Part shown: positions 1 through 64,000 of the stretch, one piece after another
How the letters are laid out: each line of letters starts with the position of its first letter
How positions within the stretch are numbered: the stretch's first letter is position 1
Origin: a virus
Taxonomy: Duplodnaviria > Heunggongvirae > Uroviricota > Caudoviricetes
IMG/VR virus record: IMGVR_UViG_2875713109_000001
Direction: 5' to 3' (one strand)
Length of the DNA: 64,000 bases
Translations under genes and position numbers: made by a program
Notes under the pieces: generated by a model
What the model was told of the DNA's origin: nothing
Databases searched by the model: none
The model's input: the letters and a program-made list of their open reading frames with translations, nothing else

Positions 1-440
1 GATACTGGGTCAACCGTTGCAACGCGTTCCCCTTTCAAATCACGAGCGAGTTTAACCGTTTCTAACCGCTGTGCTTTAACATCCTCTGTTATTGCCTCTC
101 TTCGTCTATTTGGGGGATTGTGCGCTGTTGGTGCAGCCTGCTGTGCACGGTTAGTGACTTTGTCCTCCCGTATACGAGAAACGTCCCCTAAATTAAGCCG
201 TTTTATTGCGTCAACAATAGGGTCCACTGATGGCGCATTGGTCACAAAGTCAGGACGTGAATTTTCGATTGTGCGATTTAATGCCGACACACTGCGAGAG
301 ACAGGATCAACAGTTGCAACTCGTTCCCCTTTCAAATCTTCAACAGCTTCCCGAATACCTGCAAGCTCTTCCAGCTCTTTCGCGCTGGCGGTTTCAACTG
401 TCCTTATAACATCGTCAATATTGGCGTTTTTTCTTTCCAT
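1..440 (-). CDS. hypothetical repeat-containing protein, N-terminal part (gene runs off the window start)
   Basis: Minus-strand reading frame from ATG at 438-440 with no stop before position 1; translation MERKNANIDDVIRTVE... carries two copies of DLKGERVATVDPV encoded by DNA repeats near 10-50 and 305-345. Confidence 0.4.
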   Translation of the reverse strand, partial: MERKNANIDDVIRTVETASAKELEELAGIREAVEDLKGERVATVDPVSRSVSALNRTIENSRPDFVTNAPSVDPIVDAIKRLNLGDVSRIREDKVTNRAQQAAPTAHNPPNRRREAITEDVKAQRLETVKLARDLKGERVATVDPV

Positions 441-521
441 GATCTTATCGCCTACCGTTTCGGTTTAAGTTTTTCTTCCAGTTTCTCCAACAGGAAAAAC
501 GCATAGGATTCAGTAAGCCTT

Positions 522-1403
522 TCAGCGTCCTGAATCGGTATACCCCCATACAAAACCAGGTTGGACACTAAGGTCTGATAGCTTTTCAATCCCCACCTGT
601 GGAATGAAGTCGGTAGCCCGAAAGGGCACCCACAGACGGGTATATGCACCCTCTGTGGACTCCTTTTTATCCTGATTTGGGCATTTATGCGGCGGGAGAC
701 GAAGACGCATTTCACCTTTATCGATGTAGCACGGTAAACCATGTTCGAGCTTTTCATGAGCCAGTCGGATGTGTGCCGCCAGCTTCATAAATTCAGTATC
801 AATGGCCATCCGTTTAATCGTTTCATAACGACGCTCAGCCTGATCTTCACGAGTACCGCTAACATCGTTATAAAGCTCACACTGATAAGCGAATTCCCAA
901 AAACGCAAATCAACGATCGCTTCTTTGAATTCCGCGTCGTCTTCAGGTGGCAATGCTGCACGGCGCATCTCCAGCATTTCCATTGCCCAACCATCAAGCG
1001 GCACGATACGCCATTGATAAGGTACTCCCTCTACAGACACCTCAATATCGTCAATGAAAGGTTCCACTTCCAGGACCTGGATATCTTCAGCCAGAGCATT
1101 CATATCGCAATCGTAATAATGCTCTTTACCGCAATGTTTACAGGTGTAGGTGAATGTCTCGACCGGTGTTTCACGGGAGCCGGTAAATATCCACCATAAC
1201 GCGGTAATCCGGTCCTGCGCCGTCCATGTCAGGGGATCATGTTTCGCGGGTTCAGCCAGCAAGGCTTTTAAATACGCCGTTGTCTGTTGTTCTTGTTCCT
1301 CCGGTGTTATCGAGTTGAAACGCATCGCATCAGCAATATTTGGCTGACGGAACTGGATCAATTCAGTTGGCCGCGATGGTAGCGGGAAAAGGGGTAAAAG
1401 CAT
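522..1403 (-). CDS. hypothetical phage protein (late operon)
   Basis: 293-aa ORF with ATG start; Cys/His cluster CKHCGKEHYYDCD; tightly packed with neighbouring minus-strand genes. Confidence 0.5.
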   Translation of the reverse strand: MLLPLFPLPSRPTELIQFRQPNIADAMRFNSITPEEQEQQTTAYLKALLAEPAKHDPLTWTAQDRITALWWIFTGSRETPVETFTYTCKHCGKEHYYDCDMNALAEDIQVLEVEPFIDDIEVSVEGVPYQWRIVPLDGWAMEMLEMRRAALPPEDDAEFKEAIVDLRFWEFAYQCELYNDVSGTREDQAERRYETIKRMAIDTEFMKLAAHIRLAHEKLEHGLPCYIDKGEMRLRLPPHKCPNQDKKESTEGAYTRLWVPFRATDFIPQVGIEKLSDLSVQPGFVWGYTDSGR

Positions 1404-1417
1404 CCTTGCTCCTTAAT

Positions 1418-2029
1418 TCAAAGAGAAAAACTAAAGCCCAGAAGGGAAGCCAAAGAACTTGAGGATTGGTTAAACGTGCTGTGCAATGCGAAGGTCATTG
1501 GGAATGACTTAAATTCCGTAACCTGATCCCGCGCATAGGTGACATCGCCGGTAGTGACCGGGAATACCGTCATCTCATTTTCCAGTTTGGTTAAGCCGGA
1601 AGACAGCAACCGATAAATACGCACATTGAGCAAATATTTAGACGGTATATTCCCGGTACCGTCCGGATTGATCACCCGACTTTTTGCCGTCTTAAACCAG
1701 TCTAAAACGAGGCCATCAACGGTATCCCTGACCATCATTGTTATCTGCCCAGGCGAACGCTCCGTTGGTTGAAGGATATTCCCTCCGCCGATTTTAATCG
1801 TTTCATATTCGATGCTGTAATCGTGGTAGGTAATGTCTTTGGCAAAGAAGTCTGCCCCCTCCAGTCCATCAACTTCGACAGAGAACTGCCATCCTTGCGC
1901 GAACAGCATTTTGTTCATGATGATTGACGTCAGCTTACCAACTTCCCGCTCACCAACGCCGGAGCCAAATAATGTCGTCGTTAATGCCGAAGATACATAA
2001 GACTTTACTGAAGCAACATTAAGCCCCAT
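1418..2029 (-). CDS. hypothetical phage protein (late operon)
   Basis: 203-aa ORF with ATG start, 11 bp after upstream gene stop. Confidence 0.5.
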   Translation of the reverse strand: MGLNVASVKSYVSSALTTTLFGSGVGEREVGKLTSIIMNKMLFAQGWQFSVEVDGLEGADFFAKDITYHDYSIEYETIKIGGGNILQPTERSPGQITMMVRDTVDGLVLDWFKTAKSRVINPDGTGNIPSKYLLNVRIYRLLSSGLTKLENEMTVFPVTTGDVTYARDQVTEFKSFPMTFALHSTFNQSSSSLASLLGFSFSL

Positions 2030-2039
2030 ATCAGCCCCC

Positions 2040-2637
<598 letters not shown>

Positions 2638-2647
<10 letters not shown>

Positions 2648-2662
2648 TTGTCATTTGTGACA
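2638..2662 (-). promoter_or_regulatory. candidate Lpa-dependent late promoter
   Basis: Minus-strand read TGTCACAAATGACA-aactcg-TAGAAT; same core/spacing as other late-operon upstream regions in this window. Confidence 0.4.
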
Positions 2663-2686
2663 GTATGCTCGCAATCGTAGTGATTA

Positions 2687-3226
2687 CTACCACCAACTGC
2701 TAGCTTTCTTCTCTCTAGCTTTTCCTTCGCTTTGCAGTAAATCTTTACTTCCTGTAGAAATATTTCTATTTGCATCAGCCTCAGACTGAATTACATCTGT
2801 CTTAGCTGCTCTCTCCTTCAACTCCTGCTCTATAAAATCGTTTTCTCGCTGGACACGAGCCGCTTTTGCTTGCAGTTCGAGTTTCATGCTTTCGAGTTGC
2901 AGCTTGCGAAGCTCATCCTCATAAGCTTGATCTCGCTTCTTGTCATTTGCTAGCTCGGCTTCTCGTTTCGCTCTACGTTCATTTTCTGCAGCAACACGCT
3001 GTTTTTCGCGTGCAGCAGCGGCAGATGCTGCTTTTTCTCTTCTAATACGTTCAGCTTGTGCTTGTTGGCGAATAAGTTCTTTTCTGGCATCCTCAGCTTG
3101 CTGCTCTTTAGCTCGCCCTTCATTTTCCGCTTGAGCAATAGCAGCAATTTGACTTTGCAACGAGTTAGCCAAGGCAGTGCCTACACTAAACGTAGAAAAG
3201 ATTAGAAATAAAATAATTTTATTCAT
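2687..3226 (-). CDS. secreted coiled-coil protein
   Basis: Signal-peptide-like N-terminus MNKIILFLIFSTFSVGTALA followed by Ala/Glu/Arg/Lys-rich heptad-like sequence; visibly AT-rich DNA. Confidence 0.5.
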   Translation of the reverse strand: MNKIILFLIFSTFSVGTALANSLQSQIAAIAQAENEGRAKEQQAEDARKELIRQQAQAERIRREKAASAAAAREKQRVAAENERRAKREAELANDKKRDQAYEDELRKLQLESMKLELQAKAARVQRENDFIEQELKERAAKTDVIQSEADANRNISTGSKDLLQSEGKAREKKASSWW

Positions 3227-3229
3227 AAA

Positions 3230-3751
3230 TTATTTCTTTTCTGGACAAGTAGCATTTGGCTGAATTCGAGTTTCATTATCTTTAGTTGAAATAAGCACAG
3301 CAAGCCCCGTTGTAAACTGGCATGCTTTACCAACTTGAGTTGAAGTGAACACCTTAGTTCCTTCTTTATAAGTCAGTGAAACACCTTCAACAATTGTTTT
3401 ATCACTAACCAAAGAACCAGCCGCTGCACCAAGAGCCGCACCACCAGTACCGCCAGCTACAGCACCCAGTGTCGATGTGCCTTTAACATTATAACCGGCA
3501 ACGCCCCCAGCAACAGCTCCCAGTACCGCACCAAATGTCTGTGCCGCTTCTTTATTAGCTTTATTATCAACTTTCACTTTAGCTGGAAGCACAGAGATAA
3601 TATTGACTGTCTTTGTTTCCTGCTTCGAATTCAATTGAGCGGTATCATAAACATCGGCAGCATAATCAGCACCGCTAGATTGACACCCAGAAAGAAGAAT
3701 TGCAGATACAACAAGAGCGCATAAAGTATACTTTTTAGACATAAGAATCAT
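3230..3751 (-). CDS. lipoprotein with glycine-zipper segment
   Basis: Lipobox LLSGC after hydrophobic N-terminus; Gly/Ala-rich stretch GAVLGAVAGGVAGY...GAVAGGTGGAALGAAAG; alternative start at 3742. Confidence 0.55.
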   Translation of the reverse strand: MILMSKKYTLCALVVSAILLSGCQSSGADYAADVYDTAQLNSKQETKTVNIISVLPAKVKVDNKANKEAAQTFGAVLGAVAGGVAGYNVKGTSTLGAVAGGTGGAALGAAAGSLVSDKTIVEGVSLTYKEGTKVFTSTQVGKACQFTTGLAVLISTKDNETRIQPNATCPEKK

Positions 3752-4032
3752 CCCAGAAAAACAAAAACCGGCGAGAAGTTACCACGAGAACGGAAAGTAA
3801 ACAAGAATACTCCCATTGACTTATATCAAATAATCAACTTTTTATAAGCTATCCCTAACTTATTGTGTATAGCTGAAAAGTCAGAGATAAGTTCACCATC
3901 TGCATTATTTCTTAAGTTAATAGTTTATTGCTAACTTAATTTATGTATCGACTATTGATATCCATCTTAAAGTAACAATATCCCTCTGCATTATTTTTCA
4001 TCACAAATAATACATCTATTGCACTACGCTCA

Positions 4033-4049
4033 CCTGCTCTAATAAATTT
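4033..4049 (+). promoter_or_regulatory. C1 repressor operator-like site upstream of immI
   Basis: cctgctctaataaattt, 15/17 match to P1 C1 operator consensus ATTGCTCTAATAAATTT. Confidence 0.55.
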
Positions 4050-4199
4050 GTATTTTTAAGTCGCGAATGCTATCTTTTCGCATCATATTGACCTTTTAAT
4101 CGTTCAGGCTTATAGTTTCGCCGTCGTAGCAAATTCTGCGACCAGGTTTGACAGCCTGAATGATTGTGCGGACAACCGCAGATTTCCGATATTGCGGTA

Positions 4200-4295
4200 T
4201 TTTTGTGTCCGTTAAACCGCGTTACGCCCAAATTATGGTGGGGCGTGATGGGGAGGCTTCGGCCTGCTGGTTTCACAATCGCCAGTCTGTCAACC
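4200..4295 (+). ncRNA. c4: candidate c4-type antisense RNA (boundaries approximate)
   Basis: Between operator and icd; contains cacaatc complementary to gattgtg repeated at 4162-4168 and at 4346-4352 overlapping the icd Shine-Dalgarno; GC hairpin ggcttcggcc. Confidence 0.35.
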
Positions 4296-4363
4296 CTGTC
4301 ACGTCCTGCCACCTGTTTGACAGCGGGTAGCAGGTTGTTAAACCTGATTGTGAGGCCGTAACT

Positions 4364-4585
4364 ATGGTTAATGCCAATCCTTGCGCACGCCCAGAATTCA
4401 TCTGGCGTTTCTATTCCTGTAAAAAACACCACTATCACTTCGTTATCGCAGCAACTGAAGACGAAGCACGCTCTCAATTGCCTGATGGCCCCTGCATTTT
4501 TACTGCCCGTTTTTCAACTAACTCGCGCAATTCACTTAGTTACTGGAGCCTCCCCTTCTCTGCCGACGTTCAGGGGGGTTTATGA
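4364..4585 (+). CDS. icd: Icd-like cell-division interference protein
   Basis: 73-aa ORF, ATG with SD tgagg 8 nt upstream; stop overlaps ant start (ATGA); position between c4-like region and ant as in P1 immI. Confidence 0.65.
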   Translation: MVNANPCARPEFIWRFYSCKKHHYHFVIAATEDEARSQLPDGPCIFTARFSTNSRNSLSYWSLPFSADVQGGL

Positions 4586-5616
4586 AAACACCTCTCGTCA
4601 CCCGTAATGAAATAGCCGAAGCGATCGCCTTGCATACTGCCTGTATGCCGACACGGGAGATCCCCGGCGCAATTGCTAACTATTTCATGATAACCAGACG
4701 TTTTTATACCCGAACAGATAAGGCTGTGATCAACAGGCTACTGATAGCCGAGATCAGGGATTATTTGATTGAACAAGGACGTCTACGTTACGCAACAGTG
4801 GCAGCAGAAATGAGAAAGGAGGCACATAGAATGACCGGTAATAATTTAAATGTTGAAAAACCAGCACCTGTTGCTTCAGCTACGCCAGCACCAGCCCTGA
4901 ATGTCATCCCCAACACCGGAGACACAATCGACAGCCAAACATTGTTGAAGATGGTCAATGAGGCACGGAAATTATGTAGCGAAAAACCAGTTCGCAACAA
5001 TGATTTCATTGCCAGAGTTAAGGATGAGCTTGAAGGAGAAACCTACGAAATTTTCGTAGGTCAAAAAAACGGCGCAGAAATAGATATTATAACCATGACC
5101 TACAAACAAGCCCTGCGAGTTGCCGCGCGCGAGTCAAAAGCGGTCCGCCGTTCGCTGATCGACAAACTGGAAGAATTGCAGCAGGCAAACTCCCCTACCC
5201 CATCGATCCCCCAAACATTACCAGAAGCTCTACGCCTGGCTGCCGAGTTGGCAGAACAGAAAATGCAGTTGGAACAACAGCTGGTGGCCGCAGCCCCTAA
5301 AGTCGATTTTGCCGACCGGGTATCAGTGGCCAATGGAATCCTGATCGGGAACTTTGCAAAGGTCGTTGGACTTAAGCAAAACGCCCTTTTCTCATGGTTG
5401 CGCCAGAACGGCATTCTCATGGCTTTTGGTGCGCGCAAAAACGTACCGCGCCAACAGTACATCAACGCCGGGTATTTCACAGTGAAAGAAGTGGTGCTGG
5501 ATGATGAAAATGGCTACCAGATACGGCTGACGCCCCAATTAACGGGTAAAGGCCAGCAGTGGTTAACTCGCAAGCTACTTGATGCTGGTTTGTTAAAACC
5601 AGTAGCAATAGGTTAA
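4582..5616 (+). CDS. ant: antirepressor Ant (in-frame internal Met could give an Ant2-like form)
   Basis: 344 aa; C-terminal domain near-identical to the 51376..52491 product and similar to KilA C-terminus; immI position upstream of kilA-repL. Confidence 0.7.
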   Translation: MKTPLVTRNEIAEAIALHTACMPTREIPGAIANYFMITRRFYTRTDKAVINRLLIAEIRDYLIEQGRLRYATVAAEMRKEAHRMTGNNLNVEKPAPVASATPAPALNVIPNTGDTIDSQTLLKMVNEARKLCSEKPVRNNDFIARVKDELEGETYEIFVGQKNGAEIDIITMTYKQALRVAARESKAVRRSLIDKLEELQQANSPTPSIPQTLPEALRLAAELAEQKMQLEQQLVAAAPKVDFADRVSVANGILIGNFAKVVGLKQNALFSWLRQNGILMAFGARKNVPRQQYINAGYFTVKEVVLDDENGYQIRLTPQLTGKGQQWLTRKLLDAGLLKPVAIG

Positions 5617-5628
5617 CAAAAGAAAAAA

Positions 5629-5650
5629 ACCTGCCAGCAAACTGGCAGGT
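5629..5650 (+). terminator. hairpin after ant, weak terminator
   Basis: acctgccag-caaa-ctggcaggt followed by ttct; A-run on 5-prime side. Confidence 0.4.
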
Positions 5651-5694
5651 TTCTGAGCAGATCGTCCAACCCGATCTGGATCGAGTCAGAAAAA

Positions 5695-5711
5695 TTTGCT
5701 CTAATAAATTT
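5695..5711 (+). promoter_or_regulatory. C1 operator-like site upstream of kilA
   Basis: tttgctctaataaattt, 16/17 match to C1 operator consensus. Confidence 0.6.
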
Positions 5712-5780
5712 CGTTTTCTAAGTGCAAAGAATCACCATTTCGAGCTGGTGATTGAAGGTTGATGCAAATTTGGAGAAAAA

Positions 5781-6581
5781 ATGCAACAAACATTCAATGC
5801 GGATATGAATATATCAAACCTTCATCAAAATGTCGATCCTTCAACCACTCTGCCTGTTATTTGTGGTGTTGAAATTACGACCGACCGCGCTGGCCGTTAC
5901 AACCTTAATGCTCTACACAGAGCGAGCGGACTCGGTGCCCATAAAGCGCCAGCTCAATGGCTAAGAACGCTGTCAGCCAAACAGCTCATTGAAGAGCTTG
6001 AAAAAGAAACTATGCAGAATTGCATAGTTTCGTTCGAAGGCCGTGGCGGCGGCACTTTTGCACATGAATTGCTCGCAGTGGAGTACGCAGGTTGGATTTC
6101 TCCCGCGTTTCGGCTGAAGGTAAACCAGACATTTATCGACTATCGAGCTGGAAGATTACAACCTGCTATTCCGCAGAGCCTCCCAGAAGCTCTCCGTTTG
6201 GCTGCTGACCTGGCAGAGCAAAAGCAACGGCTGGAGCAAAAAATGCTGATGGATGCACCTAAAGTCGAATTCGCCGAACGCGTTGCTACCGCCAGCGGGG
6301 TTCTAATCGGCAACTATGCCAAAGTGCTCGGCCTGGGCCAAAACTATCTCTTCACCTGGTTGCGTGATAACGGAATTCTGATCGCAACCGGTGAACGCAG
6401 GAACGTCCCCAAACAAGAATACATATCCCGTGGGTATTTCACCCTTAAAGAAACCGTGATCGATACAAGCAATGGAAGCAGGATTTCTTTCACGACTCGT
6501 ATAACCGGCAAAGGTCAGCAGTGGCTGATGAAGCGATTGCTTGATGCTGGTGTGCTGGTACCTGTCGCGGCAACGCGCTAA
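5781..6581 (+). CDS. kilA: KilA-like protein
   Basis: 266 aa; ATG with SD tggagaaaaa; C-terminal domain homologous to Ant C-terminus; directly precedes repL. Confidence 0.7.
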   Translation: MQQTFNADMNISNLHQNVDPSTTLPVICGVEITTDRAGRYNLNALHRASGLGAHKAPAQWLRTLSAKQLIEELEKETMQNCIVSFEGRGGGTFAHELLAVEYAGWISPAFRLKVNQTFIDYRAGRLQPAIPQSLPEALRLAADLAEQKQRLEQKMLMDAPKVEFAERVATASGVLIGNYAKVLGLGQNYLFTWLRDNGILIATGERRNVPKQEYISRGYFTLKETVIDTSNGSRISFTTRITGKGQQWLMKRLLDAGVLVPVAATR

Positions 6582-6610
6582 CAGACGTAGTAAGAACCAC
6601 CAGCATTGTA

Positions 6611-7456
6611 ATGCTGGCTAAAGTCACTTTCCTGAGCTGTATAACGATGAGCGATTTTACTTTTTCTGGCTATGAATTGGCTTGCTTTGTAACACACTCC
6701 GGTCTATCCCGTAGCGCCGGGCATATCCTGTCGCAATGTGCAAATCTCGCGGCAACAACCAGTGAATACTTCATTCACAAGCCTCACCGCTTGATCGCGG
6801 CAGAAACTGGTTATAGCCAATCAACCGTCGTTCGTGCATTCCGTGAAGCTGTAAACAAAGGAATCCTGTCTGTAGAGATTGTTATCGGCGATCACCGTGA
6901 ACGTCGCGCTAACCTGTACCGGTTTACACCATCCTTTTTGGCCTACGCACAACAAGCCAAAAATGCGCTGATTGAAAGCAAATTAAAGATCTCTTCAGCC
7001 GCAACCAAGGTTAAAGCTGTTCTCGCTAAGACATTGGCTTTATTTAATTTTTTATCCACACCCCCATGTCAAAATGATACCCCCTCCCCCTGTCAGGATG
7101 ACGTGGCAATAAAGAATAAGAAGTCACAAGTTAAAAAAACAAAAAGATCAGTTTCCGGCGGTGCCGGAACGACCAGACTCAAAAAATTGACTTCATGGAT
7201 CGCTGAGGCAAAAGCAAAGGCTGACAATCTGCGGTTATCCAAAAAACGCGCTCAAAAACATGAGTTCAAGCAGAAAGTAGAGGCGGCAGCGCGGAAATAT
7301 GCTTACCTGAAGAACAAGCGTTCTCCTGATATTGACGGGGTATCAAACTTCGATAATTTGCCGCATTGCATGACGGTAAACGAAGCTCTTAATGCGGTTT
7401 TAGCCAAAAATAAAGATAACGAACAATGGGGTATACCGGCAGGATTCAGAGGGTAA
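6611..7456 (+). CDS. repL: lytic replication protein RepL
   Basis: 281-aa ORF immediately downstream of kilA, matching the P1 kilA-repL lytic replicon arrangement. Confidence 0.7.
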   Translation: MLAKVTFLSCITMSDFTFSGYELACFVTHSGLSRSAGHILSQCANLAATTSEYFIHKPHRLIAAETGYSQSTVVRAFREAVNKGILSVEIVIGDHRERRANLYRFTPSFLAYAQQAKNALIESKLKISSAATKVKAVLAKTLALFNFLSTPPCQNDTPSPCQDDVAIKNKKSQVKKTKRSVSGGAGTTRLKKLTSWIAEAKAKADNLRLSKKRAQKHEFKQKVEAAARKYAYLKNKRSPDIDGVSNFDNLPHCMTVNEALNAVLAKNKDNEQWGIPAGFRG

Positions 7457-7624
7457 TGAATTGTTCTAATTATAACCATGCATACTTTCAACGCCTCTAG
7501 TTTGCCATGAGGCAAACTCATAGGCGTCCTGGTAAGAGGGCACTGTTGCCAAAACTGGACGTCCCATTATTGCAATTAATAAACAACTAACGGACAATTC
7601 TACCTAACAATAAGTGGAGTTAAC

Positions 7625-8329
7625 ATGTTGAACCGAAGAACATTTAATGTATTCTGCGATGAATCCTGTCACCTACTAAATGATCATAATAAAGTCATGG
7701 TATTGGGTGCGCTTTGGTGCCCTGGCACTATCACAAAAAAAATTGCTAGAGACATCAAGGAATTAAAATTAAAACACAATCTAAAACCTGATTTCGAAAT
7801 CAAGTGGACTAAAGTATCTGCGTCCAAGGTTGAATTTTACTTAGATGTCGTAGATTACTTCTTCAGCAACCCAGCATTGCGCTTTAGAGGTGTTGTTGTT
7901 CCTGATAAAGAGCAACTGGACCATGCTCGATTCCATCAAGATCATAATACTTTCTATTATAAGATGTTTTTTTATGTCTTAAAAAACATAATAGAAAGTA
8001 ACAACACATACAATATCTACCTAGATATAAAAGATACTTTAGGTATTGAAAAAATTGAGAAATTAAGAGGAGTTCTTCACAATGATCGCTATGATTACAA
8101 TCATGAGTCGATAAACAGAATTCAACATATACGATCTCATGAAGTGCAACAATTGCAGCTAACGGATCTTTTCATTGGTGCGTTAGGCTACGTTCATCGA
8201 GGAATGAATAGCAACGCGGGAAAAATCCAAGTCATAAACAGGATAAAATCACATACAAACAGGGATTTACTAAAAAGCACTCTTCCAACAGAAAGTAAAT
8301 TTAATATTTTCGTGTGGGAGGCTCGCTGA
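7625..8329 (+). CDS. DUF3800-like protein, accessory
   Basis: 234 aa; N-terminal FCDES and C-terminal LQLTDLFIGAL resemble DUF3800 signature; ATG with SD ggag; AT-rich coding DNA. Confidence 0.5.
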   Translation: MLNRRTFNVFCDESCHLLNDHNKVMVLGALWCPGTITKKIARDIKELKLKHNLKPDFEIKWTKVSASKVEFYLDVVDYFFSNPALRFRGVVVPDKEQLDHARFHQDHNTFYYKMFFYVLKNIIESNNTYNIYLDIKDTLGIEKIEKLRGVLHNDRYDYNHESINRIQHIRSHEVQQLQLTDLFIGALGYVHRGMNSNAGKIQVINRIKSHTNRDLLKSTLPTESKFNIFVWEAR

Positions 8330-8793
8330 TGCTTCAAATGCCAGATTTATTGTACTTCAATGGAAGTTGGCAAGAGTATATAGACGATGTATATTATGTT
8401 GTCAGAGAAGACATTTTAATCTCTAATATAACGTTTAAGGGTCTCCCTGTTCGGTTACGTTATTCACCGGAATATGATGGGAAAGAGTTCGGATTTTGGC
8501 ATTTAGTATCAGAGGGAAAAATAGAAGAAGAACGAATACCTGATCTTGAACGGTGTAAGCGGATCCGCTGGATCGCGCATATGATAAGGAATTATAACCA
8601 TTCCGATATATCATGTTGGTCTGAAAGACGAGGACCAACTGAAGAATGGGTAATCTGGAACGAGTGTGAAAACTACGTTGTTGTGCTATCCGCACGTAGA
8701 GACTATTGGCTTCTTAAAACAGCCTATGTTGTAACCTATAACAGTAAAATCAGAACACTCAAACAAAGCAGAAAAAGAGCGCTTGGGACATAA
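8329..8793 (+). CDS. hypothetical protein, translationally coupled partner of the DUF3800-like gene
   Basis: ATG overlaps upstream stop (TGATG), SD gggagg 7 nt upstream; contains RIRWIAH (R-x5-H) motif; alternative GTG start at 8314. Confidence 0.45.
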   Translation: MLQMPDLLYFNGSWQEYIDDVYYVVREDILISNITFKGLPVRLRYSPEYDGKEFGFWHLVSEGKIEEERIPDLERCKRIRWIAHMIRNYNHSDISCWSERRGPTEEWVIWNECENYVVVLSARRDYWLLKTAYVVTYNSKIRTLKQSRKRALGT

Positions 8794-8800
8794 AAAAGCT

Positions 8801-8832
8801 GAACCCGACACATATTGCTATGTATCGGGTTC
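8801..8832. terminator. hairpin closing the 7625..8793 module
   Basis: aacccga / tcgggtt stem read directly; weak T tract. Confidence 0.35.
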
Positions 8833-8959
8833 GATCGCTCTTTCTACACATGGTAGATGAGTAAGGCAAATCTAACCGATCTACTTTAGCTTTTCAATAG
8901 CTAGCTATAACTTTCCGCACATATTCTTCTGATAATTCCAGTATGGCTGTTGGGTTTTC

Positions 8960-9256
8960 TTATGCTTTTCTGCGCAGAGGTGCACATTTATTCAGCAACA
9001 ATAAATGTAATTCTTTGTTATTCCTAAGTATTTCGACACACCAATATCGTAACGTGTTCACTTCAAGTGTAGCCAGCACCTTATGTCGAAGTCCTCCCTC
9101 CCCTGCACATAACGATGACTGACATTCTGCTAAGGCACATAACCATGTATTGGCATCATAGAGAATCCAATAATGCTCCTCTGAAATAGTTTTGCATCCA
9201 ATTATTTCGAATCTTCGTTCTATCGTTTCAGGAGAGTATGAAAAATCAATTTCCAT
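8960..9256 (-). CDS. hypothetical protein, last gene of tail operon
   Basis: 98-aa ORF, ATG start, AT-rich. Confidence 0.35.
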   Translation of the reverse strand: MEIDFSYSPETIERRFEIIGCKTISEEHYWILYDANTWLCALAECQSSLCAGEGGLRHKVLATLEVNTLRYWCVEILRNNKELHLLLLNKCAPLRRKA

Positions 9257-9340
9257 AATATGCTCAAAATTTCGCTATACCAGCATAATTTAAGCACAAA
9301 AAAAGCTCCCGCAGGAGCTTTAAAATACAAGGGATGACTC

Positions 9341-9850
9341 TTAATCCCACTCAATCCAGTTGTAAACGATACGAAGTGACGGGCGCACAGCGGCAGTCAC
9401 ATCTTCGGTACTAAAGTCGATTGCATCACTGTAGATTTTGCAGTCCAACATTTCAATTGTTGTAGCAGCTTTTGTCACAGCGTTAACCCCGGAAGATTTG
9501 GATTCAGGGGTCGCAGCCATCGTGATATCAACATAGTCCTTCGCCGCAATGCGATCTTTAATGAACTGAAGAATATCGCCTTCGATAGTCTCCACGCACT
9601 GGACCTGGATTTCCCCGGAGTTACGGATTGGACCGTGCTGGTTGAACTTCACACCATTCGGACCATAGTCCTCCACATCCTCGCGGGTCATTTCAGGAAT
9701 TTGCGACGTGCGAACCAGTACGCTGATATCTTCATGGCCTGCAAAAGTGAGCTGGAATTCAGAAGATACCAGTCGTTCGCCTTTGGCCGCGTTGGCAGTA
9801 TAGCGGCCCTTAATAAATTTACGGTTTCCCTTAGTGTTATTGTGCCCCAT
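9341..9850 (-). CDS. putative tail tube-like protein
   Basis: 169 aa, size and C-terminal YNWIEWD reminiscent of T4 gp19-type tube proteins; sits in tail gene block. Confidence 0.4.
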   Translation of the reverse strand: MGHNNTKGNRKFIKGRYTANAAKGERLVSSEFQLTFAGHEDISVLVRTSQIPEMTREDVEDYGPNGVKFNQHGPIRNSGEIQVQCVETIEGDILQFIKDRIAAKDYVDITMAATPESKSSGVNAVTKAATTIEMLDCKIYSDAIDFSTEDVTAAVRPSLRIVYNWIEWD

Positions 9851-9861
9851 ATAAAATCCTT

Positions 9862-10443
9862 TTACTGGAACGCCCGAACAATATCGGAGCTGTTATATAT
9901 CGAAGAACCGGTCAACTGGAGGTTGACGGTGTTTTTCAGGAAATGCCCATTGCTGTCCCTGGGCGCATCGAGATCGAAACTTATGTCCTGGATAGCGACA
10001 TCAATGATGTTGATCCGGCGACCAATGTTTAGCGTCACACGCTCCGGGATTCGACCACCAATACTGGCATCTTTAAGTTCCGGGCTAATCATCGCTGACA
10101 ATGCGGCGATAGCTCCTGAAACCTCCGTGAATGGGTCAAACAAAGCGATGAAAGTTACTGGCAGCGTGAAAGTCGGCGGTGTTCCCCCTTCCCAAACCAT
10201 TAAGCTGTTCCAACGGGCAACCGACGTTGTTTCAGTACCAACCTGCGCAAAACCACTGAAGGCACCAGCAACAGATCCCATGGACATACCGGTAAACGGC
10301 GCTTCCCAATTCTGGGCCATGTTCATTGCCGCTCCCTGGCTGATATATCCGGTAACCTGGTACTGAGAGTTCGTTAAAGTAACTTTCAGATATGGCGATA
10401 CACCGTCAGCCTGGCTGTAAACCCCATAAGGTATAGGTGCCAT
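9862..10443 (-). CDS. putative tail protein
   Basis: 193-aa ORF with ATG start, 12 bp from next gene in tail block. Confidence 0.45.
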   Translation of the reverse strand: MAPIPYGVYSQADGVSPYLKVTLTNSQYQVTGYISQGAAMNMAQNWEAPFTGMSMGSVAGAFSGFAQVGTETTSVARWNSLMVWEGGTPPTFTLPVTFIALFDPFTEVSGAIAALSAMISPELKDASIGGRIPERVTLNIGRRINIIDVAIQDISFDLDAPRDSNGHFLKNTVNLQLTGSSIYNSSDIVRAFQ

Positions 10444-10478
10444 TCAAGTTAAAGGCCGGAGTTCTCCGGCCTCCTCCT

Positions 10479-11294
10479 TTAGCCAAGGCGCTTACGGCGC
10501 AGTTTCATTGACTTTTTGCGGGCAAGTTTTGCCGCGCCGGTCTGGGCTTTTCGACGCGCTTTTTTCAGCGCCGATTTTTGAGCCGCAGTCAGACGTTTTT
10601 TACGCAGGCGTTTACGGATGAGTTTGATCTCACCGTTACGAACAACCTTCTTAAATGCTTCAGTCAGCATTTCATCAGAAGTGCCAGCAACAACAAACGC
10701 CGCTTCCAGTTCGTCGCGGTCGTCGCTATCTAAACCAGCGATAGAGGCACCAACATCAGCAGCAGCGTCGTCGTCTTCATCGTCAGCCAGTGCTTCGATC
10801 AGGTCATCATCTACACCGCATGCTGCGAGGAAGTCAGCAACATTTGCCCATGCTTCGTTATAGGCATCGTCCTGTTCTTCTGTAACTTCGGAGTCGTCGT
10901 CATCAGAGATACCAGCGATAGCCTGAACGAAACCATCAAGGGAGTCGAAAGTCAGATCACCGCTATCAGCCCAGGCGAAAACGGCGTCGGCCGCATCACT
11001 CAACGCATTCTGCATAGCACTTCGATTTGCAGCTTCCAGAATCATCTGGTGCGCCTGTTCGACGGTCCATTCTTTACCGTCTTTCCCTTCCAGGATTTGC
11101 TCAGGAGCCGGGGCAGATGGAACGTTATCGTTAGTCTGTGCCGCCGGTTCCGGATTATTATTAATAACCGGATCTGTTGGCGGTTCGGCGCTTGCTCGGG
11201 CAGACTCCATCAGCTGCACAGGATCAGAGTTCAAAGCGAAACGGGACAGTCCATTCCCCAAAAATGCCCCGGATTGAAAAAAGTTTTTGCTCAT
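10479..11294 (-). CDS. hypothetical virion-associated protein (acidic body, basic C-terminal tail)
   Basis: 271 aa; Asp/Glu-rich middle and Lys/Arg-rich C-terminus KKRLTAAQKSALKKARRKAQ...; follows sheath gene. Confidence 0.45.
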   Translation of the reverse strand: MSKNFFQSGAFLGNGLSRFALNSDPVQLMESARASAEPPTDPVINNNPEPAAQTNDNVPSAPAPEQILEGKDGKEWTVEQAHQMILEAANRSAMQNALSDAADAVFAWADSGDLTFDSLDGFVQAIAGISDDDDSEVTEEQDDAYNEAWANVADFLAACGVDDDLIEALADDEDDDAAADVGASIAGLDSDDRDELEAAFVVAGTSDEMLTEAFKKVVRNGEIKLIRKRLRKKRLTAAQKSALKKARRKAQTGAAKLARKKSMKLRRKRLG

Positions 11295-11303
11295 TGTATT
11301 CCC

Positions 11304-12893
11304 TTACTTAATAAGCAGCGGTACGCCCTGGATACGACGGGCTACGCCAGTCGGGCAGCAGGCCCAGACTACTTCCCATTTATCGAATTCCGCCTGCGTA
11401 ACTTTCAGCACATACGGTTCTGTACCGTCAGCATCAGGATCACGAGGAGCCACCAGAGCGCCGGAGGCGACAAAGCGATCCAAAAGTTTGGTCATCCCTT
11501 TAGTCAGACCAGCGGCAGTAATACCGTCAGGGCTATGCTTCATCTGGCGGGCTAACTGGACAAAGAAACGGCTGATTGCATTCATCAGGGATGGGACGTG
11601 CTGGAAGTGCAGATAGTTATCCTGCGTGCAGCAAGTTAAAGCATCGTCGATGATCATCTGGCCAGAGGTGCCAACAGATACTTTATTGAGGCGGCCCTTA
11701 ACCATTGCTTCTTCGTCCGGGGTATCTTCCGGATACAGCGGTTGAATTGACGCACGAGCAATGACGGCACGTTCTTCACCAGCCGGTGAGTAATGCCAAC
11801 CGCCGACATCAGAGTTTTTCTTGACGCCACGAGCTTTCGCCGCATACGCCGCGCCAGACAGACCGAAGACCACACGGGATTGGGTCCATTTGTCTTTGCA
11901 GGAGAACGGGAAGTGATAGACAGAACAGCTTACATAATCGGTACCAAGTAAACCGGTGCCCTCAACAGCTGTTAGTGCTTCTGCGTACCTTAATGTCGGT
12001 TTGACATCAAAGAAGCCATCAATCAGGCGATCTGCACAGATTTTACCTAATGCGGTGATAGCCGCATTGTCATAGCAGCCCAGGCCAAGAACAGCGGTGT
12101 ACATGTACGGCGCATTGTTCAGCACCTTAACCGCACGCAGGTACGCAGCGGTTGAGATTTTCGACTGATCACCGTTGGTACCACCAGTGAACGCCAACGA
12201 TTTTTTGTTTGTTACTTTCGCTGTAGAAATCAGATCTTCATTAACAACCGCGCGCAGATATTTAGAACGAGCTTCCAGAGCCGTAGGCAGATAACACAAG
12301 CGGCCCATGTCATCTTTCGCTTCTTCCGCCAAAGACACAGTGTGTGTCTCCAGGGTCGTTACCACACCAAGCGAAGTCGTCTGGGTCAGTTTTAAGATGA
12401 AGCGTTCATTACTCGCGCTGTCCGCTGTTGCCGTTTCGATGGTTAACTCACGGGTAGGTGAAATACACGGATCACCATCATCAACGTAGATAGCAAAGGC
12501 TTCGCCGCTATCAAGTTCAATTTCAGAACCGTATGGCAACGCACTGTAAGCCGGTTCGCCTGATTCATCGAACATAATAATCGGGAACTTCGCATCATCC
12601 GGAACAGCACGGACAACATAACCAGACGTTTGCTGAATAGCTTCGTACACATGGCGAATTGGTTCGAACTGTGAGCCGGTAGACGGCTTCAGCGGTTCGC
12701 CGAGAACATCTTCGTAATTGGATTCAGTAACCGCAAGAACAGTAAACGGCTTGCCACGCGCAAATACGCCAATACCAGCCCATAAGCTGCTATTTAATGC
12801 AACACCGGTAGATAACGTCGCATCGGCATTGATCGGGCTAACCGCGACGCCGGATGCATTACCTAATGACTGTTGAATTGAATATTGAGACAT
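11304..12893 (-). CDS. tail sheath protein (P1 gene 22-like)
   Basis: 529 aa; ATG with SD agggaaag; position between capsid gene and tail genes as in P1. Confidence 0.6.
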   Translation of the reverse strand: MSQYSIQQSLGNASGVAVSPINADATLSTGVALNSSLWAGIGVFARGKPFTVLAVTESNYEDVLGEPLKPSTGSQFEPIRHVYEAIQQTSGYVVRAVPDDAKFPIIMFDESGEPAYSALPYGSEIELDSGEAFAIYVDDGDPCISPTRELTIETATADSASNERFILKLTQTTSLGVVTTLETHTVSLAEEAKDDMGRLCYLPTALEARSKYLRAVVNEDLISTAKVTNKKSLAFTGGTNGDQSKISTAAYLRAVKVLNNAPYMYTAVLGLGCYDNAAITALGKICADRLIDGFFDVKPTLRYAEALTAVEGTGLLGTDYVSCSVYHFPFSCKDKWTQSRVVFGLSGAAYAAKARGVKKNSDVGGWHYSPAGEERAVIARASIQPLYPEDTPDEEAMVKGRLNKVSVGTSGQMIIDDALTCCTQDNYLHFQHVPSLMNAISRFFVQLARQMKHSPDGITAAGLTKGMTKLLDRFVASGALVAPRDPDADGTEPYVLKVTQAEFDKWEVVWACCPTGVARRIQGVPLLIK

Positions 12894-12953
12894 AACTTTC
12901 CCTGTTATGCGCCCCGCACGGGGGCGCTATGTTAAACGGAGAACTTCCCGTGA

Positions 12954-14660
12954 TTACTCAGAGTCACCGGCATCAATCATGTTACCGGTCAGGAAGTTAA
13001 TTCCGCCATTTTTGGCCATAGTCAGAGTTACACGCGTGAAGTAGTCAGCGCCGTTACGTGGGTGCATATCGTTGATAGCCGAACCCCACAGAGTGGTTCG
13101 GTTAACTAGTGCCGGGGTGGTCGGATGCTGGAATGGGACAGCCGGGACTGCATCACCAGTTACGAAGCCCGCTTTGCCCGGATTTTCATCACGGACGTAG
13201 CACAGCACATCCATTGGGCTGAACTGGATACCGTCGGCGGTCAGGTTCGTACAAATACCTTCTGGTACTTCGAACACTTTGACGTTGCCGAACAGATTGC
13301 CAATGTAGTGGACGTATGGGGTCTGGATGTAATCTTCTGCTGGCTGGAAGAAATCCTTCGGCAATTGTTTGAAGAAAGATGCCGCATCAGCACCGGCATA
13401 CATCCCCATCGCACCAGAAGATTTAATACGCTCAATAATACCGCGATATACCGTCTGGAATTTGCCTCGAATGATGGTTGCCCACACATCAAAGGACTGG
13501 TTAGCTGGCAGTGCAATATCAAAGGAGTCGGTCGCAAGAGTTCGCCAAATCATGATACGAAGACGAAGCATATCTTGCTCATGGGACAGGTATTCCTTCA
13601 GGGTGCGGAACTGTAGGGAGCCAAGATCCAGACCAAATTCACGCTGTGCTTCATACGCCGCCTGTACCGTGTGCTCAGCCGCGATGACGAACTGGTTTGG
13701 GAACAGGGTGTAACTCTTCATTTCGTGGTTGATAAGTGGGATCAGCTCAGGAGCTGCTTCTATATTGATCTCCGCCTCAATGGCGATCTCTGTACCTTTA
13801 TCTGGCGCTTTGGAGAACGACAGGACAATCTGACCAACGTTGTAATTCAAAGAGCAAGTAACAGTGATTTGTTCGCCTGCTTTGTTATTGAATGTGTGAA
13901 GCAGAGTGCCGGAGCCGTTATCAACAACAGACTTAATACGGTTAACGTAGATGTTTGTGCGACCTTTGCGAATCGGGACATTCTGACCTTCGACATCTTC
14001 CATCTTGAAGGTTGCAGTTTTGCTGGTGCCGTCGGAGCTTGCAACCAGCACATAGCGGCGGCGCAACTGGCTGTACACGCCAACGGATTGCATGTCCAGA
14101 ACATCACCAATAGCATAAGAGCCAAAAGAAGAACCCGCTACGTTAAAGATTTCATAGATTTCGGACTTGTCACGCGTAACCGGAATGAATGTACACGCAT
14201 CAGCGGTAGCTGCCCCCAACTGAACAGGCAGGATCATCGCCAGGAATAAAGGCAGACGCATAACCCCGTCAGAAACACTCATCATCTCTGCCGCGACTGA
14301 TTCCAGCATCGCTTTATTGGTGGCATCCATGCTATTGCGGGTGGACTCAATCAGGCAGTTTTCCAGCGTCTGGTGGCAGGAGGCCAGAATTTCCGGACGT
14401 GGCATAGATTTATGTGTTGCGGCGTAGTCAGCCAGTGCACTTGCCCACGCTGTAGCGATTTGAGCGGTGGCATTATCAGAGATACCCGCAAAAATTGGGT
14501 CTTTACGTGCAGCTTCAAGGATAGATGCGGCACGCGCGGCATCATCTTTAATGAATTGGTTATCAGTACCGAACTGCGCAGTGCTTGCCCAGCCAAGCAC
14601 AGCTTTAGAGCGTTTTGCGATATCTGCAATACGATTCTGGTATTCGCGTAAGTTACTCAA
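12954..14660 (-). CDS. major head protein (P1 gene 23-like)
   Basis: Large ORF adjacent to parS as P1 gene 23; no ATG near 5-prime end, TTG at 14660 has SD aaggaag; ORF-track start 14681 is also TTG. Confidence 0.55.
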   Translation of the reverse strand: MSNLREYQNRIADIAKRSKAVLGWASTAQFGTDNQFIKDDAARAASILEAARKDPIFAGISDNATAQIATAWASALADYAATHKSMPRPEILASCHQTLENCLIESTRNSMDATNKAMLESVAAEMMSVSDGVMRLPLFLAMILPVQLGAATADACTFIPVTRDKSEIYEIFNVAGSSFGSYAIGDVLDMQSVGVYSQLRRRYVLVASSDGTSKTATFKMEDVEGQNVPIRKGRTNIYVNRIKSVVDNGSGTLLHTFNNKAGEQITVTCSLNYNVGQIVLSFSKAPDKGTEIAIEAEINIEAAPELIPLINHEMKSYTLFPNQFVIAAEHTVQAAYEAQREFGLDLGSLQFRTLKEYLSHEQDMLRLRIMIWRTLATDSFDIALPANQSFDVWATIIRGKFQTVYRGIIERIKSSGAMGMYAGADAASFFKQLPKDFFQPAEDYIQTPYVHYIGNLFGNVKVFEVPEGICTNLTADGIQFSPMDVLCYVRDENPGKAGFVTGDAVPAVPFQHPTTPALVNRTTLWGSAINDMHPRNGADYFTRVTLTMAKNGGINFLTGNMIDAGDSE

Positions 14661-14711
14661 TTTACTCTTCCTTAAACACAAGGCACTTGTGTGAATCCCT
14701 TTTCGGAAGAG

Positions 14712-14740
14712 ATTTTATTGAAAGTCACTTGTTGACTTTC
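14712..14740 (-). promoter_or_regulatory. candidate Lpa-dependent late promoter of capsid operon
   Basis: Minus-strand read GAAAGTCAACAAGTGACTTTC-aa-TAAAAT: 9-bp inverted repeat plus -10 hexamer. Confidence 0.45.
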
Positions 14741-14799
14741 TCGCGAAAAGTAATTTTTTAAATTTTTTTGTGCGGGGAGGAGAACGAGTAATACAGGCG

Positions 14800-14890
14800 T
14801 TAAATTGTGGGAATTTCAGCCTGAAATCTTTTATGAATATTTATATATATCATGCACTTATACATGAAATCGGCGCGGGACATTTTAGGC
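14800..14890. other. parS: parS-like partition site
   Basis: Downstream of parB; inverted heptamers aatttcag/ctgaaat, AT-rich spacer, second tgaaatcggcgc copy; resembles P1 parS box architecture with different sequence. Confidence 0.5.
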
Positions 14891-14926
14891 AGAGGAGGAG
14901 GCTAAAACCACCTCCCACCAGCTGGA

Positions 14927-15892
14927 TTATTCCCCAGCAGACATTTTCCCAATGATTTTTTTTATTGCTTCGTCAATTTCAGTTTGCACTTCAGACGGGA
15001 GTCTGGAGAACTCGTAGGCGACTACCCGTTTTTTCGGATCAGACTTCTTTCTGGCGTATTGACGACGGTCAGAGAAGTCTCGCAGCTTCTCAACCACCAC
15101 AGATTTAACCGGCGCGGGCTTCAGGCTTTTGCTTTCCGCTTTGAAGATAGCCAGTATCTTCGCTTTATCCTCTTTCGCGCCCTCAGTCTCTGCAATTCGT
15201 TCGCGCACCGTATCAACCAGCTCTTCAATAGGTACGCTTTTAGCGTTGGCATCCTCGGAGATCTGGAGCAGTAACTGGTAATCTGGCAGGGCGAGATCGC
15301 TGGCAACAGGGAAGACAGCAATCATCTCATCCGGCACCGCTGCCGCCTGGAACGCGCGCGTAACTTTAGCCTTTGAAATGTTCTCAGCGCGGGCGATCTC
15401 TTCTTTGGTCATGCTCTTACCATACATAACCTCGAAGCGTTTACCCAGTTCGCGCAGGGTGTGTTCGCGGGCTGTCTGGATATCAATGGCCAGCTGGCGT
15501 GCATCCGCCAGGCTGATCTCATCTTTCGTCACCAGAATCTCAAATTTCGTTTCATTAAAGATACACGCAGCGCGGCGACGTGATCCGTCCAATACCTCAA
15601 TGCGCTCCCCAACCATACGACCGATAGCCGGGAAGAACTGTTGCAATTTAATGGTGCGGGAAATATCGCTTACCGACTCAGGGGTGAGCAGAGACTGATC
15701 GCGGCCGTTAACTGCCGGGTCAACGAACGTGCGCGACTCAATCTCACCACTCAGCACAACGGTAAGCAAAAATTTAGCCTGGCGGCCAGATTTTAGGGTA
15801 AAGGTTTTGGTGCCTTCACTGCCTTCAAGCATGCGAGCAAACTCGGAGCTATTCTTGCCCAGCACTCGTCCACGGGAAACTATTTTTTTCAT
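14927..15892 (-). CDS. parB: partition protein ParB
   Basis: 321 aa; conserved ParB-like block FVDPAVNGRDQSLLTPESV...QQFFPAIG; start overlaps parA stop. Confidence 0.8.
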   Translation of the reverse strand: MKKIVSRGRVLGKNSSEFARMLEGSEGTKTFTLKSGRQAKFLLTVVLSGEIESRTFVDPAVNGRDQSLLTPESVSDISRTIKLQQFFPAIGRMVGERIEVLDGSRRRAACIFNETKFEILVTKDEISLADARQLAIDIQTAREHTLRELGKRFEVMYGKSMTKEEIARAENISKAKVTRAFQAAAVPDEMIAVFPVASDLALPDYQLLLQISEDANAKSVPIEELVDTVRERIAETEGAKEDKAKILAIFKAESKSLKPAPVKSVVVEKLRDFSDRRQYARKKSDPKKRVVAYEFSRLPSEVQTEIDEAIKKIIGKMSAGE

Positions 15893-17100
15893 GCCGCCTC
15901 ACCCCTAACAAACTCAATTCGATCAAACACAGCCTTAGTGAAACGCTCGGCCTCGGTTCGTGCCTTCTTCAGCGCCTCTGCGCTGCCTGGATACGATTGC
16001 GGGTTGGCACTGATTACGGTGTCGAAAGACTCGCCGCATCGCTCAAATCCATCCAGACGAGGCAGAGAAGAGTCCAGAATGTTGCTGGCGTAAACCTCAC
16101 GCGCAAGGCTGTGTGATGTCTCGTGATCGCGCTTGCCGGTCATCTTCGACATAAAACCAATGCTGGCGCTTAAACGCGGTTCTACGCCTTCCTCCTCCAG
16201 TTGCTCCAGCATTTCTGGCAGACGGGTGAGATATTTCAGTGTTGAGTGGAAGTCAACCTGGGCTGGTGGGGTAGGGGTAAGCAGCAAATCGCTGGCCGCC
16301 AGACCGTTGAGCAGGAACGGATCCAGGTGTGGACCGGTATCAATAAAGATAAAGTCATAATCATCCGCAACACGATCAATGATATTGCGTCGAAGGATTT
16401 CGTACTGATTTTGTCCGGGAAGATGCTCTTCAACCAGCTCTTTCCATTGGCTGGCAACAAAGCCATCGTCGATAGAGGCTGGAATCACGTCTACGCCAGG
16501 AACGATGGTCGGACGAATCACCTCTTTGCGTAGCGTCTCCGCGTCCAGGTCGTTCAGCATCGCCTGCGCAGCGGTTTCCAGGATGGAACCAATACTGTGA
16601 GTATGGTCGAGGAACATTGTGCTGGATGCCTGAGGGTCAAGGTCAATTACCAGAATACGCAGATCGTGACGCAGTAAATCCTGATGCACACGCAGAGCGT
16701 GCGCCAACGTGACTGTGGAAACCGTTTTGGATACGCCACCCTTCAGGTTTACGACAAAAATAACGTAAGGCGATTTGTGAATGTCGCGATATTTTGGGAT
16801 CTTACGGTGGGCATAGATATCAATGACGTTCTGGATGGTCAGCGCGTACTGTTCAACGTTACCGACCTGTTTCTTGTTGAACTGGTACCCATTATCTTCC
16901 ATCTCTTTGATGGCCTGCTCCACAATGCGGCGGCTCAGCTTCGGCAACTTTGCCACAGCGTTACGAGTGAACGTCTGATAATACTCGGTCTGATTGAACT
17001 CTTTGCGCTGATCTTCAATATCCTGACTCATGGCCTTAAGTAATGCGCTTGCACGAAGAGCTATGGTGCCGACACCGCCGTAATCGCGTTTCATCATCAT
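15889..17100 (-). CDS. parA: partition ATPase ParA
   Basis: 403 aa; deviant Walker A KGGVSKT and ParA blocks VIDLDPQ, LPRLDGFERCGESFDTVISANP; divergent from P1 ParA as I recall it. Confidence 0.9.
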   Translation of the reverse strand: MMMKRDYGGVGTIALRASALLKAMSQDIEDQRKEFNQTEYYQTFTRNAVAKLPKLSRRIVEQAIKEMEDNGYQFNKKQVGNVEQYALTIQNVIDIYAHRKIPKYRDIHKSPYVIFVVNLKGGVSKTVSTVTLAHALRVHQDLLRHDLRILVIDLDPQASSTMFLDHTHSIGSILETAAQAMLNDLDAETLRKEVIRPTIVPGVDVIPASIDDGFVASQWKELVEEHLPGQNQYEILRRNIIDRVADDYDFIFIDTGPHLDPFLLNGLAASDLLLTPTPPAQVDFHSTLKYLTRLPEMLEQLEEEGVEPRLSASIGFMSKMTGKRDHETSHSLAREVYASNILDSSLPRLDGFERCGESFDTVISANPQSYPGSAEALKKARTEAERFTKAVFDRIEFVRGEAA

Positions 17101-17208
17101 CTCCTTATCATTTCGTATGAGTGAATTGTACGTTTGATTCTGCTACGTGCAACTTATTTTGATTTGTGCGTAAATTATTGCACGTAAAAAATGGCGATGA
17201 GGCTATTA

Positions 17209-17492
17209 GATGTGTGCTGGAGGGATGATGCAGGACCAGAATGTGCGATAGAGGGAAGTCGCATTGAATTATGTGTTGTGGAGGGATCGCTGGTATCAAA
17301 TATGTGCGCTGAAGGGAAAGATAGAAGATTAGATGTGCGCTGGAGGGAAACTTGGATGGTTAGATGTGTGCTGGAGGGAATGTCTGGGCAAACTGCGTGG
17401 CGCAACCCTCCAGCGCACACCAAAAACAGGAAAATGGGCAGGCATTCCCGGCAGCGCACATTTTTCAAATGCAGCTGCCCTCCAGCACACAC
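17209..17492. repeat. incA: incA iteron array (nine RepA-binding 19-bp repeats)
   Basis: Six copies of gatgtg(t/c)gctggaggga-like repeats in one orientation and three in the other, immediately downstream of repA. Confidence 0.8.
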
Positions 17493-18353
17493 TTATTCGG
17501 GAAGTTTCAGCTTTGGATTGCGAGAATGGACGATTACAAAACTTTCCCGGCCTTTCTTCTCAATTGAACAGTCGAGATAGCCGATTGTTTTAAGCTGTTC
17601 TATCGCTTTCTTAATGATACGGTTTTGCTCGCCAACAGCTGACTGCAAAGCCAGGCGCTCACGGATTCGCGCGAACGATAGCGGCAACGGGTTCTGCGGA
17701 AGGCTTTCGATGAAAGTGTAAATGGCTTGTGCAGCTTCTTTCTTCGGAAGGGCACGCAAGGCGTGGTGTTGCAACAGAACGCGATAATCAAGCTGGAACA
17801 GCTCCCAGAGCTTCGAATCGGCCTCCAGCTCTATCAGATCAAGGTCAGCATCAAAACGCCCGACCTTCAGCAGACCAGTCTGATAGCCGCCTTTAGCATC
17901 TTTTCCGCGCTTAAAAGCGATACCCTTGTTACGCAAGCGTCCAAGTGATTCATGAATGGTTAAACGCAGTTTCGCATCCAGACGTTTTGAGGGGAAACCA
18001 CAGGCTTTAGCGAACTCCTGAAACGATAACTGGATGGTGTTTGAAGACAAGCCGTATTTGCTGAACGCGTAGATGACACCGATCCACGTTTTGAAATCAG
18101 TATCCATATCGAGTCGAGGACCGGTGATTTTAATATCATCGTAACCCTCGGCTTTAGCTATCTCCAGCTGGGAAAACGCTTTGGTGGCATCAATCTCTTT
18201 ACTTTCTCCTTTGCTCTTTGATGGCTTCGGCACGAATACCCCCAAGCGCATCAACGCTACAGGCTGCACAGTGTTGTTTGAATTAACTGTTAGTTCTTTT
18301 GCCTTACTTTCAATGTCTGCGTAAAGAATATCGGAGATAAATGATTGATTCAT
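17493..18353 (-). CDS. repA: plasmid replication initiator RepA
   Basis: 286-aa ORF flanked by iteron arrays on both sides, as in the P1 R replicon. Confidence 0.85.
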   Translation of the reverse strand: MNQSFISDILYADIESKAKELTVNSNNTVQPVALMRLGVFVPKPSKSKGESKEIDATKAFSQLEIAKAEGYDDIKITGPRLDMDTDFKTWIGVIYAFSKYGLSSNTIQLSFQEFAKACGFPSKRLDAKLRLTIHESLGRLRNKGIAFKRGKDAKGGYQTGLLKVGRFDADLDLIELEADSKLWELFQLDYRVLLQHHALRALPKKEAAQAIYTFIESLPQNPLPLSFARIRERLALQSAVGEQNRIIKKAIEQLKTIGYLDCSIEKKGRESFVIVHSRNPKLKLPE

Positions 18354-18410
18354 ATTACTTTTTCCGAATTATGTGGATAGTTTTTATAAGTGGTGATAAC
18401 TACCCAGGCT

Positions 18411-18513
18411 TTCCCGTCAGCACACATCCTATATCCCGCCAGCACACATTAGCAACCCGTCAGCACACATTTTTATCCCTCCAGCACACATCGTTTTCCC
18501 TCCAGCACACATC
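18411..18513. repeat. incC: incC iterons (five copies) within oriR
   Basis: Five cc(c/g)(t/g)(c/g)cagcacacat repeats upstream of repA. Confidence 0.8.
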
Positions 18514-18640
18514 GCGATACACTTCTAAGCCAGACGTGGCGCGGCCTGCAACGATCAGGGATCTATATGGATCTAATTGGGATCTGTATGGACCTAATTA
18601 TTGGATCTACCCAGTGGATAATGTGGATAAGTGAAAAACC
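18514..18640. other. oriR: oriR GATC cluster and DnaA boxes
   Basis: Five GATC within about 60 bp (18551-18610) and tgtggataa DnaA-box matches at 18613-18630. Confidence 0.6.
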
Positions 18641-18660
18641 GGCCAACATAGCCGGTTGGA
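18636..18660 (-). terminator. rho-independent terminator
   Basis: aaccggc-caacata-gccggtt hairpin followed on minus strand by tttttcac. Confidence 0.5.
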
Positions 18661-18670
18661 AGGAAGGGTA

Positions 18671-19063
18671 TTATTCTACGCTTTCGATAAGAAGACCATG
18701 TTCATAACATTTAAGCTCATCGCCTTCGTACAGGAATTGGTATCCAATACCACCATTTTCATGGACATTAGGGAATAACTCATAACTCACTGAAGAGCAA
18801 ATCACACCAATGCAGCGATCAACGCCTTCTCGTCCTTCAGTGCTGAAAAAATCCTCTTCGGTAAGAACATGAGTACATTGCTCATCAGCATAGGTCGGAA
18901 ATACATGCTCGATGCAATCCGGGTGTTTTAAACCAAGCTGATCGGCAAGCTCGAAAGCATGACGGTATTGTTCAGATCCTGGCTTGCCAACAGTGATGTG
19001 CTCAATTTTGTAGATTGAAGTCGCTTTGTTGATAGTTTTCTTTACTGTTACTTTATCAGACAT
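18671..19063 (-). CDS. hypothetical Cys-rich protein
   Basis: 130-aa ORF, ATG start. Confidence 0.4.
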   Translation of the reverse strand: MSDKVTVKKTINKATSIYKIEHITVGKPGSEQYRHAFELADQLGLKHPDCIEHVFPTYADEQCTHVLTEEDFFSTEGREGVDRCIGVICSSVSYELFPNVHENGGIGYQFLYEGDELKCYEHGLLIESVE

Positions 19064-19074
19064 AAAAATCCCTT

Positions 19075-19407
19075 TTAGTTACCTCTGATAGCGCGGTTGT
19101 AATCATTAACGTTGCGATTCTTCCTGTTAATCCCCATCAGCATCGTTTCTGTATCGAGGATATACGCTGGCAGATCATCAAAATATTCACTGCTAAACTC
19201 TGGCATCCTGCACATAAATGCACTTTTGGGGGCAGGGTGGTTAACCTTTGTCGGCGTCGGCGTTAAATTCGGTGATCGACTGCCGGAGCAACCGCTGAGT
19301 GTCAGCAGGAATGCGCTGGCGAACATTACCCGCCGCAACCAGTTGTTTCTGAACTTCAGCTTTTCGTTCCATTTGCCTGTCAGCATATTTGGCTTGTTCT
19401 GATTCAT
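19075..19407 (-). CDS. o-spanin-like lipoprotein (Rz1-like), overlaps the i-spanin-like gene
   Basis: Lipobox LTLSGC followed by Pro-rich PNLTPTPTKVNHPAPK; reading frame overlaps 3-prime end of 19241..19663 in another frame. Confidence 0.45.
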   Translation of the reverse strand: MNQNKPNMLTGKWNEKLKFRNNWLRRVMFASAFLLTLSGCSGSRSPNLTPTPTKVNHPAPKSAFMCRMPEFSSEYFDDLPAYILDTETMLMGINRKNRNVNDYNRAIRGN

Positions 19408-19663
19408 TTTTCACTTCCTGGCTGTGAAAATGTTGCTCTGCTTTGTTCATCGTCTCAATGGTCTGGTTAAGATCCATTATTGACTTATCACGTTCCTTAA
19501 CAGCCTGATCAAGACTGCCAATTTTCTCCATGGCTTGCTTTAGCTGATGACGTTCCCATGCAAACCCAGCACCAACAAGTGTGCAAATCAGAACAAGAAC
19601 ACCAGTAGCAGCAAGTTTCTCCTTCAAAGACAAAGCTGTTTTTAACGTAGAAAAGAATGACAT
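19241..19663 (-). CDS. i-spanin-like protein (Rz-like)
   Basis: ATG at 19663 with SD aggagga; N-terminal TM helix LAATGVLVLICTLVGAGFAW then coiled-coil periplasmic domain; ORF-track start 19690 is TTG. Confidence 0.5.
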   Translation of the reverse strand: MSFFSTLKTALSLKEKLAATGVLVLICTLVGAGFAWERHQLKQAMEKIGSLDQAVKERDKSIMDLNQTIETMNKAEQHFHSQEVKNESEQAKYADRQMERKAEVQKQLVAAGNVRQRIPADTQRLLRQSITEFNADADKG

Positions 19664-19702
19664 GTCTTCCTCCTGAAGAAAAATTATCAATGAAGTCCTT
19701 TG

Positions 19703-42211: not shown

Positions 42212-42421
42212 ATGGCTATCGCTGCAAGTTACACCATGCATCTCTATTGTGATTGCCTCCAGTGTACAGATGGCAAATATAAGTCGCCAGACTTCGGTGA
42301 GTATATAGGTACGTCATGGGCTGGCTGTGCAAAAGAGGCGCGCAAGGATGGCTGGCGAATAAGCAAAGACAAAACGCGTGCTTTTGCGCCCGGGCATAAA
42401 GTTTTGAGGATTAACAAATGA
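42212..42421 (+). CDS. hypothetical Cys-rich small protein
   Basis: 69 aa with CDCLQC; ATG with strong SD aaaggagag. Confidence 0.35.
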   Translation: MAIAASYTMHLYCDCLQCTDGKYKSPDFGEYIGTSWAGCAKEARKDGWRISKDKTRAFAPGHKVLRINK

Positions 42422-43134
42422 CCACTATAACCAAAGAGCGACTGCTGACAATCAAGCAGTGGCGCGAAACATACGGACCTGGTAGCAACGTTGTACTGCC
42501 AGCAGAAGAAGCGGAAGAACTGGCACGAATTGCGCTGGCATCGCTGGAAGCAGATCCAGTTGCTTATATTTTCAAACATCCGGCCGGGAAATTATTCTGG
42601 GCTTTAACGGATGAAAGCAATAAAGAGCAAGCGGACGTTATTCCTGTTTATGCTGCCGCGCCTGCGTCGGTTGTGCCGGATAATGCATCAGAGCCTCTTG
42701 CTTATGCTTACAAAGAGCTTACGCCTGAGATTATGCGCAACCATTTAGCTGTATTCGAGCGATATGGAATAGCCCCAAACGATAGCTCTACCACAATTCA
42801 GGCACTGCGAATCGCGCTGGATGGCATAGAGCGGAGCGACGCCATGCTTCATGGTGCCGAACCTGTAAGCCAAACTTACAAGTTGAACCAGCTATCGGGC
42901 AACTCTCCGGCAACTCCGGATGGTTGGATAAGCTGTAGTGAGCGAATGCCGAATACCAAAACAGCCGTTCTTGTTGCCGTGGAGTTTGACAGGAAAGGTG
43001 ACTGGCGAATGAAATGGGCTACTTACATCCCCGGGCATCCTGACGCTAATGATGGGTGGATAATTCCTGGTGCGTCGTGGAAACCGTCACACTGGATGCC
43101 GCTACCAGAACCGCCGCAGGAGGTGAATCAATGA
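42418..43134 (+). CDS. DUF551-like protein
   Basis: C-terminal SHWMPLPEPP resembles DUF551 signature seen in prophage ea-type genes. Confidence 0.45.
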   Translation: MTTITKERLLTIKQWRETYGPGSNVVLPAEEAEELARIALASLEADPVAYIFKHPAGKLFWALTDESNKEQADVIPVYAAAPASVVPDNASEPLAYAYKELTPEIMRNHLAVFERYGIAPNDSSTTIQALRIALDGIERSDAMLHGAEPVSQTYKLNQLSGNSPATPDGWISCSERMPNTKTAVLVAVEFDRKGDWRMKWATYIPGHPDANDGWIIPGASWKPSHWMPLPEPPQEVNQ

Positions 43135-43216
43135 GCTGGCCTGAAGCATTCACCACGGTAGGAATTGTGATGGCGGCAGCACTGGGTTTGTATTCAATTT
43201 GTCGCTGGTGGTAACG

Positions 43217-43450
43217 ATGGGAAAAATAACTTTTGTAGTCGAATTTGAGGATGGCAAAGAGCCACCTGTTAGCGCCAATCTTGATGTTGCTGGTGGCAGG
43301 CTGGTTTCGGTTCTATTTGGTGATTACCGCGACGACTTCTTTCAGCCTGAAGAAGTTGATGTAGTGCGAGAAGCATTAAACGAGCTAAGTGTTGATAACG
43401 ATGATGCTCATGCGGAAATCATCAAAAAAATGGAACTGCTAACTCACTAA
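43217..43450 (+). CDS. hypothetical protein
   Basis: ATG at 43217 with SD ggtgg; ORF-track start 43199 is TTG. Confidence 0.35.
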   Translation: MGKITFVVEFEDGKEPPVSANLDVAGGRLVSVLFGDYRDDFFQPEEVDVVREALNELSVDNDDAHAEIIKKMELLTH

Positions 43451-43628
43451 ATTATCAATTATGGTGCTATCACCTACGACACCGAGAGAAAATTTATAAT
43501 GTCAAAAGTAAATGTTTTGATTTTTTCAGCAATTGTTGGCTTTGGTTTTACTGCCGGAGTGCAGATTTATATTGCGTGGGAAAAAATCATCAACTACGCA
43601 TGGAGTTGTTTTATTAAGTGAGGTAAGT

Positions 43629-43922
43629 ATGTGGAGAGGTAATAGTCATGGCAAAAGCCAGATGATACTTACCGAATATCAGTTTGACCATAAAACCAAT
43701 AAATCACGTTCAGTATATTTGCTTCGGCACAATAGCCGCGTAAGGAATACCGTGCTGGAGCAAAATCTGACTGTTGAAATGGATAATTACGGGGGCTTCA
43801 AGCCAACAATTTCGCTTGATGATTTTCCTCGTGGTTTAAGCGAAAGAGAAGCAATGCTGAAATTAGCAGAATGGCTACAAAGATTAAGCATTGCTATTGA
43901 AGATAACTGGTCTGAACCTTAA
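43629..43922 (+). CDS. hypothetical protein
   Basis: ATG at 43629 with SD gaggt; upstream part of track ORF lacks RBS. Confidence 0.35.
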   Translation: MWRGNSHGKSQMILTEYQFDHKTNKSRSVYLLRHNSRVRNTVLEQNLTVEMDNYGGFKPTISLDDFPRGLSEREAMLKLAEWLQRLSIAIEDNWSEP

Positions 43923-43928
43923 ATTTAT

Positions 43929-44303
43929 ATGATGACACTAAAACATTTTCTTGACCGCCCATTATGGGCGGCAGCCGCAGGCTATGACTTTAATTATATG
44001 GATTGCATGTCTTATACCGCCAATGCATACGACCATTCCTTCAGTCTGCTGTTTAATTCTTTAAGAATATTGCCGCAAACAGAAGTTGGAGAGCTTCATT
44101 TATGGCTATTGGGCTTTATCGCGGCTGGAGTTGGTATTGCTGTATGGCCTTTTATTTTCTGGCTGGTGGCTGTTGTAGTGTGGTTTAAGTGCAAGACGTA
44201 CCGGAAAAAGTATTTCTTAGGTGATGGAATGACTGATATTGCCAAAATGAACATTGAAAAATGGACTAAGGAATGTGAAAAGAAATGGCGCAAAAAGAAA
44301 TGA
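43929..44303 (+). CDS. membrane protein
   Basis: 124 aa; hydrophobic helix pair LWLLGFIAAGVGIAVWPFIFWLVAVVVWF then Lys-rich tail. Confidence 0.4.
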   Translation: MMTLKHFLDRPLWAAAAGYDFNYMDCMSYTANAYDHSFSLLFNSLRILPQTEVGELHLWLLGFIAAGVGIAVWPFIFWLVAVVVWFKCKTYRKKYFLGDGMTDIAKMNIEKWTKECEKKWRKKK

Positions 44304-44944
44304 CTACTCTAACGACAGCATACTTACAGCAATTGGTATTTTTTGCAGGCGAGGCTACTTGTCATCCTGACGCAAACTATTTATTGGAATTTGAGAGGTT
44401 AGCGTCACCCGGTATCGTTCTGGAACTGGCCCAACAGGTGCTGGCCTTAAGACAAAAAGAGCAACATGAAAGTAATACGTGTAGATTGAACTTTGAGCAG
44501 TGGCTGGAACAGCAACGCGGAAAAATCGATGTGGACTGTGGTTGTGTGTCTACTGAAACATTCATGCACTGGCTGCGGGTAGCTTACGAGGCTGGCAACT
44601 ATCCGGATATTCCGGATAGTTCGGTGCCAGGGCCAGGAAAGGGCGTCACCGGTGAACGTATCCGCATTAAGCCGCATGTTTATCGCGAACTGGTTAACCG
44701 TCTCCACGATACAGCGATCAAGTGTGCTGGCACCCAGCAATTACGAGAAAGAATTAGCCGTGTTTTGGGCGACGTTATTAAGCCAGACCATCATAAACAA
44801 GCCGAGAAAAGTGGCCTGGAAAGGTGTCACCTTGAGGCGGCATTAAACATTAACCCGGGGCATACGCTTGGCATTATTGATGCACTATTGGTTCATAAGA
44901 TGGCCAGGGCTTTATTGCCGCTGGTAGGGGGCAATGACAACTAG
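44285..44944 (+). CDS. hypothetical protein (prophage ea-type)
   Basis: 219-aa ORF with ATG start. Confidence 0.4.
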   Translation: MAQKEMTTLTTAYLQQLVFFAGEATCHPDANYLLEFERLASPGIVLELAQQVLALRQKEQHESNTCRLNFEQWLEQQRGKIDVDCGCVSTETFMHWLRVAYEAGNYPDIPDSSVPGPGKGVTGERIRIKPHVYRELVNRLHDTAIKCAGTQQLRERISRVLGDVIKPDHHKQAEKSGLERCHLEAALNINPGHTLGIIDALLVHKMARALLPLVGGNDN

Positions 44945-45028
44945 GAAAAAATCGCATTACTGGTGGCAAAGCCATAACTACTGATACAATATTTCTAGGT
45001 TAAAGATCTGGCATTAGGTAGAGATAGC

Positions 45029-45493
45029 ATGTTTCTTCATATCAATCCCGATTGGGCATCAGCTATTGCGGCATTTGGGTCAGCAATAGCTGCTTTTATT
45101 AGTTTGCGCACAAGTAAAAATCTTGGATTATTCGATAAGGAAAAATTTTATAGTGAAGCATTGATAAACTTTGCTGATAGGGCAAATAAAATAGCAACAG
45201 GAAAAGCTGGATCAGACTGGGATGTTAATGACGCAAGTAATATAATTCTTTCACTAAATGCCGCAAAAGAAACTATTGAAAGTGCGCCAAAACCTATTCG
45301 AGAGAAACTAAAACAATATTACAAACATAATCTTTGCCATGAGATCATAACTGAATTAGAGGCTCACTCTCCCCCAGATTCAGTAATTGTAAGAGAACCA
45401 TCAGAGTATGAAGGCAAGATCATGGGATTGTGGGATGAGATTAAAATATTTCTGGGTTATACAGTGGTATCAGAAGCAGACCTTGAAGATTAA
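45029..45493 (+). CDS. hypothetical membrane-anchored protein, AT-rich accessory gene
   Basis: 154 aa; N-terminal hydrophobic helix WASAIAAFGSAIAAFISL; SD aggtagaga; visibly AT-rich relative to flanks. Confidence 0.45.
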   Translation: MFLHINPDWASAIAAFGSAIAAFISLRTSKNLGLFDKEKFYSEALINFADRANKIATGKAGSDWDVNDASNIILSLNAAKETIESAPKPIREKLKQYYKHNLCHEIITELEAHSPPDSVIVREPSEYEGKIMGLWDEIKIFLGYTVVSEADLED

Positions 45494-45600
45494 AGTTTGG
45501 TGTGACCACATCATTTCATCAATGATGCCCGAAGTGGGGAGTTTGACGATTGTCCGGTGATTTAAGCTGCAAAGTGCTGGTGCTTTATGCTTGTGAAGTT

Positions 45601-45630
45601 TATAATTGTGTACACATAACGAGTACACGA
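45601..45630 (+). promoter_or_regulatory. phd-doc promoter/operator
   Basis: -10 tataat followed by palindromic tgtgtacaca and gagtacac sites just upstream of phd. Confidence 0.5.
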
Positions 45631-45637
45631 GGTGTTT

Positions 45638-45859
45638 ATGCAATCCATTAACTTCCGTACCGCACGCGGCAACCTTAGCGAAGTGCTCAATAATGTTGAA
45701 GCAGGGGAAGAGGTTGAAATCACCCGCAGAGGCCGTGAGCCAGCAGTAATTGTCAGCAAGGCTACTTTTGAAACCTACAAAAAAGCGGCGCTGGATGCTG
45801 AATTTGCATCCCTGTTTGACACCCTGGACTCCACCAACAAGGAACTGGTTAACCGATAA
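45638..45859 (+). CDS. phd: antitoxin Phd
   Basis: 73 aa [39 protein letters not shown]... matches P1 Phd as recalled; ORF-track GTG start 45632 is 2 codons upstream. Confidence 0.85.
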
Positions 45860-46239
45860 TGAGGCATATATCACCGGAAGAACTTATTGCGCTTCATGAT
45901 GCGAATATAAACCGCTACGGCGGCCTGCCGGGAATGTCAGATCCGGGTAGGGCTGAGGCCATTATCGGGAGAGTTCAGGCCAGAGTTGCCTACGAAGAGA
46001 TCACCGACCTTTTCGAAGTCTCCGCCACCTACCTGGTGGCTACAGCGAGAGGGCATATATTCAATGATGCCAATAAGCGTACCGCGCTAAACAGTGCGCT
46101 GCTATTTCTACGCCGTAACGGGGTGCAGGTATTTGATTCACCAGAACTGGCAGACCTTACCGTAGGGGCTGCGACCGGAGAGATATCTGTATCTACTGTC
46201 GCCGCCACGTTACGTAGATTGTATGGTTCTGCGGAGTAG
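45859..46239 (+). CDS. doc: toxin Doc
   Basis: 126 aa, Fic-type core ([11 protein letters not shown]); ATG overlaps phd stop. Confidence 0.85.
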
Positions 46240-46243
46240 ATTA

Positions 46244-46423
46244 ATGGCACGTAAATACAACAAATTGTCCCGTAGAGCGTTAAAGATGCTTCTTGATGGC
46301 GTGAGTCGCCGCGAGGTAAAGCAATACCTGGTTGGTAAGCAAATTGGTGCCAGGACCGCTATTGCTGTGTTATGCCGTCAGGAAATGGTTGTGCTTAAAC
46401 AGAAAATGCCGGGCAGCAGATAA
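46244..46423 (+). CDS. hypothetical small basic protein
   Basis: ATG at 46244 with SD ggag; 59 aa. Confidence 0.35.
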   Translation: MARKYNKLSRRALKMLLDGVSRREVKQYLVGKQIGARTAIAVLCRQEMVVLKQKMPGSR

Positions 46424-46450
46424 AGCCAAATCAGTGATGAAAGGTGTGAT

Positions 46451-47494
46451 GTGAAAGCCGTAATTACTCCCTTTGTACAAAAAGAGCTTGGCGTCGCCAC
46501 ATTCAAAGTGGATCAGGAAGTCAGAAAGCTGGTGGAGGCTGGCCGTAAATTTATTATGGAGCCGGTGCCGCGTGAGTTAATCGAGCACATGGACGACGGC
46601 CTCGTTGTTTCCGAGCAAACTATGGCAACAAATGAGGCGTTGCAGCCGTTTTTTAACAGCGATGAACTGTTTCGCCGTATTGGTGGAATTGACGCGCTGG
46701 TGGCGTGGTTGCGCAGGAAAGAGGGGCAATGCCAGGCCGCAGATCGTAGCTGGTGTGACAACCATATTGTCCACGCTGAACGAGACAACAGCGCGGTGTT
46801 GTTGTGCTGGCATCACGATAATCATTACCGGATGCGTGGTTTTAATGAGCTGAAAGAAACGCTGCATAATAATCGCGTTAACTGGATACTGGATGTCGCT
46901 CGTCAGGAAATGGGCCTTTCTGATGGTCATGATTTAAGTATTCAGGAGCTGTGCTGGTGGGCTTTCATGCGCAACATGATCCACCTCATGCCGGAAGAAG
47001 TCTGCCGTATATCAATAAATAAGGTGAGGGCTGCAACGCAGGATAGCGGACCTCTGAAAGAGGCGGATATTCGCCCGTATGACGATCGCGCTACAGCATA
47101 TGTTCAGATGATGGAAGAACGCGCCGCGCCGATGCGTGCAAAAGTATGCCCTGTGGATGTTGACTCCGACCCTGGCATGGCGCATTTCAAAATACCAAAA
47201 CTGCAATCGCTAAAATTACCTGAGTACATGGACTTTGTTGCTTCCCGTCCATGCTGTGGGTGTGGAGCTGCGGGAGCTGGCGCTCACATTACGCCTTATA
47301 TCGTTCGTCATAGTCGATTATGCGCGCATGACATTTACGCAATTCCTCTGTGCCAGTCATGCCAGCGTGATATTGAGCGTGACCGCGATAATTGGGAGAA
47401 GACGCACGGCAGGCTGGCGATGCATCAACGATTGTTCTTTGATTACGCGCTTGGAGTCGGCGTTATCACAAGTCACTCGTCGAGCGTTAGATAA
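46451..47494 (+). CDS. hypothetical Cys/His-rich protein
   Basis: 347 aa, GTG start; CCGCG and C..C..C clusters near C-terminus. Confidence 0.45.
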
Positions 47495-47495
47495 A

Positions 47496-47512
47496 ATTGC
47501 TCTAATGTATTG
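47496..47512 (+). promoter_or_regulatory. C1 operator-like site upstream of lpa
   Basis: attgctctaatgtattg, 14/17. Confidence 0.5.
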
Positions 47513-47582
47513 CTATTTCTTTAATCGAGGGTATTATATTCGTCGTTGATTAGTTGACATGGGCTAATCAGTAGGTGACAGG

Positions 47583-48035
47583 ATGTTACTTAACTGGCAG
47601 GGACGCCACTTCATGGAAATAAATCACTCACGAATTACATCGTATGAGATTGCGGATTACATGATCCGCACTAAATCTCTTCTATCAGCGAAAGAACTCG
47701 CAGCAATCCTTGAAAAGGAATACCCGCATCTGGATGTCGATAAGCGCGATGTTTATCTGCGCTTAAAGGCTATCGCTGTGTCTAAGTATTCGTCTGTTTT
47801 GATTGATGACAGTACACGCCCACGTAGATTTCAGATCCACTCTCTGAATCCTGAATTCTTTCGCCGCAGCCGCGCTCCGCGCCGGTTTGATGAAAAACTC
47901 CAGAACGAACTCTATATGACGCAGGACGAAAAGGAACGCCGGGAGCACCAGCCTTGGGTAATGGCGCGTCAACTTTTCAATAAGGTGGCCCGTCAGCACC
48001 GTCATTACGGTAATGCCACATCCGCACGTATCTGA
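47583..48035 (+). CDS. lpa: late promoter activator Lpa-like
   Basis: 150-aa ORF preceded by C1 operator and directly upstream of pacA, as P1 lpa; SD aggtga. Confidence 0.5.
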   Translation: MLLNWQGRHFMEINHSRITSYEIADYMIRTKSLLSAKELAAILEKEYPHLDVDKRDVYLRLKAIAVSKYSSVLIDDSTRPRRFQIHSLNPEFFRRSRAPRRFDEKLQNELYMTQDEKERREHQPWVMARQLFNKVARQHRHYGNATSARI

Positions 48036-48064
48036 TTGATTGCTTGCCCGTTCCGGGCCTTTTG

Positions 48065-48085
48065 ACATGTGACTTTCGTTACCCT
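48065..48085 (+). promoter_or_regulatory. candidate late promoter upstream of pacA (weak -10)
   Basis: ACATGTGAC-tttcgt-TACCCT: core matches other late-promoter candidates, -10 poor. Confidence 0.35.
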
Positions 48086-48120
48086 CGCGTCAAAAAGAGT
48101 TTTTACGAAAGGAAGCATAA

Positions 48121-49314
48121 GTGACCTGGGACGATCACAAGAAGAATTTTGCTCGCCTGGCGCGAGATGGTGGTTACACCATCGCACAGTATGCCGCCGA
48201 GTTTAATCTTAACCCTAATACCGCACGTCGTTATCTCCGTGCCTTCAAAGAAGACACCAGGACAGCGGACAGCCGCAAGCCAAATAAGCCAGTCAGGAAG
48301 CCACTAAAAAGCATGATCATTGATCACTCTAATGATCAACATTCCGGTGATCACATTGCGGCTGAAATAGCAGAAAAACAAAGGGTTAATGCCATTGTCA
48401 GTGTCGCAGTCGAGAATGCGAAGCGCCAAAATAAGCGCATAAATGATCGTTCAGATGATCATGACGTGATCACCCGCGCCCACCGGACCTTACGTGATCG
48501 CCTGGAACGCGACACCCTGGATGATGATGGTGAACGCTTTGAATTCGAAGCTGGCGATTACCTGATAGATAACGTTGAAGCGCGGAAGGCCGCGCGCGCT
48601 ATGTTGCGTCGGTCCGGGGCCGATGTTCTGGAAACCACTCTTCTTGAAAAGTCTCTTTCTCATCTCCTTATGCTGGAGAACGCCAGGGATACGTGTATTC
48701 GCCTGGTGCAGGAAATGCGCGATCAGCAAAAAGCCGATGATGAAGGTACTCCGCCTGAATACCGTATCGCGAGCATGCTAAACAGCTGTTCCGCGCAGAT
48801 AAGCAGTCTGATCAACACCATTTACAGCATCCGGAATAACTATCGAAAAGAAAGCCGGGAGGCGGAAAAGCACGCTTTGTCTATGGGGCAAGCTGGCATT
48901 GTTAAGCTGGCATACGAACGAAAGCGTGAAAATAACTGGTCAGTGCTGGAAGCAGCTGAATTTATCGAGGCGCATGGCGGGAAAGTGCCGCCCCTGATGC
49001 TGGAGCAAATCAAAGCCGATCTGCGTGCTCCTAAGACCAATACCGATGATGAGGAAAGGCAAACTGCCGTCGGTGGTCCTTCTCTTGAAGATCTGGACAA
49101 AGTTGCGCGAGAACGGGCCGCCAACCGCCGCGCCGATGCCGCATTGTGGATTGAGCAGCGTAGGGAAGAAATCGCCGATATCGTTGATACAGGCGGTTAT
49201 GGAGATGTTGATACTGAAGGTGTATCAAACGACCCATGGCTGGAACAAGACCTGGACGAAGACGAGGAGGAAGACGAAGAAGTTACCCGCAAGCTATACG
49301 GGGATGATGATTAA
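48121..49314 (+). CDS. pacA: terminase small subunit PacA
   Basis: 397-aa ORF containing the pac hexamer clusters; GTG start with SD aggaag; stop overlaps pacB start. Confidence 0.8.
48310..48475. other. pac: pac packaging site (4 + 3 GATC-containing hexamers)
   Basis: TGATCA/TGATCG hexamers at 48314, 48321, 48333, 48348 and 48444, 48456, 48468, matching the P1 pac layout. Confidence 0.7.
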
Positions 49315-50798
49315 TGGCCAGAAGTTGCGTAACGGATCCACGTTGGCGCGAGCTGGTGGCGCTATATCGTTATGACTGGATTGCGGCCGCTGATGTTTTG
49401 TTCGGCAAAACACCTACCTGGCAGCAGGATCTGATTATTGAGTCTGTGCAGGAACAGGGTAGCAAGACATCTGTTTCGTCTGGTCACGGTACCGGGAAAT
49501 CAGACATGACTTCTATCATGATCATGTTGTTCATAATCATGTATCCCGGTGCCCGAGCCATTATCGTTGCGAACAAAATTCAGCAGGTAATGACCGGTAT
49601 ATTCAAGTACATCAAGATAAACTGGGCTACTGCCACCAGCCGTTTTCCATGGCTTGCTGATTATTTTGTTCTGACAGAAACCGCTTTCTATGAGGTTACT
49701 GGTAAAGGTGTATGGACTGTAGTACCGAAGGGCTTTCGTCTGGGAAGTGAAGAAGCTCTCGCCGGTGAACACGCAGATCATCTTCTGTATATTATCGATG
49801 AAGCCTCCGGTGTCAGTGATAGAGCTTTCGGTATCATCACCGGTGCTCTTACCGGACAGGATAACCGCATCTTATTGCTGTCACAGCCTACACGCCCAAG
49901 CGGCTATTTCTACGATACACACCATAAACTGGCCAAGCGTCCTGGTAACCCTGATGGCGTTTATACGGCGATCACGCTTAACAGTGAGGAATCACCGCTG
50001 GTAACGCCAGCATTTATCAAAATGAAGCTGGCGGAGTACGGCGGGCGTGATAACCCTATGTACATGATTAAGGTACGCGGGCTATTCCCTAAATCACAGG
50101 ATGGCTTCCTTCTTGGACGTGATGAGGTTGAACGTGCAACGCGGCGGAAAGTCAAGATTGCCAAAGGATGGGGCTGGCTTGCATGTGTGGACGTTGCTGG
50201 TGGTACGGGAAGGGATAAGTCCGTTATCAATATCATGATGGTGTCCGGCCAGAGAAATAAACGCCGTGTAATCAACTATCGAATGCTGGAATACACAGAC
50301 GTTACAGAAACGCAGCTTGCCGCCAAAATTTTCGCAGAATGTAATCCTGAGCGATTCCCAAATATCACCATAGCGATAGACGGCGATGGTCTGGGTAAAG
50401 CAACGGCGGATCTGATGTACGAGTATTATGGTATTACCGTACAGCGTATACGCTGGGGTAAAAAGATGCATAGCCGTGAAGATAAGAGCCTGTACTTTGA
50501 TAAACGTGCTTATGCCAACGTTCAAGCCGCAGAGGCCGTAAAATCTGGTCGTATGAGACTGGATAAGGGTAATGAAACTATTGAGGAAGCGTCGAAAATC
50601 CCTGTAGGGATTAACTCCGCAGGTCAATGGAAGGTGATGAGTAAGGAAGATATGAAGAAAAAACTCAACCTGCACTCACCGGACCATTGGGATACATATT
50701 GTTTCGCTATGTTGGCGAACTATGTTCCCCAAGATGAAGTGCTTAGCGTCGAAGACGAAGCGCAGGTTGATGAAGCTCTGGCATGGCTTAATGAGTAA
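49314..50798 (+). CDS. pacB: terminase large subunit PacB
   Basis: 494 aa; Walker A-like SGHGTGKSD; ATG overlaps pacA stop (TAATG). Confidence 0.85.
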
Positions 50799-50801
50799 AA
50801 A

Positions 50802-50818
50802 CTTGCTCTAATAAATTG
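50802..50818 (+). promoter_or_regulatory. C1 operator-like site heading the second immI-like module
   Basis: cttgctctaataaattg, 15/17, 4 bp after pacB stop. Confidence 0.5.
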
Positions 50819-50950
50819 TGTTTTTTGACTGCCGATGTTACATTGAACCTGACCTCTTGCGCCTTGAGGCATTTTCGGTTTATGCTTATCAGGCACCTCA
50901 TTAAAACGGGTGCCGGGATTGGAACCCCGGATAATGCAAAAGGCGACACA

Positions 50951-50972
50951 GACGCCAAAAGCGTCTTTTTTT
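50951..50972 (+). terminator. terminator-like hairpin inside the module 2 leader
   Basis: gacgc-caaaa-gcgtc followed by ttttttt. Confidence 0.45.
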
Positions 50973-50989
50973 GTGTCATGCCATCGCAC

Positions 50990-51100
50990 AGCCATACGTA
51001 GCACATAGCTCCGAGATCAATGGTAGTGCTGGCTGGGCTGCCGAAAGGCAGGCCGGTTCCCTTTTGCGCCGGTAGTTCCAACCCAGTCAGTGCTACCGCC
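50990..51100 (+). ncRNA. candidate c4-type antisense RNA of second module (boundaries approximate)
   Basis: Contains gttccaa and cccttttg complementary to ttggaac and caaaagg, which occur both upstream (50912-50943) and overlapping the icd-like SD (51108-51149). Confidence 0.3.
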
Positions 51101-51157
51101 ATTGAGATTGGAACCTCACGCGGTAGCTCCTTAAGTTAGCAAAAGGAGGCTGCCATT

Positions 51158-51379
51158 GTGGCTACTATCCCTACCCCTGCTCATCCTGAATTTATCTGGC
51201 GCTTTTACTCCTGCCAAAAACGTCACTATCACTTCGTTATTGCACCGACAGAAGATGAGGCACGTTCTCAGCTTCCTGACGCCCCATGTATTTTCTCTGC
51301 CCGTTTTTCCACTGATTCACGCAATTCTCTCAGTTACTGGTGCCTCCCTGTTAACGCTTCTGCTCTGGAGGGGCTATGA
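51158..51379 (+). CDS. Icd-like protein (second copy)
   Basis: 73 aa; PEFIWRFYSC(Q/K)K(R/H)HYHFVIA shared with 4364..4585 product; GTG start with SD aaaaggagg. Confidence 0.6.
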   Translation: MATIPTPAHPEFIWRFYSCQKRHYHFVIAPTEDEARSQLPDAPCIFSARFSTDSRNSLSYWCLPVNASALEGL

Positions 51380-52491
51380 GAACATCATTAGTCACCCGTA
51401 AAGAAATGATCGAGGCAATTGAACAGCACACTGCCTGTATCAGTACCAGGGATATACCTGGCGTTATTGCCAACTACTTCATGATCACCAAACAACTTTA
51501 CCGGAGAAAGGACAAAAACGCGGTTCACCGCATTCTGCTAACCGATATCCGTGAATACCTGCTCGAACAGGGTCATCTGAATTACGCAACCGTCGCAGCC
51601 GAAGCACGCAAGGAGGCACACAGAATGAAAGCAACTAACGTTAAATCAGAAAAAACTCATGCACCTTCAGTTCAGGAATCGGAGCTGGTGGTTGTTCAGA
51701 ATCAGTCTGATGAAATTCCCGTTCTGGAATGGCTGGGAGTGCGTGTAGTGACAACTAAGATCCTTGCTAAGGGGTATGGGACAGATGCGGATAACATCAA
51801 GAAGAACTTTTCCCGTAATGCTGAACGTTTTTGTGAAGGCAAGCATTTCTATAAAGTTATTGGAGATGATTTGAACAATTTGCGGGTGACTTTAAGTAAC
51901 TCACAAAATCCTATCTCTCCTAAAGCCCGCTCACTCATCCTCTGGACGGAACGCGGCGCAGCCCGCCACGCTAAAATGATCGAAACCGATCAGGCATGGG
52001 CATTCTTTGAAAAACTGGAAGACAGCTACTTCCGACAAAAAGAACAGCAACCGATCGCAATCCCCCAGACGCTTCCAGAAGCTCTGCGCCTTGCTGCCGA
52101 ACTGGCTGAACAAAAGCAACTTCTGGAACAGAAAGCCCATCAGCTAAATCAGCAGCTGGTGGCCGCAGCCCCCAAAGTCGATTTTGCCGACCGGGTATCA
52201 GTGGCTAAGGGGATCCTGATTGGGAATTTTGCAAAGGTCGTTGGACTTAAACAAAATGCGCTGTTTGCCTGGTTACGGGAGAACGGCATTCTGATAGCGT
52301 CCGGCGGCCGTAAAAATGTACCGTTCCAGCAGTACATAAACGCCGGATATTTCACAGTGAAAGAAGTGGTGCTGGATGATGAAGAGGGCTACCAGATACG
52401 GCTGACGCCCCAATTAACGGGGAAAGGCCAACAGTGGTTGACGCGTAAACTGCTCGATGCTGGCTTGTTAAAACCGGTGGCGGCTGAATAA
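51376..52491 (+). CDS. antirepressor-like protein (Bro-N-like middle region plus Ant/KilA C-terminal domain)
   Basis: 371 aa; N-terminal about 80 aa and C-terminal about 140 aa homologous to Ant at 4582..5616, middle differs; ATG overlaps icd-like stop. Confidence 0.65.
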   Translation: MRTSLVTRKEMIEAIEQHTACISTRDIPGVIANYFMITKQLYRRKDKNAVHRILLTDIREYLLEQGHLNYATVAAEARKEAHRMKATNVKSEKTHAPSVQESELVVVQNQSDEIPVLEWLGVRVVTTKILAKGYGTDADNIKKNFSRNAERFCEGKHFYKVIGDDLNNLRVTLSNSQNPISPKARSLILWTERGAARHAKMIETDQAWAFFEKLEDSYFRQKEQQPIAIPQTLPEALRLAAELAEQKQLLEQKAHQLNQQLVAAAPKVDFADRVSVAKGILIGNFAKVVGLKQNALFAWLRENGILIASGGRKNVPFQQYINAGYFTVKEVVLDDEEGYQIRLTPQLTGKGQQWLTRKLLDAGLLKPVAAE

Positions 52492-52498
52492 TGGAAGA

Positions 52499-52520
52499 AT
52501 GCCCGGTTGATGCCGGGCAT
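52499..52520. terminator. bidirectional hairpin between ant-like gene and c1
   Basis: atgcccgg-ttgatg-ccgggcat perfect stem between convergent stops. Confidence 0.45.
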
Positions 52521-52523
52521 AAT

Positions 52524-53375
52524 TTATTGCGCGCTTTCGGGGTTGTCGTTTACTGGCTGCCCCTTCTTGGTTTTACGGCTGCGCGTAACTGATGCGGCTG
52601 ACTTAACCTTTTTCTCTTCGCGAGTGATGGCAATTTGTTTTTTTACATTTTCAATATCTGCCAGGCGATATATTTTTGCTTGTGGCCAGCGGTCGCAGAT
52701 GATCGGTTCTATGGAGTCATAAAGGCTAAATTTTGCTTTTTCGAATTCACCGTTGATGATGATTCCATCACGGAGAGTTTCATCGCAGATAAACACGCCA
52801 CACAGCGGTACATGGTAACTAACTGATTTACCATCATTGTAGTTAGGGCTACTGGAGATGTAGTGGACGCGCAGCATTGTTTCGCTAAAGCCGTGTACAC
52901 GCATACGGAATTTTTCATCCTCCGGGTACTGCCTCATTAGCTCTTTTGTTGCTTCCAGGTTCTCTATGTATTTCGCACTGTGCTCATTGATCCCCGCGCT
53001 TTTTTGGATGCGAATGTCCTTATCAATCAGATGAATAATGCGGCCAGCGGTCATGTTGACGCTGTTCACAGCTTCTGTCTGATAAGTTGTAACCTTGCGC
53101 ACACCGCGAAGGATGTTAGGCACTGGATATAAAATAGTCTTTGGGATATTGAGGTCTGGGTACTGTTCCAGTTCCCGCGCCATTAAAGTCCATTTATCAA
53201 TTTCAGCCTGAATGCTGTCAGTTTCTTTGAACGGTAGAACGACAACCGGGCGTACAGGACGACCGTCGCTGGCTGTATCAACGTGTTGGGCGCGTGCAAC
53301 AGCTTTTTTTAGAAAGAGATCCCTGAAGCTGACGAACTCCTGGTACAGTTGTTCGCCGTAGACATAATTTATCAT
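52524..53375 (-). CDS. c1: C1 repressor of lysis
   Basis: 283-aa ORF; strong SD ggaggag; position next to coi and loxP and surrounded by operator copies, as P1 immC. Confidence 0.8.
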   Translation of the reverse strand: MINYVYGEQLYQEFVSFRDLFLKKAVARAQHVDTASDGRPVRPVVVLPFKETDSIQAEIDKWTLMARELEQYPDLNIPKTILYPVPNILRGVRKVTTYQTEAVNSVNMTAGRIIHLIDKDIRIQKSAGINEHSAKYIENLEATKELMRQYPEDEKFRMRVHGFSETMLRVHYISSSPNYNDGKSVSYHVPLCGVFICDETLRDGIIINGEFEKAKFSLYDSIEPIICDRWPQAKIYRLADIENVKKQIAITREEKKVKSAASVTRSRKTKKGQPVNDNPESAQ

Positions 53376-53469
53376 TGATCCTCCTCCAGAATTGACATGG
53401 TCAATAACGCCCGGCTGAGAAAACCGGTCATTACTGACCTATATTATAGAGGGATCAAACAAAAATAAT

Positions 53470-53486
53470 AGATTTATTAGTGCATT
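53470..53486 (-). promoter_or_regulatory. C1 operator-like site between coi and c1
   Basis: agatttattagtgcatt, 14/17 to reverse-complement consensus. Confidence 0.5.
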
Positions 53487-53695
53487 TATTGTGAGTCTAA
53501 CTGGTTAGTTGCCATGAGATATTCGATTGTGTCAGTGAGGTCATCCAGGTCGTCTTGGGTGATGCGGTACTCCTGATTGGATATCTTTGAGTAGTGTTCA
53601 GCAATGGCGCGGGCAGCGTCGGTTTCGGCAGGGTCTACAGATAAAGCGTTAGAGCAATGTCTAACGTCGTCGATGGTTGGTTGAATGAAAGCCAT
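53486..53695 (-). CDS. coi: C1 inactivator Coi
   Basis: 69-aa ORF immediately upstream of c1 on same strand. Confidence 0.7.
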   Translation of the reverse strand: MAFIQPTIDDVRHCSNALSVDPAETDAARAIAEHYSKISNQEYRITQDDLDDLTDTIEYLMATNQLDSQ

Positions 53696-53933
53696 AATTA
53701 TGCCTCACTGTATTGACAACACAGAGCCTGAAGCTCTGACCTACTGTTTCACCCATGATCCATGCTGGGGTAATCTAACAACATTGCGCTGTGTGTAAGA
53801 TGAGCAATGCATAGCTGTAATGCCGTTGTATAAGGTTTCCCTGTTTGCTCATTTCCTTCTGAGCCGCTCTACAACGCTGAAGACACATTAAATAGTGAAT
53901 CCAAAGTCGTATTACGTAACGGCGGCAAAACTA

Positions 53934-53950
53934 TAATTTATTAGAGCAAT
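53934..53950 (-). promoter_or_regulatory. C1 operator-like site
   Basis: taatttattagagcaat, 16/17 reverse orientation. Confidence 0.55.
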
Positions 53951-54016
53951 TGTCAAACAACTATGAAAAACAATCCAGTTTTTAGCTGGTGGAGTGGGAT
54001 TTTTCTCTCTAAATTT

Positions 54017-54033
54017 ATTGCTCTAATAATTAT
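54017..54033 (+). promoter_or_regulatory. C1 operator-like site
   Basis: attgctctaataattat, 15/17. Confidence 0.55.
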
Positions 54034-54076
54034 TGATTTTTGTGCACAGCTGGACGTAAACTCCTCTTCGGACCTG

Positions 54077-54110
54077 ATAACTTCGTATAGCATACATTAT
54101 ACGAAGTTAT
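54077..54110. other. loxP: loxP site-specific recombination site
   Basis: Exact ATAACTTCGTATA-GCATACAT-TATACGAAGTTAT, 34 bp. Confidence 0.95.
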
Positions 54111-54129
54111 CTTAAGGGTTATTGAACAT

Positions 54130-54202
54130 GATCAATTTACCTGTAAATCCATACAGTTCAATACCTTATCAGGTCAAATAGTGATCACTTGATCATTTGA
54201 TC
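54130..54202 (+). promoter_or_regulatory. GATC cluster in cre upstream region (Dam-sensitive promoter candidate)
   Basis: GATC at 54130, 54183, 54191, 54199 read directly. Confidence 0.4.
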
Positions 54203-54299
54203 AAGGTTGCGCTACGTAAAATCTGCGAAATGTTGGCAGTGTTAGTGCTCCAGATTTCGCGTAGCGCACTTAGCACCACCAATCAATCAGAGGTGAAAA

Positions 54300-54521
54300 A
54301 TGGGATATTCAGCTGCTAAAGTGTCCACTCATCTTGAGCTTGAGAAAAACCGTGGTTACTGGCGGGCAAAAGGGTTTGATCGTGATAGTTGTCAACTGTC
54401 ATTATCGCGCGGTGAAGAGAAAATAGAACGCACGCGCGGTCGCTGGCGTTTCTATGACGAGAACCATAAACAGGTAAAGGCAGAGCCGATCCTGTACACT
54501 TTACTTAAAACCATTATCTGA
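54300..54521 (+). CDS. hypothetical small protein between loxP and cre
   Basis: 73-aa ORF with ATG and strong SD agaggtgaaaa; may be spurious. Confidence 0.3.
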   Translation: MGYSAAKVSTHLELEKNRGYWRAKGFDRDSCQLSLSRGEEKIERTRGRWRFYDENHKQVKAEPILYTLLKTII

Positions 54522-54528
54522 GTGTTAA

Positions 54529-55560
54529 ATGTCCAATTTACTGACCGTACACCAAAATTTGCCTGCATTACCGGTCGATGCAAGGAGTGATGAGGTTCGC
54601 AAGAACCTGATGGACATGTTCAGGGATCGCCAGGCGTTTTCTGAGCATACCTGGAAAATGCTTCTGTCCGTTTGCCGGTCGTGGGCGGCATGGTGCAAGT
54701 TGAATAACCGGAAATGGTTTCCCGCAGAACCTGAAGATGTTCGCGATTATCTTCTATATCTTCAGGCGCGCGGTCTGGCAGTAAAAACTATCCAGCAACA
54801 TTTGGGCCAGCTAAACATGCTTCATCGTCGGTCCGGGCTGCCACGACCAAGTGACAGCAATGCTGTTTCACTGGTTATGCGGCGGATTCGAAAAGAAAAC
54901 GTTGATGCCGGTGAACGTGCAAAACAGGCATTGGCGTTCGAACGCACTGATTTCGACCAGGTTCGTTCACTCATGGAAAATAGCGATCGCTGCCAGGATA
55001 TACGGAATCTGGCATTTCTGGGGATTGCTTATAACACCCTGTTACGTATAGCCGAAATTGCCAGGATCAGGGTTAAAGATATCTCACGTACTGACGGTGG
55101 GAGAATGTTAATCCATATTGGCAGAACGAAAACGCTGGTTAGCACCGCAGGTGTAGAGAAGGCACTTAGCCTGGGGGTAACTAAACTGGTCGAGCGATGG
55201 ATTTCTGTCTCTGGTGTGGCTGATGATCCGAATAACTACCTGTTTTGCCGTGTCAGAAAAAATGGTGTTGCCGCGCCATCTGCCACCAGCCAGCTATCAA
55301 CTCGCGCTCTGGAAGGGATTTTTGAAGCAACTCATCGATTGATTTACGGCGCTAAGGATGACTCTGGGCAGAGATACCTGGCCTGGTCTGGACACAGTGC
55401 CCGTGTCGGAGCCGCGCGAGATATGGCCCGCGCCGGAGTTTCAATACCGGAGATCATGCAAGCTGGTGGCTGGACCAACGTAAATATTGTCATGAACTAT
55501 ATCCGTAACCTGGATAGTGAAACAGGGGCAATGGTGCGCCTGCTGGAAGATGGCGATTAG
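54529..55560 (+). CDS. cre: Cre tyrosine recombinase
   Basis: 343 aa, matches Cre (MSNLLTVHQNLPALPVD...LEDGD) with one apparent difference from my recalled reference (DARSDE versus DATSDE). Confidence 0.97.
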   Translation: MSNLLTVHQNLPALPVDARSDEVRKNLMDMFRDRQAFSEHTWKMLLSVCRSWAAWCKLNNRKWFPAEPEDVRDYLLYLQARGLAVKTIQQHLGQLNMLHRRSGLPRPSDSNAVSLVMRRIRKENVDAGERAKQALAFERTDFDQVRSLMENSDRCQDIRNLAFLGIAYNTLLRIAEIARIRVKDISRTDGGRMLIHIGRTKTLVSTAGVEKALSLGVTKLVERWISVSGVADDPNNYLFCRVRKNGVAAPSATSQLSTRALEGIFEATHRLIYGAKDDSGQRYLAWSGHSARVGAARDMARAGVSIPEIMQAGGWTNVNIVMNYIRNLDSETGAMVRLLEDGD

Positions 55561-55577
55561 CCATTAACGCGTAAATG

Positions 55578-55594
55578 ATTGCTCTAATTCTTTG
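55578..55594 (+). promoter_or_regulatory. weak C1 operator-like site after cre
   Basis: attgctctaattctttg, 13/17. Confidence 0.35.
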
Positions 55595-55610
55595 ATATTT
55601 ATGGTGACAT

Positions 55611-55922
55611 ATGAGAAAGGATTTCAACATCGACGGAAAATATGTAGTGCTGTCTGTAAGCACTAATATTCAGTCGCCAGCCGTCATTGTCACTGTAAAG
55701 CTGAGCGATAGAATGCCTGATATTGATTCAATATCCGTTGCGTTCCCTGTCAAAAGTATGCGTGGTGCTGAACATTTCGTGATGAATGCCACCGAGGAAG
55801 AAGCACGGCGCGGTTTTGCTAAAGTGATGTCTGAGTTTGGCGAATTTTTGGGGCACGTTGACAAAGCCCTCTCAATCAGTTCAGCAAGGTCCAAAGCGTT
55901 AACAGCTTCCATGATGAAATAA
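55611..55922 (+). CDS. hypothetical cre-adjacent protein (cra position)
   Basis: 103-aa ORF, ATG start, followed by hairpin gcctggc-aagg-agccaggc. Confidence 0.45.
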   Translation: MRKDFNIDGKYVVLSVSTNIQSPAVIVTVKLSDRMPDIDSISVAFPVKSMRGAEHFVMNATEEEARRGFAKVMSEFGEFLGHVDKALSISSARSKALTASMMK

Positions 55923-56053
55923 AAAAAGCCTGGCAAGGAGCCAGGCTGCACAAAAGAGCGGGTTTGTATTCCGCATCCAATCAATCAAGAAGGAGTATAG
56001 CACACAGGTACTGAAGTGAAAAAATGTGATTCGCGAGAAACAAAATATCTACC

Positions 56054-56083
56054 ATTGCTCTAATTGATTGCTATAATTGAGCC
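56054..56083 (+). promoter_or_regulatory. tandem C1 operator-like sites upstream of ref
   Basis: attgctctaattgattg (14/17) overlapping attgctataattgagcc (11/17). Confidence 0.45.
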
Positions 56084-56169
56084 GCAGTTTTTGTCAACTA
56101 CGAAGACGTTGCCATTACTTCACTCCTTGACATCATAGGCGGCCATTAGGCCGCCTTTTTTTTGACCAT

Positions 56170-56730
56170 ATGAAAACAATCGAACAAAAAATTGAACAGT
56201 GCCGCAAGTGGCAGAAGGCAGCCAGAGAACGAGCGATCGCTCGGCAACGGGAGAAGTTGGCTGATCCGGTCTGGCGAGAATCTCAATATCAGAAAATGCG
56301 GAATACTATCGATCGCCGTATCGCTAAACAGAAAGAGCGCCCACCAGCCAGCAAAACGCGGAAAAGCGCGGTAAAAATAAAATCTCGTGACTTGAAGGGA
56401 CGAACACCGACGGCGGAGGAACGGCGCATAGCCAATGCTCTTGGCGCTCTCCCCTGCATTGCCTGCTATATGCATGAAGTAATATCTGAAGAGGTGTCTC
56501 TGCACCATATCTCCGGTCGTACCGCGCCTGGTTGTCACAAAAAGCAATTGCCACTTTGTAGATGGCACCACCAGCATGCAGCACCGGCTGAAGTAAGAGA
56601 AAAATACCCCTGGCTGGTCCCTGTTCATGCCGATGGTGTGGTTGGAGGCAAGAAAGAATTCACCTTGCTGAACAAGTCAGAGATGGAGTTGCTGGCTGAC
56701 GCCTATGAAATGGCAAACATCATGCACTAA
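56170..56730 (+). CDS. ref: Ref recombination enhancement HNH endonuclease
   Basis: 186 aa; Cys/His HNH-like cluster CIACYMHEV...HHISG...CRWHHQH; position after cre as in P1. Confidence 0.85.
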   Translation: MKTIEQKIEQCRKWQKAARERAIARQREKLADPVWRESQYQKMRNTIDRRIAKQKERPPASKTRKSAVKIKSRDLKGRTPTAEERRIANALGALPCIACYMHEVISEEVSLHHISGRTAPGCHKKQLPLCRWHHQHAAPAEVREKYPWLVPVHADGVVGGKKEFTLLNKSEMELLADAYEMANIMH

Positions 56731-56768
56731 TAAATATATTATTTTTAATCTTAAATGATTGACAACTG

Positions 56769-56789
56769 ACAAGTGACTTGAGTCAGAAT
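56769..56789 (+). promoter_or_regulatory. candidate Lpa-dependent late promoter upstream of mat
   Basis: ACAAGTGAC-ttgagt-CAGAAT, 20 nt upstream of ATG 56809. Confidence 0.4.
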
Positions 56790-56808
56790 CATCACACGCC
56801 CGGTACGG

Positions 56809-57561
56809 ATGGATCCCTTTTCAAATATTCCATGGACGGCACAGTCTGAGTACCGGGCGCTACCTTCTGTTGTATTGCTAAGCCGCCGCTGGTGGCTTTT
56901 CTTTTTTGTAGGGGGCGCTATGGATAAGAAAATATGCGTTGTTTCAATGAGCGTCGGCAAACCGGCGTCAATGACTGCTGCATGGATCAACAATGAGCTG
57001 ATAATGGCTGAGCGGACCAGCTACCCTGAACGCCGCCGCGATATGGAACTCCAGCTGCTGCGCGAATTGCGAGAAAAAGAGGAAAAGGGTTTTATCGTGC
57101 TGGTGGAAGAGGAAAACAGCTTTATTACCGGTCGAGTTGGCCAGCGTGTAAGGTTGCGTGATCCCTTCATGAACGGTAGACCGGTACTGATTGAAGCAAT
57201 GCAGATTTACAAGGAATTGGAACGCCAGAAAGCGATCAAGTTACCGCGCAAGGAATCCGGCAAATACATCCTCCACCAAAGCATCTTCGATTCCGAACAT
57301 GACAAAAAAGGCGATGAATTTTTCAACATCAACTGGAGCGAAATAACGACAGAGCACGTTCTGACGTTGTTATGCTGCTTCGCAACGGAATACAACAACG
57401 TTGCAAACTCCGACTACATCAGGGCAATGGCTGGAGAAGTTGAGCCACGCCAGGAACCATCGTTACTAAGCCCACTGATTAACATAATTCGCGGCACACA
57501 GAGACTTGCGGAAAAAAGCGTTCCACATGGAATCTTAACTGGAAAGGGAAACTATTTTTAA
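56809..57561 (+). CDS. mat: Mat-like maturation control protein (start uncertain, alternative ATG 56920 with better SD)
   Basis: ORF between ref and res as P1 mat; N-terminal 37 aa hydrophobic and unusual. Confidence 0.5.
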   Translation: MDPFSNIPWTAQSEYRALPSVVLLSRRWWLFFFVGGAMDKKICVVSMSVGKPASMTAAWINNELIMAERTSYPERRRDMELQLLRELREKEEKGFIVLVEEENSFITGRVGQRVRLRDPFMNGRPVLIEAMQIYKELERQKAIKLPRKESGKYILHQSIFDSEHDKKGDEFFNINWSEITTEHVLTLLCCFATEYNNVANSDYIRAMAGEVEPRQEPSLLSPLINIIRGTQRLAEKSVPHGILTGKGNYF

Positions 57562-57603
57562 CGACCTGAGCGCCACTTCTTTCAGGTCGTGTTGGATGTC
57601 ATA

Positions 57604-57627
57604 AAAAGGAGGTTTTCACCTCCTTTT
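57604..57627. terminator. bidirectional rho-independent terminator between mat and res
   Basis: aaaaggaggt-tttc-acctcctttt perfect hairpin flanked by A and T runs. Confidence 0.55.
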
Positions 57628-57636
57628 AAACTGGAA

Positions 57637-60549
57637 TTATGGTAATGCGCTCTTGATTAACTGATAAATATCATCATTAGCAAACTGCGTTTTGAATTCA
57701 ACTTTAACAGACTGACTTATTTGATTGAAAAGCGCCTGGGCATGTTCAATTTTCTTTTTTTCTTCAAGCCGTAAACTATCCTTACTATCTACGTTTTTTG
57801 TTTCAATGATAAAGTTAAGATAATCACCTTCTGCTGTTTTTACAACATAAGCAAAATCGGGTGAGTAAGTGTATCCACCAGCTACCGGGATCTTAATAGA
57901 ATTCTTCGGTATCTTTGAAAAAACAACAACAGACTGGATCTCTCTATCTGTTATATTACGCCTTTCAAGCTCTGAATCATAAAAAACCTCTTCAAAAAGA
58001 TAAGTATCTAATGGTGCTTTTGAATTATCCTGTAATACACCAAGATCACTTGATAATACCTCGTCTAGAGGCTTACCATCAGCATTTGTGAACTTTGTGG
58101 GATGAATTGAACCCGAAATCAAATTATATCCGAGGCTGAATTTGTTAAACGAATTGTTCAACAAATACTTACTAAAACCAGATTTAATTTTTCTGATTGT
58201 TTGAATATTCAGGTATTCAGTGATATTAATAGTGTCTTTTATATCACAAAAAACTTTATGTAAAGTATCGTGTTTAACAAAAATAGTCTGTGATAAGTTA
58301 TCGAGAAACTCTCGATAACTCATTGTGTTTAGCTTAGCAAAGTCATCGTCATCACTAACAATGCTTTTCGACATTGCCATATCATTGTGGATGTAAATTT
58401 TATCAATGCGAGTATGAACGCCTGATTTGGTAAATCGTTCTGTTTCTTCGAGCATGAATGACTTGAAAATGGATAAAAACTCATTTTCACTGTTTATTTT
58501 GTACTCAATCACCGCTTTTTGATTGATTAATTCCCATAGTTCTTTCAGCTCACTGAACTTACCAACACGCATTTTAGTGCGTCTTTTTCCATCAGTAGCT
58601 TTTTTGATTTTACCTGGTTTCACTCCTATAGGGAATGCTGCTGGATATTTGGATTTTAAGCGGCTGTAGGCATCTGAATCTTTGAAATTATCATTTTCAT
58701 CAATGATTTCATCATTGAAAAGTTCATTCATTAGTGCTCTGGATGAAAGCTCAGGATACTGAGCCCTGATTTGTTCCTTAAGCTCTTGAGTAAACTTACT
58801 TGGAACCCTTTCTTTGAAAGAACTCTCATTGACCTCTTTAACAAGTGAGTCAACAAAATCCTTTTCTGTAAAATCGACATAATATTTAAGGGTAAAATTG
58901 CGGTCTTTCACTCGACACATGTATTCATTCACAGGAAGACGCAAACCGCGCCCTACCTCTTGAAGCTTGGATGTGGTACTACCGCTCGAACGGAGCTTAC
59001 AGATCTGAAAGACATTAGGATTATCCCATCCCTCACGCAACGTCCATTTGGAGAAAATGAAACGACGTGGATTATCTAAAGACAGCAAAAGCTCTTTGTC
59101 ATGAAGGATTTCGTTGATTTCCTTCTCGATTTTATCATCCTTATCACTGTTATCTTTTGAAAAATAACCGCCATGAACGGAAGATATATCTTTAACTGTT
59201 TTTTCAAGATAGTTACTATAAAACTCATCTTTTTCTATTTTTAACAGTTCATTAGCTTCTGCCAAAACATATTCTTCGAACTTAGCTTTCAAACTTCCGG
59301 CAATATTATTACCGTCACGATAACCTTCAATATCATCAATAAAGAAAAGAGTAAGAGGCTTTATGCGTGGCCTTTGTGTCAGAAACTCTTTTTCTAACTT
59401 AAAGTGTTCTTTGATAGCTTTCCTCATCATGCTGTCAGCAAGTGTCTGATCGTAAGAATAGGGGTTTATTGAGCAACCAATTTTTAGCTCAATACCATTA
59501 CTCAACACTACTGTATTCTTGCCTAAGGCATCAAGAGTTAAATCGTGAATAGCACTATGTGTCTTAGATAGAGATTCACCTTTTGTTAACTTAAATAAAG
59601 TTTTCTTGTTATTTTCATTTAGCTCAAATGTAACTTCTTCCCCATCAGATTTAATGAACTTTAGGTTGGCGTCACCATCACCAACAATATCCTCAATGTA
59701 CGCATCAATACCTTTAACAAGGTCTTCATTAAATGCATCCACAGCTGTAAGTCGATAAACTAAATTCTTATAGCCTTCACTAAAGGTCGCACCGTAGCGG
59801 ATAATATATTGAGCATTAAACTTCTCTATATTTTCCCATGTCTTTTTACCAGTAGGAAATTTATGTGGTTCATCAATGATAATGAATGGTTTTACCGCAC
59901 CAAGAGCTGAAAAGGGAGAATCAAAATGATTGTCAAGCAAGCCAACATCATAAGTGGAATTTAAATTCTTAGAGTGAATCATTCCCGTGTTAATAACAAG
60001 AACGTGTATATATTTCTTATTGAAATTACTAGCTTCAACAAAATCATGTATAGCTTGAGGCATATACGATTTTGTGCTTTTACCGGCATTTTTCTGACTT
60101 TCAACAACGTAAGTCTTTATTTCACGCTCATAATCATCTCTAAAGTGTTCTTTTAACGCATCGCTTTTCAAAAAGTTCACTGTTCCAGCTTTGATCGATA
60201 GAGTAGGAACAATAATGATAAACTTATTAATGCCAAATGATTTGTTCAGATCAAAAATTGTTTTAGTGTAGGTATACGTTTTACCTGTACCTGTCTCCAT
60301 AGAAACATCGATTACGTTGCTTCCAGCATCGTAATTATTTTTTACATGTTCAATACCATTGAGTTCCTGAACTTTTTTTATATTTTTATAGTATTGCTGT
60401 TCAGTAAGCCGTAATTCTGGATTAACTAACAGGCGAATAGAAACATTATCCTCCTGATGAGATGTCGCGGAAACAAAAACGTTCATCACCGCATCGACAC
60501 CTGCTTTCTGATGCGGTAAGTTCTTTTCGAATGTGAACCCTTTTGACAT
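57637..60549 (-). CDS. res: type III restriction enzyme Res subunit
   Basis: 970 aa; helicase Walker A GTGKT and DEPH-box IIDEPHKF; AT-rich. Confidence 0.9.
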   Translation of the reverse strand: MSKGFTFEKNLPHQKAGVDAVMNVFVSATSHQEDNVSIRLLVNPELRLTEQQYYKNIKKVQELNGIEHVKNNYDAGSNVIDVSMETGTGKTYTYTKTIFDLNKSFGINKFIIIVPTLSIKAGTVNFLKSDALKEHFRDDYEREIKTYVVESQKNAGKSTKSYMPQAIHDFVEASNFNKKYIHVLVINTGMIHSKNLNSTYDVGLLDNHFDSPFSALGAVKPFIIIDEPHKFPTGKKTWENIEKFNAQYIIRYGATFSEGYKNLVYRLTAVDAFNEDLVKGIDAYIEDIVGDGDANLKFIKSDGEEVTFELNENNKKTLFKLTKGESLSKTHSAIHDLTLDALGKNTVVLSNGIELKIGCSINPYSYDQTLADSMMRKAIKEHFKLEKEFLTQRPRIKPLTLFFIDDIEGYRDGNNIAGSLKAKFEEYVLAEANELLKIEKDEFYSNYLEKTVKDISSVHGGYFSKDNSDKDDKIEKEINEILHDKELLLSLDNPRRFIFSKWTLREGWDNPNVFQICKLRSSGSTTSKLQEVGRGLRLPVNEYMCRVKDRNFTLKYYVDFTEKDFVDSLVKEVNESSFKERVPSKFTQELKEQIRAQYPELSSRALMNELFNDEIIDENDNFKDSDAYSRLKSKYPAAFPIGVKPGKIKKATDGKRRTKMRVGKFSELKELWELINQKAVIEYKINSENEFLSIFKSFMLEETERFTKSGVHTRIDKIYIHNDMAMSKSIVSDDDDFAKLNTMSYREFLDNLSQTIFVKHDTLHKVFCDIKDTINITEYLNIQTIRKIKSGFSKYLLNNSFNKFSLGYNLISGSIHPTKFTNADGKPLDEVLSSDLGVLQDNSKAPLDTYLFEEVFYDSELERRNITDREIQSVVVFSKIPKNSIKIPVAGGYTYSPDFAYVVKTAEGDYLNFIIETKNVDSKDSLRLEEKKKIEHAQALFNQISQSVKVEFKTQFANDDIYQLIKSALP

Positions 60550-60551
60550 GA

Positions 60552-62492
60552 TTAGTTCCTTACCACTAAATCTAACTCAATAGATTTTTTGTTAGCATAA
60601 CTTTTTAGCGCCTCATTAAGCTCCCTTTGTTTTGCACTTTCAAAGTTACAACCATAAAACACGACTTTGTTTGGGGCAAAATCTTCATCTGAATCCAGCT
60701 TTTGGAGCAACGCTTTCAATGCTTCGCTAGTAAAATTAGGTGCAATCAAATACAGACGGCCATTGCAAAAGTGTGCTGTATAGCCACTAAGATCAACATC
60801 TTCAATAGGTGTTGTTAACAAGCTACCATCATATACACACCATGTAGTCAATAGGGCATCATACTGTTCAGGCGTTAATACCGCATCATCAAAGAATGTA
60901 TGATTAGTGAGCGTAAGTTCAGACTCAACTTTTGCTCTAAAGTCATCAATAGTATGAATCACTTTGAAACCTATTTTAGCCGCATTATCACTTGTGGTTG
61001 TGCTTTTTTTAAATACCTCCTGTATCCTTTTTTTTGTTATTTCAAAAATAGATCTATAGCCAAGAGAATAGGCATTCTTTGTTTTATTTATAACTTCATC
61101 TTTTTGTATGCATATAAAATTCCTACAGCCTGAATCTTTTTCATTTAAATATGCAACAGCTTCTGCTGTCGTACCAGAGCCAGCAAAAAAGTCAAGAACT
61201 AATGAATCCTTTTTTGTTCCTATTTTTACAAGATCGGTTATAAGAGGAACAGGTTTTGGTCCTTCAAATAATTTTGCACCTAAAAGATTTTTAAGCTCAG
61301 TTGTCGCCGTGCTTGTACTATATTCAGGTTTATACCAAATTGATTTTGGCTTTTTAGTTGGTAGCTCTCCAAGAGCAGGCCGCTGTTTTTTATAGATATT
61401 TTTACCATCTTTTATATCTATTACTATTAGATTATAAAACTCATCATTTATTTTTTTCTTTCCCCACGACCATGAAAGCTCTTCACCCGTAGGGCTTACT
61501 GGGTAAAGTACATAGTCATCTTCGTTAAGAGGTTTATCATCATCTGTTACATAAACCTTATTTTCTGAATTGATGAATACCGGAAACCAACCTTTTGGTC
61601 TTGATTTTCTAGAAGCATCTTGGCCAGTACGCTTTAATGTATCAGCTCTTTTAAATAGCCCATATTCATCTTCATCCCACTCTTTTTCAACTTCACTTTC
61701 ATCAATATCGAATTGCCCCAAACTACAAACATCTTTGTTTTTAGCGTATACATATATATATTCATGCGTATCTGAAAAGCCAAAGTTATCATGATTGCCT
61801 TTGAGATTCATGATTGTAGGGAGTTTTGCAACAAAATTACCTTGCCCAAATACTTCGTCGCATAATAATCCCAACTGTTTATCTTCGTTATCGTCTATGG
61901 AGATGAATATTACTCCATCCTCTTTTAAAAGTTCACGTGCAATATAAAGACGAGGATAAATGAATGTCAGCCATGCACTATGACTGCTTGAACCCTTGGT
62001 GGTAAATTCAAGTATGCGGTTAGCCTCATCAAGCTCGATACCTGCCAGTTCAGAAAGCTGTTCTGGTGTAAACTTGCGATCATCGTTATAGACGAATCCA
62101 TCTTTACCCGTATTGTATGGTGGGTCAATGTAAATCATATTCACCTTTTCAGCATAAGCATTAACCATATGCTTCAATACTTCGAGGTTATCCCCTTTGA
62201 TTAACAGGTTTTGACTGTTCTTGTTCTCTTCTTGTTGGTTATGTGTTTTATCTTCTGCCAACAACGTTTTCGGTGGTAGATTGGCCAACAAACGGGCATA
62301 AGATTTACCCAGCCAGTTTAAACTGTATGATTCTTTAGAGAGTTCAACCTCCGATGCTCTAATAATCTCAAGCAATTTTTCTTGAATGAAGGCTCCGTTT
62401 TTATCAAAACACTGTGGGAAATTAGCTTTCAACACAGCCAGTTGCTTGCTGTTAGCCGTTTCTACTTCGGAAAAAATCGTTTCTTTTTTCAT
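60552..62492 (-). CDS. mod: type III modification methyltransferase Mod
   Basis: N6-adenine MTase motifs IYIDPPYNTG and FFAGSGTT; start set at MKKETIF to give 646 aa as recalled for EcoP1I Mod; ORF-track start 62513. Confidence 0.9.
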   Translation of the reverse strand: MKKETIFSEVETANSKQLAVLKANFPQCFDKNGAFIQEKLLEIIRASEVELSKESYSLNWLGKSYARLLANLPPKTLLAEDKTHNQQEENKNSQNLLIKGDNLEVLKHMVNAYAEKVNMIYIDPPYNTGKDGFVYNDDRKFTPEQLSELAGIELDEANRILEFTTKGSSSHSAWLTFIYPRLYIARELLKEDGVIFISIDDNEDKQLGLLCDEVFGQGNFVAKLPTIMNLKGNHDNFGFSDTHEYIYVYAKNKDVCSLGQFDIDESEVEKEWDEDEYGLFKRADTLKRTGQDASRKSRPKGWFPVFINSENKVYVTDDDKPLNEDDYVLYPVSPTGEELSWSWGKKKINDEFYNLIVIDIKDGKNIYKKQRPALGELPTKKPKSIWYKPEYSTSTATTELKNLLGAKLFEGPKPVPLITDLVKIGTKKDSLVLDFFAGSGTTAEAVAYLNEKDSGCRNFICIQKDEVINKTKNAYSLGYRSIFEITKKRIQEVFKKSTTTSDNAAKIGFKVIHTIDDFRAKVESELTLTNHTFFDDAVLTPEQYDALLTTWCVYDGSLLTTPIEDVDLSGYTAHFCNGRLYLIAPNFTSEALKALLQKLDSDEDFAPNKVVFYGCNFESAKQRELNEALKSYANKKSIELDLVVRN

Positions 62493-62643
62493 ATCCATTT
62501 TAAACCAGATCATTTAGCAACAAAGCGCCGCCTCCCCAGCCCGTTAGAGCCAGAAGTTGTGGCACTATCACTATCTATATGTTTGAAGAATCGTGCTTCT
62601 TTGAGCGATGCTCGGTGAGCAAACAGCCATAATTTGGGGAAGT

Positions 62644-62892
62644 TTAATCCGCATTGAGAAGCAATGCATTATCTATGATGATCTGCTCCCATTCTTCGAA
62701 TGCCCGGTCACGGACGCCCTGGGGAACGCTGTTAGTTTTGAAATCGACGACCGTACGCCATTTCCCGTCCGGACGGTACATGCGCAGAGCTTTACTTCCC
62801 CCTTCCCTGCGCACCTCAACGTTATGCTTATCAGCAAACTCTTGTAATGCTCGTAGCGTCCCATGCTTTACTGTGTAGTATCGCTTTTTCAA
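62644..62892 (-). CDS. lxc: Lxc-like small basic protein
   Basis: 82-aa ORF directly downstream of mod as P1 lxc; TTG start with SD ggagag. Confidence 0.5.
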   Translation of the reverse strand: MKKRYYTVKHGTLRALQEFADKHNVEVRREGGSKALRMYRPDGKWRTVVDFKTNSVPQGVRDRAFEEWEQIIIDNALLLNAD

Positions 62893-63329
62893 GTTTTCTC
62901 TCCAGCCTGTGCCAAGGCTTCAACTTCCAAATCGTAAGACTCAAACTCATAGTCCTGGTCGTCAACTTCTTCAGGCACTGGCAGTAAATGCCAGGCTGAG
63001 TATATCTGACCATTATCAAAACGCTCCTGGCTGTAGAGCGTCGCGGCTATGAGTGTTAGCGCCGGGCGGTCATAACGGTAAATTTTGCGAACGTCACGGT
63101 CAACGAGACGACCGAAATTACCATAACCGCGCTCCAGTAATAATTTTTTAATTTCCGGCCAGTATGGACCATAGCTGCGGTACAGGCGGGGATTTTTCAG
63201 TAATCGCCCGCGTAGCCCTGACAGGAAGAAATCAACGTATTCGTCTTCTGTCTTTCCTAACAACGCTGTACGGAGTACCGCCTCAAGATATGTTTTATTC
63301 GGTTTTATTGTATCAGATAGTGTGGCCAT
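62889..63329 (-). CDS. hypothetical protein
   Basis: 146-aa ORF, ATG start; stop overlaps lxc start. Confidence 0.4.
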   Translation of the reverse strand: MATLSDTIKPNKTYLEAVLRTALLGKTEDEYVDFFLSGLRGRLLKNPRLYRSYGPYWPEIKKLLLERGYGNFGRLVDRDVRKIYRYDRPALTLIAATLYSQERFDNGQIYSAWHLLPVPEEVDDQDYEFESYDLEVEALAQAGEKT

Positions 63330-63362
63330 ATTATGCGACGCCCGGCGAACCGGGCGCTCCTG

Positions 63363-63974
63363 TTATGCGTATTGTTGGATGACGGCCAGAACGTCCGCCA
63401 CGTTGTGTTTTGTCTCGATAATCCACCAGTTACCTGGGAAGTCGCTGTTCTTCGCCTTCGCTGGCAACCAGCGAGCGCCGAATTTCGCCTTGATTGCGTC
63501 TTTCGCACGGAAAAGAACCCCTTTCATGCCGGAGGCTTCCTGAAGCCCAAATACCTCGCCAGCGGCGAATTTTGGTGCGTACATCATCTTCAGGTCGGCG
63601 GTGGATACGCGATAATTCAGACCAAGAGACTGAGCTATGCTGGTGGCATCACCCTGTATTGATGATAACTCTTCTTGTTTCTCGTTTCTGGCGGCAATTT
63701 CTTCCTCCGTGATGTTGCCAAGGGCCAGGTTTATCCGATCAGCATCTGCCTGTTTCTCTTCATCGGTGCGCCCGGCAAGTACCGTGTTAATTCTGTGCAA
63801 TATCTCCACATGATTCTTGCGCATGCTGAGCAATTCCGGCGTAACCTCGTTAAGGTCCACCAGCCCAAGGATGGCAAGGTCGGTAAACATTGATACCAGG
63901 TTGTAGGTCATGCGATAGCTGAGTTGCCCATAGGCTGATGGCAACTGCACCGCATCCATTTGATAGGCATCCAT
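63363..63974 (-). CDS. hypothetical protein
   Basis: 203-aa ORF, ATG start. Confidence 0.4.
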   Translation of the reverse strand: MDAYQMDAVQLPSAYGQLSYRMTYNLVSMFTDLAILGLVDLNEVTPELLSMRKNHVEILHRINTVLAGRTDEEKQADADRINLALGNITEEEIAARNEKQEELSSIQGDATSIAQSLGLNYRVSTADLKMMYAPKFAAGEVFGLQEASGMKGVLFRAKDAIKAKFGARWLPAKAKNSDFPGNWWIIETKHNVADVLAVIQQYA

Positions 63975-64000
63975 AAATTTAGAGCCGTCGTTTACGACAT

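Follow-up and report, generated by a model that had tools for sequence, protein, structure and literature searches.

Several described systems bear on the two genes reported here. SlyB, a PhoPQ-regulated glycine-zipper lipoprotein, assembles into rings that encircle outer-membrane proteins and lipid nanodomains (PDB 7ojf/7ojg). The chromosomal yfgH-yfgI operon of E. coli, which adjoins guaA, encodes YfgH, which has been modelled to form SlyB-like rings; deletion of yfgH raises SDS/EDTA sensitivity and outer-membrane permeability, and its overexpression rescues the depletion of outer-membrane biogenesis genes (bioRxiv 10.64898/2025.12.22.696046). Moreover, a genetic interaction links yfgH to lptD, and cells without yfgH show vancomycin-induced bulging and lower OMP levels (PMC3219608). 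Mutants in yfgI are sensitive to nalidixic acid (PMC3536626), and the yfgHI orthologue of S. Typhi behaved as an SdiA/AHL-induced operon in a reporter assay (PMC11619404). TraT of the F plasmid is a surface-exclusion lipoprotein that forms a decameric alpha-helical outer-membrane barrel; a change in outer-membrane properties has been proposed as its means of exclusion, and it gives protection from some phages (PMC11733297, PMC12658005). Lastly, phage P1 carries the superimmunity genes simABC, which have an exclusion function and are non-essential for lytic growth (PMC10695390). In P1-like elements the sim region is known to be variable and low in GC, and the alternative occupant described below is not named there (PMC9603915).

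We analyzed a 64,000-nucleotide stretch of viral DNA (IMGVR_UViG_2875713109_000001, hereafter the window; 46.7% GC), which belongs to a P7-type P1-like phage-plasmid. Its relatives JL22, phi456, RCS47, P7, and SJ46 match the region of interest at 98–99.4% identity. A preliminary description, made from the sequence alone, had placed a glycine-zipper lipoprotein and a secreted coiled-coil protein between a late operon and immI. Their position was confirmed: the pair is flanked by the late promoter LPsit with the tail operon pmgC/tub/pmgB/sit on one side and by Oc4, the C4 antisense RNA, icd, ant1/2, kilA, and repL on the other (Table 1). P7 aligns collinearly with the window throughout the cassette that holds the pair. 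In the P7 annotation the two genes are upf50.5, an 'outer membrane lipoprotein of unknown function', and upf50.0, a 'membrane protein of unknown function'. Oc4 itself belongs to the immI backbone and is outside the replacement cassette.

Table 1. Features of the lipoprotein/DUF5384 cassette and its borders, in window coordinates.
Feature	Position	Strand	Basis or remark
Left border context	2607–2657	-	LPsit (-10 TAGAAT, 2643–2638) and inverted repeat; P7 annotation, repeat search
Replacement cassette relative to P1	2659–4034 (1376 bp)		Holds the pair and its leader; alignments with P1 and P7
YfgI-like periplasmic protein gene, DUF5384 (P7 upf50.0)	2687–3226	-	Pfam PF17358, identity to K-12 YfgI
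YfgH-like outer-membrane lipoprotein gene (P7 upf50.5)	3230–3751	-	ORF, lipobox, glycine-zipper motifs, identity to YfgH
AT-rich leader/promoter region of the pair	3752–4032	-	Composition, ORF and promoter scans
Candidate extended -10, TGaTATAAG	3828–3820	-	Relaxed scan; kept in the 84% allele
Candidate promoter, TACACA-17-TATAAA	3869–3841	-	Relaxed scan
Repeat CC(A/C)TCTGCATTATTT, two copies	3896–3910 and 3982–3996		In the leader; 93% identity, 86 bp apart
C1 repressor operator Oc4	4033–4049	+	Operator search and P7 annotation; right border of the cassette
C4 antisense RNA	4231–4316		Beyond Oc4, on the immI side

The lipoprotein gene encodes 173 amino acids from its first ATG. However, a Shine-Dalgarno sequence (GGGA) lies 8 nt before a second ATG at 3742 and is wrongly spaced for the first, and an allele of 84% identity is annotated from the ATG equivalent to 3742; hence the product is probably 170 amino acids long. 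Its N-terminus consists of a Lys-rich n-region, a hydrophobic core, and a lipobox (LSGC, residues 20–23), and the lipidation-site Cys23 (codon 3683–3685) does not vary among 36 aligned homologues. Position +2 is occupied by Gln, not Asp, which by the sorting rule predicts an outer-membrane destination. Overlapping small-xxx-small motifs occur in two stretches (residues 70–86 and 93–116) that coincide with a helix-turn-helix predicted by AlphaFold2 at residues 64–113 (pLDDT 54), and a conserved pair, Cys144/Cys169, lies in the C-terminal beta domain.

The lipoprotein is identical to E. coli K-12 YfgH at 115 of 171 positions (67%) without gaps (E 6e-73). It belongs to PHROG 1277 and has 482 homologues at E ≤ 1e-5. 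When searched against PDB sequences, a profile of 33 of its homologues matched SlyB (7ojf_A) over nearly the full length (E 5e-9). The AlphaFold2 model, built from the 33-sequence alignment, is of low confidence (mean pLDDT 54); its best Foldseek match was also SlyB (E 2.6e-6, TM 0.48/0.57), and we relied on this match only since the sequence profile agrees. The score against the Pfam glycine-zipper family PF05433 was 18.2 bits, below the cutoff of 24.2, and in the profile match the lipoprotein aligns with the SlyB hairpin. Collectively, these sequence comparisons assign the protein to the YfgH (SlyB-like) outer-membrane lipoprotein family, and the lipoprotein of the preliminary description therefore stands, with its lipobox and YfgH/SlyB homology and with both small-xxx-small stretches as a putative glycine zipper. 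Like SlyB, it is predicted to combine a lipid anchor, a beta strand, a helical hairpin, and a beta domain; unlike SlyB, to which it is only ~25% identical, it has a DUF5384 partner gene.

We considered and rejected a TraT identity. The match to PF05818 reached 23.1 bits, below the gathering threshold of 31 (E 7e-5), TraT was absent from the PDB profile search, and the TraT decamers retrieved by Foldseek (ranks 2, 4, and 5) had E values of 0.1–0.26 and TM scores of 0.17–0.25. TraT is, as predicted for the phage protein, an outer-membrane lipoprotein with a helical anchor, and both represent a chromosomal-type gene recruited by mobile elements, but TraT is ~50 residues longer and has a large extracellular ring domain. 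An NCBIfam search with the pair returned noise only. As a side observation, 'DNA methyltransferase' is a propagated misannotation in RefSeq phage records.

The second gene starts 3 nt from the end of the lipoprotein gene and encodes 179 amino acids. A type-I signal peptide is predicted to be cleaved between MNKIILFLIFSTFSVGTALA and NS (ALA/NS), leaving a mature protein of 158 amino acids that would be ~23.7 nm long if fully helical. It matches Pfam PF17358 at 147.8 bits (cutoff 25; E 3e-43) over profile positions 4–145 of 145 and is 47% identical to K-12 YfgI, which points to membership of the YfgI (DUF5384) family. AlphaFold2 predicted a single continuous helix (residues 2–178, mean pLDDT 87). 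Charged residues make up 41% of the mature protein's N-terminal half, Ala 27%, and large hydrophobic residues 11%; conservation covers the C-terminal half and a terminal SWW/SWF motif. Searches of PDB sequences with this protein, singly and as a profile, gave no match. The earlier label of a secreted coiled-coil protein thus held for the signal peptide and the one long predicted helix, but 'coiled coil' is only approximate given the composition of the N-terminal half and the weak heptad signal. That both products are targeted to the envelope is supported by these sequence features and by homology to YfgH/SlyB and DUF5384/YfgI.

The homology to YfgH and YfgI extends to gene organization. When 5426 complete E. 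coli genomes were searched with the phage DNA at distant settings, the phage copy (at least 99% identity) was found in 165 records, mostly plasmids, whereas a ~69%-identical chromosomal locus annotated yfgI-yfgH was found in 5420 of the 5426. By sequence, the phage pair thus consists of diverged paralogues of the core E. coli operon yfgH-yfgI, a relation that the preliminary description had missed. The two loci have the same two-gene order and nearly the same product lengths (173/172 and 179/179 amino acids); the lipoproteins have in common the lipobox, the putative glycine zipper, and the conserved Cys pair, and ~300 bp of AT-rich DNA precedes the genes in both. On the other hand, the phage pair rides a phage-plasmid in the sim slot, its upstream DNA is unrelated, its hairpin loop and signal peptides differ, its gene spacer is 3 nt rather than 15 nt, and its GC3 values are 0.24/0.31 rather than 0.43/0.49. 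The phage and core copies have reached saturation at synonymous sites, which together with the GC3 gap argues against a recent capture from E. coli.

Next, we compared the window with P1. Homology ends at 2658, just past LPsit, and restarts at ~4035, at Oc4; in this interval P1 holds simC-simB-simA on the same strand. The breakpoints therefore indicate that the 1376-bp cassette precisely replaces the ~1.5-kb sim cassette. Like SimABC, the pair sits in this slot on this strand within the LPsit-Oc4 borders and would supply exported envelope proteins from low-GC DNA (PMC9603915). Unlike SimABC, it consists of two genes rather than three and has no sequence similarity to SimC (BLASTP E values of 0.044 and 5.0, over short chance segments), and an exclusion phenotype is known only for sim. 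No Pfam family is shared between the pair and SimA or SimB, and PADLOC-DB models returned no family for either protein at E ≤ 0.1. The comparison with P1 sim suggested in the preliminary description thus turned out to hold for slot, breakpoints, and strand, with no SimC homology.

The swap is frequent. PLSDB holds 509 plasmids with this pmgC type, that is, P1-like plasmids; sim DNA is present in 298 of them (~59%), and the lipoprotein, at 80% identity or more, in ~188 plasmids (~37% of 509). By identity class, 163 plasmids carry it at 99% or more, five at 95–99%, and 20 at 80–90%. The slot is essentially dimorphic, occupied by either sim or the lipoprotein cassette, as far as mutual exclusivity can be read from the summed counts.

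We then examined how the pair occurs elsewhere. A DUF5384 profile scan of one genome per species returned 80 loci spanning Enterobacterales, Pasteurellaceae, Vibrionaceae, Aeromonadales, Pseudomonas, Nitrosomonas, and others. In 78 of the 80, the DUF5384 gene was immediately preceded by a YfgH-like gene in the same orientation, which argues that the two products work together, and the two genes were adjacent in every mobile context examined. The 84% allele occupies the same P1 slot and comes with an extra DUF559 gene. Alleles of 73% identity by BLASTP lie at the ends of P2-tail-type prophages, beside tail-fibre and tail-fibre-assembly genes, at two chromosomal sites, one adjoining ruvC/aspS and the other adjoining the tor genes. 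Further alleles were found in a Salmonella prophage fragment, a ~102-kb Salmonella plasmid, a 115-kb Enterobacter element, an IS-flanked E. coli island, and a conjugative-type Vibrio parahaemolyticus plasmid; a partly truncated copy adjoins a phosphoethanolamine transferase gene on a 7.5-kb ColE1-type plasmid. Two kinds of apparent phage carriage were discarded: 60 of the 80 best IMG/VR 'viral' loci were host yfgH at prophage contig ends, and the copy in 'phage' TL-2011b is host flank.

Because the cassette replaces simABC and the same pair recurs in other temperate phages, the positional argument for an envelope or exclusion role is stronger than the preliminary description had appreciated. 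These observations bring in the possibility that the two genes form a system dedicated to superinfection exclusion and functionally analogous to Sim. The ring lipoprotein and its periplasmic rod would then block adsorption, tail penetration, or DNA passage of incoming phages, P1-like or other, much as TraT excludes conjugation and the phage lipoproteins Llp and Cor block FhuA. Occupancy of the exact sim slot as an alternative allele speaks for it, as do the two other prophage types, which carry the pair beside tail-fibre genes at the prophage end. Such a site is typical of exclusion or receptor-modifying morons. Variation among alleles also appears, by eye from the alignments, to be concentrated in the hairpin loop (residues ~87–104). 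The weak resemblance to TraT (Pfam E 7e-5; ranks 2, 4, and 5 in Foldseek) points the same way but is below threshold, and TraT offers a precedent for a chromosomal-type lipoprotein co-opted by plasmids (PMC11733297, PMC12658005). Against an exclusion system, the pair has no homology to SimC and no match in PADLOC, the searchable literature yielded no exclusion data for it, and its closest characterized relatives, the only ones studied experimentally, are chromosomally encoded housekeeping factors for outer-membrane integrity (bioRxiv 10.64898/2025.12.22.696046; PMC3219608). Taking these points together, we consider a dedicated exclusion system the main rival, plausible but less probable than the envelope conversion proposed below.

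The spread of the pair also bears on whether it has any selected phage function. Neutral hitch-hiking DNA might be expected here, since P1-like elements are known to vary in this low-GC region (PMC9603915) and the pair is without a known phenotype. However, dN/dS between mobile alleles is 0.04–0.11, indicating that both genes are under strong purifying selection, none of the 18 P7-type copies sampled from IMG/VR is disrupted, and several mobile elements acquired the pair independently. We therefore give neutrality hardly any credence. All mobile alleles have a GC3 of 0.20–0.34, compared with 0.43–0.49 in the core copy of E. coli. Rather than decaying DNA, the phage pair is thus a long-established allele, kept by selection, from a mobile pool of low GC.

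We also inspected composition and possible expression signals. The pair had been described as AT-rich. This applies to third codon positions, where GC3 is very low (0.24 in the lipoprotein gene and 0.31 in the DUF5384 gene, compared with 0.47 in the neighboring pmgC), but overall the pair is only mildly AT-rich (42.6% GC vs 46.7% for the window, the 15th percentile of equal-sized windows). The ~300 bp of very AT-rich non-coding DNA reported next to it, by contrast, is as described: positions 3752–4069 span 318 bp at 31.8% GC, below the 1st percentile. No ORF of at least 30 amino acids is present on either strand of the leader. As the genes upstream are divergent, the pair should need its own promoter within the leader. 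A strict sigma-70 consensus scan found no minus-strand promoter for the pair, and a relaxed scan proposed the two weak candidates in Table 1. The two-copy leader repeat may bind a regulator or may be a coincidence. Alignment of the upstream regions of the alleles and of K-12 revealed no common regulatory motif except a short element also present in the 84% P1-like allele.

Control by the C1 repressor finds no sign within the cassette. Matches to the C1 operator number 15 in the window, compared with 0.37 expected by chance, and none is inside the cassette; the candidate promoters come no closer than 165 bp to Oc4. An operator-like 15-mer in the DUF5384 gene (2824–2838) failed a search allowing three mismatches and was treated as a chance match. 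By default, we would expect the pair to be expressed independently of C1, that is, in the lysogen.

The orientation of the pair, directly upstream of LPsit and pmgC, raises the alternative that it acts in the lytic cycle, stabilizing the outer membrane until lysis or sparing progeny from adsorption to debris; transcription of the pair would then accompany, or shortly precede, that of the late tail operon downstream. The stretch separating it from pmgC has no canonical terminator, only a stable hairpin. This inverted repeat has 18-nt arms (2607–2624 and 2636–2653) and takes in part of the pmgC Shine-Dalgarno sequence; the hairpin at 2607–2653 folds at -30.3 kcal/mol (z = -5.8) and overlaps the LPsit -10 element and the pmgC ribosome-binding site. 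It could shield the late operon from read-through out of the pair. A late-promoter motif search modelled on LPsit recovered LPsit alone and was thus uninformative, but the P7 annotation has no late promoter upstream of the pair. Moreover, the pair is also found in chromosomes, on the conjugative-type Vibrio plasmid, and on the ColE1-type plasmid, and the sim genes that fill the same slot in P1 are dispensable for lytic growth (PMC10695390). A lytic role hence seems improbable.

We favor, at a probability of about 0.6, a mobile envelope module for lysogenic conversion, carried as a self-contained cassette, that alters the barrier and mechanical properties of the outer membrane. The pair would be transcribed from its own C1-independent promoter in the AT-rich leader. 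After export and lipidation at Cys23, the lipoprotein would be sorted to the outer membrane, where it would insert a glycine-zipper helical hairpin, as do YfgH and SlyB, and probably assemble into rings around patches of lipid or outer-membrane proteins. SlyB itself forms rings; for the phage lipoprotein, given its poorly predicted model (pLDDT 54), ring formation is extrapolated from homology, and the YfgH ring has itself only been modelled. The DUF5384 protein would, once secreted, form a long helical rod in the periplasm, and the near-universal adjacency of the two genes suggests that it works with the lipoprotein. The lysogen might thereby gain tolerance to envelope stress, and incoming phages may also be hindered.

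Two considerations weigh on envelope conversion. Since 5420 of the 5426 E. coli genomes already possess yfgHI, the benefit of a second copy is not accounted for, which counts against it. The other occupant of the slot, sim, has an exclusion function, so the trait under selection may be exclusion and not tolerance to stress. The conversion and exclusion readings are not mutually exclusive. Of the preliminary proposal of lysogenic conversion or superinfection exclusion, envelope conversion of the lysogen is thus supported as a general class, within which superinfection exclusion is one plausible option.

Part of this was already known: the pair has been annotated in P7 since its GenBank deposition, where similarity to E. 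coli proteins is noted. New are the precise family assignment (YfgH/SlyB-like and YfgI/DUF5384), the finding that the cassette exactly replaces sim and how often it does so, the nearly universal association of the two genes, and their recurrent carriage by different temperate elements under purifying selection. The searchable literature yielded nothing on DUF5384, upf50.x, or a phage role for YfgH-like proteins. More speculatively, and with slightly less confidence than for a Sim-like exclusion system, a ring lipoprotein with a ~24-nm periplasmic helical partner may represent an unrecognized class of phage entry-exclusion or envelope-armouring systems that descends from a host operon for outer-membrane homeostasis, has been repeatedly recruited (by P1-like phage-plasmids, P2-tail-type prophages, and other ~100-kb plasmids), and could stand in functionally for Sim. 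In that case the susceptibility of cells to phages might also depend on chromosomal YfgHI and on rings of the SlyB type.

Phage-plasmids of the P1 type occur commonly in E. coli and Salmonella and spread resistance genes, and this exact cassette is present in ~3% of complete E. coli genomes. That ~37% of the P1-like plasmids in PLSDB carry the cassette in place of sim suggests that envelope remodelling of the SlyB/YfgH type is a selectable prophage trait. The cassette thus bears on the role of YfgI/DUF5384 and on how glycine-zipper ring lipoproteins may affect phage entry, serum resistance, and antibiotic tolerance.

The lipoprotein encoded at 3230-3751, the upstream member of the minus-strand pair of YfgH-like and YfgI-like (DUF5384) genes, matched PHROG 1277 (E = 2e-94), a family labeled 'DNA methyltransferase'. 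This is also the RefSeq name for the lipoprotein copies in P7, RCS47, SJ46, and TL-2011b (records concerned: NC_050152, NC_042128, NC_031129, and NC_019445), and in the phi456 record the pair is named 'minor tail protein' and 'tail tip protein'. All three names are propagated misannotations; the gene encodes an outer-membrane lipoprotein.

Besides the pair, the window carries RNA elements, operator matches, and repeats, whose positions are collected in the table. A search of the whole window with the C1 operator consensus, allowing up to three mismatches, returned 15 matches vs. 0.37 expected by chance, and these map the C1 regulon over the whole window. When folded as minus-strand RNA, the inverted repeat beyond the DUF5384 gene reached -30.3 kcal/mol (z = -5.8). 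This repeat, which is conserved in P1, contains the -10 element (TAGAAT) of the late promoter LPsit and part of the Shine-Dalgarno sequence of pmgC, the first gene of the late operon. The predicted fold would mask the pmgC ribosome-binding site in read-through RNA coming from the cassette; a late transcript initiated downstream of the LPsit -10 would lack the 5' arm. Within the AT-rich leader, both copies of a short repeat hold a -10-like AATAAT hexamer on the coding strand; these copies could serve as sites for a regulator or could have arisen by chance.

Features near the pair and examples of C1 operator matches in the window
Feature	Position	Basis	Remark
Inverted repeat	2607-2653	18-nt arms	separates the pair from pmgC
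CC(A/C)TCTGCATTATTT, two copies	3896-3910 and 3982-3996		AT-rich leader, spaced 86 bp
a1/b1 target element of C4 RNA	4110-4162	Rfam, 55 bits
isrK-like match	4123-4204	Rfam, 43 bits	under the gathering score of 50
C4 antisense RNA	4231-4316	Rfam, 68 bits
C1 operator matches (examples)	5695, 20865, 24387/24398, 38247/38296, 53934/54017	consensus search

The pair is also found in prophages. P2-tail-type prophages at two different integration sites in E. coli chromosomes (L007-L009 and L015; markers GpU, tail X, GpD, tail fiber, and DUF4376) each terminate in a different ~73% allele of the lipoprotein/DUF5384 pair, directly after the tail-fiber assembly genes. The host's own yfgH-yfgI lies at the ends of many predicted prophage contigs (L017 and L036-L097, comprising IMG/VR prophage contigs and the phage TL-2011b record), with yfgH products 98-100% identical to K-12 YfgH, and the yfgG-yfgH-yfgI flank is part of the TL-2011b 'complete genome'. 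Both findings point to prophage integration next to yfgI/guaA and to over-extended prophage boundaries.

Diverged alleles occur in further settings. On a 115-kb Enterobacter hormaechei contig, a Tad2-like gene (anti-Thoeris family; L013, 1237-1716) lies ~4.3 kb upstream of a diverged pair, among a run of small genes on the same strand, a setting suggestive of the accessory region of a phage or phage-plasmid. In pYLMB10c, a small mobilizable ColE1-type plasmid of 7.5 kb (L005, 1947-4892), a phosphoethanolamine transferase gene adjoins a 75%-identical YfgH-like lipoprotein gene, beside which the DUF5384 gene is truncated (127 aa). Lastly, in the 84%-identical cassette allele of the P1-like plasmid pLR-25_1, an extra 1.26-kb DUF559-domain gene (L004, 3889-5148) separates the DUF5384 gene from pmgC; the slot is therefore able to gather further cargo.

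Follow-up and report, generated by a model that had tools for sequence, protein, structure and literature searches.

A direct repeat in a P1-like phage-plasmid encodes the KilAC domain of three regulators, its second copy lying in an extra immI-type module

The DNA analysed here (IMG/VR record IMGVR_UViG_2875713109_000001, a stretch of 64,000 nucleotides referred to as the window) comes from a P1-like phage-plasmid, with RCS47 as its nearest relative according to DNA comparison. It carries a direct repeat, one copy of which lies in the antirepressor gene ant and the other in an ant-like gene. The repeat is very probably the sequence coding for the KilAC domain of three regulators (Ant, the Ant-like protein and KilA), with its second copy in an accessory immI-type module, and it is best described as a point of crossover among relatives, not as a demonstrable source of 47-kb deletions. 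As such, the finding is an ordinary one, namely the reuse of one domain by paralogous regulators.

The two copies are found in regions with different neighbours. Positions 4000–6700, which include the canonical immI module upstream of kilA (module 1), match phage RCS47 at 98.3% identity and both P1 and P7 at 96%, the counterpart in these three genomes being annotated c4-icd-ant1/ant2-kilA-repL. Positions 50700–52600, which include the additional module (module 2), share 99% identity with plasmid NZ_CP062902 and 95% with RCS47, in which pacB and c1 flank an "ant" gene. The features of both regions are collected in Table 1.

Table 1. Features of the two immI-type modules and their neighbours in the window, in order of position
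Feature	Position	Strand	Basis
C1 operator (Op51/Oc4 equivalent), module 1	4033–4049	+	2 mismatches to ATTGCTCTAATAAATTT; C1 operator annotated at the equivalent position of P1 and P7
a1/b1 target element, module 1	4110–4162	+	Rfam RF03163 c4-a1b1, 55.2 bits (gathering score 46.7)
a1 TTGACAG and b1 GATTGTG, module 1	4148–4154; 4162–4168	+	Exact complementarity to C4 loops
C4 antisense RNA, module 1	4231–4316	+	Rfam RF01695, 68.4 bits (gathering score 45)
a2 and b2, module 1	4317–4323; 4346–4353	+	Exact complementarity to C4 loops; same sites annotated in P1
icd (73 aa)	4364–4585	+	ORF; annotated icd in P1, P7 and RCS47 at 96–98% DNA identity
ant (Ant1, 344 aa)	4582–5616	+	ORF, KilAC domain, P1 annotation
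Repeat copy 1: linker helix and KilAC coding region of ant	5206–5616	+	blastn, repeat search, PF03374
C1 operator (Op53 equivalent), upstream of kilA-repL	5695–5711	+	1 mismatch to consensus; P1 annotation
kilA (266 aa), with third, diverged repeat copy at about 6165–6581	5781–6581	+	Pfam; 64–67% DNA identity to the other copies
pacB, left neighbour of module 2	49314–50798	+	ORF; annotated pacB in RCS47 and P1
C1-operator-like site CTTGCTCTAATAAATTG, module 2 (putative)	50802–50818	+	2 mismatches, equal in quality to Op51; 4 bp past pacB stop
isrK-like leader RNA, module 2	50893–50971	+	Rfam RF01394, 62.4 bits (gathering score 50)
a1 TTGGAAC and b1 GCAAAAGG, module 2	50919–50925; 50936–50943	+	Complementarity to C4 loops; inside isrK-like leader
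C4 antisense RNA, module 2	51016–51103	+	Rfam RF01695, 76.7 bits; folds like P1 C4
a2 TTGGAAC and b2 GCAAAAGG, module 2	51108–51114; 51139–51146	+	Exact complementarity to C4 loops
icd-like (73 aa, GTG start)	51158–51379	+	ORF; alignment to icd; "Icd-like" in plasmid relatives
ant-like (371 aa): Ant1-type N-terminus, ORF6N middle (nt 51724–51978), KilAC C-terminus	51376–52491	+	ORF, Pfam
Repeat copy 2: linker helix (7-codon insertion) and KilAC coding region of ant-like	52060–52491	+	blastn, repeat search
Hairpin between convergent ant-like and c1, right end of module 2	52499–52520	.	Terminator-like scan; P1 pacB-c1 spacer comparison
c1 repressor gene, right neighbour of module 2	52524–53375	-	ORF; annotated c1 in RCS47 and P1

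In the preliminary description of this DNA, a near-identical direct repeat had been placed at about 5190–5616 and 52060–52491. The repeat is real and lies close to these limits: blastn gives a match between 5206–5606 and 52060–52481, with 80.8% identity over 422 columns, one 21-bp indel and an E-value of 4.7e-116. The match is on the same strand, so the copies do have the same orientation, but bases 5190–5205 fall outside it. The DNA is not near-identical either, as the identity ranges from 80.8 to 86.4%, 103 alignment columns differ between the copies and dS is 0.70. The starts of the copies are separated by 46,854 bp. Beyond the indel, 332 bp align without gaps (5275–5606 and 52150–52481) at 86.4% identity, the first 48 bp of the repeat are 81% identical, and the longest exact runs measure 36, 35, 32, 23 and 20 bp. 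A repeat-family search returned 86% identity over 300 nt (family D1) and included kilA as a third copy (64%). The blastn matches of kilA, which span about 270–310 bp, reach 67% DNA identity to ant (6183–6452) and 64% to the ant-like gene (6165–6452), which bears out the earlier statement that the kilA copy is the more diverged one.

The C-terminal 139 residues of Ant and the Ant-like protein are 89% identical, and their KilAC parts 90%. Both proteins thus end in the same KilAC domain, as had been described, but at 89–90% identity "almost identical" is too strong a term, and the 80.8% identity of the pairwise DNA alignment lies below that of the protein. Within the two C-termini, identity is 60–63% at codon position 3 compared to 93–95% at positions 1 and 2, and a block of 113 KilAC codons gives dN=0.055, dS=0.70 and dN/dS=0.078. 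Minus-strand ORFs inside the repeat (5100–5480 and 52149–52355) were considered as genes and rejected, since the substitution pattern fits the plus-strand frame only. The repeat is real and far beyond chance, and it is an old, protein-constrained paralogy, not a near-identical duplicate. Purifying selection on the protein would be what keeps its copies similar.

All three proteins carry PF03374 (KilAC) at their C-terminus, with scores of 106.3 bits in Ant (aa 231–333), 107.7 bits in the Ant-like protein (aa 259–360) and 112.2 bits in KilA (aa 152–254), far above the curated whole-protein cutoff of 25.3 bits. KilA combines this domain with KilA-N (PF04383), and the middle of the Ant-like protein contains ORF6N (PF10543; aa 117–201, 65.9 bits, cutoff 27.8). 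The Pfam search returned no match for the middle domain of Ant, from which ORF6N is absent. At the DNA level, the repeat begins about 66 nt ahead of the Pfam domain, within a common linker (IPQTLPEALRLAAELAEQK). KilAC has been described as a constant C-terminus found with alternating N-terminal domains in AriS-like proteins, its role in Ant being called unclear, in a study which gives Iyer et al. 2002 as the source for the KilAC/ANT domain family (PMC9043618). The three proteins of the window follow the pattern of this family, in that they share the C-terminus behind differing N-terminal or middle domains. They differ from it in that the two copies in ant and ant-like also have in common an Ant1-type N-terminal extension and the whole upstream regulatory cassette, which indicates paralogy of the module and not of the domain alone. 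We propose that the sequence coding for the linker helix and KilAC was reused by Ant, the second Ant and KilA, and that it would not go back to a recent duplication.

A second homologous block (4391–4834 and 51185–51628; family D2), with 71.4% identity in blastn, spans icd and ant up to about codon 85. Neither this upstream block nor the doubling of the whole immI regulatory module had been noticed in the preliminary description. The N-termini of the ant genes had instead been called mosaic, which does not hold: residues 1–95 of the two proteins are homologous (61% amino acid identity), and it is the middle that differs, with ORF6N in one and no Pfam match in the other. According to these alignments, ant and ant-like are alike at both ends and unlike only in the middle. 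The ends also differ in age, with a dS of 1.8–2.0 for icd and the 5' parts of ant compared to 0.70 for the KilAC pair. The 3' ends therefore share a younger common ancestor, which in turn means that the module types must have undergone exchange or conversion with each other at least once.

Judged by the parts recognised around it, the second ant gene belongs to a complete extra immI-type module (50799–52523), which exactly takes the place of the 24 bp that separate the convergent genes pacB and c1 in P1. The second copy of the repeat would accordingly be a component of an accessory module inserted in the pacB-c1 spacer, with the predicted order C1-operator-like site, isrK-like leader (with a1/b1), C4, a2/b2, icd-like and a nested Ant1/Ant2-type gene. 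C1-operator-like sites number 15 in the window, against 0.37 expected. In a simple promoter scan of module 2, the sequence ahead of the isrK-like element gave no good match to sigma-70, and the module's operator and promoter are both putative, being proposed from their resemblance to the consensus. The terminator scan places a hairpin followed by a T-run at 50950–50966, within the isrK-like leader. The b2 site overlaps the AAGGAGG ribosome-binding site of icd-like, and that of module 1 overlaps the ribosome-binding site of icd. In each module, the stop of the short ORF overlaps the start of the antirepressor gene (ATGA at 4582 and at 51376) and a nested Ant2-type start is present (at 4831 in ant and 51625 in ant-like). 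In either gene this start is the ATG at codon 84, preceded by AAGGAGG, and ant2 of P1 starts at the same codon.

The ORFs of module 2 are intact in the window, and their dN/dS of 0.08–0.15 indicates purifying selection. Of 803 matching plasmid records, 299 contain the module with both of its flanks. Many P1-like plasmids, P1 and P7 among them, are without it. An "ant" insertion of the RCS47 type, as well as icd/ant homologues in another variable region, is noted in PMC6906374, where the passage that mentions the pacB-c1 insertion gives no description of a C4 RNA, its targets or an operator. A limited literature search found no paper analysing the C4 specificity of module 2. The module is nonetheless of a known kind, already in databases and briefly mentioned in print.

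The mechanism of immI in P1 and P7 is established and summarised in the annotation of the P1 record, according to which Ant1 and Ant2 bind and inactivate the C1 repressor. By analogy with it, each C4 RNA of the window would block the translation of its own icd-ant message through two-loop pairing. Comparison of folds and loops with P1 and P7 identifies the a' loop of the module 1 C4 (CTGTCAA) as P1 type and its b' loop (CACAATC) as P7 type, and the two are exactly complementary to TTGACAG (4148 and 4317) and GATTGTG(A) (4162 and 4346), respectively. The loops of the module 2 C4 are GTTCCAA (a') and CCTTTTGC (b'). Both RNAs adopt the fold of the P1 C4, with two loops exposed. Each C4 thus has exact 7–8-nt complements at all four sites of its own module, while a comparison of both modules found no comparable complementarity between the loops of one and the targets of the other. 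For cognate pairs, the predicted duplex energies lie between −8.7 and −13.1 kcal/mol, with −9.7 to −13.1 kcal/mol in module 2, compared to −4.1 to −7.0 kcal/mol for non-cognate ones. Since the loop sequences of the two RNAs are unrelated, each should control its own antirepressor only.

The scaffold of the module 2 C4 was found at 70 IMG/VR loci, where two a' alleles (GTTCCAA and GTCTCAA) and two b' alleles (CCTTTTGC and CCTTTGAC) occur in every one of the four possible combinations. The cognate target is matched at 68 of the 70 loci for a1, and at 70 of 70 for each of b1, a2 and b2. Compared to the window, the module of RCS47 has both C4 loops changed, with compensatory changes in all four targets. 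The antisense mechanism of P1 and P7 predicts such co-variation of loops and targets. The C4 RNAs that reside together in pP136-6 are distinguished by one loop only, so that full orthogonality is not guaranteed in every genome.

Recombination between the repeat copies had also been proposed, and related genomes do contain hybrid genes. In the complete examples examined, the KilAC 3' part goes with the locus rather than the module, being 98.5–98.8% type 1 upstream of kilA despite a C4, icd, N-terminus and ORF6N middle of type 2 (L005 and L008) and 93–95% type 2 upstream of c1 despite a type-1-like middle (L007). In L005 and L008, the type switches at about 5205–5232, which is the 5' edge of the repeat. 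In plasmid NZ_CP069570 (L006), which encodes an Ant of 469 aa with both middle domains present, ant switches from type 2 to type 1 inside the repeat, in the interval 5278–5334, with 44 of 50 diagnostic sites of type 2 on the 5' side and 50 of 53 of type 1 on the 3' side. This interval covers the 20- and 32-bp identical runs, and about 19 of the records listed match at the coverage (93%) and identity (87–88%) of this plasmid. Further switches are found in the conserved icd core (L006, L010 and L057). As the breakpoints lie in or at the edge of conserved segments, these segments have acted as crossover points. We suggest that KilAC and the icd/ant 5' region have been homologous crossover points among P1-like plasmids over evolutionary time, through which regulatory RNA, middle domain and C-terminus would have been reassorted. 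A few short patches in other second-slot alleles resemble the first-slot type.

The loss of the 47 kb between the copies was searched for separately. Both products of a crossover were simulated, with the crossover set in the 36-bp identical run, and compared with 72,556 plasmid records. Neither of the simulated 47-kb deletion junctions is spanned by any of these records, and the best coverage obtained (84% and 82%) corresponds to the parental arrangement. Short chimeric queries, each joining the middle of one ant gene to the downstream flank of the other, retrieved 3 and 39 records, which are module swaps at an intact locus and not 47-kb deletions. Related genomes therefore bear witness to recombination in the form of hybrid junctions (one inside the repeat, within 5278–5334, and others at its 5' edge) but not of deletion junctions, and the comparison supports the recombination idea for evolutionary module shuffling only. 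Exchange within the molecule may take place at low frequency in this genome.

Several shortened relatives were inspected as well. The truncated second copies of phi456 and pMTY9754 adjoin IS1, and the remnant in pCD74-2-1 comes after pdcB and has no homology to ant. The 35-kb plasmid CP088431 was rejected as a deletion product, as it is a truncated P1-like plasmid in which the normal upstream neighbours of immI are retained. A draft IMG/VR contig (L057) runs from pacB through a hybrid immI to kilA-repL, with the crossover in the icd/ant 5' part. Its join is absent from all plasmid records searched, and no complete plasmid has it. The two modules of pP136-6 are nearly identical over about 0.4 kb in their 5' part, and in genomes of this type a false assembly join is possible as a result. 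The contig, being a draft assembly with a join seen in no complete plasmid, was set aside as an unproven deletion circle.

These data bear on three other ways in which the repeat could be explained. If it were an active substrate for RecA, splitting the roughly 97-kb plasmid into two circles or deleting 47 kb, the element would be structurally unstable, which the exact runs of 32–36 bp and the hybrid junctions in relatives could suggest, together with the L057 join, as it resembles a deletion circle with the crossover in the icd/ant 5' part. However, this join comes from a draft assembly, a shared 5' region like that of pP136-6 can produce a false connection, it is just as absent from the 72,556 plasmid records as the simulated junctions, and the deletions observed beside the second copy abut IS1. 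Going by the gene order of P1, moreover, one circle would carry c1 and the tail genes and the other the replicon, head and pac genes, leaving either deletion product without essential functions. We consider such instability very unlikely.

It is highly improbable that module 2 is a decaying, functionless remnant of an old insertion and the repeat its leftover homology. Truncated relatives do exist, IS1-flanked ones among them (phi456, pMTY9754, pCD74-2-1), and the module is absent from many P1-like plasmids including P1 and P7, but the ORFs of the window are intact, with their stop/start overlaps and conserved internal start, dN/dS is 0.08–0.15, the C4 loops co-vary with all four targets across the 70 loci, and about 300 plasmid records retain the module. 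As for a recent segmental duplication, or copies held near-identical by ongoing gene conversion within the genome, the DNA identity of 81–86% and the dS of 0.70 make this extremely improbable, even though the copies have the same orientation and 90% protein identity, dS is lower for the KilAC pair than for the 5' parts, and short first-slot-type patches occur in other second-slot alleles. A recent duplication would not account for middle domains that are unrelated, and conversion is at odds with each copy being 93–99% identical to the copy at the same locus elsewhere and only about 81% to its partner in the genome.

The reading of the repeat as a KilAC-coding sequence shared between paralogous immI-type modules can be set against known systems. 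Module 1 equals the immI region of P1 and P7 at 96–98% DNA identity. Module 2 is like that region in the order of its parts, the fold of C4, the two-loop pairing to four targets, the position of b2 over the icd ribosome-binding site, the icd/ant overlap, the Ant2-type start and the KilAC domain. It is unlike it in its location between pacB and c1 instead of upstream of kilA, in its unrelated C4 loops, in having a leader which by Rfam score is of isrK type and not of c4-a1b1 type, and in the ORF6N middle of its Ant, and its function is putative. RCS47, pTZ20_1P and other P1-like plasmids have the same "ant" gene at the same pacB-c1 locus, although the module 2 C4 loops of RCS47 differ from those of the window in both a' and b'.

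Two further systems share some of these parts. In the isrK-orf45-anrP region of Gifsy-1 from Salmonella, an isrK leader is located upstream of an antirepressor gene, and its short RNA pairs with the downstream message and activates the translation of the antirepressor in trans (PMC4825925). Module 2 resembles this arrangement in its isrK-type leader with a terminator of its own, its short ORF and its antirepressor gene; unlike in Gifsy-1, this short ORF is icd-like and is separated from the leader by a C4 RNA. The record of phage D6 contains two icd-plus-antirepressor loci, one for each C4/icd type of the window. In contrast to the window, the D6 antirepressors are annotated as Roi-like and Rha/Roi/KilA-like, and the loci are placed elsewhere. 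A second antisense-RNA/icd region has also been reported in a D6-like plasmid (PMC6799933).

Short-read assemblies of P1-like plasmids, a group monitored for its carriage of ESBL and other resistance genes, can be misjoined at repeats of this kind, in particular at the near-identical 5' parts that the immI modules of some relatives share. Among these results, only the orthogonal, combinatorial C4 keys may merit follow-up. We suggest, tentatively, that P1- and D6-like phage-plasmids could routinely stack two non-cross-reacting C4 modules with interchangeable loop alleles, amounting to a two-key code of immunity and anti-immunity. If this were true, the immunity of a lysogen would cover only superinfecting relatives with C4 keys that the lysogen has too, induction of the resident by an incoming phage would proceed via whichever Ant escapes repression, and keys and effectors would reassort through the conserved icd and KilAC segments as linkers. 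The C4 loops of the paired modules may then be read as a sequence-based prediction of mutual immunity and induction among P1-like phage-plasmids, which bears on their coexistence and spread.

Among the IMG/VR loci compared with the module-2 C4 gene of the window at 51016-51103 (L017-L086), the same C4 scaffold carries one of two a' alleles and one of two b' alleles in its loops, and all four possible combinations occur (in 27, 19, 17 and 7 loci). Across these loci the loop alleles and their four target sites change together almost without exception. This, together with the occurrence of every combination, suggests that the module-2 loops form a combinatorial immunity code. The C4 RNA of the window's canonical immI module has the a' loop of P1 (CTGTCAA) and the b' loop of P7 (CACAATC), and is as such a hybrid of both classical specificities; all four targets of this module fit the hybrid combination.

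Related plasmids pair and place such modules differently. In pP136-6 (NZ_CP080229; L087 1097, L088 1409), the module-2 C4 scaffold is found in both slots, the two RNAs having identical b' loops and differing in only one key, the a' loop (GTTCCAA vs GTCTCAA). The 5' parts of the two modules are nearly identical over about 0.4 kb. In p321-pO111 (NZ_CP076303), the pacB-c1 slot is empty, a module-2-type C4 sits in the canonical slot, and a further immI-type module occupies a third insertion site, behind the mat gene, where the C4 carries a new b' loop, CATGTAC, on the P1 scaffold. In the NCBI annotation of related plasmids, the C4 RNA gene is overlapped by a 39-codon CDS, probably because the RNA has been misannotated as a protein gene.

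Coordinates of features in the window and in related loci
Feature	Location	Content or annotation
Canonical immI C4	window 4231-4316	
Post-mat module, p321-pO111	L010 40480-42067	c4-a1b1 leader, P1-scaffold C4, icd, ORF6N-type Ant
CDS on C4	L005 4215-4334, L008 3392-3511 and equivalents; window ~51016-51140	NCBI: 'ash family protein'
KilAC-only ORF, phi456	L002 4031-4363	
KilAC-only ORF, pMTY9754	L004 4256-4588	
KilAC-only ORF, pCD74-2-1	L003 3924-4298	
Joined locus, IMGVR_UViG_2778261639_000014	L057 7194-9660	pacB, module-2 leader and C4, first-type icd 3' end, ant, kilA-repL
469-aa Ant, NZ_CP069570	L006 4569-5978	P1-type middle region and ORF6N in tandem, then hybrid KilAC
D6 antirepressor behind module-2-type C4/icd	L015 3267-4423	record: Rha/Roi/KilA-like
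C1-operator-like sites	window, including 20865, 24387, 40389, 53934, 54017	
Three tRNA genes	window 25070-25220 and 27028-27100	
sok RNA match downstream of repL	L009 41336-41510, L006 8126-8300, L008 6988-7162	

The short KilAC-only ORFs adjoining c1 in three related loci, one of which is labelled 'Ant2', are what truncation has left of the second ant gene. Those of phi456 and pMTY9754 adjoin IS1 copies that also removed lpa-pacA-pacB; no IS1 lies beside the remnant of pCD74-2-1. The 15 window sites matching the C1 operator consensus with at most three mismatches (0.37 expected) are consistent with a C1 regulon spread over the genome, as is typical of P1.

The draft contig L057 joins pacB and the module-2 C4 to the first-type ant and kilA-repL, an arrangement found in no complete plasmid. 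This would be either a real deletion or rearrangement of about 47 kb, with the crossover in icd or the 5' part of ant, or an assembly join via the shared region. The Ant of NZ_CP069570 combines both types of middle region, and its PGAP annotation covers only the last 272 codons. Matches to the sok antitoxin RNA were obtained in related plasmids and none within the window. The three tRNA genes of the window have counterparts in P1-like genomes.

In L029, L030, about 20 more IMG/VR loci and phage D6 (L015), an antirepressor of another kind, about 310 aa long (MNLSISQKATMT...), lies behind a C4 with the module-2 scaffold and an icd of 71 aa. Since the same scaffold and icd precede a different antirepressor, the module-2 regulatory cassette is common to different effector types and phage groups.

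Follow-up and report, generated by a model that had tools for sequence, protein, structure and literature searches.

The PrrC anticodon nuclease of EcoprrI is encoded between hsdS and hsdR of a type I restriction system. The PADLOC preprint names it as the archetype of such embedded systems, and the 145 PDC candidates of that preprint were selected by their embedding in BREX, DISARM or type I restriction loci (bioRxiv 10.1101/2024.01.29.577857). For two other PDC candidates, no protection was observed in the native host (PMC12409345), and we found no paper on PDC-M04, the candidate that concerns us here. From another side, DUF3800 genes are known to associate with terminator-bearing structured RNAs in either orientation, and a dozen unrelated structured RNAs accompany such genes in bacteria and archaea, a question that dates from 2017 (PMC5737381); the DUF3800-I to -XI motifs are included in Rfam (PMC11701678). 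Our literature search returned no paper on the function of DUF3800-linked RNAs or on the RNA described below. The rlfA and rlfB genes of the much-used phage P1 have for twenty years been named by position alone, the P1 record describing them as just 'possibly associated' with lytic replication. Here, our analysis places these genes in a pan-bacterial module that is nested in restriction systems and has an antisense small RNA as its probable third part.

The window, which is the whole stretch of 64,000 nt that was analysed, comes from a P1-like phage-plasmid. E. coli plasmids of 92-99 kb match positions 7400-9000 with 100% identity, and the same segment shows 97.1% DNA identity to phages P1 and P7. 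The original prediction regarded the two genes after repL as a different, acquired module occupying the rlf position of P1. This did not hold, as the pair at 7625-8793 is P1 rlfA-rlfB themselves, with one amino-acid difference from P1 in RlfA and four in RlfB. The protein genes and the elements ahead of them are as follows.

7460-7476, plus strand: C1 repressor operator (P1 Orlf/Op55), monovalent, 4 nt past the repL stop per the P1 annotation
7570-7598, plus strand: predicted sigma-70 promoter PrlfA (TTGCAA ... GACAAT), a P1-record prediction only, transferred by alignment over a stretch identical to P1
7625-8329, plus strand: rlfA, 234-aa DUF3800 protein with an RNase H2-like fold
8329-8793, plus strand: rlfB, 154-aa partner without a Pfam family, alpha+beta fold

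The layout agrees with what had been read from the locus before. The two genes are coupled by a TGATG overlap, in which the rlfA stop TGA (8327-8329) and the rlfB ATG (from 8329) share one base, and a GGAGG is located 7 nt ahead of the rlfB ATG. repL (6611-7456) is the upstream neighbour of rlfA, and pmgF, bplB, pmgG and gene 21 are found downstream of rlfB on the minus strand. The AT-richness was also confirmed, with a GC content of 36.6% for the pair (35.0% for rlfA and 38.9% for rlfB) compared with 46.7% for the whole window, 45.2% for repL and 49.2% for bplB-pmgG. Only 6.6% of the same-sized windows within the 64,000 nt are equally AT-rich, so that rlfAB is AT-rich yet not the extreme of the window. 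The rlfAB-pmgF segment has been described as a low-GC variable region (PMC9603915, PMC6906374).

The proposal that the pair is accessory rather than invariant P1 backbone was supported by its distribution. Among P1-like elements, rlfAB is present in 8 of 19 phage records and 98 of 433 plasmid records, and it was found in 121 E. coli genomes compared with 517 that carry repL; thus about 23% of P1-likes carry the pair, and the repL-bplB slot of the others holds different cargo or none. The other slot cargo (a 198-aa protein in RCS47 and a 171-aa protein in 673R5) and pmgF gave no Pfam or PADLOC matches, and therefore calling the slot a defence hotspot is unsupported beyond its variability. The pair is non-essential by CRISPRi and dispensable for plaque formation (PMC10695390). 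We conclude that rlfAB is accessory cargo, not backbone or replication machinery, and that the name 'replication-linked function' reflects position only.

Homologues of RlfB occur in 194 species-representative genomes from many phyla. Wherever the locus could be evaluated (78 of 78), the rlfB homologue is directly preceded on its strand by an RlfA homologue, overlapping or abutting. Among 116 immediate neighbours we counted HsdS 20 times and HsdR 10-13 times, together with GmrSD, PLD, Mrr, TIR and KwaB, and at about 30% of the loci outside P1 the pair lies between the hsdS and hsdR genes of a type I restriction system. Two alphaproteobacterial genomes encode a DrmMI/type IIG-like methyltransferase fused in frame to the RlfA domain and followed by RlfB. 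The enterobacterial copies form islets, for example next to SymE in Klebsiella, or are located at a prophage edge near smpB.

The original prediction described the first product as DUF3800-like, and the Pfam search bore this out: RlfA matches PF12686 with 54.1 bits against a cut-off of 21 (E 3.6e-14), over profile positions 1-148 of 149. The FCDES and LQLTDLFIGAL-type motifs are present, as FCDESCH at residues 10-16 and QLQLTDLFIGAL at residues 176-187. In an alignment of 53 homologues from across phyla (mean identity 60%, down to 52%), D12, E13, D134, D137, Q178 and D181 are invariant, as are C15, H16 and C32, and both the N-terminal DE and the C-terminal QxxD motifs of DUF3800 (as in PMC7736814) are kept. 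RlfA has an RNase H-like (RNase H2-like) fold, as DUF3800 membership asks, and its acidic residues occupy the strand and helix positions expected for RNase HII/H2; no RNase_HII Pfam match was obtained at E<=1. Sequence-profile searches gave no significant PDB relatives for RlfA or RlfB, and NCBIfam holds no model for either protein. These findings for RlfA agree with what others have inferred for DUF3800 in retron and Cas12a2 loci (PMC7736814, PMC10910872). We infer that RlfA is a metal-dependent nuclease acting on RNA or RNA-containing duplexes.

The second product had been proposed to be a HEPN RNase on the basis of an R-x5-H motif. RIRWIAH is indeed found at residues 78-84 of RlfB; R78 of this motif is conserved and H84 varies, being H, W, A, F or P among homologues. 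The HEPN fold is all-alpha. Since the predicted RlfB model (pLDDT 92.3) is alpha+beta and contains a four-stranded antiparallel sheet, RlfB is not a HEPN protein, and this identity was ruled out together with the variable His84 and the absence of a HEPN Pfam match at E<=1. RlfB belongs to no Pfam family; its own family comprises 1,856 clusters at 50% identity, nearly all of them stand-alone proteins of 150-190 aa. The invariant residues of RlfB are F56, W57, H58, R69, R75, W81 and W97, and the conserved surface, with its invariant His, Arg and Trp residues, is basic and aromatic. The closest solved folds, weakly matched, are those of the RelE/ParE and colicin D/CDI (BECR-type) RNase toxins. 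We treat this 'RelE/colicin-D-like RNase fold' as a lead and not as a result, because Foldseek against the PDB returned nothing for RlfB at E<=0.001. RlfB may bind RNA, or may itself be an RNase or a specificity subunit. The names 'replication protein' (PHROGs, RefSeq) and 'oxidoreductase' (NCBI) that RlfB carries are unsupported by the present analyses.

The hairpin that was thought to close the two-gene module is present as a 14-bp stem, but it is the minus-strand terminator of a predicted small RNA gene, for which the P1 record annotates no RNA feature between rlfB and pmgF. The elements of this gene are as follows.

8791-8863, minus strand: small RNA gene of about 70 nt, convergent with rlfB and corresponding to about 52,906-52,977 of P1 NC_005856 (covariance model 99.6 bits; conservation, covariation and G:U strand test)
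8801-8832, minus strand: 14-bp terminator stem-loop of the small RNA (terminator scan; T-run after the stem on the minus strand)
8869-8897, minus strand: predicted sigma-70 promoter of the small RNA, with -35 TTGAAA at 8897-8892, a 17-nt spacer and -10 TAGATT at 8874-8869 (promoter scan)

From the positions of the -35 and -10 boxes, the start of the RNA is predicted near 8862. The RNA consists of a 5' hairpin (8857-8843), a conserved single-stranded linker and the terminator hairpin. The U-run past this 3' hairpin directly adjoins the rlfB stop codon, which it overlaps in Scandinavium. In a comparison between the window and the flanks of seven enterobacterial contexts, the 62-68 nt right after the rlfB stop are 82-92% identical, whereas the coding sequences are only 63-75% identical; the 100 nt beyond this block are unrelated among the seven contexts, and no conserved non-coding sequence was found upstream of rlfA in the same comparison. 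Folding of this block gave two hairpins, with an MFE of -29.7 kcal/mol (z -6.1). In the strand test, the minus strand gave 24 G:U pairs and 96.8% pairing, compared with one G:U pair and 87.4% pairing on the plus strand, where the A:C mismatches correspond to G:U pairs on the minus strand.

A covariance model was then built from 13 enterobacterial sequences and searched against the window and 80 loci (1.22 Mb). All 78 loci with enough room showed a full-length minus-strand match directly 3' of RlfB (E 1e-28 to 6e-3), with essentially no matches elsewhere in the 1.22 Mb searched. In an alignment of 70 sequences fitted to this model, 98.1% of the cells are paired, compared with 37-52% in slid controls, and compensatory double changes occur at 17 of 19 pairs (174 cells), which none of 500 shuffles reached; an independent MAFFT/RNAalifold run recovered the same helices, with 12 of 18 pairs compensatory. 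At a fixed distance upstream on the RNA strand, a -35 TTG was present in 61 of 72 loci and a -10 TANNNT in 53 of 72, across phyla. The near-invariant single-stranded segments are the 5' CUCAUC, the loop CCAUG and the linker GAAGGAGU (AAAGAGCG in enterics). The element is non-coding, because the hairpin lengths differ by non-multiples of three, and a coding reading was rejected on this ground and on that of the frequent compensatory changes. Overall, the element has what is generally expected of a structured non-coding RNA, namely covarying helices, a predicted promoter and terminator of its own and no conserved reading frame. No Rfam 15 family, including DUF3800-I to -XI, drum and skipping-rope, matched it at lax thresholds (the window was scanned at E<=10, and nine related loci at E<=5 and E<=10), and the best sub-threshold score was that of ctRNA_pGA1, a plasmid countertranscript model, with 23.5 bits against 45. 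When the 5' half of the RNA was compared with the rlfAB mRNA, the best duplexes were scattered, without a positionally conserved pairing site.

We also searched from the RNA side, by an exact-pattern scan of metagenomes that covered at least 120 loci. Among the matches listed, 13 loci were too short to judge and RlfB stood beside the RNA in 83 of the 107 evaluable instances (in 77 it directly adjoins the RNA in convergent orientation, in 5 it lies upstream in the same orientation, and in 1 it is found at another place in the locus), while both proteins were absent from 24 loci with enough flank, or about 22%. These orphan copies among the matches listed adjoin integrases, a Y1 transposase, HsdS, Abi_2 or DUF3644, and the neighbours are heterogeneous, with no recurrent alternative partner family. 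Moreover, about 53 E. coli chromosomes carry an 80-90% identical RNA copy that has neither rlfAB nor the promoter. This copy maps 45-60 nt from where a satellite-like island ends, the island being inserted beside dinD in some strains and yqeG in others. The RNA is thus not strictly dependent on the proteins, and an orphan copy is possibly a remnant, a terminator or an attachment-site-like sequence.

The control elements ahead of rlfA bear on when the proteins are made. The C1 operator of the source element, ATTGTTCTAAT, differs from that of P1 by one substitution, which the sequence comparison places in the conserved core (ATTGCTCTAATTATAAC in P1, ATTGTTCTAATTATAAC here). In P1 the operator precedes rlfA, and the protein genes would therefore be on mainly once repression is lifted; rlfA/B and repL are induced early during P1vir infection (bioRxiv 10.64898/2025.12.28.696737). 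C1 control and early induction thus fit poorly with a classic lysogen-protecting system, and would allow for an offensive role or for the exclusion of other phages in the lytic phase. As an observation that counts against defence, the operator may keep the proteins repressed in lysogens, which is awkward for a prophage-encoded defence.

The explanation that we put first, giving it about as much belief as doubt, is that rlfA-rlfB and the RNA form a self-contained, horizontally mobile, three-part nuclease-plus-RNA module with an immunity or toxin-antitoxin-like role. The linkage in 78 of 78 loci, the conservation of the RNA above that of the proteins, its predicted promoter, the RlfA fold, the RlfB surface and the precedent of DUF3800-associated RNAs argue for one functional unit of two proteins and an RNA, and the nesting in restriction systems, patchy distribution, low GC and dispensability argue for an immunity or toxin-antitoxin-like role over one in replication. 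In such a module, RlfB would be made in step with RlfA from the coupled genes, and the RNA of about 70 nt would be transcribed convergently from its own promoter to end at the rlfB stop codon. The protein pair may bind this RNA, which would then neutralise it in the manner of an antitoxin or serve it as an obligatory cofactor; a regulatory RNA is a further option. Nuclease activity could be set free when the RNA is lost or displaced, or in response to a phage cue. The outcome would be immunity against invading phages and mobile DNA, or an abortive response of the toxin-antitoxin kind. In P1, the proteins would be on mainly upon C1 derepression, and the promoter of the RNA would be independent of it. 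The analysis itself shows the identity of the genes, the folds and conserved residues, the three-way linkage, the structure, strand and promoter of the RNA and the restriction-system neighbourhood; nuclease activity, RNA-protein binding and defence or toxicity are properties that the module would have. Counting against this explanation are the absence of protection by two other PDC candidates (PMC12409345), the C1 operator ahead of rlfA, the RNA copies that occur without rlfAB and the absence of a positionally conserved pairing site in the rlfAB mRNA. More specifically, and only tentatively, RlfA, RlfB and the RNA may constitute a not-yet-characterised ribonucleoprotein nuclease system, in which the RNA is a cofactor, a guide-like element or an antitoxin.

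Type I toxin-antitoxin loci such as txpA/RatA and bsrG/SR4 have convergent antisense RNAs that overlap the 3' end of the toxin gene. This architecture resembles that of rlfAB, the nearest folds to RlfB are those of toxin-antitoxin RNases, and isolated islets occur, such as the one next to SymE in Klebsiella, all of which would suit a selfish addiction module without a dedicated anti-phage role, in which a labile RNA restrains a stable nuclease pair and the module stabilises the P1 plasmid or the islets. We regard this as rather unlikely, given that the sequence and structure of the RNA are conserved across phyla with a G:U asymmetry, neither of which a pure antisense RNA needs, and that the mRNA has no conserved target site; the strong embedding in restriction systems and the presence of phd-doc on P1 already (PMC9603915) also speak against it. 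Addiction overlaps with the three-part module favoured above, because many toxin-antitoxin systems also act as abortive-infection systems. The C1 operator upstream of rlfA and the induction with repL early in P1vir infection (bioRxiv 10.64898/2025.12.28.696737) raise a different option, that derepressed RlfA and RlfB favour P1 lytic growth by breaking down nucleic acids of the host or of competitors, or host defence RNAs or RNA-DNA hybrids, the last being substrates of RNase H-like enzymes. Such an offensive early function is unlikely, since the homologues are found mostly in bacterial chromosomes and restriction-modification loci and not in phages, plaques form without the pair (PMC10695390), about 77% of P1-likes do without it, and the source element has a substitution in the operator.

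The persistence of the RNA alone keeps alive another alternative, in which the element of about 70 nt is not a partner RNA but a bidirectional terminator, or a single-stranded DNA recombination or integration site at cassette boundaries, and the proteins are the whole system. The promoterless orphans of about 53 E. coli chromosomes, located at the island end next to dinD or yqeG, would fit this, as would the 24 orphan metagenomic copies among the matches listed, beside integrases, a Y1 transposase, HsdS or Abi_2; folded single-stranded DNA also tolerates G:T pairs, and the P1 hairpin would stop transcription of the minus-strand pmgF operon as well. We consider it improbable in view of the linkage in 78 of 78 loci, the -35 and -10 boxes at a fixed distance in most loci across phyla and the U-run past the 3' hairpin, and the invariant single-stranded CUCAUC and GAAGGAGU exceed what a terminator needs. 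Less probable still is a lytic-replication accessory, with RlfA processing an RNA primer or R-loop at oriL inside repL. The position directly after repL, the C1 control, the RNase H-like fold of RlfA and the 'replication protein' label given to RlfB by PHROGs and NCBI would accord with it, yet the labels are derived from position, the P1 note says no more than 'possibly associated', homologues occur without repL in many phyla, 77% of the repL-bearing elements do without the pair, and the pair is non-essential (PMC10695390).

Among known systems, the P1 rlfA-rlfB pair (rapA-rapB in P7) has the same genes, neighbours and C1 operator position as the locus described here. The check with a defence predictor was positive for both proteins, which match the PADLOC candidate PDC-M04 (PDC-M04A for RlfA, 1.2e-95; PDC-M04B for RlfB, 2.5e-51) and are adjacent on one strand with a 1-nt overlap. 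Its embedding in type I restriction loci was reproduced independently here, although the present host is a phage-plasmid and not a restriction locus. The gene pair and its status as a PDC-M04 candidate are already in databases; apparently new are the RNA component, the lead on the RlfB fold and the methyltransferase fusion. The definition of PDC-M04 covers two proteins and not the conserved RNA gene, which suggests that defence-finder databases can overlook RNA components when a candidate is defined by two genes.

PrrC is similar in being an RNase-type module nested between hsdS and hsdR, as in the rlfAB loci outside P1; it differs in being a single ABC-ATPase-nuclease with no RNA partner, and has no sequence or fold relation to rlfAB. 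Type VII retrons and the Cas12a2-linked TPR-DUF3800 proteins likewise use a DUF3800 domain as the putative effector of an RNA-containing defence (PMC7736814, PMC10910872), whereas rlfAB has no reverse transcriptase, CRISPR array or TPR domain, and RlfA keeps the Q of QxxD that the retron DUF3800 does not have. A type III toxin-antitoxin system of the ToxIN kind was considered and rejected, since the RNA is single, downstream and convergent, with no tandem repeats upstream. There is also a likeness to DUF3800-I to -XI, drum and skipping-rope, which are also terminator-ended RNAs located beside a DUF3800 gene on the opposite strand and not in a 5' UTR (Weinberg 2017, PMC5737381). The present RNA differs in having no match in Rfam and in being tied to the RlfA+RlfB subfamily. 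The module is a defined, clonable system of 1.4 kb in E. coli and thereby offers a route into the DUF3800-RNA association; if it is a ribonucleoprotein system, the RNA companions of DUF3800 genes would have in P1 and E. coli their first tractable model.

The small two-hairpin RNA gene, which converges with rlfB in the window, is arranged differently at five metagenome loci among the matches listed (L151, L165 and three others), where it lies downstream of rlfB and in the same orientation; two of these five loci come from human gut contigs. At three comparison loci, a second and weaker match to the RNA model was found about 90 nt past the first one (L024:10549-10599, L032:10543-10593 and L042:10553-10597), which may represent a tandem or degenerate duplicate of the element.

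Copies of the RNA element that are 80-90% identical, without rlfAB and without its promoter, were also observed in about 53 complete E. coli chromosomes (locus positions 3501-3570 in L095-L098, from NZ_CP027587, NZ_CP070115 and NZ_CP025328); the IMG/VR loci L105 and L116 belong with this observation. The orphan E. coli element is separated by 45-60 nt from the end of a satellite-like island, which encodes Rha, AntA/B, an Icd-like protein, a DUF927 primase, SSB, ProQ/FinO and several large hypothetical proteins, and whose insertion site varies by strain, being beside dinD in some and yqeG in others.

Two Alphaproteobacteria MAGs encode in-frame fusions of about 1,560 aa (L032:5280-9953 and L042:5228-9952), in which an RlfA-type DUF3800 domain forms the C-terminal part of a DrmMI/type IIG-like adenine methyltransferase (Eco57I, N6_Mtase). 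At both loci an RlfB homologue comes after the fusion gene, and the RNA is present as well. The first catalytic Asp is replaced by Gly in L042. RlfB homologues are named 'oxidoreductase' by NCBI and 'replication protein' by RefSeq and PHROG 16230; neither domains nor fold gave support for these names in RlfB (window 8329-8793) or its homologues.

The following further features were located in the window, where the C4, c4 a1b1 target, isrK and tRNA assignments are Rfam matches at gathering level:

4110-4162, c4 a1b1 target
4231-4316, C4 antisense RNA
4582-5616, gene of the Ant1-like product
5781-6581, gene of the KilA-like product
8960-9256, minus strand, pmgF (98 aa, 38% GC)
9294-9321, minus strand, terminator-like hairpin between bplB and pmgF
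25070-25142, 25148-25220 and 27028-27100, three tRNAs
50893-50971, isrK
51016-51103, second C4 antisense RNA

Two C4-type immunity RNA loci are therefore present in the window. The hairpin resembles the STnc130 3′ end at a sub-threshold score (28 bits vs 55).

In other P1-like elements (loci L089-L091), the repL-bplB slot holds different cargo ORFs in RCS47 (198 aa) and 673R5 (171 aa), and it is nearly empty in phi456. Searches of pmgF and these two ORFs against Pfam and PADLOC returned no match.

The Ant1-like and KilA-like products are similar over their C-terminal ~130 aa (…PQSLPEALRLAA-LAEQK…GKGQQWL…). Compared with P1, the C1 operator before rlfA (window 7460-7476) carries a C-to-T change at position 5 of the conserved ATTGCTCTAAT core, which could weaken the repression of rlfAB in the window's element.

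Follow-up and report, generated by a model that had tools for sequence, protein, structure and literature searches.

Late-promoter-like elements recur along the 64,000-nt stretch of a P1/P7-like phage-plasmid analysed here (hereafter, the window), and their shared composite motif very probably represents the Lpa-dependent late-promoter class of P1 and its relatives. Of the six sites named in the original prediction, five (2638, 14712, 34580, 48065 and 56769) are, by sequence comparison, already known P1/P7 late promoters. The sixth, upstream of upfC, and a further site upstream of ppfA are the only new predictions. From comparative sequence data, we place at roughly even the chance that P1-like phage-plasmids carry two further Lpa-dependent late promoters, one before upfC and one before ppfA/mlp, outside the published set of 11. 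That at least one of the two candidates is functional is somewhat likelier than that both are, and falls a little to the probable side.

The window and its late promoter activator

Sequence alignment identified the window as a P1/P7-like phage-plasmid (Punavirus), with 95-99% identity to P7, P1 and RCS47. Positions 1-25000 aligned to P7 over 98% of their length at 96.7% identity, and the segment from 13000 to 17000, spanning gene 23, parS, parB and parA, is 95% identical to P7 (AF503408). Positions 25001-50000 share 98.6% identity with RCS47 and about 97-98% with P1 and P7, and a 401-bp test segment of the window is 100% identical to the Escherichia coli plasmid NZ_AP027786.1. Annotated late promoters were taken from the feature tables of the P1 (NC_005856) and P7 (AF503408) GenBank records, and the functions of downstream genes from P1/P7 annotation, PHROGs and Pfam.

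The gene for the late promoter activator, lpa (gene 10; 47583-48035, plus strand), is intact in the window. Its product matches the BPP1_LPA family (PF25716, E = 3e-57) and PHROG 1704 and shows, by tblastn, 100% identity with the Lpa proteins of P1 and P7; a structure search returned no solved structure matching Lpa. PMC10695390 gives 11 late promoters as the published P1 set and assigns their box to Lpa, which is described as a sequence-specific DNA-binding activator working with E. coli SspA (PMC1891329, citing Hansen et al. 2003). According to these two sources, P1 late transcription requires Lpa as well as the host protein SspA, and its start lies about 7 nt past the -10 element (PMC10695390, PMC1891329).

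In the established model, the host sigma-70 RNA polymerase is unable to use promoters of this class unaided. In this model, Lpa (gp10, from 47583-48035), held off in the prophage by the C1 repressor, binds the box and, together with the RNA-polymerase-associated host protein SspA, brings about initiation about 7 nt downstream of the -10 element. Promoters of this class drive the late genes for virion assembly, DNA packaging and lysis. The primary work on P1 late promoters and Lpa is reportedly that of Guidolin et al. 1989, Lehnherr et al. 1991 and 1992, Hansen et al. 2003 and Lobocka et al. 2004.

Architecture of the promoter class

In the P1 and P7 records, the annotated element consists of a 9-bp palindrome, AAGTGACTT (the '-22 region'), followed by 4 bp and a -10 hexamer. 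The same 4-bp spacing separates box and -10 at all listed sites in the window, with the box centred near -22. The core on which the original prediction was built, ACAAGTGAC, is this same element, but its frame is shifted two bases 5' of the canonical box, thereby including an AC dinucleotide that precedes the box in 8 of the 11 annotated promoters.

The -10 hexamers at the six listed sites (TAGAAT, TAAAAT, TAAAAT, TAGAAT, TACCCT and CAGAAT) are of the TANNNT type, and the P7 annotation carries identical hexamers for LPmat (CAGAAT) and for LPpac, whose TACCCT at 48065 had rightly been flagged as a poor -10. A usable -35 was found at none of the sites: with spacers of 16-18 bp, TTGACA was matched at best in 0-3 of its 6 positions. 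All six are on the correct strand and lie ahead of pmgC/tubA, gene 23, gene 26, pacA, mat and upfC, with 19-51 nt between the -10 and the first start codon.

The core had also been described as often lying within an inverted repeat. At 14712 and 56769, the box AAGTGACTT is a perfect 4+1+4 palindrome, and at the former site a larger inverted repeat (14720-14740; GAAAGTCA / TGACTTTC, with 8-bp arms 5 nt apart) overlaps the box, which is why the coordinates first given for this site extend to 14740. The other four listed sites, however, have only 1-3 of 4 symmetric pairs. Their boxes are the variants ATGTGACTT at 48065 (one change), AAATGACTA at 34580, AAATGACAA at 2638 and AAGTAACCT at 20817, the last of which fits the canonical box only in part. 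Those at 34580 and 2638 match the annotated LP26 and LPsit boxes, the latter with one base changed.

Motif enrichment and conservation

The exact composite motif, ACAARTGAC-N6-TARAAT, occurs three times in the window (2638, 14712 and 34580, all on the minus strand) versus 0.00 expected from 100 dinucleotide shuffles. Up to two mismatches allowed, there are six matches versus 0.65 expected, and none of the shuffles reached six; the composite motif does recur as proposed. This relaxed scan adds 20817 (minus), 56769 (plus) and 32875 (minus), the last absent from the original list. The remaining listed site, 48065 (plus), reads ACATGTGAC-N6-TACCCT and has four mismatches to the motif. Each of the six listed sites was found in the window sequence at the position and on the strand first assigned to it.

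Weight matrices gave a similar picture. An outside-only matrix was trained on P7 LPpro, LPlyz, LPdar and LPs, none of which lies inside the window, and it returned five matches of at least 16 bits versus 0.13 expected. Its best six matches in the window were 14712, 48065, 32875, 56769, 34580 and 20817, so that five of the six listed sites were recovered from independent training sequences; LPsit (2638) scored 8.9 bits and ranked 21. With a nine-site matrix, six matches reached at least 18 bits versus 0.03 expected in the window.

Alternatively, AT-rich, -10-like sequence might simply recur by chance, its copies sharing no function, and the 9-mer core by itself, with one mismatch allowed, is indeed unenriched in the window (35 observed versus 30 expected). 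The signal therefore resides in box, spacer and -10 jointly, and this composite is strongly enriched over shuffles and precedes late operons. It is also kept in the diverged Cronobacter phage JK004, whose Lpa is 67% identical to that of P1 and whose orthologous proteins are mostly 59-84% identical: JK004 carries the motif at nine positional orthologs (LP23, LPmat, LPs, LPpro, LPpac, LP26, LPlyz, LPsit and LPdar). The shuffle statistics and this orthologous conservation refute chance recurrence, which we regard as wildly improbable.

Binding of the box by a regulator other than Lpa, for example the C1 repressor or a host factor, also has to be weighed, given that the C1 operators O26, Op(mat) and Odmt lie close to several late promoters. 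The C1 consensus ATTGCTCTAATAAATTT has 15 matches in the window at up to three mismatches versus 0.37 expected (for example, at 4033, 5695, 20865, 24387, 34623, 40389 and 53934). That consensus differs from the box, however, and none of the 15 matches overlaps one; published work assigns the box to Lpa (PMC10695390, PMC1891329). We thus consider another regulator very unlikely and continue to read the box as a probable Lpa site.

Late promoters shared with P1 and P7

For five of the six sites, the homologous position in P1 or P7 bears an annotated late promoter complete with '-22 region' and -10 element. P7 has LPsit, LP23, LPpac and LPmat; P1 shares the first two of these and alone has LP26. 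The Lpa-dependent P1 architecture on which the original prediction drew is therefore the annotated one at these five. The window is identical to the annotated sequences at LP23, LPpac and LPmat and differs by one base each at LPsit and LP26. We saw nothing that speaks against any of the five, although LP23 and LPpac bear only the label 'predicted' in the records. Compared with the P1/P7 set (LPs/Ps, LPdar, LPlyz, LPpro, LPsit, LP23, LP26, LPpmgL, LPdmt, LPpac and LPmat), the window has the same box near -22, the 4-bp gap, the -10 and no -35, its five annotated sites occupy the same genomic positions, and its lpa gene is identical. In contrast, the sites upstream of upfC and ppfA are absent from the published 11 and have the variant boxes AAGTAACCT and AAAGGACTT.

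LP23 (14712-14732, minus strand; ACAAGTGACTTTCAATAAAAT) has the top matrix score and matches the pattern exactly, with the box AAGTGACTT at 14730-14722 and the -10 TAAAAT at 14717-14712; it is identical to the annotated P7/P1 site. It drives gene 23 (major capsid; start codon at 14660, after a gap of 51 nt), which is followed by the sheath gene 22, and transcription is predicted to start near 14705. The element at 14712-14740, which parS adjoins, is therefore the promoter of the capsid/sheath operon and not of the spanin/PAAR operon.

LPsit (2638-2658, minus strand; ACAAATGACAACTCGTAGAAT) precedes the tail-tube/baseplate operon pmgC(tubA)...sit, 31 nt before the start codon at 2606; it has homologues in P7 and P1 and is one base off the P7 sequence. 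On reading the sequence, we also noted a 12-bp inverted repeat at 2613-2647 (minus strand; CTCGTAGAATCT ... AGATTCTACGAG, 11-nt loop) that takes in the LPsit -10, and P7 and the window differ downstream of that -10.

LP26 (34580-34600, minus strand; ACAAATGACTAGCGATAGAAT), the homologue of P1 LP26 and an exact pattern match, precedes the baseplate/tail operon 26-25-7-24, with a start codon at 34550 and a gap of 29 nt. The C1 operator O26 (formerly Op82; 34623-34639, minus strand; ATTGCACTAATAATTTT) has two mismatches to the C1 consensus and a counterpart, P1 O26, at the homologous position, so the 34550 cluster has both the late promoter and the C1 operator attributed to it. A second promoter, LPpmgL (34590-34608, plus strand; TAGTCATTT-GTTG-AATATT), is annotated in P1 and has an identical sequence in the window. 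LPpmgL and LP26 use one common 9-bp box in opposite directions, and a single box for two divergent promoters fits its rough palindromy.

On the plus strand, LPpac (48065-48085; ACATGTGACTTTCGTTACCCT), with the weak -10 TACCCT, precedes the terminase genes pacA/pacB by 35 nt (pacA start, 48121) and is identical to the P7 'predicted late promoter LPpac'. LPmat (56769-56789; ACAAGTGACTTGAGTCAGAAT), identical to P7 LPmat, lies 19 nt before the start of mat (particle maturation) at 56809, and a C1 operator-like sequence, Op(mat) by position, is found nearby at about 56721-56737. Late control of mat and pacA, as originally proposed, is therefore established annotation, given that both promoters are annotated in P7.

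Additional motif matches

The original list, although accurate in its coordinates, was incomplete: besides LPpmgL, it missed the ppfA candidate on the minus strand (below) and a weak equivalent of LPdam2/LPdmt at 23366-23384 (plus strand). The latter lies inside a methyltransferase gene, where P7 has a 'predicted late promoter'; its box, AAGTTAGTT, is degenerate relative to the P7 box, AAGTTTCTT, and it scores 6.3 bits.

The match at 32875-32895 (minus strand; ACAAGTGACTGGTGATAACCT) reached 21.4 bits versus 0.003 expected per window at such a score. It sits in the 5' end of tail gene 7, across the codons for QQVTGDNL, and is identical in P1 and P7. JK004 partly keeps it (ACAAATGACCGGTGATACGCT), with changes that preserve ACAAATGAC and the TANNNT pattern. 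This conservation is ambiguous, since selection on the encoded peptide Q(V/M)TGD(N/T)L could account for it; the match may mark an internal late promoter or a site bound by Lpa, or may be a by-product of coding constraint.

On the strand opposite lpa, at the 3' end of a pdcB-like ORF, a box-like sequence at 47460-47480 (minus strand; ACGAGTGACTTGTGATAACGC) scored 12.4 bits; it lies just ahead of a C1 operator-like site at 47496-47512. Two extra motif matches were seen in JK004, at 83283-83303 (plus strand), upstream of its ssb ortholog, and at 69127-69147 (minus strand), upstream of a small gene that weakly matches hdmA (29 aa). Neither position has an annotated late promoter in P7.

A candidate late promoter upstream of upfC

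The candidate upstream of upfC occupies 20817-20837 on the minus strand (ACAAGTAACCTAAGTTAAAAT), 32 nt before the upfC GTG start at 20784, and would initiate transcription near 20810. The genes downstream are, in order, upfC (PAAR), upfB, ppfA/mlp (spanins) and upfA: in Pfam and PHROG comparisons, UpfC matched the PAAR motif, and Rz-like spanin families were matched by ppfA and mlp. PMC9025707 takes ppfA and mlp as the P1 spanins. The content expected of a spanin/PAAR operon is thus present, but the P1 and P7 records annotate no late promoter upstream of upfC, and the one suggested here has moderate support, from comparative sequence data.

By the nine-site matrix, the candidate scores 15.8 bits, at which 0.15 chance matches per window are expected, and its box is the weakest among the six listed sites. 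In this box, AAGTAACCT, an A replaces the second G of the core as first defined, and the P1 version, ACAAATAAT, is more degenerate still. The two middle bases of the box drift across 74 readable P1-group relatives (GT, AT, AC, TT and TA), and the flanks and -10 are fixed; such drift would be unexpected if Lpa needed these bases to bind. An alignment of the upfC-uhr intergenic region from the window, P1, P7 and JK004 showed the C1 operator to be conserved and identity in the candidate box to be about equal to that of its flanks. About 30 nt separate the candidate from the operator Odmt, farther upstream at 20865-20881.

A sigma-70 promoter was considered for the upfC site and ruled out, as there is no -35 at 16-18 bp in the window and none was apparent by eye in JK004.

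We compared the candidate sites across seven lineages: the P1 group, JK004, a Pantoea plasmid and four IMG/VR contigs (L097, L098, L100 and L103). UpfB identity in this comparison is 47-60%. The Pantoea plasmid was the one usefully distant locus of four found in a profile search of genome contigs with the UpfB alignment. The 80 IMG/VR relatives of UpfC are all 97-99% identical at the protein level, and they show drift within the P1 group and not independent lineages. At the upfC position, AC-N-A-R-T-R-AC followed by 6 nt and a -10-like hexamer occurs in six of the seven lineages (P1 group, JK004, Pantoea plasmid, L097, L098 and L103); of these, the Pantoea plasmid, L097 and L098 retain the canonical-core GAC. 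In L100, the site at this position ranks only fourth (AGTAATGAC, 3.7 bits).

A candidate late promoter upstream of ppfA

The second candidate lies at 19683-19703 on the minus strand (ACAAAGGACTTCATTGATAAT), between the upfB stop codon and the ATG of ppfA (Rz-like spanin) at 19663. It is unannotated, and its transcription start is predicted near 19676. In the window, its box is AAAGGACTT and its score by the nine-site matrix is only 9.1 bits, at which 5.6 chance matches per window are expected. It is conserved better than the upfC candidate, the 21-mer being identical in 70 of 71 P1-group relatives. At the orthologous positions of the six other lineages, the boxes are mostly near-canonical (JK004, ACAAATGACCTGGCGGAAAAT; L103, AGAAGTGACTTTCCAGAGAAT; L098, ACATATGACTTGTCAGAAAAT; L100, ACAAATGACCTGAAAGAGAAT), with a less canonical version in the Pantoea plasmid (ACAAAGCACTTTGCCCATAAT), and the spacer and leader sequences diverge among lineages.

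Expression data touch on this site as well. In P1vir RNA-seq, upfB and ppfA read 0 at 10 min and about 3-4 (log2 fold change) at 20 min; counts were low, and the differences were not significant. Known late genes share this timing, and the early neighbour uhr was at 6.9 at 10 min. With few late-gene reads at 20 min, the data set is suggestive at most.

It is possible, if on the doubtful side, that only the five annotated sites are real. Both candidates would then be Lpa-independent, the PAAR/spanin genes would be transcribed from weak sigma-70 promoters, such as the P1ppfA and P2ppfA predicted in the P1 record, or from a -10-only constitutive promoter, and the likeness to the box would be an ancestral residue or chance. 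Such a view accommodates the degenerate upfC box of the P1 group, with its drifting centre, and the two scores, neither of which is decisive by itself. It also agrees with the curation of P1, whose record has only predicted sigma-70 promoters around ppfA and no late promoter in the region, and with a CRISPRi screen that scores the PAAR/spanin genes as non-essential (PMC10695390). What it does not readily accommodate is the comparative evidence. When both strands of the 2.1-kb segment from upfC to mlp were scanned, the ppfA site was among the top two matrix matches in seven of seven lineages and the upfC site in six of seven, and near-canonical boxes (ACAAATGAC, AAGTGACTT and ACATATGAC) occur in other lineages. 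The candidates also have no -35 at a usable spacing, and upfB and ppfA share, at low counts, the timing of late genes.

On this balance, we infer that the sites upstream of upfC and ppfA are weaker or variant members of the P1 late-promoter class. Such membership would bring the PAAR spike-tip gene into the late regulon, together with the otherwise unlinked spanin genes.

Relation to other late promoters

Activator-dependent or -10-only late promoters are known from several other phages. Those of P2/P4 and 186, served by the Ogr/Delta/B zinc-finger activators, resemble the class described here in their poor or absent -35, small phage activator, upstream dyad and use of the host sigma-70 polymerase. 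They differ in that the dyad is TGT-N12-ACA near -55, the activator touches the alpha subunit of the polymerase and the proteins are unrelated to Lpa; we know of no SspA involvement in these systems. The Mu late promoters (Plys, PI, PP and Pmom), which depend on the C protein, likewise have a -10, a weak -35 and an activator bound to a dyad overlapping the -35 region, but the C site lies near -43.5 and has another sequence, and C is unrelated to Lpa. T4 late promoters (TATAAATA) share the -10-only architecture without a -35, but they rely on a phage sigma factor (gp55 + gp33) coupled to the sliding clamp and have no upstream activator box.

Implications for the P1 late programme

The window runs the standard P1 late programme, and annotation can be transferred safely from P1 and P7 for the five annotated sites. 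For the PAAR/spanin operon, which has no annotated late promoter, the two conserved late-promoter-like elements offer a testable refinement of the P1 transcription map. If this refinement is true, the spanins, whose genes are separate from the rest of the P1 lysis genes, would join the late regulon through a promoter of their own, and the timing of these physically unlinked genes alongside holin and endolysin expression would be explained.

Follow-up and report, generated by a model that had tools for sequence, protein, structure and literature searches.

Layout of the partition locus

The window, by which we mean the whole 64-kb stretch of DNA that was analysed, carries on its minus strand a complete type Ia partition cassette (14799-17205), made up of a par promoter/operator region, the genes parA and parB and a parS centromere-like site. 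The first of the two genes, parA (15889-17100, minus strand), encodes a Walker-type partition ATPase of 403 aa with an N-terminal HTH and is preceded by a 105-nt leader that forms the par promoter/operator region (17101-17205, minus strand). Its stop codon overlaps by 4 nt the start of parB (14927-15892, minus strand), which encodes the centromere-binding protein, of 321 aa. Downstream of parB there is a non-coding stretch with repeats (14799-14926), of which the part nearest the gene, between the parB stop codon and the first box of parS, is a GC-rich spacer of 45 nt delimited by alignment (14882-14926, minus strand). A spacer hairpin at 14888-14919, with an RNA folding energy of -16.9 kcal/mol, exceeds shuffled sequences in stability only slightly (z = -1.8), a weak signal. 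The cassette is flanked beyond parS by a homologue of P1 gene 23, a large late gene (12954-14681), and beyond parA by iteron-like repeats (17206-17492), followed by an ORF for a RepA of 286 aa (17493-18353). Much further along the window lies Cre (54529-55557), which the original prediction rightly held to be nearly identical to that of P1, as the two share 342 of 343 residues (99.7%).

Both par proteins have the domains expected of their families. For ParA, these are the Pfam domains HTH_54 (E = 3e-37) and AAA_31 (E = 8e-24), and a KGGVSKT motif was seen in the alignment; the protein has a deviant Walker A core together with the N-terminal HTH, which in the P1par family is the autorepressor domain. 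Its best sequence match in the PDB is a full-length chain of 403 aa (3EZ9/3EZF, E = 6e-266), while a 398-aa chain (3EZ2), ranked below it, also matches over the full length; we take these entries to be crystal structures of P7 ParA and P1 ParA, respectively. ParB matches the Pfam family PF08775 (ParB, E = 6e-33), and its C-terminal half (residues 137-316) aligns to P1 ParB(142-333) of the ParB-parS co-crystals 1ZX4 and 2NTZ. The protein possesses both an HTH domain and the C-terminal dimer and box-B-binding domain of P1 type.

The closest known relative of the cassette is that of phage P7. Using megablast against the phage collection, positions 14690-17200 match the P7 par records X17529 and AF503408 (the P7 genome) with 98.3% DNA identity over the full length, and the window is collinear with P7 throughout. 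ParB is identical to P7 ParB (AAQ07528) at all 321 residues, and ParA at 402 of 403, the sole difference being residue 70, which is N here and D in P7. By segment, DNA identity to P7 is 99.4% for parA, 99.3% for parB, 98.8% for repA, 89.9% for incA and 91.0% for gene 23. Across the window as a whole, different stretches best match P7, RCS47 or other P1-like phages, and the element is a mosaic P1-like (Punavirus) phage-plasmid.

The parS site and the par operator

The parS site (14799-14881, minus strand) is of P7 type and lies directly downstream of parB, in the layout of the P1par family, with boxes B and A on one side of a central IHF site and boxes A, A, B and A on the other (B1-A1-IHF-A2-A3-B2-A4). 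Its boxes were placed by mapping from the P7 GenBank annotation, with which the site is collinear. Reading along the minus strand, box B1 (GTCCCG, 14876-14881) is the annotated boxB(1) of P7, and box A1 (ATTTCAT, 14864-14870) is likewise that of P7. Beyond the IHF site, box A2 (ATTTCAG, 14821-14827) and box A3, an inverted box A (CTGAAAT, 14813-14819), are both as in P7 and form an inverted repeat, and they are followed by box B2 (TTCCCA, 14808-14813), the discriminator hexamer, which equals boxB(2) of P7; P1 has TCGCCA at both box B positions. Last comes a variant box A4 (ATTTAAC, 14799-14805), which reads GTTTCAC in P7 and ATTTCAC in P1 and departs here from the ATTTCAN consensus. The position of the predicted IHF site (14848-14860, minus strand) was mapped from the P7 and P1 annotations; read on the plus strand, it is TATCATGCACTTA, which fits the consensus WATCAANNNNTTR at all but one position, with TATCAT-GCAC-TTA here corresponding to TATCAT-ATAT-TTA in P7, and IHF would be expected to bind there.

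Several of these elements had been glimpsed in the original prediction, which noted inverted heptamers (ATTTCAG at 14813-14819 and CTGAAAT at 14821-14827 when read on the plus strand, 1 nt apart), the lack of P1 TCGCCA boxes and the nearby string tgaaatcggcgc, which is indeed present at 14865-14876; the site does lack any TCGCCA box. Its suggestion that cggcgc takes the place of box B was mistaken, since by the annotated registration of P7 these bases are the 5-nt spacer between A1 and B1 together with one further base. What discriminates between species, in specificity as in incompatibility, is box B, with B2 as the essential copy; the second base of box B is read by a key aspartate of P1 ParB, and the set A2-A3-B2 is sufficient for ParB binding (PMC10999674). 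A core of 20 nt, TGGGAATTTCAGNCTGAAAT, has a single match in the 64-kb window with up to 3 mismatches, against 0.02 expected by chance, and as this pattern is unique within the 64 kb, a second or P1-type parS in the window was rejected.

In its overall identity to P7, the site stands at 86.7%, with differences at 11 of 83 positions. Two of these substitutions are in box A4, three occupy the NNNN positions of the IHF consensus and six lie in spacers, leaving none in the 32 positions of boxes B1, A1, A2, A3 and B2 (hypergeometric p = 0.003). The 45-nt spacer next to parB has the same identity to P7, with six substitutions.

At the other end of the cassette, the region 17101-17205 presumably serves as the operator, a role that we take over from the literature on P7. 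It contains, upstream of parA, a perfect 9-bp inverted repeat with the arms TACGTGCAA (17144-17152) and TTGCACGTA (17178-17186). The arms are the same in P7, the few substitutions sitting only between them, and no alignment of this stretch with the operator of P1 is possible, so that the operator is of P7 type and unlike that of P1. This agrees with the account of Hayes et al. from 1994, who are said to have found the P1 and P7 par operons to be autoregulated from dissimilar operators. A simple sigma-70 scan of 14650-17300 returned no consensus promoter, including upstream of parA, which on its face counts against a working P7-type operon; the scan is uninformative, given that the P7 par promoter is itself non-consensus. 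Terminator-like matches in the same scan were dismissed, being inside ORFs and at chance frequency.

Natural variation and partition specificity

With an identical ParB, a ParA that is one residue different and 98.3% identity in DNA, the alignment with P7 settles the predicted specificity as that of P7. The original prediction of a distinct partition specificity would accordingly hold with respect to P1, from which the box B hexamers and Arg277 of ParB set the locus apart, and fail in so far as it implied something new, the predicted specificity being P7's. The features that define the P7 species are all found here, namely a P7-type ParB including the C-terminal discriminator region, the P7 hexamers TTCCCA at B2 and GTCCCG at B1, and the P7-type operator. 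We consider it very probable that the cassette is a functional P7-type, type Ia ParABS system of the P1par family, serving a P1-like phage-plasmid whose replicon is of the IncY RepA/iteron kind. Such a cassette is already known, as it is the P7 par system and its difference from P1 was described decades ago; P7 par was first sequenced in 1989 (X17529) and has been dissected genetically and structurally since.

How the cassette would work can be sketched by analogy with the established P1/P7 model. ParB dimers would bind parS through two types of contact, with box A heptamers read by the HTH domains and box B hexamers by the C-terminal dimer domain, and IHF would bend the central AT-rich spacer so as to allow joint contact with both arms, B1-A1 and A2-A3-B2-A4. 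The resulting ParB-parS complex would then stimulate the ATPase of nucleoid-bound ParA, so that copies of the plasmid come to lie on both sides of the plane of division, while the operon would be autoregulated by ParA-ADP, with ParB as co-repressor, at the inverted repeat upstream of parA. Because box B and ParB are those of P7, species specificity and partition incompatibility of P7 type are predicted: with regard to par, the element is expected to be incompatible with P7-type plasmids but compatible with P1. In replication, it should be incompatible with both P1 and P7 by way of the shared incA/repA, the IncY repA and its iterons.

The P7-type cassette is widespread, and its parts vary to very different extents. 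At least 80% of 14690-17200 is covered by 234 plasmids of PLSDB, mostly from Escherichia, with some from Salmonella, Klebsiella, Shigella and others, and one of the plasmids in that database, the IncY plasmid NZ_AP027786.1, differs from the window by a single base (at window position 14832) across 13170-18353. When the parS region is compared on its own, about 4 PLSDB plasmids are at least 95% identical to the window, 101 are at 80-90% and 130 at 60-80%. The exact parS haplotype of the window, a mixed haplotype with the ATTTAAC box A4, is limited to about 4 plasmids of PLSDB at the level of at least 95% identity, an observation that counts against the P7-type assignment; so do the contrast between the identity of parS to P7 (86.7%) and that of the genes (99.3-99.4%), and the off-consensus base of box A4. 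A similar gradient runs through the P7-type members of 35 IMG/VR loci retrieved for their ParB relatives, in which identity to the window is 99.3-99.7% for parA, 95-99% for parB, 92-96% for the next intergenic stretch and about 92% for gene 23, with the spacer and parS, at 75-88%, diverging more than any other part of the locus.

Within this diverged segment the variation is far from even. Among 20 distinct P7-type parS haplotypes, whose paired ParBs differ from that of the window by at most 6 residues, 2 of the 32 core box positions are variable as against 32 of the other 51 (Fisher p = 1.6e-7), and boxes A1, A3 and B2 are invariant. On sequence grounds, this pattern is a natural footprint of the contacts made by ParB and IHF, and the conservation of the boxes argues that the parS of the window is functional and P7-specific. 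It also provides an independent confirmation of which parS positions are constrained, these being B1, A1, A2, A3, B2 and the IHF core, while variation across haplotypes is tolerated in box A4 and in the spacers, in agreement with the published genetics of P1 and P7. For the excess divergence seen in the spacers, the simplest explanation would be relaxed constraint together with recombination among P1-like lineages.

A divergence of this kind could also be read as functional. One such reading is that the parS site, which is 13% off P7 and has both the ATTTAAC box A4 and an altered IHF spacer, represents a new sub-specificity belonging to neither P1 nor P7, and in its favour are the existence of discrete parS haplotypes and the contrast, among P7-type loci, between 75-88% identity in parS and spacer and 99% in parA. 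We regard this as very unlikely, as ParB is fully identical to that of P7, as are both box B hexamers and boxes A1 to A3, and it is box B, B2 above all, together with the ParB C-terminus that determines specificity and incompatibility (PMC10999674). The changes are instead found in spacers, at the degenerate positions of the IHF site and in A4, a box that is not part of the A2-A3-B2 set for ParB binding (PMC10999674). Five of the retrieved loci (L003-L007) pair identical ParBs with very different spacers, and spacers thus cannot carry protein specificity. A weaker version, in which the discrete spacer and IHF-arm haplotypes may tune the geometry of the partition complex or the loading of ParB and so give rise to subgroups of partial compatibility, fares only slightly better and is a long shot; if true, it would offer a route to a new plasmid 'species' with no change in box B.

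The opposite reading, that parS is a decaying and non-functional remnant in a plasmid depending on other stability functions, draws on the same greater divergence of parS relative to the genes and on the non-consensus base in box A4. A decaying site would hardly be expected to spare all 32 core box positions from the 11 substitutions or to retain the consensus positions of the IHF site, and many loci have the same ATTTAAC box A4, among them the P7-type IMG/VR loci L003, L016, L018, L024 and L026. The parA and parB ORFs are moreover intact and evidently under purifying selection, which together make decay a still more remote prospect than a new sub-specificity.

The cassette among P1par-family systems

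Taken as a functional P7-type system, the cassette is of small importance beyond the correct annotation of the element as a P1-like (IncY) phage-plasmid with a P7 par cassette, although typing it as P7 par predicts which co-resident P1-like plasmids can coexist through partition. The alignments to P1, P7 and pMT1 that the original prediction called for assign the locus to the P7 species within the P1par family, and brought to light no high identity to P1 parS or to the discrimination residues of P1 ParB. With P7 par it has in common the gene order, the 4-nt overlap of parA and parB, the 45-nt spacer, boxes B1, A1, A2, A3 and B2, the arms of the operator inverted repeat and the neighbouring incA/repA replicon.

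With P1 par (parS/incB), it shares the family, the architecture, the parS box layout with its central IHF site and the place in the genome, with gene 23 on one side and incA/repA on the other. The proteins, which the original prediction aptly described as of P1 type yet divergent, have clear conserved blocks, identity being 58% for ParA and 43% for ParB. At the DNA level, the window is 94.1% identical to P1 over 11190-14830 and 94.9% from 17206 onward, whereas between 14830 and 17206 the parA core alone aligns, with 65% identity, and in the megablast of 14690-17200 P1 matches the first ~140 nt only. This heterology, limited to about 14831-17205 and set in flanks (gene 23, incA and repA) that are 85-99% identical, is the classic heterology of the P1 and P7 par cassettes. 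P1 further differs in having TCGCCA as box B where the hexamers here are TTCCCA and GTCCCG, in lacking the 45-nt spacer, in having a gap of 16 nt between parA and parB instead of an overlap, and in an operator of unrelated sequence. Arg277 of the window ParB, a residue kept in every P7-type ParB retrieved, aligns with Asp288 of P1 ParB, which according to Dabrazhynetskaya et al. in 2009 is reportedly the aspartate that reads box B. A drifted P1 par with P1 specificity, as the shared gene order and parS layout, the P1-like genome and the near-identical Cre might suggest, is a negligible prospect that these alignments refute, given the low protein identities, the different box B hexamers, an Arg in place of the P1 discriminator Asp288 and an operator that cannot be aligned.

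A further known relative is the pMT1-type par system of Yersinia pestis, which belongs to the same P1par family and has the same parS layout. It is exemplified among the IMG/VR relatives by the locus L035, which can be aligned through boxes A and B and encodes a ParB that shares 96% identity with pMT1 ParB and 68% with that of the window. In L035, box B is TCACCA and an Asn stands at the position occupied by R277 in P7 and D288 in P1.

Divergence of parS and its flanking non-coding sequence

The parS site and the 45-nt spacer that separates it from parB (window 14799-14926) form a local divergence hot spot, with only 75-88% identity among P7-type loci when compared with positions ~2464-2600 of loci L003-L037, the IMG/VR loci encoding ParB relatives. 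The adjoining genes are nearly invariant among the same type (parA, 99.3-99.7%; parB, 95-99%), and even gene 23 and the adjacent intergenic DNA are less diverged than parS and the spacer, at ~92-96%. The haplotypes of this segment are discrete, and from sequence comparison that of the window looks like a mix, with a P7-like left arm and an A4 side resembling that of the P7-type locus L024.

Within the spacer, between the parB stop codon and parS, lies a GC-rich hairpin on the minus strand (14888-14919; GGGAGGUGG...CCUCCUCC), with a folding energy of -16.9 kcal/mol (z = -1.8), which is present in all P7-type loci but absent from P1 and might act as a putative terminator or stabiliser of the par operon. 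CT-rich direct repeats are found on both sides of parS, at 14765-14782 and 14883-14900. The incA iteron region on the parA side (17206-17492) shares only 89.9% identity with P7 and 85.4% with P1, the adjoining repA being ~99% identical to both; here too, non-coding sequence diverges faster than the neighbouring gene.

Relatives of the window beyond the par locus

The nearest plasmid is NZ_AP027786.1 (IncY, 95.8 kb), with a single nucleotide difference over window 13170-18353. Its major capsid gene 23 carries an inserted IS4-like element, ISVsa5 (IS10-type), which is missing from gene 23 of the window (~13170-13183, compared with plasmid positions 157-1480); because the element interrupts this gene, the plasmid is probably a defective prophage. 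Further along, the lox-cre-c8-ref region (54094-56593) matches P1 positions 1-2500 at 97.6% identity, with Cre a single residue apart from that of P1, and this match means that the window spans lox, the conventional origin of the P1 map. Positions 25001-50000 are matched by 549 phage records, many Stx-converting and Salmonella phages among them, whereas the remaining stretches are matched by 31-32 records only; the segment must therefore hold sequence common far beyond the P1 group.

Box B variation among relatives

Two P7-type loci, L023 and L034, have GCCCCG rather than GTCCCG as box B1 (aligned to window 14876-14881), a change of the second base, while B2 is still TTCCCA and ParB retains R277. 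This is natural variation in B1, the one of the two B boxes that is not essential. Locus L035 (IMGVR_UViG_2924474320_000010, 1501-2660), which belongs to the P1par family and is of pMT1 type, encodes a ParB 96% identical to that of Yersinia pestis pMT1 and 68% identical to that of the window. Here, TCACCA occupies both box B positions and ParB has Asn where P1 has D288 and P7 has R277, a pairing that fits the published link between one ParB residue and one box B base.

Follow-up and report, generated by a model that had tools for sequence, protein, structure and literature searches.

A Putative Membrane-Anchored Cargo Gene of the phrog_1779 Family Upstream of phd-doc in a P1-like Phage-Plasmid

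A Foreign Gene in the pmgT–humD Region

Sequence comparisons identify the gene directly upstream of phd-doc in the 64-kb window (the whole stretch of viral DNA that was analysed) as a horizontally acquired cargo gene in the known hypervariable pmgT–humD region. This gene, here called X, lies in an AT-rich segment that, judging from the junction alignments, replaced a pmgV–upfMNO–hot–lxr–humD block, leaving behind a 3′ stub of humD and an intact phd-doc promoter. The positions of X and of the surrounding features are given in Table 1.

Table 1. Features at and around the X locus (positions refer to the window; an empty cell means that no strand is given).
Feature	Position	Strand	Basis and remarks
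C1 operator (equivalent of P1 OpmgT/Op88)	40389–40405	+	16/17 match; heads a co-directional gene run
Ead/Ea22-like gene	41134–41676		Annotation of a near-identical plasmid
DUF551 gene	42418–43134		Pfam
PmgU-like gene, 219 aa	44285–44944	+	ORF, junction alignment, PHROG matches
Foreign AT-rich segment, 570 bp	44926–45495	+	blastn against P1 and L018
Promoter-like site, GTGGCA-16 nt-(TG)TACAAT	44963–44990	+	Consensus scan, 9/12 plus TG; 39 nt upstream of the ATG
Shine–Dalgarno-like stretch, AGGTAGAG	45016–45023	+	Moderate; read from the sequence
X ORF, 154 aa	45029–45493	+	ORF call, ATG start; phrog_1779 member
Hydrophobic helix, putative transmembrane anchor	45053–45106	+	X codons 9–26; hydropathy, family alignment
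humD 3′ remnant	45496–45565	+	blastn/tblastn against P1, junction alignment; marks the right junction
phd	45638–45859	+	Pfam PhdYeFM; 98.6% identity to P1 Phd
doc	45859–46239	+	Pfam Fic/DOC; 97.6% identity to P1 Doc

By its sequence, the window represents a P1-like phage-plasmid: its collinearity with P1 extends from pmgS/pap to phd-doc-pdcA-pdcB-lpa-pacA, and a pattern search returned 15 matches to the C1-operator consensus where 0.37 would be expected. The initial annotation had described a 154-aa gene just upstream of phd-doc, markedly richer in AT than its flanks, and this description stands: the ORF was confirmed at exactly the annotated coordinates, phd and doc follow directly downstream, and a 300-bp GC profile gives 0.35–0.37 over X versus 0.47–0.54 on both sides. 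The GC content of X is 0.363 (GC3 = 0.239), a value that 6.5% of the 465-bp windows across the complete 64 kb equal or fall below (mean GC 0.467, sd 0.05). X is foreign by base composition. It is not the part of the window that is lowest in GC; between 57.8 and 61 kb, the content goes down to 0.31. The ribosome-binding signal, first described as good, turned out to be moderate, with AGGT at −13 to −10 and GAG at −8 to −6 before the ATG.

The boundaries of the foreign DNA were located by blastn against P1 (NC_005856) and, as a second reference, against the canonical P1-like plasmid NZ_CP013030 (L018), which has the same left flank. Nucleotide identity to both ends at position 44925 and restarts at ~45496, directly after the stop codon of X, where the foreign DNA stops. 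The intervening segment, missing from P1 and P7, consists of the last six codons and the stop of the PmgU-like gene, an 84-bp spacer and the entire X ORF. The left flank is common to 438 plasmids, the majority of which diverge at 44925/44926; the gene that crosses this junction, a PmgU homologue in its C-terminal half (88% over 108 aa), takes its last codons from the foreign segment. To the right, the remnant of humD includes the last 17 codons (45512–45562), 94% identical to P1 HumD and devoid of a start codon, and is followed by the Pphd region, retained downstream of X with its −10 element TATAAT at 45601–45606 (P1 annotation mapped onto the window). No convincing flanking repeats were found at the junctions, only one 18-nt direct repeat (16/18 matching), one copy of which is inside the X ORF.

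In P1 and in canonical P1-like plasmids, the interval from pmgU to phd measures ~2.4 kb and includes seven or eight genes; hot, lxr and humD do directly precede phd-doc in reference P1, as stated in the initial annotation. What has been replaced in the window are ~2.4 kb of P1 sequence: the last 34 nt of pmgU, pmgV, upfM/N/O, hot, lxr and humD minus its last ~69 nt. Homologues of hot, lxr, pmgV and upfMNO are absent from the whole 64-kb window. The humD stub shows the humD-bearing arrangement to be ancestral and the event to have been a substitution rather than a simple insertion. Since the 570-bp segment takes the place of ~2.4 kb, truncates humD and rewrites the 3′ end of the pmgU-like gene, X was not inserted between genes that adjoin each other in relatives. 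The two alternative segments share the same slot, downstream of pmgU and directly upstream of Pphd, but X is unrelated to the genes that it replaces; as a diverged Lxr, PmgV or HumD, it was rejected at hhalign probabilities of 0.08–0.15% (E = 0.4–0.63). The P1 annotations of a LexA box and of the late promoter LPhot fall in the replaced part, and a pattern search of 44926–45495 gave no match to a LexA box or a C1 operator. Nothing beyond one sub-threshold chance match to Rfam was detected in or near the segment.

The stretch from pmgT to humD has been described as variable region 8, one of eight hypervariable, low-GC-associated regions of P1-like phage-plasmids (PMC9603915), and phages are known, as a general phenomenon, to exchange genes with phage-plasmids (PMC10879196).

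Distribution of the X Segment

At the DNA level, X does not occur in the INPHARED phage records: P1, P7, SJ46, RCS47 and others match the window only from 45496 onward, so that the condition set to refute the initial annotation, the same gene at this position in P1, does not occur. The phd-proximal part has matches in 1159 PLSDB plasmids, nine of which (from E. coli, E. albertii and E. marmotae) carry the full segment. One plasmid with the X arrangement is pS51_2 (NZ_CP015997). X is present in 10 of 5426 complete E. coli genomes, in all cases on plasmids of ~95–100 kb and never in the chromosome. Across the plasmids of the three Escherichia species, the ORF is uninterrupted, with identities of 97% or more, and in a large protein collection, the exact protein is found on 622 contigs, always under the name “hypothetical protein”. 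A search for related loci with the single X protein recovered the same P1-like context only, and tblastn with a Klebsiella homologue against phage records gave no match.

The phrog_1779 Family and Its Genomic Contexts

X matches the phrog_1779 HMM (PHROGs v4) over its full length (E = 1.5e-62, 211.5 bits; residues 1–154 on positions 1–169 of the 169-position profile), and the relatives P0002, P0012, P0017, P0031 and P0040 match this profile too. A HMMER scan of 1.84 billion representative proteins yielded 21 relatives of 101–288 aa, mostly 153–173 aa, while a profile search of a 5.8-billion set yielded 25 clusters, every taxon-labelled one of which belongs to Enterobacterales (Escherichia, Cronobacter, Enterobacter, Citrobacter and Klebsiella). 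X itself is only 25–37% identical to phrog_1779 members outside its own cluster. The window X is the most AT-rich copy of the family (GC3 0.24), has the least hydrophobic anchor and represents the sole lineage found on P1-like plasmids. In most contexts, the family genes are 4–11 GC points below their flanks, and as a rule 4–9 points when the window copy is set aside; the copy in E. coli phage PhiR26_1 is not below its flanks.

Pairwise dN/dS values within the family are 0.12–0.25, which places the gene under purifying selection; among the near-identical P1-like copies, the ratio is ~0.5–1.1, calculated from very few substitutions. The full-length profile match, the 21 representative relatives of similar length and the low family-wide dN/dS together argue that X is a genuine gene, not a chance ORF. 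Sequence divergence is rapid: between L012 and L024, X is 55% identical, as against 86% for the adjacent homologue of theta. On these comparisons, the X family is small and fast-diverging yet selectively maintained, and confined to temperate phages of Enterobacterales. Conserved in it are a block A-RAN...KG..DW.F.(D/Q)(A/F)ANI, in which W64 is invariant, a PPD motif, W135, F141 and an acidic C-terminal tail (D/E)-x-D-L-x-D (EADLED in the window X). The most conserved N-terminal block is an Ala/Ser/Gly-rich helix, where A19, A22 and S25 are invariant in A2.

Scans of X and 22 family members against Pfam, NCBIfam and PADLOC produced no credible or consistent match; in PADLOC-DB v2.0.0, no family matched X at E ≤ 1, and across the 22 members there were scattered single matches to unrelated models. 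A sequence-profile search of the PDB with X gave nothing under E = 0.8, and a BFVD search was negative. The literature searched for phrog_1779 and for WP_001697568 returned nothing, and that on PhiR phage names only the SNIPE preprint, in which related PhiR phages were used as test phages.

All relatives examined outside P1-like plasmids are located in a lambdoid element, be it a prophage or a phage-like region of a plasmid, and are co-directional with the early operon. They resemble X in size (153–173 aa), in the N-terminal hydrophobic helix, in the RAN...DW...ANI and PPD motifs and in the acidic D-DL-D tail. In Cronobacter, they occupy the distal pL operon, between cIII/kil/recT and xis/int. 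In Enterobacter, Klebsiella, Citrobacter and PhiR26_1, they occur in the nin region, between O/P and Q, as they do on plasmids of Enterobacter asburiae (NZ_CP083846) and E. coli (CP061260). Several relatives share an array in which Ead/Ea22 and DUF551 genes precede X and X precedes nin genes; the pmgT operon of the window, with an Ead/Ea22-like gene, a DUF551 gene and then X, is an array of the same kind. None of the contexts examined outside P1-like plasmids has phd/doc or a lysis cassette beside the X homologue.

A second recurrent neighbour, immediately upstream in most lambdoid contexts, is a gene for a homologue of the DNA Pol III theta subunit (Hot), or what is left of one. We searched eight lambdoid contexts with tblastn (L004, L008, L012, L015, L024, L026, L027 and L028) and found a theta/Hot gene or a remnant thereof from 14–16 bp to ~130 bp upstream of X in six. 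The theta gene is full length in L012 and L024, and near full length by tblastn in L027 and L028, where no full-length theta gene has been called; it is frameshifted in L015, partial in L026 and reduced to a 23-aa trace in L004 and L008. The same search detected no trace of hot upstream of X in PhiR26_1 or in the window. Taken together, the contexts suggest that hot and X make up an old module of two genes, of which X survives the longer. The hot gene of P1 sits in exactly the block that X replaces in the window.

Predicted Protein Product

The N-terminal hydrophobic helix that was noted at the outset is present in X, albeit borderline: residues 8–26 (DWASAIAAFGSAIAAFISL) constitute the sole hydrophobic segment, with a Kyte–Doolittle maximum of 1.49 over 19 residues. 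The equivalent segment in 39 relatives has a mean Kyte–Doolittle value of 1.91. In the window, the Ala/Ser/Gly-rich helix is a literal heptad repeat, SAIAAFG-SAIAAFI-S; the serines at i, i+7 and i+14 form a pattern compatible with helix–helix association. Lysine and arginine residues flanking the hydrophobic segment number on average 0.2 N-terminally and 3.6 C-terminally of it (39 sequences), a bias from which a short N-terminus in the periplasm and a C-terminal domain in the cytoplasm are predicted. The product is thus predicted to be a single-pass N-out/C-in inner-membrane protein with a small-residue-rich anchor at its N-terminus.

A single-sequence AF2 model of X was not usable (pLDDT 43). 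The model built with the family alignment (pLDDT 70, pTM 0.63) is all-helical, with the anchor helix and a five-helix bundle. Fold searches retrieved nothing more specific than generic bundles and repeats of helices. X has a net charge of −8 and is thus acidic, and the predicted topology would have an acidic helical bundle of ~125 residues and the conserved acidic tail facing the cytoplasm. The terminal peptide looks like a docking motif, and the product is predicted to be devoid of a catalytic signature.

Transcriptional Setting

X is the last gene of an unbroken plus-strand run behind the C1 operator that heads the pmgT operon. We found no convincing terminator inside this gene run and no terminator-like site between the stop codon of X and phd/Pphd. 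The promoter-like site with an extended −10 element in the spacer is weak evidence only, since such sites are no more numerous than in shuffled sequences (three versus 4.4 expected, and seven versus 9.4 expected). Given the position in the operon, the lack of terminators and promoter-like sites at chance level, early-lytic expression under the control of C1 would be the default expectation; expression in the lysogen is possible. In Cronobacter prophages, a good intrinsic-terminator hairpin lies 18 nt beyond the stop codon of the homologue, and in PhiR26_1, the homologue is flanked by a promoter-like and a terminator-like site. The co-direction with early operons is at least as compatible with an accessory gene of the early lytic phase as with a moron expressed in the lysogen.

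Possible Functions

Our preferred explanation is that X would have no enzymatic activity and would work, tethered to the membrane, by binding or oligomerising in conflicts between phage and host or between phages. At the inner membrane, it may keep out competing phages or make their infection abortive, or else trap a host factor, and would do so independently of phd-doc. Its transcription would come from the C1-repressed pmgT early operon, as the last gene in it, and possibly from a weak promoter of its own as well. The conflict role is our best guess, and X has no homology to any characterised protein that would support it. We hold the explanation in its entirety, membrane-tethered conflict role included, tentatively and at somewhat under even confidence, and such confidence as we have comes mostly from the part that sees in X accessory, membrane-anchored cargo. 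Speaking against a conflict role, the co-orientation with the early operon is untypical of prophage defence genes that need to be expressed in the lysogen; in PhiR26_1, for instance, PD-lambda-1 is encoded on the opposite strand. The borderline hydrophobicity of the anchor in this copy and the chance level of the promoter-like sites also count against the explanation.

Temperate and T-even phages encode small inner-membrane proteins for superinfection exclusion or abortive infection, such as HK97 gp15, P22 SieA and T4 Imm/Sp. X would resemble these only in general architecture and genomic habit, with its small size, predicted membrane anchor, place in a variable accessory region, deviant base composition and rapid divergence; it differs from them in that it is co-oriented with an early operon and has no sequence or fold similarity to them as far as PADLOC, Pfam, PDB and BFVD searches detect. 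An architectural analogy exists with early proteins of the phi29 p16.7 type, in which an N-terminal transmembrane helix precedes a cytoplasmic helical domain: X, too, is an early-operon gene whose product would be anchored by its N-terminus and have an all-helical domain in the cytoplasm. Unlike p16.7, with which homology is not detectable, X is strongly acidic, which makes a DNA-binding role unlikely. In a broader version of the preferred explanation, phrog_1779 as a whole would be an unrecognised family of single-gene membrane-anchored conflict factors, active in superinfection exclusion or abortive infection, or else luring a host factor of defence or replication to the membrane as a tethered decoy, that spreads as hot-X and jumped from lambdoid nin and pL regions into P1-like phage-plasmids. 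We consider this generalisation possible, though rather doubtful.

The initial annotation had taken X for a moron-type insertion, and the deviant base composition, the membership in a lambdoid accessory family and the hypervariable site uphold part of that claim. A classical moron, expressed in the lysogen from its own promoter–gene–terminator unit and serving lysogenic conversion, could have the very function proposed above and would differ in expression. The extended −10 site within the imported DNA and the signals around the Cronobacter and PhiR26_1 homologues speak for it, but the foreign DNA reaches no further than the stop codon of X and no terminator precedes phd, the promoter-like sites are no commoner than in shuffles, the orientation always follows the early operon and the event was a substitution rather than an insertion between adjacent genes. 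We therefore regard a classical moron as unlikely. A role tied to Hot and to the replisome or the SOS response, in which X would tether a replication or repair factor to the membrane or modulate it, would explain why X travels with hot and fills the hot–lxr–humD slot; the theta/Hot genes or remnants that precede X in six of the eight lambdoid contexts, and the replacement of the very P1 segment that holds hot and humD, agree with it. X nevertheless stays intact in L015, L026, L004/L008, L003 and the window, all of which have a frameshifted or truncated hot or none at all, from which it follows that X does not need Hot; besides, the acidic protein lacks a nucleic-acid-binding or polymerase-related signature, and shared descent of a two-gene module would account for the linkage, so that this role appears quite improbable.

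X might also be a functionless passenger, the marker of a recombination scar left when the loss of hot–lxr–humD was the selected event. Its status as a minority form (9 of 1159 plasmids) and the dN/dS of ~0.5–1.1 among near-identical P1-like copies, drawn from tiny counts, would suit this, but the preservation of the ORF in three Escherichia species, the exact protein on hundreds of contigs, the family-wide dN/dS and the survival of X beyond its neighbour hot in several lineages make a passenger very improbable. The possibilities that X serves phd-doc as a third component or a regulator, or is a holin-like lysis protein, are largely refuted by synteny, and we give them hardly any credence. X does adjoin phd-doc with no terminator in between, and a single small-residue-rich hydrophobic helix could oligomerise; the homologues, however, occur without phd/doc or a neighbouring lysis cassette in all contexts examined, P1's Pphd region is kept downstream of X, and the phd-doc module is complete and 97–99% identical to that of P1, which works without X and has humD upstream. 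A holin or lysis protein was rejected on the location of the lambdoid copies, upstream of Q or in the pL operon and at least 3–4 kb from holin and lysozyme genes.

Significance

The finding is mostly ordinary, as X is another hypothetical cargo gene in a known cargo hotspot of P1-like phage-plasmids; its family is already catalogued yet uncharacterised, and the case is one of ordinary cargo turnover. What goes beyond routine is only the linkage of hot with X and the compact, testable architecture of the family. The lineage that carries X has lost humD, hot and lxr, a block related to SOS and mutagenesis, from the sequenced window and gained X in exchange, and the exact junctions record gene flow between the early regions of lambdoid prophages and P1-like plasmids. 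A single-gene family of this kind, compact (~155–173 aa), fast-evolving, putatively membrane-anchored and recurrently linked with hot, would be quick to test for phenotypes.

Mosaic structure of the pmgT operon

The pmgT operon, the co-directional gene run that ends with X, the 154-aa phrog_1779 gene just upstream of phd-doc, is a mosaic, as seen at window 40676-44583. Some 3.4 kb separate the PmgT-like N-terminal part from the homology to the pmgT C-terminus and pmgU, and it is lambdoid-type early genes that occupy this stretch. Two small basic ORFs of 58 and 62 aa, in tandem and translationally coupled, are found at window 41849-42210. Both start with MKNRKAK and have a QNR-K motif near the C-terminus in common; judged by sequence, the two are apparently paralogues that arose by duplication.

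Upstream of X, window 43300-44300 forms a second block of AT-rich sequence, with a GC of 0.36-0.42. The central segment of the 124-aa phrog_2638 ORF, LWLLGFIAAGVGIAVWPFIFWLVAVVVWF, is strongly hydrophobic, and the product of this ORF joins that of X as a putative membrane cargo protein of the operon. The lowest GC of the window (down to 0.31) is reached at 57637-62513, a region spanned by two big neighbouring minus-strand ORFs (970 and 653 aa), which we take, from their sizes and position, to be a candidate P1-type res/mod (type III restriction-modification) pair.

Features of the pmgT operon and locations of the hot/theta genes (or remnants) paired with X in lambdoid prophage contexts (L numbers)
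Feature	Location	Remarks
PmgT-like N-terminal part	window 40584-41171	47% identity to P1 PmgT
Ead/Ea22-like gene	window 41134-41676	in ~3.4-kb stretch
Third small Arg-rich ORF	window 41676-41852	precedes 58-aa/62-aa pair
DUF551 gene	window 42418-43134	in ~3.4-kb stretch
phrog_3876, phrog_1258 and phrog_2638 members		in ~3.4-kb stretch
124-aa ORF	window 43929-44303	phrog_2638 (function unknown); in second AT-rich block
219-aa ORF	window 44285-44944	PmgU homologue; N-terminal half novel
pmgT-C-terminus/pmgU homology	window 44583-44947	
hot/theta (or remnant) + X	L012:6730-7483	
hot/theta (or remnant) + X	L024:3728-4480	
hot/theta (or remnant) + X	L027/L028, about 3752-4480	
hot/theta (or remnant) + X	L015, about 6800-7480	
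hot/theta (or remnant) + X	L026, about 3756-4486	
hot/theta (or remnant) + X	L004/L008, about 7907-8522	

Junctions around X and phd

Most of the X ORF is bracketed by an 18-nt direct repeat, of which the two copies, TACAATATTTCTAGGTTA (window 44985-45002) and TAAAATATTTCTGGGTTA (window 45442-45459), are identical at 16 of 18 positions; copy 1 overlaps a promoter-like -10 and copy 2 lies within the 3′ coding region. Such a repeat is probably a chance occurrence in AT-rich DNA. In other P1-like genomes (phi456 and vB_EcoM-673R5), homology breaks elsewhere, at about 45562, just 5′ of the phd-doc promoter, which marks the phd-proximal boundary as a junction at which recombination has recurred. 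In phi456 (OR339795), a putative restriction-modification gene abuts phd.

Pairing of hot and X in lambdoid prophages

In most lambdoid prophage contexts, the gene directly 5′ of the phrog_1779 gene encodes a homologue of DNA Pol III theta (Hot), or is what remains of such a gene after a frameshift or truncation. Ancestrally, hot and X seem to have formed a two-gene module ("hot-X"), with X surviving the decay of hot. In P1, hot itself belongs to the segment that has given way to X in the window.

One relative of X, P0012 (288 aa), which came from the search of representative proteins, has 137 additional N-terminal residues that include several extra hydrophobic segments and are fused ahead of the usual anchor helix; a Pfam search of P0012 gave no match. 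To give this extension, an upstream membrane-protein gene may have fused to the family gene, or the start may be mis-called.

X is evolving much faster than its neighbour: between two of the prophage contexts, L012 and L024, amino-acid identity is 55% for X and 86% for the adjacent theta homologue. Despite this fast divergence relative to theta, dN/dS of X is about 0.18 for the same pair, a combination compatible with either an arms-race interface or cassette shuffling.

Follow-up and report, generated by a model that had tools for sequence, protein, structure and literature searches.

A probable second immI-type operon with its own predicted antisense-RNA specificity between pacB and c1 of a P1-like phage

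Organization of the insertion between pacB and c1

In the window, that is, the whole stretch of 64,000 nucleotides of viral DNA analyzed here, the list of open reading frames places the stop codon of pacB at 50798 and the end of c1, encoded on the minus strand, at 52524. The stop codons of these two genes are only 24 bp apart in reference P1, in agreement with the sequence-only reading of this DNA, which had c1 directly after pacB on the P1 map; relative to that genome, the segment 50799–52523 is a 1.7-kb insertion, and alignment showed the module that it contains to be missing from the pacB-c1 site of P1, as well as from P7. Each feature of the P1 immI region in the curated annotation (NC_005856) has a counterpart in this segment, in the same order and with near-identical spacing. 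Together with matches to Rfam, Pfam, and NCBIfam families, these counterparts bear out the earlier claim of a second full c4/icd/ant module (hereafter, module 2), the listed elements of which were all recovered no more than a few bases away from their first assigned positions.

The module opens, on the plus strand, with the C1 operator-like site CTTGCTCTAATAAATTG (50802–50818), which starts 3 nt after the pacB stop codon and not 4 nt, as originally noted. The site has two mismatches to the P1 operator consensus, is positioned like Oc4/Op51 of P1 immI, and is nearly invariant across 58 related pacB-c1 loci; the window contains 15 operator-like sites, versus 0.37 expected by chance. Two putative promoters follow on the same strand. 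The upstream one (50816–50844), putatively controlled by C1 and located at the position of P1 P2c4 (P51a), combines the -35 element TTGTGT (50816–50821) and the -10 element TACATT (50839–50844) across a 17-nt spacer; its -35 element and the 3' end of the operator overlap in just the way annotated for P2c4 of P1, and its sequence is kept in related loci. The downstream one (50857–50886), a putative promoter of the leader and C4 at the position of P1 P1c4 (P51b) and of the isrK promoter, has TTGCGC and TATGCT separated by 18 nt, with the -10 element ending 7 nt before the Rfam isrK match begins; phage D6 and an Stx phage have TATATT at this -10 position. The distances are close to those in P1, both between the promoters (13 vs 12 nt) and from the downstream promoter to a1 (33 vs 32 nt). 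Both putative promoters match the consensus weakly, and a generic sigma-70 scan called neither of them and none near the operator, so they are assigned by positional homology with the P1 annotation only.

The putative leader RNA (50893–50973, plus strand) was delineated by an Rfam match, a terminator scan, and folding. The segment 50893–50971 matches positions 1–77 of the Rfam isrK model (RF01394) with 62.4 bits, above the gathering score (50 bits). The leader carries a1 (TTGGAAC, 50919–50925), located in a hairpin loop, and b1 (GCAAAAGG, 50936–50943), and terminates in a hairpin (50950–50966) followed by a T-run to 50973; the hairpin and T-run had been seen in the sequence-only reading, which did not recognize that the leader belongs to the IsrK family. 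It is predicted to fold into three hairpins, the last being the terminator, although with a z-score of only -1.66. The c4-a1b1 model (RF03163) matches it, at the a1 hairpin, below threshold (23.1 vs 46.7 bits, E = 0.0011), whereas the leader of the module at the immI position scores 55.2 bits with that model. A single stretch of the Salmonella prophage Gifsy-1 scores above threshold with both models, which indicates that the two families overlap. The context known for IsrK is present as well, namely, an orf45-type AUG-initiated ORF on C4, an antirepressor gene on the 3' side, and a1:a' complementarity. Among related pacB-c1 loci, the leader is invariant except for a1, b1, and the terminator loop.

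The C4 antisense RNA gene (51016–51103, plus strand) is a full-length match to Rfam C4 (RF01695; 76.7 bits vs a gathering score of 45, E = 3e-13). The predicted minimum free energy is -46.4 kcal/mol (z = -5.46), and 0 of 200 shuffled sequences were equally stable. In both the minimum free energy and the centroid structures, b' (CCUUUUGC, 51060–51067) occupies the loop of hairpin 2 and a' (GUUCCAA, 51075–51081) is unpaired, in agreement with the Rfam consensus. As had been claimed, these pairing words have exact complements on both sides, upstream at a1 and b1 and downstream at a2 (TTGGAAC, 51108–51114) and b2 (GCAAAAGG, 51139–51146). The downstream target region (51108–51149, plus strand), apparent from the sequence, is laid out as a2/b2 of P1, and b2 overlaps the Shine-Dalgarno sequence AAGGAGG (51143–51149) of a GTG start codon at 51158. 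The cognate duplexes have predicted energies of -9.7 and -12.4 kcal/mol, compared to -4 to -6 kcal/mol for the sites of the other module.

A 39-codon ORF (51020–51139, plus strand; candidate coding) lies on the C4 gene and is the counterpart of Gifsy-1 orf45, starting at the same AUG. It is called an "ash family protein" by PGAP in the near-identical plasmid NZ_CP062902 and matches Pfam PF10554 with 32.4 bits; the frame is open across C4 in all isrK-type modules checked, module 2 included, in contrast to P1 immI, where it is closed. An "ash family protein" on top of an RNA gene is likely a mis-annotation. Three other ORFs, at 50816–51001 on the plus strand and at 50788–51102 and 4070–4477 on the minus strand, yielded no Pfam or NCBIfam hits and were treated as non-coding.

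The GTG codon at 51158 starts an icd-like gene of 73 codons (51158–51379, plus strand); relatives have ATG instead. The product is, as proposed, a paralog of the Icd encoded at the immI position (79% identity) and matches NF033153 (phage_ICD_like) with 49.8 bits, against a cut-off of 25. The icd stop codon overlaps, in ATGA (51376–51379), the start of the antirepressor gene ant (51376–52491, plus strand), the 371-aa product of which combines a P1-Ant-like N-terminus (residues 1–84), an ORF6N center (Pfam, 65.9 bits), and a C-terminal ANT/KilAC domain (107.7 bits). This protein was correctly identified as an Ant paralog; it is 55% identical to the other Ant of the window, with its central part replaced, the central domain being 70% identical to Ant of the Stx phage P27. 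Inside the gene, AAGGAGG (51610–51616) precedes an ant2-like start at 51625, and the respective residue, M84, aligns with the ant2 start of P1. Between the stop codons of the convergent genes ant (52491) and c1 (52524), the terminator scan identified a G+C-rich hairpin (52499–52520; 9-bp stem with 6 GC pairs) that is likely a bidirectional terminator.

The leader, C4, and icd start are 93% identical to the immI-like region of D6 over 328 bp, and the Ant center is close to that of P27. This mosaic make-up, along with the absence from P1 and P7, fits acquisition by recombination, in line with the earlier description of the module as an acquired cassette; given its presence in about 45% of natural P1-like plasmids, the module may also have been lost from the P1/P7 lineage. 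At the junctions, the 24-bp spacer of P1 and the 3' arm of the terminal hairpin of the module have only ATGCCGG and a few more bases in common, too little to tell gain from loss.

Specificity of the two modules and their distribution

The module at the canonical immI position (module 1; 4033–5616, plus strand), claimed in the sequence-only reading and delineated here by Rfam hits, sequence, and ORFs, consists of an operator (4033–4049), a c4-a1b1 leader (4110–4162), C4 (4231–4316), icd (4364–4585), and ant (4582–5616), and the Rfam C4 model thus recognizes an RNA in each module. The specificity of module 1 is a = TTGACAG, of the P1 type, and b = GATTGTG, of the P7 type. The recognition words are GUUCCAA / CCUUUUGC in module 2 and CUGUCAA / CACAAUC in module 1, and the heteroimmune P1 and P7 differ from each other at fewer positions than these two modules do. 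The proposed difference in RNA specificity holds computationally: the duplex energies sum to about -20 and -21 kcal/mol for the cognate combinations and -10 kcal/mol for both cross combinations. These sums are over loop-restricted duplexes; whole-molecule RNAduplex runs of C4 against the leader or downstream regions were dropped because they ignore the structure of C4 itself and give uninformative energies. Short duplexes of similar energy arise by chance elsewhere in the window, so that specificity appears to reside in the combination of two sites with their position, not in energy alone. With this qualification, the in silico analysis supports orthogonality of the module-2 recognition words to module 1.

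RCS47 and JL22 carry the module at this site, as do 315 of the 702 c1-bearing plasmids in PLSDB (~45%), and it was found in 316 of 5426 complete E. coli genomes. To sample the variation, 78 C4 modules were collected from IMG/VR loci, or 89 with the window and reference loci added. In all 78 IMG/VR modules, both C4 elements have complements of 7–11 nt upstream and downstream. There are 15 distinct specificity types, five of these at the pacB-c1 site, and the a and b words reassort among these five. In each of the 15 types, the type's own targets score best, for the upstream and the downstream set alike, with mean cognate energies of -20.5 (downstream) and -19.0 (upstream) kcal/mol, compared to -11.8 and -12.2 kcal/mol for non-cognate pairs; in a permutation test of the cognate mean energy, 0 of 20,000 permutations reached the observed value. 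Thus, across loci, changes in the C4 loops go along with changes in the upstream and the downstream targets. The two a/b "barcodes" differ in every sampled genome with two modules.

P1 serves widely as a tool and is a model found in textbooks, and its phage-plasmid relatives carry ESBL and other resistance genes. Immunity specificity decides which of these elements coexist, exclude, or induce each other, and it has been described so far only from the immI locus of P1 and P7. Nearly half of the natural P1-like plasmids carry a second RNA-gated antirepressor, predicted to be orthogonal, of at least five specificity types, and recombination exchanges sequence between the pacB-c1 and immI loci; the immunity landscape therefore appears to be multi-locus and combinatorial. 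The barcode types could serve for typing phage-plasmids.

Comparison with known immunity systems

The immI operon of P1 and P7 was reportedly described by Citron and Schuster in 1990. Its mechanism, which involves the c4 antisense RNA, icd, and ant1/ant2, has been summarized (PMC8198154). Module 2 shares with it a C1 operator-like site, two putative promoters, a1/b1, C4 of the RNA family RF01695, a2/b2 over the icd ribosome-binding site, icd coupled to ant, and the nested ant2 start; Icd is 79% identical, and the N- and C-termini of Ant are conserved. The differences are in location (sim-kilA for P1 immI, pacB-c1 for module 2), in the leader, which fits the isrK model in module 2 and the c4-a1b1 model in P1/P7 immI, in the recognition words, neither of which resembles its P1 or P7 counterpart, and in the center of Ant, with the ORF6N replacement relative to P1 Ant. 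The secondary immunity region of P22, also called immI, is alike in that synthesis of ant is limited by a small antisense RNA, sar, but this RNA is unrelated and, being transcribed from the opposite strand, truly cis-antisense; P22 also lacks icd and the recognition by two loop sites, and its repressor system is unrelated.

The region of the plasmid prophage D6, so similar to module 2 in its RNA part, shares the b specificity GCAAAAGG but differs in a (TTGAGAC), in its antirepressor (Rha/Roi/KilA-like, 313 aa), and in the flanking genes. Two c4/icd regions in one plasmid prophage have been reported for the D6-like pYU39_89 (PMC6799933). RCS47, pTZ20_1P, JL22, and other P1-like plasmids share with the window the pacB-c1 site, the gene content, and 95% identity over 1.7 kb, although the barcode of RCS47 is a different one (TTGAGAC / GTCAAAGG). 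A 2019 report mentioned the insertion briefly, as "two short hypothetical orfs and ant", and did not analyze it as an RNA-controlled module or for specificity (PMC6906374). Given that report and the second c4/icd region of the D6-like plasmid, module 2 does not represent a new mechanism.

In the isrK-orf45-anrP region of Gifsy-1, an IsrK-type terminated leader likewise directly precedes a C4-family RNA, with an antirepressor gene behind it; the sites a1, b1, a', b', a2, and b2 are arranged as in module 2, and the ORF over C4 starts at the same AUG. Unlike module 2, this region lacks icd, so that b2 lies on the antirepressor's own ribosome-binding site, and it has a lambdoid repressor instead of C1 and no C1 operator. 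Pairing of the Gifsy-1 leader with the C4 region has been shown experimentally (Hershko-Shalev et al. 2016, PMC4825925): the published evidence for IsrK-orf45 pairing includes two compensatory pairs, G28-C162 and G31-C159, both of which, as verified from the coordinates, are a1:a' pairs. Because the architecture is the same, these data lend experimental support to pairing of an a1-bearing leader with C4. In the same study, IsrK provided in trans raised translation of the antirepressor about 140-fold; Hfq binding and trans-activation by the short IsrK isoform are demonstrated for Gifsy-1 only (PMC4825925). The published model makes no mention of C4 and treats the region as the protein-coding orf45, translation of which is activated by IsrK (PMC4825925). 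Module 2 thus joins two separate literatures, on P1 C4 and on Salmonella IsrK, and this link yields an experimentally backed hypothesis for the a1/b1 sites.

A proposed antisense-RNA-gated switch and alternative explanations

The segment 50799–52523 is, with high probability, a functional second immI-type operon, in which an antisense RNA with its own specificity gates an antirepressor; in the following scheme, we infer which promoters are used, how the RNA is processed, that this Ant targets C1, and that the leader acts as a decoy. By homology with P1 immI, there would be two promoters, the upstream one overlapping the C1 operator and being shut in the lysogen. The downstream promoter would produce the leader, with most transcripts ending at 50950–50973 to give a short IsrK-type RNA, and read-through transcripts would contain C4, to be excised as a stable RNA of about 80 nt. 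The C4 loop CCUUUUGC and the single-stranded GUUCCAA would then pair with b2 and a2 in the mRNA of their own operon, or of an invading phage whose type matches, and cover the icd ribosome-binding site; ant being translationally coupled to icd through ATGA, such pairing would block the synthesis of Icd and Ant together. If C4 were absent or mismatched, Ant would be made and would inactivate the C1 repressor. With a barcode unlike that of module 1, module 2 would switch independently of it. The prophage would accordingly silence incoming relatives carrying either barcode, and the phage, as an invader, would escape residents that lack either of its two C4 types. Pairing of leader a1/b1 with C4 would modulate the availability of C4, and the role of a1/b1 is most likely that of a decoy for C4. 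Mutation of a1 in cis raised basal antirepressor translation in Gifsy-1 (PMC4825925, Table 1D), a result that a pure decoy does not predict, and the leader may therefore also serve the folding or maturation of C4.

The Ant central domain is unlike that of P1 Ant, so that binding of C1 is not assured, and the RNA switch could work while Ant is aimed at the repressor of another prophage (lambdoid, Stx, or D6-like) rather than at P1 C1, resulting in cross-talk between prophages instead of P1 heteroimmunity. We consider this unlikely: the swapped center is indeed nearest to Stx and lambdoid antirepressors (70% to P27 Ant), the RNA part is 93% identical to D6 immI, and antirepressors of Gifsy prophages do target, in trans, the repressors of other prophages (PMC3121763), but a conserved C1 operator-like site heads the operon, the Ant1-specific N-terminus and the KilAC C-terminus are, over the aligned segments, strongly P1-Ant-like, the nested ant2-type start is kept, and linkage of the module to c1 recurs in hundreds of P1-like plasmids.

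Icd-like proteins inhibit cell division (P1 annotation; PMC8198154), and the element is a low-copy plasmid prophage in which C4 would be a cis-encoded RNA repressor of icd translation. A plasmid-stabilizing or abortive-infection device, with an Icd toxin checked by C4 and a secondary role of the antirepressor, is nevertheless very improbable, since toxin and RNA share one transcript and would disappear at the same time, there is no sign that the icd mRNA is long-lived, the versions of Stx phages and Gifsy-1 lack icd and retain the leader, C4, and the antirepressor, and a covarying diversity of barcodes is predicted by competition between related phages, not by addiction. The module is dispensable, as P1 and P7 do without it, its promoters are weak, and icd starts with GTG, all of which would suit a decaying, non-functional duplicate or a hitch-hiking insertion; this explanation appears hardly credible in view of the intact ORFs, the full-length match of the RNA to its family model, the six interacting sites that are exactly complementary and change together across types, and the hundreds of plasmids that carry the module.

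Beyond the probable second operon itself, a broader interpretation, to which we give about even chances, would combine a two-locus combinatorial RNA barcode immunity with the unification of the Gifsy-1 IsrK and immI leaders. Each locus would represent an independently reassorting pair of 7–8-nt words, present in triplicate on the leader, C4, and the ribosome-binding site and diversifying under competition between related plasmid prophages, and immunity groups would be set by up to four words and not by the classical P1/P7 dichotomy. To our knowledge, the role of the a1/b1 sites is still unexplained. Gifsy-1 IsrK and the a1/b1-bearing immI leader appear to be the same device, a terminated leader that would titrate or chaperone C4, acting as an anti-antisense RNA. 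If true, this interpretation would provide a function for the a1/b1 sites and re-interpret a published sRNA mechanism. It would further imply that "orf45", or the "Ash protein", overlies the C4 gene, and that STnc1160 is probably C4 itself.

A second C4-type module between pacB and c1

In the window, which represents a P1-like phage-plasmid, the pacA (48121-49314) and pacB (49314-50798) genes are followed by a 1,725-bp insertion (50799-52523, here module 2) that reaches from the pacB stop codon to that of c1 (52524-53375, minus strand), beyond which lie coi (53486-53695, minus strand) and cre (54529-55560). Judged from its sequence, module 2 is probably a working, orthogonal, C4-gated antirepressor operon, additional to that at the canonical immI position (4033-5616, module 1). 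All the elements described in a sequence-only reading of this region, namely the operator, leader hairpin, C4, target sites, Icd and Ant, are present. Of the 15 C1 operator-like sites in the window (0.37 in shuffled sequences), module 2 contains CTTGCTCTAATAAATTG (50802-50818), with two mismatches to the P1 C1-operator consensus. At Rfam gathering thresholds, the element noted merely as a hairpin plus T-run was found to be an isrK RNA (50893-50971; 62.4 bits, threshold 50), followed by a full-length C4 antisense RNA (51016-51103; 76.7 bits, threshold 45); module 1 yielded c4-a1b1 (4110-4162) and C4 (4231-4316), so that the C4 covariance model matches above threshold in both modules.

The module-2 C4 is predicted to adopt the family structure (-46.4 kcal/mol, z = -5.5), with the loop of the second hairpin holding CCUUUUGC and the neighbouring unpaired stretch holding GUUCCAA. 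Exact complements of these elements occur upstream, as the leader sites a1 (TTGGAAC, 50919-50925) and b1 (GCAAAAGG, 50936-50943), and downstream, as a2 (TTGGAAC, 51108-51114) and b2 (GCAAAAGG, 51139-51146), the latter overlapping the AAGGAGG Shine-Dalgarno sequence of an icd-like ORF. This ORF of 73 codons matches NCBIfam phage_ICD_like, has 79% identity to the Icd of module 1, and ends in a stop codon that overlaps the ant start (ATGA); its own start (51158) is GTG, with ATG found there in RCS47, D6 and other types. The encoded Ant-2 (371 aa; ORF6N and KilAC domains) shares 55% identity with the Ant of module 1: its first 84 residues and its C-terminal third are kept, and its centre is swapped. 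A G+C-rich hairpin (52499-52520) separates its gene from the convergent c1. The Ant C-terminus has a third paralog within the window in the KilAC domain of kilA (5781-6581, KilA-N/KilAC), a gene that, as in P1, has a C1 operator upstream (5695-5711, one mismatch). Three tRNA genes unrelated to module 2 (25070-25220 and 27028-27100; Rfam tRNA, 65-75 bits) fit what is expected of the P1 tRNA cluster.

In P1 (NC_005856), the module is lacking, as the reading had stated: 24 bp separate the pacB and c1 stop codons, and the P1 and P7 matches to the module-2 query are limited to the C-terminal part of the immI ant genes. Each feature in the curated annotation of P1 immI (Oc4, P2c4, P1c4, a1, b1, c4, a2, b2, icd, ant1 and ant2) has a counterpart in module 2, with the order unchanged and the spacing nearly so. 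The putative upstream promoter consists of a TTGTGT -35 element overlapped by the 3' end of the operator, 17 nt, and TACATT; the second putative promoter (TTGCGC-18-TATGCT) begins 13 nt past TACATT and ends 7 nt before the start of the isrK match, with a1 located 33 nt beyond its -10 element, compared with promoter-promoter and -10-to-a1 distances of 12 and 32 nt in P1. Both candidates are weak matches that a generic promoter scan did not call and are putatively assigned by position; the stretch that contains them is nearly invariant among relatives. The observation made in the reading is confirmed, and its interpretation of an acquired heteroimmune-type cassette is supported. The mechanism of module 2 is that of a known system, and its moderate interest lies in the population-level picture and in the link to IsrK.

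The leader and Gifsy-1 IsrK

In Gifsy-1 (NC_010392), isrK (34316-34240, minus strand) lies directly upstream of a C4 RNA (34214-34131, minus strand), and the c4-a1b1 model also exceeds its threshold on the isrK stretch, which identifies IsrK-orf45-anrP as an a1b1-leader/C4/antirepressor module. In module 2, the same model reaches 23.1 bits, below threshold, on the same hairpin, with a1 in the loop. Comparison of these stretches (minus-strand positions 34131-34329 in Gifsy-1; 50880-50971 in the window) shows that one element is modelled twice in Rfam, as isrK (RF01394, in no clan) and as c4-a1b1 (RF03163, in clan CL00128), an equivalence that was not drawn in the literature searched. The Gifsy-1 sites a1 (TTGGCGT) and b1 (TCACCG) fall within IsrK, C4 carries CGGUGA and ACGCCAA, and downstream are a2 (TTGGCGT) and b2 (TCACCGGAGG), the latter on the antirepressor ribosome-binding site.

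Numbering from the isrK start recovers the published coordinates (PMC4825925, Table 1): orf45 starts at A107, its second AUG (119-121) is the conserved AUGG at the C4 5' end, and the anrP AUG shares bases with the orf45 stop codon. The compensatory pairs G28-C162 and G31-C159, validated experimentally as IsrK:orf45 base pairs (PMC4825925), are pairs between a1 (+26 to +32) and the C4 element a' (+158 to +164). That study, in which C4 goes unmentioned, reported conservation of orf45 nucleotides but not amino acids and a processed RNA, STnc1160, originating from orf45 (PMC4825925); a 2025 review handles IsrK and c4 as unrelated. Short IsrK supplied in trans raised antirepressor translation about 140-fold (PMC4825925), which we read as evidence that a terminated leader bearing a1 and b1 can sequester C4. 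Mutation of a1 in cis raised basal translation (PMC4825925), and therefore the leader may also aid C4 folding or maturation; sequestration of C4 by the leader is the least secure part of the explanation for module 2.

The counterpart of orf45 in the window is an ORF inside the C4 RNA gene (51020-51139, plus strand; Pfam PF10554, 32.4 bits), called by PGAP as 'ash family protein' in near-identical plasmids (822-941 in locus L010). The frame from its AUG is open through C4 in every isrK-type module examined (39 codons long in D6, RCS47 and the window, 45 in Gifsy-1), whereas the corresponding frame in P1 immI ends after 14 codons; the ash family may therefore consist in part of translated RNA genes, or this stretch may serve both as RNA and as coding sequence. 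A tagged orf45 product was detected in Gifsy-1 (PMC4825925). In locus L004 (3050-3409), of the AGGCCAA/CCTTGGAC type, the frame is fused to icd, and in Stx2 phage F039 (L007, 2604-3002) it is fused to a Rha-like gene; both fusions are in frame and, if translated, would give N-terminally extended products.

Pairing specificity across loci

Module 1 (4140-4366) pairs a P1-type a word (TTGACAG/CUGUCAA) with a P7-type b word (GATTGTG/CACAAUC), and its immunity type is thus neither that of P1 nor that of P7. The words of module 2 are TTGGAAC and GCAAAAGG. That the two antisense RNAs would differ in specificity, as had been proposed, is supported by computed summed duplex energies of -20 and -21 kcal/mol for cognate combinations versus -10 for cross combinations (single-site, loop-restricted duplexes: -9.7 to -13.1 versus -4.1 to -7.0 kcal/mol). 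Fewer positions separate P1 from P7, a heteroimmune pair (PMC12197685, PMC6906374), than separate modules 1 and 2. Barcodes, the a and b words of one module, were unlike in every two-module genome sampled (for example, the locus pairs L023/L082, L044/L084, L033/L085, L018/L083 and L019/L057).

In an alignment spanning leader, C4 and downstream sequence from the window, P1, D6, RCS47, 673R5, an Stx2 phage and two plasmids, a1, a' and a2 vary in concert, as do b1, b' and b2. Among 79 Icd-encoding loci taken from IMG/VR, all 78 C4 modules have 7-11-nt Watson-Crick or G-U complements of both C4 elements upstream and downstream. The pacB-c1 modules comprise the types AGGCCAA/CCTTGGAC (27 loci), GTCTCAA/CCTTTTGC (14), GTCTCAA/CCTTTGAC (7), GTTCCAA/CCTTTGAC (4) and the window's own GTTCCAA/CCTTTTGC (7), combinations which indicate that a and b words reassort; immI-position modules combine two a words with five b words. 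When 15 distinct types, P7 and Gifsy-1 included, were scored, cognate targets were best for 15/15, downstream as well as upstream (mean energies of -20.5 and -19.0 kcal/mol, respectively; non-cognate means, -11.8 and -12.2), and in 20,000 permutations the observed cognate mean was never reached. Across 58 aligned pacB-c1 leaders, the operator and promoter region hardly varies, and differences cluster in the terminator loop and at a1 and b1. Such a pattern would be expected of six functional sites and of diversifying pressure on specificity; for a decoy role of the leader and an arms race of barcodes between two loci, we put the chances at about even.

Origin, distribution and exchange

The leader, C4 and icd start share 93% identity with the immI-like region of the D6 plasmid prophage, whose antirepressor and flanks are unlike those of module 2. 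For the central ORF6N domain of Ant-2, the nearest relatives are Stx and lambdoid phage antirepressors (70% identity to P27 Ant), and the isrK-C4 tandem is widespread among Stx phages, upstream of a Rha-like gene and without icd; one record annotates both RNAs. This mosaicism favours acquisition of module 2 through recombination. Its loss in the P1/P7 lineage is a possible alternative, in line with its prevalence of about 45% among P1-like plasmids in PLSDB (315 plasmids with at least 80% of module 2; 702 with c1), and the pacB-c1 junction sequences of the window and P1 do not decide between gain and loss. The main rival to the C4-gated operon proposed here concerns its output, with the mosaic Ant-2 acting on a repressor other than C1.

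The same module occupies the same site in phages RCS47 (95% identity), JL22 and vB_EcoM-673R5. Among 5,426 complete E. coli genomes, 316 contain 80% or more of its RNA-plus-icd part, with 551 of the 621 matching places on plasmids; a junction-spanning query confirmed the linkage to pacB and also exposed variants that diverge just past the leader terminator. Venturini et al. remarked on the pacB-c1 insertion, naming RCS47, the record of which annotates ant alone at this site, and a second c4/icd-homologous region was noted for a D6-like plasmid. In the literature searched, with partial coverage, no study was found that treats the insertion as an RNA-gated module, examines the diversity of its barcodes or draws the equivalence with IsrK.

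In two IMG/VR loci (L046, 1328-4398; L057, 2213-5219), an isrK-type leader and C4 with the window barcode are joined to an immI-position ant-kilA region, which points to cassette swapping between the pacB-c1 and immI loci by recombination within icd/ant; the immI-side partner comprises the ant C-terminus, kilA and repL. In another locus (L018, 1-4965), the pacB-c1 module is present as a tandem duplicate, perhaps genuine and perhaps produced by the assembly, the second copy including the last ~44 bp of pacB.

Follow-up and report, generated by a model that had tools for sequence, protein, structure and literature searches.

The closest described counterparts of the DNA analysed here, a stretch of 64,000 nucleotides referred to below as the window, are the cre control regions of P1 and P7; a Dam-sensitive promoter with a GATC in its -35 hexamer is also known from IS10, where it is the transposase promoter pIN. 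As references for P1, we used the records X03453 (Sternberg, Sauer, Hoess, Abremski 1986) and AF234172 (Lobocka et al. 2004), and for P7 the record AF503408. The study of Sternberg et al. 1986, the paper behind the promoter annotations of P1, is cited in PMC10695390, and a response of the P1 promoter pR1 to Dam methylation is reported to come from that study. The small ORF upstream of cre carries the label 'pot. ORF1 (aa 1-73)' in X03453, and cra is annotated in P1, P7, phiW39, SJ46, and RCS47. The P7 record contains no annotated promoters, and lists 'Dam recognition sites 1-4 within the regulatory region of cre' at coordinates 37, 90, 98, and 106.

The region analysed here was found to be 97-99% identical to P1, P7, phiW39, SJ46, and RCS47, and 100% identical to the E. 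coli plasmid NZ_MK256965.1; moreover, it was found in 712 PLSDB plasmids. The central A of loxP, at position 54094 of the window, is coordinate 1 of the P1 genome, and with the resulting offset of 54093 the feature tables of P1 and P7 (AF234172 and AF503408) could be mapped one-to-one onto the window, including the Dam sites, the LexA box, P2coi, P3cre, P2cre, P1cre, cra, and cre (Table 1). After this correction, the layout and coordinates of P1 were the same as those of the window, and the three promoter hexamer pairs, the Shine-Dalgarno sequence of cra, the 7-nt spacer between cra and cre, the LexA box, and P2coi were identical in both. The four Dam sites of P7 coincided exactly with those of the window. 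These comparisons indicate that the interval is, very probably, the known cre regulatory region of a P1-type phage-plasmid, with the order loxP, shared control region, cra, and cre, and this identity is firm because the sequence is near-identical to annotated records. The GATC cluster and the small ORF before cre, to which a previous sequence-only reading had drawn attention, are already described and belong to an ordinary P1 cre control region.

The differences from the reference records were few. P1 has GACC at window position 54183, where the window has a fourth GATC, and a few substitutions separate both sequences between the pR1 -10 and the Shine-Dalgarno sequence of cra. The window Cra is one amino acid apart from that of P1 (A5T in P1) and differs from that of P7 at two residues, and the window Cre shows a single substitution (T19R) when compared with P1 Cre. 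Collectively, the alignments indicate that the window departs from the P1 type sequence only in an additional GATC, which P7 also has, and in a small number of substitutions. A Cre/loxP module was recognised from the 34-bp loxP together with a Cre tyrosine recombinase, and the Cre homologues of related loci matched Pfam PF00589. At the sequence level, the defining features of the Cra family, the Cre/loxP module, and the pR1 promoter were all found in the window.

Table 1. Features of the cre control region, in window coordinates.
Feature	Position	Strand	Details
loxP	54077..54110	+	34 bp, ATAACTTCGTATA-GCATACAT-TATACGAAGTTAT; exact pattern match; annotated lox in P1, P7, and X03453
GATC, 'Dam site 1 in the regulatory region of cre'	54130..54133		P1/P7 coordinates 37-40
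P2coi, leftward sigma-70 promoter	54134..54161	-	-35 TTGAAC, -10 TAAATT (minus strand); P1 41-68; window identical
LexA box	54139..54158		core CTGT-N8-ACAG 54141-54156; annotated P1/P7 46-65
GATC, P7 'Dam recognition site 2'	54183..54186		P7 coordinates 90-93; GACC in P1; present in most IMG/VR relatives
GATC, P1 Dam site 2 / P7 site 3	54191..54194		within TTGATC 54189-54194, first alternative pR1 -35
pR1 = P3cre, promoter	54197..54222	+	-35 TTGATC 54197-54202, -10 TAAAAT 54217-54222; P1 104-129
17-bp inverted repeat	54209..54267	+	arms 54209-54225 and 54251-54267; overlaps pR1 -10; unannotated in P1 records
cra Shine-Dalgarno	54290..54295	+	GAGGTG, 4 nt before ATG; annotated ribosome-binding site in X03453
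cra (ORF1 of Sternberg 1986; upf0.2 in P7)	54300..54521	+	73 aa, ATG start, TGA ends 54521
pR2 = P2cre, promoter	54376..54405	+	inside cra; -35 TTGATC (with GATC 54378), -10 CATTAT; P1 283-312
pR3 = P1cre, promoter	54493..54517	+	3' end of cra; -35 TGTACA, -10 (C)ATTAT; P1 400-424
cra-cre spacer	54522..54528	+	GTGTTAA, 7 nt
cre	54529..55560	+	tyrosine recombinase, 343 aa

The comparison was extended to diverged loci (L004-L010), which belong to P1-like phage-plasmids of Salmonella, Klebsiella, Cronobacter, and other Enterobacteriaceae. These have in common with the window a lox site, a GATC beside the LexA box, a GATC in a -35-like TGATCA, and the inverted repeat, and they encode a 71-aa Cra (59-68% identity), followed by a 7-nt gap and a 342-aa Cre. 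They differ in having two extra genes between the control region and cra, of 68 aa (phrog_19934) and 356 aa (phrog_7674), and the 356-codon ORF (orf356) shares an ATGA overlap with cra. No Shine-Dalgarno sequence at all precedes cre in the Klebsiella and Cronobacter members.

Dam sites and the pR1 promoter

The sequence-only reading had counted four GATC sites, three of them within 20 bp, and both statements proved accurate: the sites start at positions 54130, 54183, 54191, and 54199, and the last three occupy exactly 20 bp (54183-54202), as three TGATCA hexamers with an 8-bp period. These three lie on the -35 of pR1 and immediately upstream of it. The isolated site at 54130 directly adjoins the -10 of P2coi, the leftward promoter, beside the LexA box. 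Two more GATCs, absent from that reading, were observed within cra, at 54378 and 54488, and the first of them is part of the -35 annotated for pR2.

The window as a whole was not enriched in GATC (258 observed versus 245 ± 15 expected). No second place in it has three sites within 20 bp, and under random placement one or more clusters of this kind are expected in 64 kb with P = 0.37; by count alone, the GATC cluster is not significant. This probability is what could be expected if the cluster were the chance by-product of a short tandem repeat containing TGATCA, with no role for methylation, and the variable number of sites, with GACC in P1 at the first clustered position and two or three sites retained in relatives, points in the same direction. 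However, in an alignment of seven sequences, in which four lineages are saturated at synonymous sites relative to the window, both the GATC within the pR1 -35 (54199) and that adjacent to P2coi (54130) were invariant in 7/7 sequences, including the four diverged lineages, even though the neighbouring bases had diverged. In all lineages, at least two GATCs were retained in the 25 bp upstream of the pR1 -10 or of the conserved GCTACGTAAAAT block, and all four sites were present in 58 of the 70 IMG/VR relatives that have lox in the retrieved stretch. Moreover, the remaining dense GATC clusters in the window, located in oriR/incC (18553-18607) and pac (48315-48499), are both known Dam-sensing elements of P1, and published work on P1, in the form in which it is cited, reports regulation by DNA methylation. 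A chance origin was rejected on the basis of the cross-lineage conservation, and we consider it extremely improbable. The cluster is non-random because it is conserved across lineages, and not because of the number of sites.

The -35 hexamer of pR1, TTGATC, holds the GATC at 54199-54202. In the P1 record, P3cre is stated to be identical to pR1 of X03453, and the window sequence is identical to both; X03453 lists the two TTGATC hexamers (54189-54194 and 54197-54202) as alternatives for the -35 of pR1. Across lineages, the TGATCA and GCTACG blocks of this region were invariant. The spacer of pR1 measures 14 nt, and 22 nt if the alternative -35 is used; both lengths depart from the canonical sigma-70 geometry of 16-18 nt. 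A scan of positions 53900-54700 with promoter and terminator consensus patterns gave zero matches and is uninformative for mapped promoters of non-canonical geometry; pR1 was missed by this generic scan because of its 14-nt spacer. The assignment of pR1 rests on the published in vitro mapping, and not on the consensus.

Dam-sensitive promoter control, which had been suggested from the cluster, is borne out by the P1 record, where the GATCs are marked as 'Dam methylation site within the regulatory region of cre' and the -35 of P3cre lies on the GATC at 54199. With a GATC in the -35 region and a sequence identical to the mapped P1 promoter, Dam-sensitive control of pR1 is supported for the window as well. 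The P1 promoter is reportedly methylation-sensitive and derepressed a few-fold in dam- cells. By its identity to the mapped P1 promoter, pR1 transcribes cra and cre rightward, and we propose that full methylation of the -35 GATCs would damp it. In freshly replicated, hemimethylated DNA, or in unmethylated DNA, a transient rise in the transcription of cra and cre would be expected, and such a burst would be timed with the resolution of plasmid dimers or the cyclisation of an infecting genome.

The leftward promoter P2coi is not part of cre expression and shares the cre regulatory region. The LexA box sits between the P2coi hexamers, and its core was kept in 6/7 aligned sequences, the first half-site being CTGG in L006.

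The 17-bp inverted repeat downstream of the Dam sites was also analysed in the relatives. Across 15 distinct sequences, 91% of the cells were paired, with two compensated pairs, and U-G pairs were found solely on the + strand. This wobble pattern is more in keeping with an RNA hairpin than with a symmetric operator. An Rfam scan of the region gave no relevant match, and none for the inverted repeat.

The cra gene and its homologues

A strong Shine-Dalgarno sequence had been claimed for the 73-aa ORF, and we found for it a duplex energy of -7.1 kcal/mol with the 3' end of the 16S rRNA. Of the 58 long ORFs in the window, about 83% have a weaker signal, and among random positions only 2% attain this value. 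In all relatives, this signal was of equal or greater strength (-7 to -12 kcal/mol). The protein matched phrog_804 (PHROG 804) with E = 7.2e-35, residues 3-73 aligning to profile positions 1-72, and it was 97-99% identical to the annotated Cra of P1, P7, and RCS47. Its position is that of the Cra family, i.e., between loxP and cre, on the cre strand, and in the same order as in P1 and P7.

The sequence-only reading had proposed conservation of the ORF in P1-like genomes as a check. When loci were picked on the basis of Cre only, a choice unbiased for cra, 69 of the 82 had an intact ORF that ended 7 nt before cre; among the remainder, cra was intact further upstream in nine and disrupted in four, by two frameshifts and by an ATG to CTG change in two independent contigs. 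When loci were selected by Cra, the gene was intact in 79/79. A search of species-representative genomes for Cre relatives yielded two loci only and added no diversity. For the Cra of the diverged P1-like lineages, with amino acid identities of 59-68%, dN was 0.25-0.34 and dS was saturated, and within the diverged lineage dN/dS ranged from 0.07 to 0.34, indicating purifying selection. Taken together, the comparative data indicate that cra is a genuine protein-coding gene.

An exhaustive profile search for Cra retrieved 16 representative clusters only, composed of small uncharacterised proteins and fragments. The relatives of 65-79 aa share the motif E-L-E-K-x-x-G-Y-W-R-A-K-G-F and a C-terminal LLKxII. 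A 'putative Cre-associated protein' of SSU5-type elements (SSU5_068; CYRAN_62 in Cyrano) was also placed in the Cra family, with about 35-37% identity to the family member P0048, and has in common with the family the WRAKGF motif and the LLKxII C-terminus. In SSU5 and Cyrano, the homologue is the last gene of an operon, convergent with repA, with no recombinase nearby. Because these SSU5-type homologues adjoin no recombinase, the name 'Cre-associated' is purely positional and is valid within P1-like elements only; and because homologues occur without any recombinase, Cra has a role of its own.

The protein has a predicted mass of 8.7 kDa. An AlphaFold2 model of moderate confidence (pLDDT 71) contained two helices at the N-terminus, a small beta-sheet of four strands, and a helix at the C-terminus; this model gave no match in the PDB at E <= 0.001, and matched only uncharacterised phage proteins in BFVD. 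The sequence gave only a sub-threshold CENP-H match in Pfam, and no match in NCBIfam and PADLOC. When cra of P1 was knocked down by CRISPRi, the efficiency of plating was 0.66, and the gene was scored as non-essential for the formation of plaques (PMC10695390). One proposal for its role is that of a small DNA- or RNA-binding regulator of lox-cre, acting, for example, on the inverted repeat, with autoregulation of cra and cre as the outcome. The protein is basic (pI 9.6, with a range of 9.4-9.8 for Cra), it stays next to cre in all P1-like lineages, the conserved inverted repeat overlaps the pR1 -10, and some depositors have used the label 'putative Cre-associated regulatory protein', all of which would agree with this proposal. 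Nevertheless, this database label is unsupported, no recognisable DNA-binding domain was detected with Pfam or NCBIfam, the model showed no structural match to a known regulator, and the SSU5-like homologues are found in an unrelated context. In addition, the wobble pattern of the repeat would be less suited to a symmetric operator than to an RNA hairpin. We consider it very unlikely that Cra is such a regulator.

Expression of cre downstream of cra

Two of the promoters annotated in P1, pR2 and pR3, lie within cra. The pR2 hexamers were not conserved in the diverged lineage, and this promoter is specific to the P1 lineage. For pR3, the synonymous sites of CTGTACACT (CTG-TAC-ACT), the stretch of cra that holds the -35 TGTACA, were invariant in five lineages, and in the last 17 codons of cra 5/13 qualifying codons were invariant, against a maximum of 4/13 in any window of cre. 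In the -10 of pR3, A2 and T6 were kept in all lineages. The alignments indicate that pR3, unlike pR2, is conserved across lineages. Transcripts started at pR2 or pR3 cannot translate full-length cra, and that of pR3 would have only a few nt before the cre ATG, i.e., a very short leader.

The distance of 7 bp from the end of the 73-aa ORF to cre, and the weakness of the cre Shine-Dalgarno sequence, had both been pointed out before and were both found here. The TGA of cra ends at 54521 and the ATG of cre starts at 54529, and the duplex energy upstream of cre was -2.5 kcal/mol, indistinguishable from that of random positions (median -1.7). The sole Shine-Dalgarno-like element for cre, GAGTG at 54520-54524, shares bases with the stop codon of cra. 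The 7-nt gap was observed in the window, in all 79 close relatives, and in four diverged lineages, with the spacer sequence diverging (GTGTTAA, GCAGACA, CTAACTT, and TTAAGCT) at this constant length, and the Shine-Dalgarno sequence of cre was weak or absent in all lineages (-2.5 to +1.8 kcal/mol), with -2.3 to +1.8 kcal/mol among the relatives. In 9/82 Cre-selected loci, a 131-codon ORF (orf131, phrog_20152) was inserted between cra and cre, and its stop overlapped the cre start as ATGA. The ATGA overlap of orf356 with cra in the diverged lineage is a further case of such an arrangement. The junctions upstream of cre have the sequence marks of a coupled pair, with stop and start within a few nt or overlapping, and with a downstream cre without an effective Shine-Dalgarno sequence. 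Judged from these comparisons, the cre start adjoins an upstream stop (<=7 nt or overlap) in three gene arrangements, and never with a good Shine-Dalgarno sequence. Translational coupling from cra to cre, as the sequence-only reading had suggested, is unproven and has moderate comparative support. No discussion of it was found in the literature searched.

RNA structure was also considered. Masking of the cre start by structure was not significant in the window (z = -0.34), and the alignment around the start gave a weak consensus structure only, with no useful covariation. Coupling mediated by structure was rejected, since no conserved RNA structure links the translation of cra to the cre start.

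A stricter form of coupling would make the translation of cre obligatorily dependent on that of cra, which would then be chiefly an ORF for the delivery of ribosomes. It would account for a cre without a usable Shine-Dalgarno sequence in every lineage, for the fixed 7-nt distance or ATGA overlap in the three arrangements, and for a cra that is always provided with a strong one. However, pR2 and pR3 have been mapped inside cra and the pR3 -35 is conserved at the nucleotide level, so that transcripts unable to translate cra evidently contribute to the expression of cre as well. Moreover, cra is disrupted in the four natural loci mentioned above, in two of them, independent contigs, by the change of its ATG to CTG. 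Purifying selection on the amino acid sequence of Cra and the occurrence of the family in SSU5-like elements without a downstream recombinase are both unexpected for a mere leader ORF. We regard obligatory dependence as unlikely.

The reading that we prefer has more than one route to cre. On the pR1 transcript, ribosomes that end at the cra stop would reinitiate at the cre ATG, 7 nt further on, and on the pR3 transcript cre would be read from the very short leader; both routes would keep the level of Cre low. From this we infer that cre may be deliberately poorly translated, receiving ribosomes via reinitiation (pR1) and via short-leader initiation (pR3). In its general form, which we put forward tentatively and with less than even confidence, the level of Cre in all P1-type elements would be set mainly by termination-reinitiation from the adjacent upstream ORF (cra or orf131), with the nearly leaderless pR3 transcript as a second input, and with the inverted repeat at 54209-54267 as perhaps an extra regulatory element of cra and cre. 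Neither the setting of the Cre level by reinitiation, nor the pR3 input, nor a role for the inverted repeat was described in the records or literature searched.

Relation to known systems

The region is a classic case of Dam control over the expression of phage genes, and beyond its correct annotation its significance is small. The additions made here are small as well: cra is a real and conserved gene, with relatives outside Cre-carrying elements, and to this are added the conservation of pR3, the start of cre at an upstream stop without a Shine-Dalgarno sequence, and the unannotated inverted repeat. They open no major question, and could guide the study of natural Cre levels in P1-like phage-plasmids, a group that often carries resistance genes.

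When compared with pIN of IS10, pR1 is alike in having a GATC in the -35, and in both cases the methylation state would alter the strength of the promoter and tie expression to the passage of the replication fork. The two differ in that pR1 has two or three phased TGATCA repeats, and not a single GATC, and in that pR1 drives a recombinase, involved in dimer resolution and cyclisation, and not a transposase.

An inverted repeat over pR1 and the promoters inside cra

We found an inverted repeat with 17-bp arms overlapping the -10 of pR1 (the P3cre promoter), and this was kept in the diverged P1-like lineages, with 91% paired cells. Compensatory changes were observed at two of its pairs in these lineages, and the wobble pairs were all U-G on the + strand. 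The P1, P7 and X03453 (original P1 cre-region) records carry no annotation of this repeat, and no Rfam match was obtained for the 54209-54267 segment. Since transcripts from pR1 are expected to begin downstream of the left arm, several roles are to be considered, and the repeat may be an RNA hairpin made from another start, a DNA element or an operator.

Within cra, three successive synonymous sites at codons 65-67 were invariant in five lineages among which dS was otherwise saturated, and they coincided with the position at which the pR3 -35 is annotated. Unlike this -35, the hexamers of pR2 were not kept outside the P1 lineage. The coordinates of these and the other features are listed in the table.

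Coordinates of the features analyzed
Feature	Record	Coordinates	Sequence or position
Inverted repeat, left arm	window	54209-54225	GCGCTACGTAAAATCTG
Inverted repeat, right arm	window	54251-54267	CAGATTTCGCGTAGCGC
cra, 73 aa	window	54300-54521	
pR2 hexamers	window	54376-54405	inside cra
cra codons 65-67	window	54493-54501	CTGTACACT
Cre codon 19	window	54583-54585	
phrog_19934, 68 aa	L004-L010	1188-1394	between control region and cra
phrog_7674, 356 aa	L004-L010	1434-2504	between control region and cra
phrog_20152, 131 codons	L097	2109-2504	between cra and cre
loxP, exact 34 bp	H23/H24	17548-17581	portal gene, phage Q33
loxP, 32-bp exact match	H97	82667-82698	extreme end of plasmid record
GATC cluster	window	18553-18607	oriR/incC region, plasmid origin
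GATC cluster	window	48315-48499	pac packaging site inside pacA
P2coi	window	54134-54161	

Variation in and around cra

Disrupted cra was detected in four natural P1-like IMG/VR contigs (L111, L169, L126 and L129), and cre was intact in all of them. Two carried a single-base frameshift, one of which fell within an A-run and may be a sequencing error, and a change of the start codon from ATG to CTG was common to two independent contigs of this set. In the window itself, Cre codon 19 encodes Arg vs Thr in P1 and P7, and this was the sole difference from P1 Cre.

In the lineage from Salmonella, Klebsiella and Cronobacter (L004-L010), two additional genes separate the conserved lox/GATC/inverted-repeat control region from cra; neither product had a Pfam, NCBIfam or PADLOC match, and the longer ORF overlaps cra as ATGA. 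Another extra ORF, phrog_20152, with no Pfam match, was found between cra and cre in 9 of the 82 loci selected by Cre alone (L097, L101-L104, L107, L113, L114 and L151), and its stop overlaps the cre start, again as ATGA. In L097, the locus of the nine that was examined, the Cre N-terminus (MTNSL...) is of the type typical of the diverged lineage, and this sequence feature suggests a mosaic.

In many records from E. coli, Salmonella, Klebsiella and Cronobacter, the NCBI annotation labels the cra product 'creatininase', for example the proteins P0002, P0005 and P0006 and the plasmid matches H59 and H62, among others. However, 73 aa is far below the size of that enzyme, and no Pfam or NCBIfam match was obtained; the label seems to have arisen by a wrong expansion of the gene symbol cra that was then passed on between records.

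loxP matches elsewhere and GATC sites

Matches to loxP were also present in the records of Lactococcus phage Q33, a plasmid of the rumen bacterium Pseudobutyrivibrio xylanivorans (H97) and a few further unrelated plasmids. These matches probably stem from loxP-based linkers or vectors used for libraries and left behind in the assembled sequences, and not from a biological occurrence of the site.

Apart from the cluster upstream of cra, GATC is densely grouped in the window at oriR/incC, where both Dam sites and DnaA boxes are annotated, and at pac; therefore, every group of four or more GATC within 75 bp in the window is a known P1 Dam-sensing element. The isolated GATC at 54130 directly adjoins the -10 of P2coi, a leftward promoter under LexA control, and because of this position it may be relevant to coi expression rather than to cre, whereas the P1 and P7 records list its counterpart among the cre regulatory Dam sites.
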